A stretch of 64,000 nucleotides of DNA from Aplysia californica (lineage: Eukaryota), in assembly GCF_000002075.1 (NCBI RefSeq), contig NW_004798181.1:184133-248132 (forward strand). Reading direction: 5' to 3'. The notes under the pieces are model-generated. The model worked only from the letters and a program-made list of their open reading frames with translations, had not been told where the DNA came from and searched no databases. The position numbers were made by a program, and so were the translations under genes. Positions 1 through 64,000 of the stretch are shown here, in pieces (the first letter of the stretch is position 1; every line of letters begins with the position of its first letter).

Positions 1-12189: not shown

Positions 12190-13510
12190 ACAATCTCTCT
12201 TCTCACTGGCTGCCAAATTTGGGGACGTTCGGGTAATGTTTACATCGTTTTGAAAATATCCAAATAGGGAAAGTCAGAAAATTACTGTGCCGACCGGCAA
12301 TGTTTCCAGACCTGCCACCCACCAATCTTCTTTTTTCTGGAAAAAAAATGAATGTCTTGGAAGATACTGCAAAAAAAATGTTTCTTCAGTGAATGACTCA
12401 ATTTCTCCAGCAAGTAATAATGTGCCATACATGGGGCTGAGACAAACAACTGCTTTAAATGACCATGCTCAATGAGTCCATGGCACTGCCTGTGTGGAGG
12501 GTTAGGGTTGACTAAACACCCTGACCGTAGCCTTACCCAAATCTGGCAAATAGGAATAAAATGTTCCAAGGCGCTCATTTGACCTTATGCAGTTGCGAGC
12601 ACCGTAAAACACTTACGAAAAAAACAACCTGTTTCAATCTAGAAGATTGCCGACCTGTTCACCCAGTTTCTCTGTCACCAGAGGTCAAAGTTATTTATCT
12701 GGAACAAAATCGATGCCACAGGGCAGGGGTCAATGTCAATAAGTAGGATGCACTGAAAGTACCACTTCCTTTATCTCTATATTTAGTAAGTTATTTGACC
12801 CAACCCAATTCAACCCTATCCCACCAAGCCAATGAGCATCCCATATCTTAATCTGTACATTTTTATTTCACTCCCGCACACAGATGCACTGCTTTAGGGG
12901 GTCAAAATTCAGTACTTTTTTTTTACTGTATATCATATGGCCACTAAAACTGTCGCAAATCAATTATTTTCGAGAAAACGCAAAATTACCTTCTAATTGC
13001 AAAACAAAAAATGAGGAAAACTGTAACCCTCCACCCTCCACATTTTTTTTGTCCTCTATTCATTAACGGAACCCTGCAATATGAAGAGCAATCTCTCTTC
13101 TCACTGGCTGTCAAATCTGGGCATTTGGGTGATATTTATATATGGTTTCATAACTCCAAATAAGGAGAGTCAGAAAATGACAGTGCTGACCAGCACATTC
13201 CAAACCTGCTACCCATCAATCTTCTTTTTTTCGGAAAGAAAATTGACTGTAATGGAAGATGCCGAAAAAACTTTTGTCTTCGGTGAATGACCCAATTTTT
13301 CTCATCTGTAACCAATGTGCGATACGTGGGGGTGACACAAACAACTGCTGTAAATTAGCATGCTCTCGTGGTTAGCCTCAGTTGCAATGAGTCAATCGCA
13401 CTGCCTGTGCGGAGGGTTAGGATTAACTAAACACCCTGGCCTTAGCCGTACCCAAATCTGAATAAAATGTCCCAAGGCTTTGATTTGACCTTATGCAGTT
13501 GCGAACACCC
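12190..13510. repeat. Diverged ~420-bp direct repeat pair (~12190-12605 and ~13088-13510)
   Basis: Both begin CAATCTCTCTTCTCACTGGCTG and end at a family-A retroposon tail. Confidence 0.7.
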
Positions 13511-13639
13511 CTCAATTTTCTCACATTTACGTTGATTTGTTGTGATTCTAATGGTCAAATCCGTTCACATCACATCACATCAAAAAAACATCAGAAAATT
13601 ATTCATTTCTGCCTCAGTGACTCTATGCTATGCTAGAGG

Positions 13640-13840
13640 GATTTACCTTGTCCGTACACTCTTGATCAAATCCACTCTGTGGGTGGAGGGCTCGGTTTAC
13701 CTTGTCCGTACACTCTTGATCAAATCCACTCTGTGGGTGGAGGGCTCGGTTTACCTTGTCCGTACACTCTTGATCAAATCCACTCTGAGGGTGGAGGGTT
13801 TGGTTTACCTTGTCCGTACACTCTTGATCAAATCCACTCT
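13640..13840. repeat. 54-bp tandem repeat (~4 copies) containing the pogo left TIR
   Basis: TTTACCTTGTCCGTACACTCTTGATCAAATCCACTCTGTGGGTGGAGGGCTCGG units. Confidence 0.9.
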
Positions 13841-14810
13841 AGGGAGGAGGGCTCGGTCAGAAGCTCACTAGAGGGAGCTGCATTTTTTTAGGGCAGGTCG
13901 ACGAATACGGCAGTGAAGCTCAATGATCGGTCTACATGGGCGAGGTCACACTACAAATGGTGTTCTTTACAAAAAAGTCACATGACAATCTTCCCTCTCC
14001 TAAAGTGTTTCACTTTTCTCACTCAACCGGACACTTTTCCCAGATTCTCACGGACCCGAACACGTCTACAGGGGACAGGACACCCACTACTTATGCCCTA
14101 AACACTCAGTACTTTTCAACTAATCTAGACCTACAGAGAATCAGACACCCACTGTATAACCCCCCCCCCCCCAGACCAGACACTTCTTCAGAGGATCGGA
14201 CATCCCCTACTCAAGCCAAAATTAAGCCCTTCAGACCATATACTTCTACATCGGACTGGACACTCCATTTTCAAACCTAATAAATCTATACTTTTCGGAA
14301 TTACAGAGAATCGGAAACCCACCATCTAAGCCCCTCCGGCCGTACACTTCCACATGTGACCGGACACTGTATTCTTCTTCTTCTTTGTTCTCTCCATTCA
14401 AACCCAATATACTTTTTTCAAACTACAGAGCACCGCCTTGAATCTACCCCCTATTTAGGCCCTTTAGACTATACTTTCTAACCCCTGTTTAAGCCCCCCA
14501 GACCATATTTTCTAACAGAGGACAAGGCACCACTTGCACACATACAAACACACAACACATGCCCANNNNNNNNNNNNNNNNNNNNNNNNNNNNNNNNNNN
14601 NNNNNNNNNNNNNNNNNNNNNNNNNNNNNNNNNNNNNNNNNNNNNNNNNNNNNNNNNNNNNNNNNAGACTATACTTTCTAACCCCTGTTTAAGCCCCCCA
14701 GACCATTTTTTATTTCTGGCGACAGATAAGCACTTGCACACATACAAACACACAACACATGCCCACCTTCATGCACTCATTCTCTAAACCCTGTGTAAGT
14801 ATGCCTGAAA

Positions 14811-16436
14811 CTACTGGTTAGGGCAACACTTGTCACACACAAAGGAAAAGTCCTCCAGCTCCTCTACGGTTAAATTGGATGCTGACTTTGTGCAGCTTGT
14901 GTGCCACCAAGAATCACAAACTTCACAGGCTACCAACAGATCAGCCTCATGTCTTTTTGCAGCGCACCCTTTACATTTGTCATTCGATTCACCATATTCA
15001 TCCTCGACACTTTCCTCTTCATCTGCTTCTCTCATGATCTGTTCCACTTCCCCCTTCACGTTTTCATCCTCGTCGCTGTCACTTCGCTTTCTTTTCTTCG
15101 GAGCCCCCCTTTCTAACTTCTTCAGCAAAGCCTGGTCTTTCTTCTCCTGCCATTCGCCCTGCATCTCTGCTGCCTTTTCCTGCCTCGCCACTTCAGTCAT
15201 CTCCCTCCCAAGTCTCCTTTCCCAATTTTCTCTACTCTGCCCAGCCTCCTCTTCTCTTGCTGTCTTCCTAGCCAACTTTTCTTTCTCTTGTTTCTCTCTG
15301 GCACTCTCCTTCAATCTGATGGCTTCCCTGCGCTCTGCCCCACTCAGCACATTCTGCATCCTGGGTGCTGCTTTTTTCATCTTCTTTTTTCCCTTGCCAG
15401 AAAAGTTGGGGAGCCTGAGGATGTCATTGGAGGTCAGGGGCGCTCTAGACTGGGTGGTAACTTCAGGAATCTCAAATGAAGATTTTAAATTGGCTGCAAG
15501 CCTTTTAAATTGCATGAACCCCTCGTGGTTCTCTGTGGTGTCTCTTGTGAGGGCTTGATGACACCTCAAGAACCCATTCCTCCCGAGGTCGTCCACAACA
15601 AAAAGGGTGAAGTTTCTCATCGCCTCCAACTGTTTGACGGTGTACGCACTTTCAGGCTCTCGGGCTGCGCTTTGTTGGGGAGTTGGGGCTGAGGTTTGGA
15701 GTCCACTGCACGTCGGTTCTGGGGGCGTTGGCCCCCGACTTTGAGGCCGGTTTGAAATATCTTGGACGGGTGAAACTGCCAGAGGATCAAATGGAGATGG
15801 TGGCATTGGCTCAAATGGAGATGATGGCATTGGCTCAAATGGAGATGATGGCATTGGCTCAAATGGAGATGATGGCATTGGCTCATCCTTGATTGCATCA
15901 GGAAGCTGAGAATGTGCCACAGGCGGGGCAAGGACTGGGGGCGGAGACGTTGAAGAAGCCACAGGCCCGGTGGAGAAAAAGTCTCGAAACACCTGGCTGG
16001 GCAGCATCTTCTTGGTGAGAAGGACTCTCTCCGGTGAGAATGGAAAGATGCCAGCAGCCCTGAAGCTGGACTCTGCATTGGCTTTGGTAGCACAGCTTTG
16101 CCAAACAGGCTGGAACACTTTGGCGAAGGAGTCCAGGCCAACGGCATTCCCTGTCTCTGCCATGTGGCGCCTACTGGCTGCGGACCACGCAGATTTAACT
16201 GAACCAAAAAATGCCTGGTCCAAAGGTTGCACGAGATGGGAGGCGTGCGGCAGGAGGCAATACAGGATGACCTTGTTTTCCTCACAAATTTTGGAAATCT
16301 CCACAAGAGCTTTGTGGCTGACGTGGCCATCAACAAGCAACAGCAGTGGCTTTTCTATCTGTTCAGTTGCTGGGATAAAGGAATCCCTCAGCCATGTGAA
16401 GAAAATGGCCGAGGTGATCCGTCCATTGTCGGATAC
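14811..16436 (-). CDS. pogo-like transposase exon 3 (DDD core, Pro-rich linker, charged coiled region, C-terminal PHD finger)
   Basis: ttttgcag|VSDNGRITS...LLLLVDGHVSH...HASHLVQPLDQAFFGSVK...CKGC-x-CEVCDSWWHTSC-x-CDKC*; 36 residues counted between 2nd and 3rd Asp; spliced product 791 aa with no stops. Confidence 0.93.
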   Translation of the reverse strand, partial: VSDNGRITSAIFFTWLRDSFIPATEQIEKPLLLLVDGHVSHKALVEISKICEENKVILYCLLPHASHLVQPLDQAFFGSVKSAWSAASRRHMAETGNAVGLDSFAKVFQPVWQSCATKANAESSFRAAGIFPFSPERVLLTKKMLPSQVFRDFFSTGPVASSTSPPPVLAPPVAHSQLPDAIKDEPMPSSPFEPMPSSPFEPMPSSPFEPMPPSPFDPLAVSPVQDISNRPQSRGPTPPEPTCSGLQTSAPTPQQSAAREPESAYTVKQLEAMRNFTLFVVDDLGRNGFLRCHQALTRDTTENHEGFMQFKRLAANLKSSFEIPEVTTQSRAPLTSNDILRLPNFSGKGKKKMKKAAPRMQNVLSGAERREAIRLKESAREKQEKEKLARKTAREEEAGQSRENWERRLGREMTEVARQEKAAEMQGEWQEKKDQALLKKLERGAPKKRKRSDSDEDENVKGEVEQIMREADEEESVEDEYGESNDKCKGCAAKRHEADLLVACEVCDSWWHTSCTKSASNLTVEELEDFSFVCDKCCPNQ

Positions 16437-16587
16437 CTGCAAAAAAGTATTTTAGCTGCGTATTATGCACCAGAACACCAACTTGTGAAAGAACATTTTT
16501 AATTTGGTAAATTTAATTTCTTTGTCAATAGTATGGAGGCTGTGGATAACTTATAGCATTTGTATACTTTTTAAGAATATTTTTTAA

Positions 16588-16821
16588 CCCTATCCGTACG
16601 CCCTGGGGTCATTTTGTACCCTTGGGACTGTATTTTTCACATTTTAGAATACATCTAGTACGAAGATCTCTTTGAAACTTTCAGTATTTCTCAAAAAATC
16701 ATTTTGACAGACTCCTATGCAAAGAGTACGGATTAAAGAGAAAATTTCCTCTGTGAAAGTGGTGGCACAGAGTTCCCCACATCGCATGGATACGATAGTA
16801 AAACTCGACATACAGATAGGG
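16588..16821. mobile_element. piggyBac-like MITE (234 bp) in intron 2 of the pogo transposase
   Basis: TTAA|CCCTATCCGTACG ... CATACAGATAGGG|TTAA; 11/13 TIR match, TTAA TSD, CCC termini. Confidence 0.8.
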
Positions 16822-17143
16822 TTAAAAAGTATAACACTTCACTTCATTATTTTAAAATGTAAAACAGGTCTCACTGGACAACTATAACCCTTCATTATCT
16901 TAAATTCTAGAAAAGCGTAGTGGGTGGTTGGCAGATGCTGTGGTGTGGTTTGCTCCTTCTTTCCTATCAATCAAACATCTATCGTCCTTTTCTCTCCTAC
17001 TTCTTTTTTAAGTTCGTTACTCTCTAGTAACGCTTCTAATCTCCGACACTTGCATGACCTACTTTGGGTGCTGTAACTCTTACTAAACTAAAAAACAAAA
17101 GTAACTAAAAAAGTGTCAGAGAACAACTGAACAATTTTCTGAC

Positions 17144-17326
17144 CTGCAGCAAAGATTCAGGGAAACTTTCCAGTAGATTTTTGCCAGGTATCCGTTTGTA
17201 CGGGTAGATCAGCAACGGCGGCAGATACAACCCCGCAGCGTTCACGCTGGCCAACACTGTGACCTGTGTCTTGCTGTTTGCAGACAACGCTGTGTACACC
17301 GTCTTGGCCCCTTTGAATGCAATCAC
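17144..17326 (-). CDS. pogo-like transposase exon 2 (DDE_1 domain start)
   Basis: ttag|VIAFKGAK...QVTVLASVNAAGLYLPPLLIYP...LLQ|gtcaga; 183 nt, phase 0. Confidence 0.92.
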
Positions 17327-17738
17327 CTAAGGGAATACAGCGTAAAAAATTCCCTTTAATAGTGCTAAAAGTCAAACTCTATCTTAAGAACATACACATT
17401 TTTATGTGGCGTGAAGAAGTTTTCTCTTACATGTGCATCAGTTTAACGTGAACTTAATTTATTATTGTGGTTCAATCAAAATAATAGTTTCCAGATATAT
17501 CATCTCTGATAAAACAGGGAATATATATATTATATATATATAATTTTTCATATTTACAAACAAGATCATGTTAAGTTCGCTAAATAGAGTGAGTTCATAG
17601 CTGAAACAGATCCTTTTGAGCTCAAAGTAGATGTAACCAGGCCGATTCAGCAGTTACAATGAAATAAGAATCAAAATATTACATCTATTGATCTACCTTT
17701 AGAGGACACAACATTTATAAGTCAGCGATGAAACATAC

Positions 17739-18305
17739 CTTTCTTGATTTGGGATCGAAACTGAATCCACTCTCATCTGCATTGAAAATGCGAGTTGGGT
17801 CGCACAAAAGGGTGGGGTCCAGGGCATCCACGTGGGTTTTCAAGTCGTGAAACCATCTCTCCACATTTGGGGGAGTCACGAGGGCTCGCTCCTTCGCCAG
17901 CGACATCGGCGTCCTGAGGGAGAGCTCTGAGTGGCGCTCCAAGAAACGATAAACCCATGCCGGGGAGGGGAGATTTGAGGGGTCTTTTGTGGTCCCCCCA
18001 CTTAGTTCCATGATGGCCTTTGCCATGACCCTAATGTCGTCAGTGGTCTGCCCAAAACCCAGCTTAGACATCTTCAGCAACCACTGTACCAATCGTTCTT
18101 CCTCGTGCTGGGTGAGCAAGCTGTGAGGCACATACTCTATCGGTGACTTGCCATGCACCTTGTCCGAAAGGGTAGACACTGCAATGCCAAAATGCTTGGC
18201 CGCCTTCCTCAGCCCCATGGCTTTTGAACGAACGGCCTCAATGGCCGTTTCAAGCACAGCGACATCATGCTTTGCCTTTTTCTTCCCCTTTGGTGTTGGA
18301 GCCAT
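17739..18305 (-). CDS. pogo-like transposase exon 1 (HTH_psq + CENP-B-type HTH + first catalytic Asp)
   Basis: MAPTPKGKKK...GLRKAAKHFGIAVSTLSDKVHG...WVYRFLERH...IFNADESGF...RK|gtatgt; 567 nt, phase 0. Confidence 0.92.
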
Positions 18306-20647
18306 TGTCTGGGGATATAGACGCACACTTTATTCAAACACCCCCAAACAATGATTTAATGACATTTTATATAGATTCTAGCTGCTGAGATTTCACATTG
18401 AATGACTGATTTTAACTTCTCTTTTAAATTATATAAACAATATATATATATATATATATATTTCATTGAGAGTATTGCACATTTCCCTTGTTAAATCATC
18501 ATCATCATCACCGCTACCACCATCACCATCAGCAGCAGCATTGGTGGCAGCGGCATCATCATAACAACCATGGCAATCTTCTATACTCTCAAAAATTACA
18601 AAACAATGTCTGTCAAAATCATACCACTGTTTCTGCCTCCATAAGAACCTAACAATAACTATAGAGTCTAACACTTTAAATATTGTATTCATATTGTATG
18701 TCTTTAAACACTTTAAACATTGTATTCTTCGCTCACTAATATTCAGCACCAAAATCAGGACACAGGGCAAAAAGAAAAAAAATTATTATAAAAGTTTATC
18801 ACACATTCTAGATTACAATAAAATGCAGGATTCGAGAATTCTACAGCCAAACCATTTATAGTTAACATCTGAGCTGAAGGTGTGCGGACCCAGGAGAAAC
18901 ATGAGACATCTTCTTCATCGGTCCGTTAAAAAGAGTAAGGAAATAAGCGCCATTATAGAGCGTTTCGTGCACTAATATTCAGATGCATAAATTCTACTGC
19001 ACAAAAAAACCCCCAATAAATCGGAAGGACAAGAGAGGGCAGGTACTCACCGATTTCTAGAATGAAATTGTTCCAAAGAGTTTTTTTAAAAAGACGCCAC
19101 GTTATTTTTCTTGCAGCGGAAGGAAGTAGAAACATCACTTGAGGTAATTTTAAAGGTTGAAATTGCCTCATTTCGTGCACGAAACGAAATTATAAAATGT
19201 GGGTCACCAAAAATGGGCGGAACGAAAACGAACGACTAAGTGTACGGACATCGTAAATCTACCCTATGTGAGATCGGTCCAATGCAGCAAAATTACCCAA
19301 TGAAACGACATCACAATGATGTAGGGTAGACTTAATATCGGCATTCTCCAGTTTTGGCCTCAAGTGTAGTACTGACTTAAATATTCGGTATCGATGTTTT
19401 ATCCGAACGAGAGCGAGAGACCCGCTGTTATTTTCCAGTACAAAATGAGCAGATATTTCACTTGTTTAAAACTAAAAAGGGGGGTTTTTAGCCTGACAGG
19501 CACAAAAACATATGGGGTGTCAGGGGGGCATTTATTGAACCACAATTTGAAGTTTTGCAGTTAGGTTTGATATCTCTCCATGGCATCAGAATGCGCATAG
19601 AAAAGTAATCCTTTAGAACCAGAAGTAATCGTCGGTGGAGCCAAAACCCACACTCCATATATAGTTATCGGTATCGTTGGGGTCAAAACCAAAAACTGGA
19701 TTATCCCGACTAATCATTTTAACATAAAGGCCAGCTTTATAATTCGGACCAGTCCGATTCGATTTTTTTATCTATTTAGACTCGAGTCCGAAAATGGGTT
19801 TTACTTATTGGGACTCGGCTTCTACGTGAGTGTAAGGGGCTTACATAATATAACTGTCGTCTGGGGGATTTTACGTACAACCAGAATTAGAACTAGAATT
19901 ACTTACGAGGACTGTGTAACTGCACTGTCATTGCCTAATAGCAGTGTCTAGGTACACGGTAACCGACAACTCAGGGTCTTTCCACCACCACTACAGCGTC
20001 ATCATTACTTCCACCACCATTTGTCTTTCCACATGTCTATTTCATTTTGTGTGTTATAGGCCTTGATCTTCTGTAATTCATTTTTTTCCTTTTAATCACA
20101 TGATCAAGATTCTAGGCCTAGATTCTATTCTAACGTGTACTGTAAACTCTCTTCTCTCTTCAGCTCAGTACTTTTGTTCTCTTCTCTTACTTGAGCCTAG
20201 ACTTGACTGTAGCCTAGACCTATATATCTAGATCTGGAATCTACATCTAGATCTAGAAGAAAAAAGAATCGAAAAGGTTTTCCACCTGTCCTGTATCATG
20301 GTCTCCAAAATCCGTATATTAGATCTAGATCTACGTTACGACTGAATAATTAGCAAGCATAGAATGATAAAACCCTTTCTTTTTAAAAAAATTATATATT
20401 CCACTCACACCATAATCTACTTTAGTTTAGTTAGATCTAGAATCTAGAATCTAGATCTAGATTAGATATGTGTAGTCTAGTACTAGATCTAGTATAGTAA
20501 CCCATCATCATCATGGCCACTAGTAGACTAGATCCCCATAGTCAATAGATCTAATGGACCTGTACGTTTGTTCTCAGTGTCACTGGGAATAGTTTCTGGG
20601 CCGGTAATTGTTTACTTACTTGCATTTAATTCTGGGGAGGACTTCCG

Positions 20648-21218
20648 GGCACTTCTTTGATATGGTGGTCCCGACTTTGGTGACAGGGAAATCCACAGAA
20701 AATCTAGAATCTAGTTTTGACCCCAACGACGATTACTTCTGGTTCTAAGGCTAAACGATTACTTTTTAATGCGTGTGCTGATATGAAGAGATAGCCTTTC
20801 AAACCTAATTGCAAAACATCAAATCGCGGTCAAATTCAGGGGGGGGCATGCCCCCCTGAAACACCCCATGTTTTTTTTTAAAGAGAGTGTATACAGACCA
20901 GGTAACCGGGAACAAAGTCACAAAGTATACAGACCCGGTAAGGGAACTCTTTTGTGATTTCGGAAAGTTTCAGTGCCCTCTTGGCTCAGGGTAGACCTAG
21001 GTTCTTCTAGATCTATGGCCCAGGTCCAGATCTAGACAGACACAAATCATTGATCTACTTTCGAGGCTAGACTAGATCTAGATTCTAGATCTAAATGAAG
21101 ATTGCGGACGTCTTTTCGATGAACGATCGTTTTTCCTCTGTTTTGGAGTTGGAGGAATCACAATTTGAAGAAAAGAACAATGTCTCTCTCTCTCTCTCTC
21201 GTCTCGTCTTTCTCTTTC

Positions 21219-21251
<33 letters not shown>

Positions 21252-21469
21252 TACCGGGTCTGGGTGCTGAAACTTTCCGAAATCACAAAAGAGTTCCCAT
21301 ACCGGGTCTGTATACTTCGTGACTTTGTTCCCGGTTACCGGGCCTGTATACACTTCGTTTTTTTTAAGTCAGGGGGGCAACATAAAACATTGATACGGAC
21401 AATTTAAATCAGTATCGATATTTCAGTAGGCCTGCACAAAAGTCGGGACCACCATATCCAAGTTGTGCC
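20648..21469. mobile_element. Merlin-like non-autonomous DNA transposon (822 bp)
   Basis: TIRs GGCACTTCTTTGATATGGTGGTCCCGACTTT / (rc) GGCACAACTTGGATATGGTGGTCCCGACTTT; perfect 8-bp TSD GACTTCCG (20640-20647, 21470-21477). Superfamily inferred from GG-start TIR and 8-bp TSD. Confidence 0.7.
20880..21360. mobile_element. Nested MITE with ~95-bp terminal inverted repeats, probably P-element related
   Basis: 20885-20978 is the reverse complement of 21262-21354; the same terminus recurs at 24337 joined to P transposase sequence. Confidence 0.7.
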
Positions 21470-21985
21470 GACTTCCGTAACGAGCGACCACTCTGAACTC
21501 TATCATGAAATATTACATTCAATGGCCATAAAAACCAGTACGGACAGAAGGCCTATTTAAGCCAGTATGTTAAGTAGATTTCTACCTCTACAAATTATGA
21601 AATTGCTGTGGTTTAAGTATTCTTAACTCCAGCGCAAAGTTTTGAATCAGTGGGAGATGCATGGCATAGAGTTTCCTCTAGATATCTAGATATAGATCTA
21701 AGTCTAAGAGCAGCCAGAATTAAAAGCGAGAAAGTAAACAATTGCCTCTTGGTCTAGAAAGTGGCTATCCTCACCCGGGGTGAGAATAAAAAATACGATC
21801 GACCTTTCACCCAGGGTGAGACTTGCCACCGTTGGCTATTCTCACCCGGTGTGAAACAAGACCTGTTTTTCCTAATTTCGGAATACTTTCTATCGGTGTG
21901 GATGATCAAATGGAAAGAAAAAATTACGTTATGGCACAAAAGTAAGCTAATTTGATCGTCTACAAAGATGCTATATGGCTATTTC

Positions 21986-23731
21986 CAGAGCTGGTTGTAA
22001 CGGAGTACAAGTACTCCGGTACTTGTACTTGCGTTACAATTTTCGGTACTTTTACTGTACTCCGGTACATTTTTGAAAACAGTACTTTTACTGTACTCCG
22101 ATACTTTTTATAAAAGTACTTTTGAGTATTTTTCAAGTACATTTTGAGTACTTTTGAAGCTTAACAAAAGGGTAAGTGCCAGCATTTCTGATACTAATTT
22201 ACGGAACAAACACCCGGGCGGGCACAGCCGATCAACCAAGAGTTAAAAGTTGAGATCAAAGAACGGCCCGTCCCGTCAAAGATCAGCCACTATCGTGAAT
22301 GTGATCACAAGCGTTGTAAAACTCCATGAAACGGTACAGTGTTTGCTCCAGACGGGATCACACCAAGGTGTGAACTGACCGATGCGCTTCTCTTCCCCAA
22401 ACATCGCACTCGCATCTGAGCTCACCACCTAAACTTACATCATTCACTGGGTGGGTAGGGCCTACAAGTTCGCTCCAGGCGGGATCACATCAAACTGTGA
22501 ACTCTTCCCTGACCATTGAAAGCAGTTTTTCTCTATTCCCGAATTTGCGAGACAGCCTGAATTTTAATTGGTGTGGTCACAACGTGATGGTGCGTAACGA
22601 CAAAGTAAAGGCGGTTTGGGGGGGGGGGGGGGGGGGACTCGATCAGAGATGGAAAGCTAAAATTGAGCAACTGGATAAACGTAGATAAAGATCTCAAGAC
22701 ACGCCATAGGCTAATGAGTGTGTATATATTTATTTATGGCATGCCTCATGCCACTGTGATTGGTCATCAAGGTTGACCACTCGTTTGCTCGTCATATGTC
22801 ATAAATCCACCCAGGGGTCACGTCAGTTCATGGGTCACTGTAGATTCTTCCTTGGTTTCGTCGGCTGAGATCTCATAATAATTATTTTTCTTTCTTCCGA
22901 GCACTGGGATCTTAGGCGGAGACTACTGTAGTAGAGAATCTTTGGTTACACTACACTTACTAGACTCTAGGAAACTACATGTATTTTGGTTTTCCGTGGG
23001 CGCCGTCGACTACACAGGGTGACCAAAATCTGTATTACCAATTATCAATTGAAACAGAAACGGTGTTCTCAATGTATATCTAACAAATTTTTAGGCTGCC
23101 TAAATTTCGTTTAAACTTTTATTTTTTTGGTTTTTGCTTAAGCTGCAATGATTCCTTGAGGATTTGTTCATGAAGAATTCAATGCACTTTTCCATTTCTA
23201 TGCTGGCCATTTTCATTAATTTTATGTTTTCTTAAGAGCAACTTTGTATCTACATTTTCCAATTTGGATAAATACAATGTACTTTTTCTGTAGAGCTTTC
23301 CGAGCTCTTGGACTGACTTACATTTGATCACATTGTCTTGCTCAAACAAGTTCTATTCATAATGTCACTTACCCACTAGTTGCGTCTGTTTGTTTGGGGT
23401 CTTCTTTTCAATTTCACGGACCATTTCCACCTTCGTTCAGTGCGTACTTTGTTTCAAATGCTTTGTATACTGTTTACATTTTTAGTAATAAATGGCCTAA
23501 TTTGTCAAATATACTGGATATGTTATTTAATATGATGTTTTGCTTAAGCGCTGAAGTGTTTTAGCATATAAGCAGAAAGTACTCAAAATGTACTCATAAG
23601 TACTTTTTTAAAAAGTACTTGTACTCAAGTACATTTTACAGGAAAGTACTTTTACTGTACTTAAGTACATTTTTTAGATTGTACTTAAATTTGTACTTAA
23701 GTACTTTTTAAAAAGTACTTTAACAGCTCTG
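21986..23731. mobile_element. Tol2-like non-autonomous hAT element (1746 bp)
   Basis: Termini CAGAGCTG...CAGCTCTG, perfect 8-bp TSD GCTATTTC (21978-21985, 23732-23739), dense AGTAC/GTACT subterminal repeats at both ends as in Tol2. Confidence 0.85.
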
Positions 23732-35580: not shown

Positions 35581-37288
35581 TGACTTTAAAAACGTTAATT
35601 ACTGACAAGAAAAAAATATGACCTATAATAAATGTTATATTGACATAAACGCTAATTACTGACAGAAAAGGTATGACCTATAATTATGATAAATTTATAT
35701 TTTCATAACTACTGACCAAAAAAATATGACCTATAACAAATATTCCATTTTCTTAAACGCTAACTACTGACAGAAAAAATATAACCTATAATAAATTTAT
35801 ATTTTCATACCTACTGGCCGATAAAAAATACGACCTATAACAAATATTTTATTTACTTAAACGCTAATTACTGGTAGAAAGAATATGACCTATAATAAAT
35901 ATAAATTTAACATTAACGCTAACTGTTATCTAAAAATATGACCTATGATAATATCATATTTACACAAACGCTATTAACTGAAAATATTACCTAGAAAAGA
36001 TATATTATTTAAATAAACGCTAATTATTGTGGAAGAAAAAAAAACAATGCGTATTTACATAAAAGCTATTATTAACAGAAAAATATATGAGCTGTTATAA
36101 ATATCGTATTTGCACATTTAAAATGTCTTTTAATTGGCAGAGAAAGGTGCTTTATTTGGCAGGAAAATCGCGACCTTTATCAAACATCACGTCTACCTAT
36201 TGACAGAGAGTGTGTCCCCTTATCAAATATAATCTCTTTCATATTGTCTCTGATGTTAGCAAAGAAAGTTTGACCTTTAAAATAATCATGTATCCAAAAT
36301 GTCTGGCAAATGAAAGTGAAAAATGTGATCTTTATTGAATGTCATAACAAGCACAAAAGAGCCAAAATATTGACACAAAAAATGGGGTCTTTATTGAATG
36401 TCATAACAAGTACAAAAGAGCCAAAATACTGACACAGTAAATGGGGTCTTTATTAAAAATCACATTTACACAAAAGTATNNNNNNNNNNNNNNNNNNNNN
36501 NNNNNNNNNNNNNNNNNNNNNNNNNNNNNNNNNNNNNNNNNNNNNNNNNNNNNNNNNNNNNNNNNNNNNNNNNNNNNNNCACCCCCCACCCCCACCCCAA
36601 ACTCTATCCCAAAGTAAATGAAAATAACGAAATAAGCAGTTGAAACCGTTATGATAGCACGCAATGAACATCTACAAGAGTTCACACAGATCTTCAAGAG
36701 TCAAGAGAATCCTATTGACATAATAACGTCCATTTTGTGCTGAGAAAAAGCGAGGCAGGCAGAAAAACCACGAAAATATGTTTTTTTTGGCGTCGATGCG
36801 CTTCTCTTTCCTCCAAACTAACTTCCCTGCTTGTACCAACACAGTTGGCTTTTCCCCTCTTTAGATCATCATTACTAAACAACATAGTCTGACCATCATC
36901 TTGTCTTCAAGCTTCCTTTATTCTGGCTCGAGAGTGGTTGGAAGGTACCTTCGGTAGGTCCTGTTTCTTTCCTTTCTAATTCTCTCTGTTGTTTCTGTCT
37001 GGCTCTCTTACGCTGTTCCTTTAGATCTACTAAATGGCCGATATTTCTTCAACGTTCGTCTCTTTATTCAAATTAAAAAGTCAATCTATTTATAATAAGA
37101 CAATAATAATTATTATCAATCTATCCACCCCCCCCCCCTCAGGAAAGACCAATGTGATCTCGTCACTACTTTCTTCTAAACCGAAAACAAGAAAGTCTCC
37201 ACCCAGCAAGTTCTCACAGTAAACCTCCCACCATCCACCCATCATCCACCCACCATCCACCTACCATCCACCCACCACCCTCCCCGAC

Positions 37289-37677
37289 ATGACAGCGCAA
37301 GCTCCTCAACAGTCCGTGTCTGTTCTCGGCACTGGAAACTTTGGTCAAGCCATCGGGAAGCGACTTCTCAGATCGCAGTATGACGTCACTTTCGGAAGCA
37401 GACGACCAAAATCACGGGACCTTCAGAAGACGCGTGATGACACGTTCGGTACCCCTCGTGTTGTGGGGATGCGTGAAGCCATGAAAGAAAGTGACGTCAT
37501 CGTGTTAGCTCTGAGGGTGGCCAATTTCCAAAGCTTCGCCCGAGAGTTCCGGAGTGACGTAGCCGGAAAGATCATCGTGGACGTCTCCAACAGATCTAAA
37601 TCTACGCCAGTGTCCTCGTCCAACGCAGAGTTTCTCCAGGGTCTTTTGCCAGAGGCACGGGTAGTCAAAGCATTCAG
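37289..37677 (+). CDS. STEAP-like metalloreductase, N-terminal NADPH (F420-oxidoreductase-fold) domain, exon 1
   Basis: VSVLGTGNFGQAIGKRL (Rossmann GxGxxG), FGSRRP, GKIIVDVSN, SNAEFLQGLLPEARVVKAF; donor AG|GTTACT. Confidence 0.85.
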
Positions 37678-38972
37678 GTTACTCTCAAATCTTTTTTTCT
37701 TTTTTTTTACTTTAATAATNNNNNNNNNNNNNNNNNNNNNNNNNNNNNNNNNNNNNNNNNNNNNNNNNNNNNNNNNNNNNNNNNNNNNNNNNNNNNNNNN
37801 NNNNNNNNNNNNNNNNNNNNNNNNNNNNNNNNNNNNNNNNNNNNNNNNNNNNNNNNNNNNNNATAATAATAATAATAATAATAATAATAATAGCAATGAT
37901 GATAATAATAATGATAGATTGCATTCATATAGCTTTATATCCCATGTGAGTATAATATTATACATGTGCACTCGGGAGACTAAGAGTTTGAGTTTGTTTG
38001 CTTTTAAGAGAAAATGAAATTCTCCATGTTCATAAAGAAGATAATAGAACTACGAATAATATTACTTTCATTCCAACATTGAGAAAACCTTTAAAATAAA
38101 CGCTCAAATGTTTTACCTTTCTCGGACTCAGAGGTGTGACGGAGCCATGAGCCAAAGGGAAGACAGATCACTTTTATCTTCAAGGGCACGGACAGCCTAT
38201 TAATCATTTTGCACATTTTTCTAACATTAATAACTCTAACTTAACAAAAAGCCGCTGTGTTTTTATAACTTTAGCACCTTTACCACACACTGTGGACCTT
38301 TTCAGTTGGACGTGATCGCTAAAGTTCACGGGTCTGGGGGGTCTCGCGGGGTTTCGTGGGTGAATCATGCACGTTCAAACAAAATGTGTCTCATTTGGTG
38401 TACATGACACAAAACTGCGCCCTATTTAAATCTAGTAAATGCAACATTTCTTTTTTAAAAAACAAAAAAACCCGTCCTTCTTCAACCTGCAGTGCATCCA
38501 ATGTTGACGAATGTGACCGTTTCCCCACTAGTTAAGATCCCTTCCCTTCAGGCAGCCACTTTCCGTCTTCGAAGGTACTCTATAAATTATGTTTTTGTAC
38601 AGCTCGTTTATCGTTTACAGCTGGTCAATATAAGGCGCTTTGTTTAATACTTGCCCAACAGTGCAACCAATGTGTTATGTATGGCGCATTATTGCACACT
38701 TGGTTTCGTCAGTAGCCTAGTGGTTATGCTGCCGGACTCGTAATCGTGAGATTGCGGGTTCGGAGGGTTGAGCCTCACCTCGGTCCGACGTTGTGTCATG
38801 GGGAAATGCACTTTACACGAATTTTCCATTTGGCTCCGTCCATTTGGAGATGGACGCTAAACTCGGAGGTCCTGCCTTTTTAATAACATAATAGTCTTGA
38901 TAAGGGAATAAAACCTAAGTCATTTTCACACTTTAATGGGATTTGAACAAGTTCTTTCCGCGATCCCCACAG

Positions 38973-39170
38973 CGTGACTTCCGCCTACACCATGGAGGTG
39001 GACATGGACGGTTCTGCCCGGCTGGTGCCCGTGGCCTCTGACCACAGCGGACCCAAACAGGTTGTGATGGACATGGCCAGGCAGCTGGGGTTCAAACCTT
39101 ACGATGCTGGGGGACTTGTGGCGGCGCAGGGGGTGGAAGAAAGGGTCACGCAGCTCTTTCCTGAGTGGCG
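38973..39170 (+). CDS. STEAP-like metalloreductase exon 2
   Basis: cccacag|(S)VTSAYTMEVDMDGSARLVPVASDHSGPKQVVMDMARQLGFKPYDAGGLVAAQGVEERVTQLFPEW(R)|gtgagt; LFPxWR ends the STEAP cytosolic domain. Confidence 0.85.
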
Positions 39171-40054
39171 GTGAGTGGTGGGTGGGTAGGTGGGTGGATA
39201 CGTAGGAGGGTGTAAGGGGAGGGGTGNNNNNNNNNNNNNNNNNNNNNNNNNNNNNNNNNNNNNNNNNNNNNNNNNNNNNNNNNNNNNNNNNNNNNNNNNN
39301 NNNNNNNNNNNNNNNNNNNNNNNNNNTCAAGCATAGTATAATTGTAAATGGGCTGACTCATATCACGCTCATAACTGTGCCTGATCTACAACAGGGAACT
39401 GCTGCTTTTTCTTTCCTGATCCTTACTATTGTCATTTCCCTCTACTTCTTTTGTATGTTTGTCACACTCTTGTGACCCGCTATTTCCGGGGTGCCTTGAT
39501 AGTCGAAGCAGACCTTGTGATGTGAAGTGAGCTGAATAAGTCTGATTCCCTGTATAGACTTATCTGTTGACACCAACCCCTTGACGCTCATATGACCTTA
39601 TGCAGTTGCGAGCGCCGTAAAACCCTCTATTGTAAAAAAACAAAAACAATAACACAAGCTTGAAATCATGAATATATATGAATGGGTGATTAGAGGGCGT
39701 CACTTATAGGTCCTACATCTTAACTTTTCTTTATCTGTTTCTGTCTACCTGGAAGGATTTTACAGCACAAAATGGCCATTATTACGTCGACGTACTTCCT
39801 TTTCCTCAAATAAAACACGAGCCTGTATCAGCGTCGGTGGTGTAGTGGATAGGCGCTTCGTTATCGCACACAGGTGACTCGGGTTCGATTCCCAAATGAG
39901 AAAAAATTCTTATCGAGTATCTCGGTCTTTCTGCTCGGATGTTGTATCCCTATCAGCCCGGGTTGGCCCTGACAGGCTATGTCGAAGCCAGCTGTCTAAA
40001 TGATCTAAATTGTGCCGATGTGGTCGTGAAACAGCTACAGCATTGACAACAACT

Positions 40055-40085
<31 letters not shown>

Positions 40086-40206
40086 CTAAACAATGTATTA
40101 TAAACAAACAAACAAACAAAAACTAACAAATTGTTAAAATTAAAAACAAAACAACTGTGTTTTTAACACACAAGAATGTAAGTATTGCGATATAGCGATC
40201 AACTAA

Positions 40207-40482
<276 letters not shown>

Positions 40483-40746
40483 TAATTACGTGTATTATTA
40501 CTACTAATTTTATCATTATTACTGTTATCATTATTATCATTATTATTATTANNNNNNNNNNNNNNNNNNNNNNNNNNNNNNNNNNNNNNNNNNNNNNNNN
40601 NNNNNNNNNNNNNNNNNNNNNNNNNNNNNNNNNNNNNNNNNNNNNNNNNNNNNNNNNNNNNNNNNNNNNNNNNNNNNNNNNNTATTATCTCTATCAATAT
40701 TCTTAAATATTAGTATTACTTCTCTGCTTCCTTTTCGTGACGACAG

Positions 40747-40858
40747 GATTATGGTTCTTGACGCGGGCCGGATACAGGAGCTGGACACACCGGACAAACT
40801 GCTGGCCAACACGGACTCTGTCTTCTACTCCATGGCAAAGGAGGCCAACCTGGTCTGA
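40747..40858 (+). CDS. ABCC/MRP1-like transporter, last coding exon
   Basis: acag|(R)[36 protein letters not shown]. Confidence 0.93.
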
Positions 40859-40924
40859 CGTCACTGGGAAATCATCGGCTCTCGGCTGTCTCCGGGGGGT
40901 CTCGGGTCACCTCGGAAGACACCG

Positions 40925-41705
40925 GTTGGATGACCTAGTTAGATATCGCCTACTACTAGTTAGATATCGCCCGGGTGACTTTGTTAGACGCCTGCTGCCC
41001 TTTTGAGTATCGGTTGACCTCGTTATATATTGGTTGACCTTGTATGGTAGACATTGGTAGACCTTGTTAGATATCGCCCTGGTGACTTTGTTAGACACCT
41101 GCTGCCCTTTTGAGTATCTGTTGACCTCGTTGTATATTGGTTGACCTCGTTATATATTGGTTGACCTTGTTAAATATTGGTTGACCTTGTTAGGCATCAT
41201 GTGACCTTGTTAGATATTGGGTGACCTTGTTAGATATTGGGTGGCCTTGTTAGATATTGGGTGGCCTTGTCAGATATTGGGTGACCTTGTTAGATATTGG
41301 TAGACCTTGTTAGATATTGGTAGACCTTGTTAGATATTGGTAGACCTTGTTAGATATTGGTAGACTTTGTTAGGCATCATGTGACCTTGTTATAGAAATC
41401 ATGTGACCTCGCTAGACATCGTATGACTTCGCCAAATATCATATGACCTTGTTAGACATCGCCCGGGTGCCAATGTTAAGCATCAGTTGACATTGTTAAG
41501 AATCGGTTGACCTTGTTAAGCATCGGTTGACCTTGATAGACATCATGTGACCTCGCTTGTCATCGGATGACTTTGCTAGACATTGTATGAACTCACTTCA
41601 CTACTTCACTATATTATTTCGTTGGAACTCACTAGACTTGATATGGCCTTGTTAAACATCTGGTTGCCTCGCTAGACATCGGTTGACTTTGAAAGACATC
41701 GTATG
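40925..41705. repeat. Degenerate 20-bp minisatellite just downstream of the ABCC stop
   Basis: GACCTTGTTAGATATTGG[GT/TA] units. Confidence 0.85.
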
Positions 41706-43124
41706 AACCAGGAAAACATTACGTGCCAATTTTGACGCACGTTGGAGACGTGATCATTTTTTTATGTTTGACTTTTGATAACTTGATAAGCCTACTACTA
41801 AATGGCGCTCATATGACCTTATGCAGTTGCGAACGCCGTAAAACCTTCTACTATAATAAAATAATAAGCCTACTAAAATATTTTATGTATGTCGTCGTGG
41901 AACTGCAATATGTGACGTGGTCTCCACGGGATGTGCGTAACTTCCCGATACTTTGGGAAGATGTTCGATACATTTACTTATCTTCTACAGACATTTTGGC
42001 AAATTTCTTAAATGACCAAAATTGTGTCGATAGTGCCGTAAAACATCTACCCAATCAATCAATCAAAAGCAACGTCCAGAGACTTGTACTTGGCTTCTAA
42101 CTACGTGTTCCACAAAAACTGGGTAACTTTCAGAGGCATTACGTAACTTCCACAAACATCCCCACAGAAAATGGGTAATTTTTAGAAGAACTGGCTAGCC
42201 TCCGGAGTTCCATATTGCATCTATTTACTTAACTAAAATTTTGCTCATCCCAAAAGATCTCCCAAACTATTATAATACTATTTACTATTTGAAATTTTTT
42301 TGTGATACTATTTAGCTTTGTAGTCCATTTACCATGTTGTATTGGTGCAGGCAGAAATTATTAAACTTGATATAAAACATGTTCTCATTTAAGTTGTCTG
42401 TTTTTGTTTCTCCAAGACGCATGTGTTGGTTTAACATCCTTATCGCAACTCTGTTGCGTTATTTAAGGGGTAAAACTTTCGCATTTAACGTCCGTCTCCG
42501 ATAGAAGAACCGAGCCAAGTGGGTTGAGAACCTTGAAAACTCCACAAAACGACTCGAGTTTAAGAACGACCAGTCTGGGATTCGGATCAAGATCATTCTG
42601 CCCCTTGGTCCAGCATGATAGCCACTGAACTAACGGAGATATCGCAAAAGCAGAAAAGTATTGTAGAGAATGGAGATTATTGAGTGCTTAGTGGAACAGG
42701 AATAATTATCGGTTCCAGGTGGGTGCCTGATGAAATTAAAAATATGCTGGTGAATTGTGTGTGATTAATGCATATTTCAAATGCATGTTTTTTTATGACC
42801 CCACCGACACAATTTAGATTATTTAGATAGCGGACGTCGACCCTGTATGTCAGGACCAACCCATGGTGCCCCCTTCATTTCTCTGCTCGAGTAATCTCAT
42901 GAATCCTATAGTATCTTGGTGTTTCCCCGTCATACATCTATTCAGATCCCCCCCCCCCAAAAAAAAAGTTCTTTTTGGTCTGCCCCTGCTTCGTGTGCCT
43001 TCTATCTTTCAATAGAGAACAAAATGGCGACTCACTTGTAAAGACTTTGAACTTCTTTTTATATAACATGTAGAGATTTTCGGCGAAAAATGTCACCCTG
43101 CCCTTGAACAAAATGGAGGTGTAT

Positions 43125-43470
43125 TTAATAATAATAAATAGCATTTATGTAGCGCATACCTCCGCTCAACAGCAAGCTCTATTCGCTTTACATTATATTA
43201 TTACCCCAGCAGACCATAGAATACCCAGAAACATTCTCAGCATCCCGGGAAGCATACAGTGCAAGTAGCTGGTTAAGCGCTTAAACACTAACAAACTGAC
43301 AAGATCTTTCGCTGTCCATATCTGCCTACCCATTACCACCCAAGTGAACTGAGGAAAATTCTTGTAAAATACCTTTCCCAAGGACACAACGTCGGGTCCC
43401 TGACGGGATTCAAACCCACGTCCTTACGGTTGCGAGTCCGGGAGCCTAACCATTAGGCGACCGACGCCAC
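43125..43470 (-). mobile_element. Full-length tRNA-headed SINE with CORE-like centre and (TTA)n tail
   Basis: Minus strand: GTGGCGTCGGTCGCCTAATGGTTAGG...GGTTTGAATCCC...GTTGTGTCCTTGGGAAAGG...ATAAATGCTATTTATTATTA; related pieces at ~34070-34245, 38705-38880, 43860-44110, 49985-50095, 50190-50260, 54715-54785, 63510-63700. Confidence 0.8.
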
Positions 43471-45036
43471 AATTGAGACAAGGTGTCCATCCTTTCACAA
43501 TAGACAAAAACGTTACCGGCGTCTATGGTGTGATGTCATGGCGCTCACCGTCACTCGTAGAGGACACATGTTTGATTCTCGTATACAGAGGATTTGTTAT
43601 CGCGTACCCAGGTCTTTCTACAGTGATATTATATTCCTCTCAGTCTCAGCCCGGGTCTTCCCGCTGTGGCTTTGTATTCCTCTCAGCCCGGGTCTCTCTG
43701 CAGTGACATAATATTCCTCTCAGCCCGGGTCTCTCTGCAGTGACATAATATTCCTCTCAGCCCGGGTCTTCCTGCTGTGGCATTGTATTCCTCTCAGCCC
43801 GGGTAGTAGGCCTTGACAGGCAGAGTCGAAACCCGCCTCATAAAATATTTAAATAAATAATGTCGGTGGCGCCGGCTTTCTAGCTGTCAGAATGCGTGGA
43901 CTCGTAATCGTGAGGTTGGTAGTTTTGAGATTCGGGGCACAGACCCGGCGTTGTGTCCTTGGGTAAGGCACTTTACACGAACTTTTCTGGCTTCATCTAG
44001 ATGGGAATGGATACCTTAGACAGCAAAAGATCTCGTCAGTATGTTAGTGTTCTAGCGCCTGTATAAGAGTTGCTTACAGTGTGTGCTTCCCATGAAATTA
44101 ATATTGTTTTAGAATGACATCGTGTTTGCTAGACTAACAATTTTTCTAGACTAACAATGTATAACTTATGCAGTTGTGAGCGCCGTAAAACCCTGTACTA
44201 AACTAACAATGTATAATATTGTAAAGTGCATACCGTTTATCTATCATTATCCAAAACACAATTTTTTTTCAACTCAGGAAAGTCCAATAAAGCGAGACAA
44301 ATCACCAACGATCAAACGGACAAGACCCTGTTCACACGAGTGGAAAATATGAGGCAAATAATAAATTATTATTATTATTATAGCGATGACGTGAGGACAA
44401 ATCGATGATCAAACATGCACTGTGTTTCTCATTACCACTGTGGGTCGACTTATAATTACAATTTATTACAGACACCTGTCTGGAGTTTCCTAATTGTCGA
44501 TTTATAAGCTATGATGTAAAAATAAAAATAATCAAATGTGGTAACGAGCACGCGGGGACAAAGCCAGACGAAACAAAGATTTGTGGTTTTTTTTAGTTTG
44601 ACAAACGAAGGCATTTACCCGTCTTGACTGATGGTCGATAGTGTAGCTGCAATGGCTGGGGCATTTGGATCTTTATAATTGTGTGCCGGATGTCTGCTTT
44701 AAATGATGAAAATAATGGTTTTATAGACTTTCAGCTCTGACGTTCAGCATTACTAAAACCATCCAACTACGTTAATAGGGATAAATGGCCAGTCTTATCG
44801 AAAATAATTATGTAACTCATTTATCTTAACAAGTAACACACTCTTATCGAACAATTTTAATGATTTTTTAAAGGAATAGCTGTTATGATGTAGACGTATT
44901 GCATAATCAAACAGAAAGAACGATCTTAAATTATCGTTATTTTTTGTCTTTCATACGTCCTTTGTACTGAGTGTATAAATCAAGGTCTGTGCCTGAAATA
45001 GGGGAGGAGTCTGGCGCTAAAGTAACTGTGGTGTCG

Positions 45037-45322
45037 ATGTCCCACACGTCTCTCCCACCCAGAATGTCGATTTCCCATACATGGGGAAAAAACTCAATTT
45101 ACTCTCGCGATGACAACCAGAGCTTGCCACTGACAACACCATCACCTTCTGGTTCATATTATGCAAATATTGTAAGCGACCAACAGTGGTTCATTGTCCA
45201 AGTGGTCAACGTGGTGGTCATCTCTGGTCTCCTCAGTCTGTTCGGCGTGGCCTCCAACATCATCAACATTGTGGTGTTTGCCAAGCAAGGCTTTCAGGAC
45301 AGCATGAACATCAGCCTCATGG
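45037..45322 (+). CDS. Rhodopsin-class GPCR (gastropod chemosensory/peptide-receptor-like) first coding exon, TM1 to start of TM2
   Basis: VISGLLSLFGVASNIINIVVFAKQGFQDSMNISLM+G|gtgaga; downstream exons not found; start codon uncertain. Confidence 0.7.
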
Positions 45323-45915
45323 GTGAGATGGCAATAATCACATCGACAGTCACTAACAAATAACCAAATCTTCAGTTTCTTCAAACGAATACGCATGTCA
45401 TCAGTCCAGAAAAAGATATATAATCTACATTTCTGAGAAGGCAATAACCAAATCTACAGTTATTGACAAATAATGTATCTATCTAACAAGCCTGGAACCG
45501 AACATAACCTCATAAATAAGGTAGATGTAATATACTAAGCACATCTACAAAACTGTCAGGCTGTCTGTAAGCTGTGCTACTGGTCTAGGCCCAGAAATCT
45601 TTTACTTTCAGGAGAGGGATGGGGGAGTGAGAGGGGGGGGAGTGAGNNNNNNNNNNNNNNNNNNNNNNNNNNNNNNNNNNNNNNNNNNNNNNNNNNNNNN
45701 NNNNNNNNNNNNNNNNNNNNNNNNNNNNNNNNNNNNNNNNNNNNNNAAGCTTGACGTGTTGTAAAACTCAATATTGTTAACGTCAATTTACTCAAAACTA
45801 GACACTGAGGAAACAGGAGTTTATGATTTTGATGTAGCTACATTATGTCCTACAGTAGGCCAAAGGCCATGTCGTCGGCACATTTTAACGACTGCATACA
45901 ATTAAAGAACACAAA

Positions 45916-46354
45916 TGTGAGGAAGCGTGGTGGAATCAGGCTCTCGTCAATTTTGGGCATGTAGGGCTGTTGGTATCATCTTAATGCTTGTTCAATAATT
46001 GTCTTTATTTTGATGAAAAAAAACTCCATTTATCTTGAATACAAGTCGGGATATTTGCCAAAGAAGAAGGTGGAGGTTACCAGTTTTCAGAGATAAAATT
46101 TGTGAGAAAATGGCCGTCAAAGATGAGTTATTTCCTAAGTTTAAGAGTCCGTGGTAACTGAACATTTACATTTTTTGTGCCTTTAATCGGCGTTTTTCAG
46201 AAAATTTTTCTCAGAAATAAGTTCTTTAATAGGCATGAAAGGTGTTGAGCCAAAAAAAAAAAAATCATAAAAATTCATAAACCTGCGGGAAAACGCAAGT
46301 TTCTTCACCTTTGATTATTTTGACGAGAGCCTGATTCCACCACGCTGCCTCACA
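45916..46354. mobile_element. MITE with ~35-bp TIRs (TGTGAGG[A/C]AGCGTGGTGGAATCAGGCTCTCGTCAA), copy 1
   Basis: Near-perfect inverted termini; AA on both flanks. Confidence 0.85.
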
Positions 46355-46519
46355 AATTTGTATATTTCAAAGTGTTCACCTACCATATTTTTAGGTTTCA
46401 TATTATGAAGAAAATGGTATGGCTTGAAAAATATTATATATGAATGTGTTGAAGATTATATATGTACACCCAAAACAGCCTGTCTTCAAATGTTGTCCTA
46501 TCCTATAACTAGAATATGC

Positions 46520-46810
46520 GTCCTCGAAAAGTTGAAGATAAGGAAGTTGAGGTTGTAAACTCCGGCAGATATCTTGGAGCAACCATCAACAACAGGCTAG
46601 TGTGGCATCCTCACGTTGCTCTTGTGCATAAAAAAATCAAATAATGTTCTTTTCAAGGAAATTAAAAAGTGCTGATATTGATAACAAGACATGTTCCCTT
46701 TTTACTATTTCCTTAATCGTAAGCGTACTGTTATATAGTATTTGCTGCTGAGCTGGAAACTGTAAGGTGCAAGACAGAAATAAATGTAATCGAATCATAA
46801 AGAAAAACCT
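46520..46810 (+). mobile_element. Degenerate CR1/L2/Rex-type LINE RT C-terminal fragment
   Basis: EVEVVNSGRYLGATINNRLVWHPHVALVHKK followed by stops. Confidence 0.55.
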
Positions 46811-47076
46811 GTCAGATAATCATTGGATGTGACTTTAATAGAACTAGTGAGCTATATAAAATTACAAGTAGAAAAAGAACTAACGACATTTCCAACGACT
46901 TGTCACTCCCCGCTTCCACACGTTCAGATCACACAGCAGCAGATAAAAGAATACACCACCAGGAACCAGGAAAGAACGACACACAAGACGTTTCTGCCAT
47001 CTCCAGTAAGGCTACTGTCGAAATGAACTCATTAACATTGATGATATACTGGTGTCATTTTTATTTGTTGTTGTTT

Positions 47077-47117
<41 letters not shown>

Positions 47118-47452
47118 GCGGCTACTGTTGTTTTGTTTTGTTTTGTTTTGTTGGGTTTTTCTTGCCTATGCACACAGTGTATAATGCGAGTATATCTATA
47201 TATTGTGGCTTTCAATGTCTGTGATAAATTCCTGCATGTGATTTGAGGGAGGTATCTGATGACACATGTTGCATTATTGTCAGCTTTATTTCACCTTTAT
47301 TGAAATTCTGTTCTGAAATAATGTATTATAATACAAATTCTATGTATACAGAAGCTACACGTGTTGTTACTATTCCTGTACAGGCACAAAAAACTTCCCT
47401 CAGCTGACAGTGACAATAAAACAGCATCGTATCTATCTAATCAGTTACATAG

Positions 47453-47507
<55 letters not shown>

Positions 47508-47665
47508 NNNNNNNNNNNNNNNNNNNNNNNNNNNNNNNNNNNNNNNNNNNNNNNNNNNNNNNNNNNNNNNNNNNNNNNNNNNNNNNNNNNNNNNNNNNNN
47601 NNNNNNNCGAGGGGAGATGCAGTTTTCTATGGCAGGCCAGCTCCGCAGCATTTTCAGTTGTCATA

Positions 47666-48099
47666 TGTGAGGCAGCGTGGTGGAATCAGGCTCTCGTCAA
47701 TTTTTGGGCATATTGAGTTATTGGTATCATCTTAAAGCTTGTTCATTTGTCTTTGTTTGGATGAAAAAGTATCCATCTATCTTCAATAGGAGTGGAGATA
47801 TTTTGGATTGACGGAGGTGAGGGTCACCTGGTTTAAGAGGTATAATTAGCGAGAAAATGGCCGTCAAAGCTTGGTAAATTCCAAAGCTGGAGAGTCCATA
47901 AAAATTGTAAATGTATATTTTGTGCCTTTAAACAACGTTTTTAGGTGAAATCCTCAAAGGAATCTGTTTGTAAATGGAAATAAAAGCTGTTGAGCCAAAA
48001 AACAAAAATATGATAAAAATTGCTAAGCAGGGAGAAAACTGCTGTTTTCTTCGATTTCATTATTTTGACGAGAGTCTGATTCCACCACGCAGCCTCACA
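47666..48099. mobile_element. Same MITE family, copy 2
   Basis: Same TIRs, diverged interior; TA on both flanks. Confidence 0.85.
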
Positions 48100-48959
48100 T
48101 ATTATATATTTATGAAGAAAAGTTTGTTATTCTTGCTCAATTATTGTGGAAAATACAATTAAGTTAAGACAAATTAATACAAACTTGCTGTGCAAAATGT
48201 GGGTGACATTGATTCACTCGTTACAAAGATATTTGAGAATAAGATTTTGACCGCACCATGGCTCTAACAACTCAAAACGGGCAAAACTAACGGAGAAAAG
48301 GAATTCCAAATAAAATTAAATTAGAAAACAGTTGTACAGTACGTACTTTCCATTTCTGAACTTCTGACGACAACTTCATCCTCCTCTCCTTACCCTAGAC
48401 AAAAATTTTATGAATTAAAATTAATGACAAAATACCCTTTATTTTTTAAAGTCAACACAAAATGTAATGGTAGATGTTTACACCCTCAACGATACACTTT
48501 TGATCATTTAGAAAGCGGTCGCTTCTGCGCTGCTTGTCATGTCGAGCCCAGGCTAGAGTGGGGGTGGAAAGGGAGGAGGGAGTAACGTATCAACATTAAT
48601 ACAAAGACACTTGATTTTTAAAAGATCCTCCACACTCTTGTATCAAACTCATATCTTCTGCATGCGACAGCGAAGTGCCTAACCGCTACACCACGGAAGT
48701 CGGGTTACCCAAAGAGGGAAAAGTGTTTAATCGACCAGTAATCTGACTCCAGACTATTGTTCTGGTTTTTCAAAGTACGATAAATCCAAGCAAAAATCAT
48801 GCAGTGATTACAACAAATTTGGGGGTCAAATATCCCAAATCGATATAGATAGAAGACTGTATTTGCTGAAGTAGTGTTGGGTCCTCATACTTTACCCAGC
48901 GCGTCCCCTGGTGGTGGAGAGGGGAAAGGACTCCAGGTATGGACGTAAGTTGCAAAGCA

Positions 48960-51900
48960 GTCGTTATGCTGTTGTTGTTAGCGATCCAATAGCATCTGAG
49001 CGTTATCTCTTCCGCATGATGCCATTCGGTAATAGCTGCATGTCTGTTCTAATTGTTGTCTTGAGGAGTAGAGGAAGTTAGATGTGTGGGGTAGCTTGGG
49101 AAGAAAACATCCCCTTAAATCAGTTAGTTTTCTACAGAAGAACAGATGATGTTTCACTGTCTCTGAGGGGTAGTCACATTGTGGGCAGGCAGCAGACTGC
49201 TTAATTCCAATTCGGTTGAGATGAGGATTGAAGGGTACATCTTGTGTTCTAAGTTGGAAGATTAAGGATTGATATCCCCTCCTCAACTCATTGATTGGAT
49301 CTTTGACCAGTGGTTTATTCATGTGGCCATACATCATCTTTCCAGTCGTACCTGTGGCCCAATCGTTCATCCAGTCTTCCCTGAGGTTTGACTTGATCAT
49401 TTGGCAGCAGGTGGTGTAATCAGTAGGAACATCAGGCTGAGGGAGGCTAGCTCCTTTCTTTGTTAGCGCATCAGCTTTTTCATTTCCCGGTATCCCAGTG
49501 TGGGCAGGAATACATTGTATGATTACTCTGATTTGGTGCCTACTTATCAAGTTATGTAGACTCCAAATCCAGTGTGATATATCTTTGTTCACATCAGTCC
49601 CACTCTCAAGTGTCTCTAGTGTTGAAAGGCTGTCTGTAAAGATAGCAATGTCTGTGGTAGCAAGTGGGTTAGTGTCAAACAAGTAGTTGATGTAGCTTGC
49701 TGTGTTGGTGATGGCCTGCTGTTAGGCAATGAAATTGGAGCAAAAGGACCCGCTGGAGTTGAAGACTTCTTTTTTTTTATCCCGTTGGACAAGTTGATTA
49801 CTGACCCATATCCAGCGTTGCTTGTTGCCTTATAAAGGCAGATCCATCAGTGTATGAGTGGATCCATGTTGGTGGATAGGAATCAATTGTTTCAAGAGCA
49901 GAATATTTTAGTGCCACAGCGTATGTGTTTTTATTGCTCTTGTCCAAAAGTTTTTTCCTAATTTCTGGCTTTGCTATGGTGAGATGTTTCGGAGTGTTCT
50001 ATGGTCTGCTGGGGTAATAATATAGTGTAAAGCGCATAGAACCTGCTGTTGAGCGGGGATATGCGCTATAAAAATGCTATCTATTATTATTATTATTATG
50101 TGGTGGGAGGGTTGAGGGACCTCTTTCCAGAGGGTCTCGTCTGTCAGGGAGGTGATGTTTTTCTTGGAGATTGAGGACAGCGTCAAGTAATGTAGTGTAA
50201 AGCGCATAGAGCCTGTTGTTGAGCGGGGATATTCGCTATACAAATGCTATTTATTATTTATTAAGTACAGATTTTGCATTTTTTAGTCTTTGATTAGGTT
50301 TCCACTTGTCAACAAGAATTCTATTCGGGTGGTTATTTTCTAGTCTTTGAGATATTTCGTATAGAAAGCTGCCCGTTTTCTTGGAGTTTCTAAAGGCTCA
50401 ATATTTGTGTGGATTTCACAGGCCGCATTCTGTGAGGATCTCATTCTGCCAGAGATAAGACGAAGAGCTTGGTTTTAGATGGTGCCCATTGATTTTTTTG
50501 TAGTTTTACTGCAAATGTTTTGTAGAACAAGATTATAATCAAAAACAGCTCTGGTATATCCTAAATAGAGGCCTCTCAGAGTGTTCTTGTCTGATCCCCA
50601 GTTGGCACTGGCTAGTCGTTTGATGAGATTAAGTCTCTTCATAGCCTTCTTCCTGAGGTTTTTGGTGTGTTGTTTCAAGTTGAGCTTGCTATCAAGTTTC
50701 TACTCCAACATACACTGGGTTATTCTCCTATTTCAAGTTGGTACCATCTATTTTGAGAGGGATATCTGCATTTGCAAGGTTATAGCTTCTCATAAAGACA
50801 GAGTAGACAGTTTTTTCGCAATTTACTTTCATCTTCCATGAACGGCAATAGGTTCCTAGGGAATTTAGATCATATTGTAGTGTTCGTCTGTTTATTGTTG
50901 TCGAGTTTCCAGTGTGCCAAAGGACCAGGTCATCAGCAAAAAAGGTCTTTTTCTGTTTTGAGAACATCCGAAACATCATTGAGGAAGACAAGGCATAAGG
51001 TACAGCTGATAGAAGATCCCTGTGGGAGTCCTTCCTCATGTACTGCTTTTGAAGATAGGGTTTCATCCATCTGGGTCAGGATAAGTCTATCTGTAAGGAA
51101 TGATTTAATCCAGGAGTATATGTTTCCCTTGATTCCCATGCTCTGCAGTTTTAAGAGTAGTCCTTTCCTCCACACTCTATTGTAGGCTTGTTGGAGATCC
51201 ACAAACACAGTCATTGTCTGTTCCCTTCTTTGAAATCCATCAATGATTTTCTGTGTAAGCTTAAAGAGCTGGTCTTCTGTTCTGCCTTTTGACCTGAACC
51301 CTGCTTGACACTCTGACATCAGACCTGAAGACTCAAGCCACCAATAAAGACGAGAATTGAGGATTCTTTCACAGAGCTTGCCAATACAGGACGTAAGTGA
51401 TATTGGACGGTAGTTTCCAATACAGGACGTGAGTGATATTGGACGGTAGTTTCCAATACAGGACGTGAGTGATATTGGACGGTAGTTTCCAATACAGGAC
51501 GTGAGTGATATTGGGCGGTAGTTTCCAATACAGGACGTGAGTGATATTGGGCGGTAGTTTCCAATACAGGACGTGAGTGATATTGGNNNNNNNNNNNNNN
51601 NNNNNNNNNNNNNNNNNNNNNNNNNNNNNNNNNNNNNNNNNNNNNNNNNNNNNNNNNNNNNNNNNNNNNNNNNNNNNNNNNNNNNNACCCTGCTTGACAC
51701 TGTGGCATCAGACCTGAACCCTGCTTGACACTGTGACATCAGACCTGAACCCTGCTTGACACTGTGACATCAGACCTGAACCCTGCTTGACACTGTGGCA
51801 TCAGACCTGAACCCTGCTTGACACTGTGACATCAGACCTGAACCCTGCTTGACACTGTGGCATCAGACCTGAACCCTGCTTGACACTGTGGCATCAGACC

Positions 51901-53415
51901 TGAACCCTGCTTGACACTGTGGCATCAGACCTGAACCCTGCTTGACACTGTGGCATCAGACCTGAACCCTGCTTGACACTGTGGCATCAGACCTGAACCC
52001 TGCTTGACACTGTGGCATCAGACCTGAACCCTGCTTGACACTGTGATATCAGACCTGAACCCTGCTTGACACTGTGGCATCAGACCTGAACCCTGCTTGA
52101 CACTGTGGCATCAGACCTGAACCCTGCTTGACACTGTGGCATCAGACCTGAACCCTGCTTGACACTGTGACATCAGACCTGAACCCTGCTTGACACTGTG
52201 ACATCAGACCTGAACCCTGCTTGACACTGTGATATCAGACCTGAACCCTGCTTGACACTGTGATATCAGACCTGAAGACTCAAGCCACCAATAAAGACGA
52301 GAATTGAGGATTCTTTCAGAGAGTTTGCCAATACAGGACGTAAGTGATATTGGGCGGTAGTTTCCAATACAGGACGTAAGTGATATTGGGCGGTAGTTTC
52401 CAATACAGGACGTGAGTGATATTGGGCGGTAGTTTCCAATACAGGACGTGAGTGATATTGGGCGGTAGTTTCCAATACAGGACGTAAGTGATATTGGGCG
52501 GTAGTTTCCAATACAGGACGTGAGTGATATTGGACGGTAGTTTCCAATACAGGACGTGAGTGATATTGGACGGTAGTTTCCAATACAGGACGTGAGTGAT
52601 ATTGGGCGGTAGTTTCCAATACAGGACGTGAGTGATATTGGGCGGTAGTTTCCAATACAGGACGTAAGTGATATTGGGCGGTAGTTTCCAATACAGGACG
52701 TAAGTGATATTGGGCGGTAGTTTCCAATACAGGACGTGAGTGATATTGGGCGGTAGTTTCCAATACAGGACGTGAGTGATATTGGACGGTAGTTTCCAAT
52801 ACAGGACGTAAGTGATATTGGACGGTAGTTTCCAATACAGGACGTAAGTGATATTGGGCGGTAGTTTTTAGGGTCCTTGGCCTTCTTTCCTCTCTTTAAG
52901 AGTGGGTTTATAGTAGCTAGTGTCCATGCTTTAGGCAGTCATTGGCCTTCTTTCCTCTCTTTAAGAGTGGGTTTACAGTAGCTAGTTTCCATGCTTTAGG
53001 CAGTCATTGGCCTTCTTTCCTCTCTTTAAGAGTGGGTTTATAGTAGCTAGTTTCCATGCTTTAGGCAGTCATTGGCCTTCTTTCCTCTCTGTAAGAGTGG
53101 GTTTATAGTAGCTAGTTTCCATGCTTTAGGCAGACTTCCCTCAGTCCATGTTCTGTTGTAGAGCTTAACAAGTAGCAATTTGACTTTTTCACCAAGGTTT
53201 TGTAGCATCTCATTGTGGACTTTATCAGGACCTGGGCTTTTTTGCTTCTTTAGTTTCTGGATTGCAGTCCAACTCTCGCTTAGTTAAGAAGTCTTGGAAG
53301 ATACTCGGTGTCATCAAATCTCTCTCTTTTCCTTTCAGAACACTCAGTAGACCCCTGTCCAGGTCATTTCTTTTGCTGCTTTAGTTAATGGAGGCAAAAT
53401 GTTTATTGAAGGGTT
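48960..53415 (-). mobile_element. Degenerate non-LTR retrotransposon (I/Nimb-like clade: RT + RNase H), with SINE insertions and internal tandem amplifications
   Basis: NYRPISLTSCIGKLCERIL, QAGFR, VFVDLQQAYNRVW, GLPQGS, FADDLVLW, LNLIKRLASANWG; RNase H IFTDSLS...IPAHTGIPGNEKADALTK; C-terminal CPQC..ETVKH knuckle; many frameshifts. Confidence 0.9.
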
Positions 53416-53417
53416 CA

Positions 53418-55185
53418 GCCACTCAGCCTGTGTAAGTAATGTAGGAGACAACTATTGACCACACAGTCTGTGTAAGTAATGTAGGAGACAACTATTGACC
53501 ACTCAGCCTGTGTAAGTAATGTAGGAGACAACTATTGACCACACAGCCTGTGTAAGTAATGTAGGAGACAACTATTGACCACTCAGCCTGTGTAATGTAG
53601 GAGACAACTATTGACCACACAGTCTGTGTAATGTAGGAGACAACTATTGACCACACAGCCTGTGTAAGTAATGTAGGAGACAACTATTGACCACACAGTC
53701 TGTGTAAGTAATGTAGGAGACAACTATTGACCACACAGCCTGTGTAATGTAGGAGACAACTATTGACCACACAGCCTGTGTAAGTAATGTAGGAGACAAC
53801 TATTGACCACACAGTCTGTGTAAGTAATGTAGGAGACAACTATTGACCACACAGTCTGTGTAAGTAATGTAGGAGACAACTATTGACCACACAGCCTGGG
53901 TAATGTAGGAGACAACTATTGACCACTCAGCCTGTGTAATGTAGGAGACAACTATTGACCACACAGCCTGTGTAAGTAATGTAGGAGACAACTATTGACC
54001 ACACAGCCTGTGTAATGTAGGAGACAACTATTGACCACTCAGCCTGTGTAATGTAGGAGACAACTATTGACCACACAGTCTGTGTAATGTAGGAGACAAC
54101 TATTGACCACTCAGCCTGTGTAAGTAATGTAGGAGACAACTATTGACCACACAGTNNNNNNNNNNNNNNNNNNNNNNNNNNNNNNNNNNNNNNNNNNNNN
54201 NNNNNNNNNNNNNNNNNNNNNNNNNNNNNNNNNNNNNNNNNNNNNNNNNNNNNNNAAAGAGGGGGGGGGGGTATTAACATGTTTTTATGCACAGTAGAAT
54301 TGCAAATGGGCTGATTTATCGAAGTTAATATGCGTATACTGTTTCGGAACAACTTAGGGGGAACTGCTGCTTTTTCTTTCCTCATCCTTACTATCGTCAT
54401 TTTTCCTCAACTCTTTTTGGTATGTTTGTCACTCTCTTGTGAACTGTTATTTCCGGGATGCCTTGATAGTCGAAGAAGACTTTGTGCTATTAGGGCTAGA
54501 GAGGTGAGCAGAGTAAGCCTGATTCCCTAATGGGACCTCTCTGTTGACATCCACCCCTTGGCGCTCATATGACATTTTGCAGCTTCATGCAAAACCAACA
54601 CCAGAGATATCTCAAACACAATTCGGCTTCGTTCTCGACAAGGGCAACAGAAACGCTATAATTCACAACAGTCAATGGAAAAATGTATTGAATTGCATAA
54701 CGATCTGAATTTAGTGGCGTCGGTGGCCTAGTGGTTAGGCTCTCGGACTCGCAACCGTAAGGTCGTGGGTTCGAATCCCGTCAGGNNNNNNNNNNNNNNN
54801 NNNNNNNNNNNNNNNNNNNNNNNNNNNNNNNNNNNNNNNNNNNNNNNNNNNNNNNNNNNNNNNNNNNNNNNNNNNNNNNNNNNNNNNNNNNNNNNNNNNN
54901 NNNNNNNNNNNNNNNNNNNNNNNNNNNNNNNNNNNNNTGACCACACAGTCTGTGTAAGTAATGTAGGAGACAACTATTGACCACACAGTCTGTGTAAGTA
55001 ATGTAGGAGACAACTATTGACCACACAGTCTGTGTAAGTAATGTAGGAGACAACTATTGACCACTCAGCCTGTGTAATGTAGGAGACAACTATTGACCAC
55101 ACAGCCTGTGTAAGTAATGTAGGAGACAACTATTGACCACACAGCCTGTGTAAGTAATGTAGGAGACAACTATTGACCACACAGC
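53418..55185. repeat. 34/40-bp minisatellite (TGTAGGAGACAACTATTGACCACACAGCCTGTGTAA[GTAA]) in the SON intron, split by gaps
   Basis: Tandem array starting a few bases from the SON exon donor. Confidence 0.93.
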
Positions 55186-55194
55186 ACAACTCAC

Positions 55195-55310
55195 CTTAAA
55201 GAGAAAATTCTTTTTGTGATCCGGCCCACTCTCACTGACAACGGTAAATGCCGGCGGTCCCCACCTCCTCTTGTTACAAAGCTCCATCAAGGCAGAGACT
55301 GGGTGTTTGT
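55195..55310 (-). CDS. SON: SON dsRBD exon
   Basis: ttttcag|(N)KHPVSALMELCNKRRWGPPAFTVVSESGPDHKKNFLFK|gtgagt. Confidence 0.95.
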
Positions 55311-55321
55311 CTGAAAATACA

Positions 55322-55725
55322 CCATCATCACCATCATCACCATCATCATCATCATCATCATCCAGTGCCAGATCTGCGACAGACATCGGCGATCATGGTT
55401 CTCCATTCTTCATTTGCTCAGATGCTCTTAAAAAAGCTGCGTTTCCCTGATCTTTCCCTGTTACCCATTTGTTTAGGGTCCTTAAGTAGATTGCTCTGGG
55501 CCTACCCCTCACTCGCTTGCCCTCAATTTTGCCAGTGAGAGCTAGATGTTCAAGACCCTTATGTCTATTCAGGTGTCCCAAAAACTGCCTTTGTCGTCTC
55601 CTGATTGTTTTTAACATTGAGCGTCCCACGTGGGCTTCATCAAGAACTACCTCATGTGATTTCTTTTCCTTCCACGATATTCTCAGCAGTCTCCTAAGAA
55701 ACCACATTTCTGTTGCTTCTATTTT
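55322..55725 (-). mobile_element. 5'-truncated RTE-clade LINE with (GAT)n tail
   Basis: EMWFLRRLLRISWKEKKSHEVVL...RRRQRQFLGHLNRH...LTGKIEGKRVRGRPR, a typical RTE ORF C-terminus. Confidence 0.88.
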
Positions 55726-56629
55726 ACAAACAGCATTTCAGAACGTTCACTAGAAGAGAACAGAAAAAGATTTCCCAAGAAAATACAAAAATACCAAACA
55801 GAATCCTATGTTGTTGTTGTTTTCAAATCCCTTTAGCTGCGAGCATTTCGCTCTTGGCAGCGCAATGCCTGTCTCAAACAGAATCCTATAGACAATAGAA
55901 GAGACATCAAACAGACACCTCACTGTTATTTTCTTCTTTGTTTTTTCAGGTCCTATTGTAGGAAAGAACAGAGTCCCTAAACACGCAGACGACGAAATCC
56001 CTCTAGCCCTTTGTGCCTGTCACAGAATCTAGGTCAGCACGAGAGCCTTGTTATATTATATATTGCCCAGCGTTAAGCTTCGATCTAATTAAAGTAAATC
56101 AGTAGTGTACACAACAGTTCCAGCAGTTTGGTATTTCTTTAGAACAATAAACACACCCTTCTCAGTCAAGACTTTTGTTGTCCAGGTCAATCCTGTAGTT
56201 GTCTGAAGTTTGTAGACCTACTAACATTTCTAACAAGCGTGTCAGACTGTGTGTCATACGCTACACAAGCAGTTCTATCACACAGTAATAAGTTCATGTA
56301 TATGACATAACATGTACTGGTAGGGAGCTGTACCGTGACATAAAAGGTTTTGAGCGGGAAAAAAAAATAGATAAAAACTTCCCAGCTGGCAGAAAAATGT
56401 CAGTCTCAAGGATCTGATCATCTTGCCAAGTGCTTCATTTCACCAGGACAACAAACATACAGTCTATGGCAGGCACAGAATAAACAAAACAACAACCCTG
56501 AAACAACAAATTGAACAAGCGCACATGCTGCTGAATCAAATGGCTATCATGAAGCCATTCAATATGTTTGTCTAACTGTTTGTTGGCCTTGTCTGTCTGT
56601 TTGTGTTTTCGTAAGACTGCGACACTCAC

Positions 56630-56704
56630 TGGAAAGATCCTTGGCTCTGGGTTGTTGTGGCTGACAGTTCCTGCCTTTCTGAGTCTCCGTCGAAGCTTGC
56701 AGGC
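56630..56704 (-). CDS. SON: SON linker exon
   Basis: tgctag|(G)LQASTETQKGRNCQPQQPRAKDLS+A|gtgagt; phases fit both neighbours. Confidence 0.85.
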
Positions 56705-57759
56705 CTAGCAAAGACATCGTGGAAATTTTAGGTACAACAAAAATCGACACAAAAACAGACTTCCTTGATTCAGTACACACAGGACAGCCCAAAACTTGTT
56801 CATCTATCTCTCTCTCTCTCTCTCTGTCTCTCTCAGTCTCTTTATATATATTGTTAATATATATTTAAATATATATATTCGCATAGACTCAACTGAAAGG
56901 CCAATTTTTCCTTACACACGGGTGTACATACAAAAGAAATCTGTGCATTCCAGGTCTACTTTCAGGCACTTTGAATTTTTTTCTGTGTGGTACCTAATCA
57001 TATGATATATATATATAACGCATTATGTTTACACGCTAATCAACTTAAGATTCAATGACAATTATCGTACTTCATACTGAAAACGTGCAAAACTCAACTG
57101 TATTATTGTCTAGGTGTTCCCATCACACCAAGTGGTAGGCTCTAGGAAGAATTCACTTCACTTACAGAATCATTTGCCCCNNNNNNNNNNNNNNNNNNNN
57201 NNNNNNNNNNNNNNNNNNNNNNNNNNNNNNNNNNNNNNNNNNNNNNNNNNNNNNNNNNNNNNNNNNNNNNNNNNNNNNNNNNNNNNNNNNNNNNNNNNNN
57301 NNNNNNNNNNNNNNNNNNNNNNNNNNNNNNNNNNNNNNNNNNNNNNNNNNNNNNNNNNNNNNNNNNNNNNNNNNNNNNNNNNNNNNNNNNNNNNNNNNNN
57401 NNNNNNNNNNNNNNNNNNNNNNNNNNNNNNNNNNNNNNNNNNNNNNNNNNNNNNNNNNNNNNNNNNNNNNNNNNNNNNNNNNNNNNNNNNNNNNNNNNNN
57501 NNNNNNNNNNNNNNNNNNNNNNNNNNNNNNNNNNNNNNNNNNNNNNNNNNNNNNNNNNNNNNNNNNNNNNNNNNNNNNNNNNNNNNNNNNNNNNNNNNNN
57601 NNNNNNNNNNNNNNNNNNNNNNNNNNNNNNNNNNNNNNNNNNNNNNNNNNNNNNNNNNNNNNNNNNNNNNNNNNNNNNNNNNNNNNNNNNNNNNNNNNNN
57701 NNNNNNNNNNNNNNNNNNNNNNNNNNNNNNNNNNNNNNNNNNNNNNNNNNNNNGCTTAC

Positions 57760-57907
57760 CTTTGCGGTCTATTTTGATATCCAACATAAGAGGCTCCTTG
57801 TTGCCTTCGTTGTTCTTGCCCAAACCTTCTCCTAGCTTCCAGCCCATCTTCTGCAGCAAGAACATCCCGATGCCGCCGTTGACGGGCGCGGCTTGCAAGA
57901 ACTGACT
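57760..57907 (-). CDS. SON: SON G-patch exon
   Basis: gacag|SQFLQAAPVNGGIGMFLLQKMGWKLGEGLGKNNEGNKEPLMLDIKIDRK+G|gtaagc. Confidence 0.95.
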
Positions 57908-60342
57908 CTGTCCACACAACATCCAATCACTTAGTTCCAAACACTCTCATCATTTGGCTAACATAACAATGGTCAAGAAATAATAGGGAACAGGTCGGCA
58001 ATCTAAGCTTTTATCCCAAGTACAGACCTAGATTAGATCTCTAGAGTGTAGCTGACAGCACAAAGTGGACTCCCCCAACCCTAGGCCTACACTTCCGGGT
58101 TGTCAGCCTTTCCTAGAGACTTTTATCATTTTGGGAAAAATTGACAAAAACAACAAAACTTTAATATACCTTACCTAAATTTGGTACTCATTTTATTCAA
58201 ACCTTCATTTGTGTGCATAACAAATTTGATGGCAAAATATGTCATAGTTTTTACGCAATACTCCTGGTGGAAAAAGGTCCGAGTACAGAGTCAAAAAGTT
58301 AACAAAAAGCGCAGAAAGGAAGTGCGTTCAAATTTCGCATCCCCTCCCATGGTTCACGAGCATAGCTTTCTTTGTTCTATATTTGGGCTTACATTACAGG
58401 TCATAGCCTGTTTCAAATGGAAAATGCTTCCTCTTTCCAATAAGCCTATAGTCTGCTCAACTCAAAAACTAGTGTTTTCAGTCACAAGAGCAAAATTTTC
58501 CATACCGATACTGTTGGCGTTGGGGTTGGAGCGTTTCGCACACATACCGACATTATCAGCACACATCGACATTATCAGCACACACCGACATTATCAGCAC
58601 ATAGCGACATTATCAGTGGTAGGGCAGGGTGAGTTAACCCCCCGAGAGTCAGCTTAATAACGGCCCTATTTACAGGTGAAAGAACACCTGTGGACTGTAG
58701 CCATACGACTGGGATCACAGCGGAAAAACTTTTCCTAATTTCTTCTGAACTGGTGAAAAAAACAACTAGTGAGGCAAAGGTCTCAAGGCGTTTTAAAATA
58801 GCGAAAGGTCAATGCAGTCAATGACCTCAATCCTCTTTTTGCTTCACTTTCTCATGGGAATAGATTATTTTTTACTACAAACCATTTCCAACAGAGAGTG
58901 TCGGCCCTTTCAGCTGACACCATTCACTGGCATGTTGCATTCAAGCAAAGGCATCCTTGACTTCAAGCAGTGGGTACTCCATGACAGGCTTTCTCTTTAA
59001 CCCATTACCAGAGGTAGCCTTGACTCATTCAAAATACCAAGGCTATGACTTACCCATTCTTAGATGTTGGAACATTTCAGGGGAGGGGACTAGAAGCATG
59101 TATGGACTTAAAGATGGGATTCGCAGGAGGATAATTTTGAGAAAATAGACCTACCTACGCCCTCAATATTTTACTGGCTTTCTCGAAAGCCAAGAAACTG
59201 CCTACACGACAACAGCACTTGGTCCCTAGTCCCATTCAAAGACTTCCCAAACCCACCCGCTTCCTCTTCCATAACACCAGAACTACAGTCAGGATAAGGT
59301 GACTGGGGGTCATCAAATTAAACCTGAAAAGTTGAACATGTTTGAGAGCTACAGAATAAAGTGTGTACATCAAACAACTTTAGCGAGTCCAGAATATGGT
59401 CCACAATCCGATTGTCCTTTCCCAGAGAAGCACAACTTCTCCAGAGAACTTTGGAAGTTTCTGACAGGGAAGGAGAGCAAGGGGCGCTATTGCTTGCCCG
59501 TGGACAAAGTTGCATCATGTACACACCCTATTCAAGGAACAGTTTTCAAGTGTGAGCCGGTGCGTACCACCACACTAGCCTCCAGCCTCACGGCGGGGGA
59601 TGCTTCAAGCACACACAGGACGGGGAGGTGAGCTGGCAGCTAGTGTGGTGGTACGCAGCCAAGCTCCGACTCCTGGACGAAGGCCTCCATGGACAGGAAA
59701 CCTGTAAAAGAACATGGAAAGTTCCGTACAGGCGACAGCCATAAACCATGCTCAGGAGATAAGTGCCCATGTCATGTGTAGGAGAAATTTCACTAGAATC
59801 ACATTCATGAGGCTGCAATGACAGTACTATGTAAATAGCTCTGAGATAAAAATCCGTTGAAAGCTTTTTTTTTTTTGCTGAGATTCAAATTCTCTAGTAA
59901 GAAACACAGGTAAAAAGAACCCAACGTCCCTGGGGACAAAAGATGCAAAATATGACATGGGCATTTATCTAGGAGCATAGCATAGGCTTTCGCAATAAGT
60001 GGAAAACTTCAGAACAAACACTTTAGTCTACGTAAAACGATTTTTTATAGCCAATTCCAGTCACATTTATAATCAGGCAAAAAAATCCATAAATGAATGA
60101 TGAAACTTTCATCTCTTGACCTTCCCATTCTCAGAAGTTGGAACATTTCAGAGGAGGGGGTCAAGAGTTGCATCTCCTTCTCCGATGGGGAAGTCATAAT
60201 GCAATTGCAAAAAGAAGCACCCTTGTCTGAAGAGGAAAAGACACAGATCAAAACTTTTTTTAAAATCACAATCTAAACCTGCAGATGCTCAACTGCTCAA
60301 AATTGAGCATTGTAAAAATCTGCAAGGATTAAACAAACTACT

Positions 60343-61650
60343 CTTCTGATGGTACACATTACCTCTGTCAGACAACACAACACAACACACAGCACAACAC
60401 GACACAACACACGTGTCCTCTGATGGTACACATTACCTCTATCAGACAACACAACACAACACACAGCACAACACGACACAACACACGTGTCCTCTGATGG
60501 TACACATTACCTCTGTCAGACAACACAACACAACATACAACACACAACACGACACGTGTCCTCTGATGGTACACATTACCTCTATCAGACAACACAACAC
60601 AACATACAACACACAACACGACACGTGTCCTCTGATGGTACACATTACCTCTGTCAGACAACACAACACAACATACAACACAACACGACACAACACACGT
60701 GTCCTCTGATGGTACACATTACCTCNNNNNNNNNNNNNNNNNNNNNNNNNNNNNNNNNNNNNNNNNNNNNNNNNNNNNNNNNNNNNNNNNNNNNNNNNNN
60801 NNNNNNNNNNNNNNNNNNNNNNNNNNNNNNNNNNNNNNNNNNNNNNNNNNNNNNNNNNNNNNNNNNNNNNNNNNNNNNNNNNNNNNNNNNNNNNNNNNNN
60901 NNNNNNNNNNNNNNNNNNNNNNNNNNNNNNNNNNNNNNNNNNNNNNNNNNNNNNNNNNNNNNNNNNNNNNNNNNNNNNNNNNNNNNNNNNNNNNNNNNNN
61001 NNNNNNNNNNNNNNNNNNNNNNNNNNNNNNNNNNNNNNNNNNNNNNNNNNNNNNNNNNNNNNNNNNNNNNNNNNNNNNNNNNNNNNNNNNNNNNNNNNNN
61101 NNNNNNNNNNNNNNNNNNNNNNNNNNNNNNNNNNNNNNNNNNNNNNNNNNNNNNNNNNNNNNNNNNNNNNNNNNNNNNNNNNNNNNNNNNNNNNNNNNNN
61201 AACATTTCAGAGGAGGGGGTCAAGAGTTGCATCTCCTTCTCCGATGGGGAAGTCATAATGCAATTGCAAAAAGAAGCACCCTTGTCTGAAGAGGAAAAGA
61301 CACAGATCAAAACTTTTTTTAAAATCACAATCTAAACCTGCAGATGCTCAACTGCTCAAAATTGAGCATTGTAAAAATCTGCAAGGATTAAACAAACTAC
61401 TCTTCTGATGGTACACATTACCTCTGTCAGACAACACAACACAACACACAGCACAACACGACACAACACACGTGTCCTCTGATGGTACACATTACCTCTA
61501 TCAGACAACACAACACAACACACAGCACAACACGACACAACACACGTGTCCTCTGATGGTACACATTACCTCTATCAGACAACACAACACAACACAACAC
61601 AACACAACACAACACACCTGTCCTCTGATGGTACACGTCACCTCTATCAG
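60343..61650. repeat. ~70-bp minisatellite with CACAA subrepeats, duplicated across a gap
   Basis: CCTCTGATGGTACACATTACCTCT[G/A]TCAGACAACACAAC... units. Confidence 0.9.
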
Positions 61651-61929
61651 GCAAAGATGGCTCATGTTGAGGCAGCAAAAAGTGCCACCGGGTAAAATCT
61701 TTTATCTTTTCTTTCACCAATTCATGGCCAAGTGAATGGGGCAATGATACCACCCCCCACCCCCCGCCCCGTCTAAACAGTTCCCAGGCAAAAACTGGTA
61801 AACAATTCATCAAGCCAGGGTTCCCACTACAGCAGCAGCAGACTAGGAGTCACAAGTTCAGGGTTGGAAAAGAGAAACCGTTCCCTCCACTACAGCACTA
61901 ATACTGTGTGTTTTACCTACAATGGCAAT

Positions 61930-62280
61930 TCATTTGAAAGATGTGATGTCTTTCTGATGTAATGCGCATTGAGCATTTGAAAGATGTGATGTCTTTCTGA
62001 TGTAATGCGCATTGAGCATTTGAAAGATGTGATGTCTTTCTGATGTAATGCGCATTGAGCATTTGAAAGATGTGATGTCTTTCTGATGTAACGCGCATTG
62101 AGCATTTGAAAGATGTGATGTCTTTCTGATGTAATGCGCATTGAGCATTTGAAAGATGTGATGTCTTTCTGATGTAATGCGCATTGAGCATTTGAAAGAT
62201 GTGATGTCTTTCTGATGTAATGCGCATTGAGCATTTGAAAGATGTGATGTCTTTCTGATGTAATGTGCATTGAGCATTTT
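61930..62280. repeat. 43-bp minisatellite (~8 copies)
   Basis: CATTTGAAAGATGTGATGTCTTTCTGATGTAATGCGCATTGAG. Confidence 0.95.
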
Positions 62281-62347
62281 TGAGACAATGGGAAGGCGCA
62301 GCATAAAAGATATTTATTATTATTATTATGATGATGATTATTCTTAC

Positions 62348-62467
62348 CTTCTTGGCCCAGGCCTGGTGCCGTCTGTCTCCAAGCAACTGCTCCTGGGAGA
62401 GCACCTGTGCCCCCGTGCTGCCCAGGAACTGGCCCGGCAGGTGTTGGGAGGATGCCCACTTGTTGGC
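62348..62467 (-). CDS. SON: SON exon
   Basis: ccacag|ANKWASSQHLPGQFLGSTGAQVLSQEQLLGDRRHQAWAKK|gtaaga; matches SON PGQFTGSTGVQVLTQEQL..QAWIKK. Confidence 0.92.
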
Positions 62468-63056
62468 CTGTGGGAGACACAGAAAATCTCTGGAAAAACA
62501 AGACTCAGCACAGAGTAGAACTAGACTTCTCATCTGTAACACAAAAAGATACAGAAGGTCATTCTTGCCATCATCCATGACAATTCTTCCATCTTAATCA
62601 TCTGGTGACAAGTATCCATATGACCTTAGAGCATGCATCAGAATCCCATTGAGTTACAGTCAGAATACTGAGGAAATATCTAGCTTAATAGTATCATTGT
62701 TTCTATTACTGTTCATTTATATCATGCATGCGACTGTAAGTCTGTCTGTGAGTGCAAGCATACTGTGCGTGTGTGAGTGTGTGTGTGTGAGGGTGTGTAT
62801 GTGTGTGTGTACGTGGTGAAACACCAAACCAATGAGCCAGGATCTGGACCATAAAGATGTATCTTGTCTTGCTATCCATGGCTCGGGTCATCCGGTACAC
62901 ATGACTAGAAACAAAGAACAGAAGGCACGAGATGGTAAGAAGGAAGCGAGGGGGGAAGAGACAGGAAGCGAGGGGGGAACAGACAGGAAGCGAGGGGGGA
63001 AGAGACAGGAAGCGAGGGGGGAACAGACAGGAAGCAAAAGTGACCAACATATTTAC

Positions 63057-63167
63057 CTGTTCCTGGACCTGATGCATCTTGGACAGGGCCTGGACATCAA
63101 AAGGATTTTCCTGTAACTTCCTCACAGCTTGAAGTCTCTCCGATATAATGGAGCCAATGTCGATTTT
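63057..63167 (-). CDS. SON: SON exon; model join 63167-63057,62467-62348,57907-57760,56704-56630,55310-55195; 5' exons beyond the window, last exon not seen
   Basis: ttccag|KIDIGSIISERLQAVRKLQENPFDVQALSKMHQVQEQ|gtaaat. Confidence 0.88.
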
Positions 63168-63844
63168 CTGGAATGTGAAAAATCAAGGAACGATTCAGGC
63201 GAGTCATGCATCTTCAAAACATGCTGCTGTTTGGGTTAAAAAAAAATCAATTGTAAACTTTCTAATTCTGTTACAGATGCTTGAAAACCTTACATCATCT
63301 GTCGTAACGACATGCTCCGTCTCCTTCCCCTTTCTCTCCTTCCAACAGAATGGCGCAGAGCGTGTCGTTTTCACATTTTCACCACCACTAATTTCCTACA
63401 CAATCCTGTCCACTCCTTCTCATCTGTTTACAATATAGGTCAAGTTAAAAACAGACATTTCCTTTCTTCACGAGAATTTGACACTTGAAGGAGTATTTGT
63501 TTTTAAAGCAGCATCGGTAGTCTAGTGATTAGGCTACCGGACCGGTAATCATGAGCTTGGGGGTCCAGGGTTCCATCCTCAGCTCCGACCGATGTTGTGT
63601 CCTTGGAAAAGGCTATTTCCACGAATTTTCTATCTGGCTTGGTCCTTCTGGAGATGGATGTAAACTTCGGGGGTCCCACCTCTTCAACAAGCTAAAGGTG
63701 TTGATAAAAGCATTACTCTACACCATTTCATATTTTCAATGTCCGCACGTTGTGTCGCTAATAGTTTTGGATCTAGAATCAGAGTCACGTTCTAAATCAA
63801 GACTTCATCAAATTCCTCAACAATACACAAACTTTTCCTGCATT

Positions 63845-64000
63845 CAATCTCACTATCCACTTGGCCCGTGCTGTCCATCTCACTGTCCACTTGGCCCGTG
63901 CTGTCCATCTCACTATCTACTTGGCCCATGCTGTCCATCTCACTATCTACTTAGCCCATGCTGTCCATCTCACTGTCCACTTGGCCCATGCTGTCCATCT
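63845..64000. repeat. 30-bp minisatellite running off the window
   Basis: CTGTCCATCTCACT[A/G]TC[C/T]ACTTGGCCC[A/G]TG units. Confidence 0.9.

What the first reader, a model, noticed from the sequence alone, without database searches (positions are those of the whole stretch)
14811..18305. Intact three-exon pogo transposase fused to a PHD finger inside CDC16: domestication or chromatin-targeted transposon candidate
Seen: a 791-aa spliced frame with no stops (psq HTH, CENP-B HTH, complete D-D36-D triad, Pro-rich repeat linker, charged helix, C4HC3 PHD). Its TIRs are diverged, and intron 2 has acquired a piggyBac MITE and a decayed SINE. Established: pogo transposases have been repeatedly domesticated (CENP-B, JRK, TIGD, POGZ); PHD fingers often read histone H3 tails; PHD-bearing pogo elements do occur in invertebrates. 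Inference: decayed non-coding parts with a pristine ORF suggest purifying selection at this locus, or the PHD steered insertion near an active promoter.
Basis: partly seen in the sequence, partly recalled or inferred. Interest (0 to 1): 0.75.

Follow-up and report, generated by a model that had tools for sequence, protein, structure and literature searches.

The report
Lone intact PHD-bearing pogo transposon in CDC16
A complete old jumping gene sits inside a sea-slug cell-cycle gene, and its enzyme gene has stayed readable long after its relatives decayed, so it may be on its way to becoming a host gene.

Summary
The 791-codon, three-exon frame is real and carries HTH_psq, HTH_Tnp_Tc5, DDE_1 (DD36D) and a C4HC3 PHD finger. 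It is the transposase gene of a complete 5.6-kb pogo-type transposon (window 13636-19264, minus strand, TA-flanked TIRs). The transposon lies in sense orientation in intron 1 of the CDC16 homologue.

The PHD is not a local fusion. It is the standard C-terminal module of a gastropod-wide clade of pogo transposases: 5 of 5 distant intact elements in this genome, plus Biomphalaria, Physella, Plakobranchus and Haliotis.

This copy is the only intact one of about nine old family loci, and none exceeds 83% nucleotide identity to it. Both introns and the SINE-like repeat are ancestral to the family. Only the piggyBac-type MITE is private, and it is 6.7% diverged from its consensus.

On its own branch the ORF shows pN/pS 0.48 (0.25-0.30 in DDE and PHD). 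Exon indels outside the Pro-rich repeat are in-frame. Survival under neutrality has P of 3e-2 down to below 1e-5. This supports selection but does not prove domestication.

RefSeq's model splices the upstream exon, probably CDC16 exon 1, in frame onto the transposase. Three RNA runs showed almost no reads and no junctions. No ortholog test was possible.

The parts
19265..19266 (-). TA flanking the 5' end (target-site duplication, one half)
   Evidence: Direct reading.
19239..19264 (-). 5' terminal inverted repeat
   Evidence: I3-I7: 21-nt core 90%, 26 nt 81% complementary. Ends aligned with paralogues.
18309..19238 (-). 5' non-coding part of the element. It ends in a pyrimidine tract plus AG (18310-18309) 3 nt before the ATG.
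   Evidence: Homology to C162/C480 extends up to about 19230. The acceptor-like motif is also present in C162. An in-frame TAA at 18332-18330 was read.
17739..18305 (-). Transposase exon 1 (189 codons): HTH_psq, HTH_Tnp_Tc5, first catalytic Asp (codon at 17777-17775)
17327..17738 (-). Intron 1 (GT..AG), shared with paralogues C162 and C52
17144..17326 (-). Transposase exon 2 (61 codons)
16437..17143 (-). Intron 2 (GT..AG). It contains an ancestral short interspersed repeat (core about 17060-16920) and the private MITE.
16583..16826 (.). piggyBac-type MITE with TTAA on both sides; absent from all paralogues
   Evidence: 16/238 = 6.7% from the consensus of 21 copies.
14811..16436 (-). Transposase exon 3 (541 codons plus stop). 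It holds the rest of DDE_1 (Asp codons 16331-16329 and 16220-16218), the Pro-rich repeat, a helical hairpin, the K/E-rich long helix and the PHD.
15787..15885 (-). 24-bp tandem repeat, 4.1 copies (Pro-rich 8-residue repeat)
14826..14975 (-). PHD finger (C4HC3)
14709..14714 (-). AATAAA, 97 nt after the stop codon (candidate poly(A) signal)
   Evidence: Direct reading; not supported by reads.
14565..14664 (.). Run of N inside the 3' non-coding part, flanked by a direct repeat; left untouched
13642..13857 (.). 54-bp tandem array, 4 copies at 95% matches, each repeating the TIR core
13636..13660 (+). Outermost 3' terminal inverted repeat, preceded by TA at 13634-13635
28931..29053 (-). Upstream coding exon (41 codons, phase-0 donor). 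RefSeq's model splices it to 18308. It is probably CDC16 exon 1.
   Evidence: Not confirmed as CDC16 by any tool.
10116..10170 (-). CDC16 exon 2 (phase-0 start, phase-1 end)
8955..9050 (-). CDC16 exon 3, matching human CDC16 residues 37-70

Best explanation
The frame is the transposase gene of a structurally complete pogo-superfamily DNA transposon (TA|TIR ... TIR|TA, 13636-19264, minus strand). It is inserted in sense orientation in intron 1 of the CDC16 homologue.

Its architecture is HTH_psq, HTH_Tnp_Tc5, DDE_1 with DD36D, Pro-rich repeats, a helical hairpin, a long K/E-rich helix and a C-terminal PHD. This is the normal architecture of a clade of pogo transposases spread through gastropods, so the PHD serves the transposon's own biology. 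It most likely tethers the transposase to chromatin. Its nearest solved relatives are the KMT2C/KMT2D fingers that bind the histone H4 tail and H4K16ac.

This copy is the last intact member of an old family of about nine loci whose two introns arose before the family diversified. It has sat long enough for a private MITE to diverge by about 6.7% and for its TIR cores to pick up 2 mismatches. The ORF nevertheless has no stop, exon indels outside the Pro-rich repeat are in-frame, and there is an excess of synonymous change.

I therefore read it as a transposase gene kept open by selection at this locus: an early, lineage-specific domestication or host capture that has not yet shed its transposon ends.

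Shown: the anatomy, the family, the ancestral PHD and introns, the dating, and the selection signals. Inferred: that selection acts for the host rather than for the element, that the PHD binds histones, and that transcription may come from the CDC16 promoter through the acceptor just before the ATG.
For: Anatomy.

Copy number: with all candidates scored (10 of 10 and 7 of 7), no other locus exceeds 83% nucleotide identity.

Paralogue state: C162 has 1 TAG. C131 has 10 stops in its main match and 4 more in its 3'-terminal piece. C480 has 3 and C22 has 11.

Tree from three-way counts: (window, C131) against (C162, C480, C52).

Window branch in exon 3: 35 synonymous and 61 non-synonymous changes, pN/pS 0.48, p = 7e-4. 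By region: DDE 0.30, PHD 0.25, linkers 0.55-0.69.

Indels: exon indels outside the repeat are 3, 3, 3 and 6 nt, against 5 of 23 multiples of three in non-coding parts.

Dating: the MITE is 16/238 = 6.7% from consensus (95% CI 3.9-10.7%); the other 21 copies range 2.0-9.0%, median 4.1%. The window's non-coding branch is 5-7%.

Neutral ORF survival: 3e-2 at d = 2% with few indels, 8.6e-6 or less at d = 6.7%.

PHD ancestral: 5 of 5 distant intronless ORFs of 711-876 aa in this genome pass Pfam's PHD cut-off together with DDE_1. Of 10 long tail-matching proteins, 9 have DDE_1 and 7 have a PHD hit. They are named from Biomphalaria, Physella, Plakobranchus and Haliotis.

PHD type; passages of PMC6534582.

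RefSeq protein XP_012944713.1 joins the upstream exon in frame.
Against: TIRs, the TA duplication and all three catalytic Asp are retained. By the working criterion of PMC7386202 (passages) that makes it a transposon, not a domesticated gene.

pN/pS of 0.48 is far above the 0.06-0.14 listed there for the three domesticated pogo genes visible in the passage (TIGD4, POGK, POGZ). It does not differ significantly from the dead sister C131 (22 synonymous, 59 non-synonymous; Fisher p = 0.20). Raw exon identity to paralogues is no higher than intron identity.

Three poly(A) RNA runs of about 1.3-1.5 Gb each gave zero depth on exons 1 and 2 and the 5' half of exon 3. They gave depth of at most 2.6 on 14825-15599, no intron joint and no loose end at 18308.

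The MITE age assumes that a consensus-like copy inserted.

No protein above 40% identity exists in other species among 298-947-aa proteins, so no old orthologue is known.
Confidence: 0.45

Rival explanations
1. It is still an autonomous, very low-copy transposon. The ORF is kept by selection on the element itself through occasional cut-and-paste moves, and the host gains nothing.
For: The TIR core is 19 of 21 matched, TA flanks both ends, DD36D is intact and both HTH domains are intact. The sister subfamily (C162, C480, C52) has short private branches of 2-5%, so the family moved fairly recently. Other pogo-PHD lineages in the genome have long open frames. By the criterion in PMC7386202 it counts as a transposon.
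Against: No copy above 83% identity and none carrying the MITE was found in the 927-Mb assembly. Element-level selection needs copies. TIR mismatches, MITE age and branch length all suggest about 5-7% of residence without offspring.
Confidence: 0.3
2. The functional product is a host-transposase fusion. CDC16 exon 1 (41 residues) is alternatively spliced onto the acceptor 3 nt before the transposase ATG. This gives an 833-aa protein driven by the CDC16 promoter (transposase capture).
For: RefSeq isoform X1 has exactly this structure. Donor and acceptor are both phase 0. The element is in sense orientation in intron 1. A pyrimidine tract plus AG precedes the ATG in paralogue C162 too, so the acceptor is native to the family. 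The mechanism is described in the abstract of 10.1101/2020.05.07.082677.
Against: This is a computational model only. No read joined or ended loose at 18308 in three RNA runs. The 41-residue exon carries no recognisable domain. It had no PDB match and occurs in no other 458-1458-aa protein in the database. Its assignment to CDC16 rests on position, phase and my recall.
Confidence: 0.2
3. It is a dead relic whose ORF is intact by chance.
For: Exon and intron identities to paralogues are alike. Expression is very low. pN/pS does not differ significantly from the dead sister copy.
Against: Simulated neutral survival is 3e-2 at the most lenient setting and below 1e-5 at the measured MITE divergence. 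Exon indels outside the repeat are in-frame. There is a synonymous excess, p = 7e-4. The sister C131 gained 6 stop-making changes and many frameshifts over a similar branch.
Confidence: 0.05

Closest known systems
pogo superfamily transposons (Tigger, pogoR, Mover and others) as surveyed in PMC7386202 and PMC7325037
   Same: HTH_psq/HTH_Tnp_Tc5 DNA-binding region, DDE_1 with a DDD triad (DD36D lies within the reported DD29-56D range), TA duplication and short TIRs.
   Different: It has a C-terminal PHD finger preceded by a helical hairpin and a long K/E-rich helix. It has two introns. Its length of 5.6 kb exceeds the 1.2-5.2 kb range reported. Neither survey's main text contains the word PHD (0 occurrences each); their supplements were not seen.
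Domesticated pogo transposases (CENPB, JRK, TIGD1-7, POGK, POGZ)
   Same: An intact pogo-derived ORF that is single-copy in its lineage, with signs of purifying selection. POGK and POGZ are chimeras with host domains (passage).
   Different: Those genes lack TIRs and TSDs and the three listed in the passage I saw have Ka/Ks of 0.06-0.14. Here the ends are intact, pN/pS is 0.48, and the accessory domain came with the transposon.
Host-transposase fusion genes by transposase capture (Cosby et al., preprint 10.1101/2020.05.07.082677; abstract read)
   Same: A transposon in a host intron in sense orientation, with a splice acceptor ahead of the transposase ORF and an in-frame model joining a host exon to it.
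   Different: The described cases are tetrapod and mostly fuse DNA-binding domains to KRAB-type domains. Here the whole transposase would be joined to 41 residues with no known domain, and there is no transcript evidence in my hands.
PHD6 of KMT2D (MLL4) and the matching finger of KMT2C (MLL3) (PDB 6o7g, 6mlc; PMC6534582)
   Same: Best sequence hits (E 5.7e-6 and 1.7e-6) and best fold hits (rmsd 2.0-2.2 A, 34-35% identity). The Leu-Leu strand and the Trp before the zinc-binding His align with residues that contact H4K16ac.
   Different: Not all contact residues are kept: Val and Ala replace Ile and Gln. Binding is untested. Foldseek E-values are weaker than 1e-3.
Other transposases with PHD-type fingers: Ginger1-9_HM and Mutator (PMC2836005), and the piggyBac C-terminal cross-brace finger (PMC5861402)
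   Same: An accessory cross-brace zinc finger at the C-terminus of a DDE transposase (passages; listing and abstract start).
   Different: These are different superfamilies. The piggyBac finger binds transposon-end DNA rather than histones, which is an alternative role for the finger here.

Membership tests
pogo superfamily DNA transposon | DDE_1 catalytic domain with a D-D-D triad | tested here: met
   DDE_1 9.6e-14 on exon 3. The three Asp were read and are conserved in P0002-P0005. The spacing of 36 lies within DD29-56D.
pogo superfamily DNA transposon | N-terminal psq and CENP-B/Tc5-type helix-turn-helix domains | tested here: met
   HTH_psq 8.3e-10 and HTH_Tnp_Tc5 2.3e-9.
pogo superfamily DNA transposon | Terminal inverted repeats flanked by a TA duplication | tested here: met
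   The 21-nt core is 90% complementary. TA lies at 19266-19265 and 13634-13635. A 2-bp duplication is weak evidence on its own.
pogo superfamily DNA transposon | Dispersed homologous copies in the genome | tested here: met
   C131, C162, C480, C52, C22, C40, C244 and C118 at 66-83% identity.
Domesticated (stationary) transposase gene | Loss of TIRs and TSD | tested here: not met
   Both are present.
Domesticated (stationary) transposase gene | Orthologous single-copy locus kept across species | not testable with these tools
   No related mollusc genome is reachable. Nothing above 40% identity was found among 298-947-aa proteins.
Domesticated (stationary) transposase gene | dN/dS well below 1 on the gene's own lineage | tested here: inconclusive
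   pN/pS is 0.48, p = 7e-4 against neutrality. It does not differ from the dead sister copy, p = 0.20. ORF survival and in-frame indels argue for constraint.
Domesticated (stationary) transposase gene | Expression | tested here: inconclusive
   Depth is at most 2.6 on part of exon 3 in 3 RNA runs.
Host-transposase fusion gene | Transcript joining a host exon to the transposase by splicing | tested here: inconclusive
   Only the RefSeq model supports it. No joint or loose end was seen, at near-zero depth.
Host-transposase fusion gene | Junction in frame | tested here: met
   The donor after codon 41 (28931) and the acceptor before ACA-ATG (18308) are both phase 0.
PHD finger | C4HC3 ligand pattern and PHD fold | tested here: met
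   The pattern was read. Pfam gives 23.8 bits against a cut-off of 24. PDB phmmer gives 1.7e-6. The model has pLDDT 90-95 over the finger, and the 40-odd top Foldseek rows shown are all PHD fingers or PHD-containing proteins.
PHD finger | Binding of a histone tail | not testable with these tools
   Only the resemblance to the H4-binding fingers is available.

The most novel reading that the evidence does not exclude
Aplysia has caught a whole PHD-bearing pogo transposase in the act of becoming a host gene. It would be transcribed from the CDC16 promoter by alternative splicing of CDC16 exon 1 onto a splice acceptor that the transposon family carries just ahead of its ATG. The resulting 833-aa protein would still bind its own dispersed TIRs and read acetylated or unmodified H4 tails. 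It would be an invertebrate example of transposase capture that brings a DNA-binding module and a chromatin reader together.
Probability: 0.15. Interest if true: 0.75.

Novelty: new variant of a known kind. Interest (0 to 1): 0.5.

Why it matters
There are two points of interest.

First, pogo transposases with a built-in PHD finger form a clade across gastropods. The two broad pogo surveys that I searched do not mention it in their main text. A chromatin-reading module inside a Tc1/mariner-like transposase bears on how cut-and-paste elements choose targets, and it could inspire targeted integration tools.

Second, this locus is a rare snapshot of the grey zone between transposon and gene. It is a complete element with an ORF that has outlived its family, sitting in sense orientation in a housekeeping gene with a ready-made in-frame splice route. 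If orthology and transcripts confirm it, the first steps of transposase capture become testable in an invertebrate model used in neurobiology.

Tried and rejected
A whole-element DNA search was swamped by MITE hits: only 40 of 9102 candidates were scored. I repeated it with the exon-3 stretch and with the exon-1-to-exon-2 stretch alone, where all candidates were scored.

My first MITE divergence wrongly included 10-bp flanks. It was redone on the 244 core columns.

MAFFT G-INS-i on the five elements timed out, so I used --auto.

The bacterial promoter and terminator scan is meaningless for an animal gene and is ignored.

Rfam and ARAGORN found nothing in intron 2, so the SINE label stays unverified.

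The 41-residue upstream exon had no PDB match at E up to 10. No other protein of 458-1458 aa carries it. That it is CDC16 exon 1 therefore rests on position, strand, phase fit to exon 2 and my recalled likeness to the human N-terminus.

I suspected that loci C1306 and C437 were sibling pogo copies sharing the MITE. Their homology stops at the MITE end and inside the intron, so they are other copies of the interspersed repeat with a MITE beside it.

Foldseek found no match for the helical hairpin ahead of the K/E helix.

Literature searches for a described PHD-bearing pogo found none. Searches in the two surveys gave 0 occurrences of 'PHD' in the main text. Supplements are closed and may list such elements, and Repbase could not be consulted.

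With hindsight the small runs X2, X3 and X7-X13 would have been more telling.


Full report
THE OBSERVATION. On the minus strand there is a three-exon frame: exon 1 at 18305-17739, exon 2 at 17326-17144, exon 3 at 16436-14811. That is 189 + 61 + 541 codons with no stop and GT..AG at both introns.

I searched each exon on its own.

Pfam finds HTH_psq (8.3e-10) and HTH_Tnp_Tc5 (2.3e-9) in exon 1. It finds DDE_1 (9.6e-14) and PHD (4.6e-5; 23.8 bits against a cut-off of 24) in exon 3. Exon 2 has only a noise hit.

The PHD is confirmed by PDB sequence matches to the PHD fingers of KMT2C and KMT2D (E 1.7e-6 and 5.7e-6). It is also confirmed by a confident model: pLDDT is 90-95 over the finger, and the 40-odd top Foldseek rows shown are all PHD fingers or PHD-containing proteins, although none reaches E 1e-3.

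Homologues from other snails run without a break across both intron positions. The splice model therefore restores conserved protein sequence exactly.

THE ELEMENT IS LARGER THAN REPORTED. Homology to paralogous copies runs from about 19264 to about 13800. The ends are a 26-nt 5' TIR (19264-19239) and a 25-nt 3' TIR (13636-13660), sharing a 21-nt core that is 90% complementary. Each is flanked by TA. The element is thus 5,629 bp.

The 3' end carries a 54-bp unit repeated four times, each unit with a copy of the TIR core. A run of N (14565-14664) lies in the 3' non-coding part, and I left it alone.

THE HOST. The exon at 9050-8955 matches residues 37-70 of human CDC16 (E 4.5e-8). It is also the ANAPC3 Pfam hit in this contig. 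A phase-compatible exon 2 lies at 10170-10116.

A 41-codon exon at 29053-28931 ends in phase 0. The transposon lies between that exon and exon 2, on the gene's own strand, which puts it in intron 1. No tool confirmed that the 41-codon exon belongs to CDC16.

FAMILY AND COPY NUMBER. With the MITE left out of the query, and so with all candidates scored, the genome holds no copy above 83% identity. Relatives lie at C131, C162, C480, C52, C22, C40, C244 and C118, at 66-83% identity.

All of them are broken. C162 has one TAG. C131 has ten stops in its main match, four more in its 3'-terminal piece, and lacks most of its 5' half. C480 has internal deletions.

Both introns, their splice sites and the short interspersed repeat in intron 2 are shared by the paralogues that cover them. 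These features belong to the family's ancestor and were not gained at this locus. Only the 244-bp TTAA-flanked MITE is private to the window copy.

THE PHD IS ANCESTRAL TO A CLADE. A six-frame protein search of the genome gave 90 matches, many reaching the last residues of the query at 26-45% identity. I fetched eight such loci. Five have ORFs of 711-876 aa ending in a cysteine-rich finger. All five score DDE_1 plus PHD above Pfam's cut-off, and four of the five also have both HTH domains.

A full HMMER scan with the last 293 residues found only 63 cluster representatives at E up to 1e-3. I examined ten of the long ones. Nine have DDE_1 and seven have a PHD hit. Their names come from Biomphalaria glabrata, B. 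pfeifferi, Physella acuta, Plakobranchus ocellatus, Haliotis cracherodii and H. rufescens.

The two broad surveys of pogo do not contain the word PHD in their main text; I could not see their supplements. PHD fingers are reported in Ginger1 and Mutator transposases (passages of PMC2836005).

IS THE ORF UNDER SELECTION? Three-way site counts place the window with C131, against a tight group of C162, C480 and C52.

The deep branch between the two groups has pN/pS of 0.16-0.19, as expected of a working transposase. The window's own branch in exon 3 has 35 synonymous and 61 non-synonymous changes. That gives pN/pS 0.48, with a synonymous excess at p = 7e-4. By region it is 0.30 in the DDE part, 0.25 in the PHD and 0.55-0.69 in the linkers.

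The dead sister C131 has 22 synonymous and 59 non-synonymous changes (0.74), six of which make stops. The two branches do not differ significantly (p = 0.20).

Raw identity to paralogues is no higher in exons than in introns, so constraint is modest.

The stronger signal is the integrity of the frame. Window-specific exon indels outside the Pro-rich repeat are 3, 3, 3 and 6 nt. In the non-coding parts only 5 of 23 indels are multiples of three (p = 0.007).

The private MITE differs from the consensus of 21 family copies at 16 of 238 sites. That is 6.7% (CI 3.9-10.7%); the other copies range 2.0-9.0% with a median of 4.1%. This is about the same as the window's non-coding branch of 5-7%. It is compatible with 2 mismatches in the 2 x 21 TIR core sites.

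Simulated neutral decay leaves the 2,373-nt frame intact with probability 3e-2 at the most lenient setting (2% divergence, few indels). At 6.7% the probability is 8.6e-6 or less.

Together these results say that the frame has been kept open for a long time during which the lineage left no surviving copy.

EXPRESSION AND THE FUSION MODEL. The database holds the identical protein as XP_012944713.1, 'uncharacterized protein LOC101864422 isoform X1 [Aplysia californica]'. It is 833 aa: the 41-codon upstream exon, one Thr codon and then the 791 codons.

The acceptor (AG at 18310-18309) lies 3 nt before the ATG. A pyrimidine tract plus AG stands at the same place in paralogue C162. The family therefore seems to carry a native acceptor ahead of its start codon. 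This is the layout that allows transposase capture by alternative splicing (abstract of 10.1101/2020.05.07.082677).

I could not confirm the junction. Three poly(A) RNA runs gave zero depth over exons 1 and 2 and the 5' half of exon 3. They gave depth of at most 2.6 over 14825-15599, no joints and no loose end at 18308. The fourth run, X1, was DNA and collinear with the window.

Several small runs of 82-462 million letters hold 40-91% of the exon-3 words. They are too small to be whole-genome DNA of a 927-Mb genome, so they are probably RNA. Some carry another organism label. My single read-laying run was already spent, so this remains an inference.

HOW IT PROBABLY WORKS. The protein keeps everything a pogo transposase needs. 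The tail adds a helical hairpin, a helix of about 75 residues rich in Lys and Glu, and the PHD.

The finger is closest to the KMT2C/KMT2D fingers that bind the H4 tail and H4K16ac. It keeps the Leu-Leu strand and the Trp that line the acetyl-lysine groove. I therefore favour tethering to open chromatin.

The alternative is binding of the element's own ends, as the cross-brace finger of piggyBac does (listing and abstract start of PMC5861402).

VERDICT. I give 0.45 to selection at this locus (incipient domestication or capture). I give 0.30 to a still-mobile low-copy element and 0.05 to chance.

The scan had already noted a pogo-like DDE-PHD transposon on another piece of this genome (s1-721802). 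This agrees with my own finding that the architecture is widespread in the genome.

Noticed in passing
window 13642-13857: The 3' end of the element is a 54-bp unit repeated four times at 95% matches. Each unit carries a copy of the TIR core, so the element has four candidate 3' ends. The paralogues have a single copy.
   Followed up: partly
window 14465-14770: The run of N (14565-14664) is flanked by a direct repeat of about 100 bp. The paralogues have no counterpart for about 156 alignment columns there. This looks like an unclosed assembly gap with overlapping ends. I did not fill it or look it up.
   Followed up: no
window about 14935 (PHD codon); C162 and C131 copies: C162 and C131 lie on opposite sides of the family tree, yet both carry TAG at the same PHD codon where the window has TTG and C480 has TTT. 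This could be parallel change or exchange between copies.
   Followed up: no
L009 (G000:C1306) and L030 (G000:C437): Two other loci have the same interspersed repeat directly followed by the same MITE as in intron 2. Homology stops at the MITE end. This suggests either a preferred TTAA in that repeat or a composite repeat.
   Followed up: partly
L051-L054, L056 (G000: C156, C163, C42, C136, C325): These are intronless pogo-PHD ORFs of 711-876 aa with no stops, 26-40% identical to the window protein. C136 has two equal-scoring copies 9 kb apart. They may be younger, possibly active lineages.
   Followed up: partly
window 17738/17327 and 17143/16437: Both introns sit at AG|GT sites in sequence that is uninterrupted in the distant relatives within this genome. 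The introns were therefore gained in this family's ancestor. Intron 2 is largely an interspersed repeat, which hints at intron gain through a repeat insertion.
   Followed up: no
window 15447: An A>G difference from the window appears in all of DNA run X1's depth at that site and in 3 RNA reads. By my reading it is a synonymous third-position change in a Ser codon.
   Followed up: partly
runs X7-X11: Runs labelled as a second organism (82-103 million letters) hold 49-60% of the exact 31-mers of exon 3. This implies a near-identical expressed copy under another species label. I could not lay them.
   Followed up: no
window 2700-3760 and 6776-7850: Long coding-looking tandem repeats (minisatellites) lie in the downstream CDC16 introns. 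They were seen only in the ORF list.
   Followed up: no
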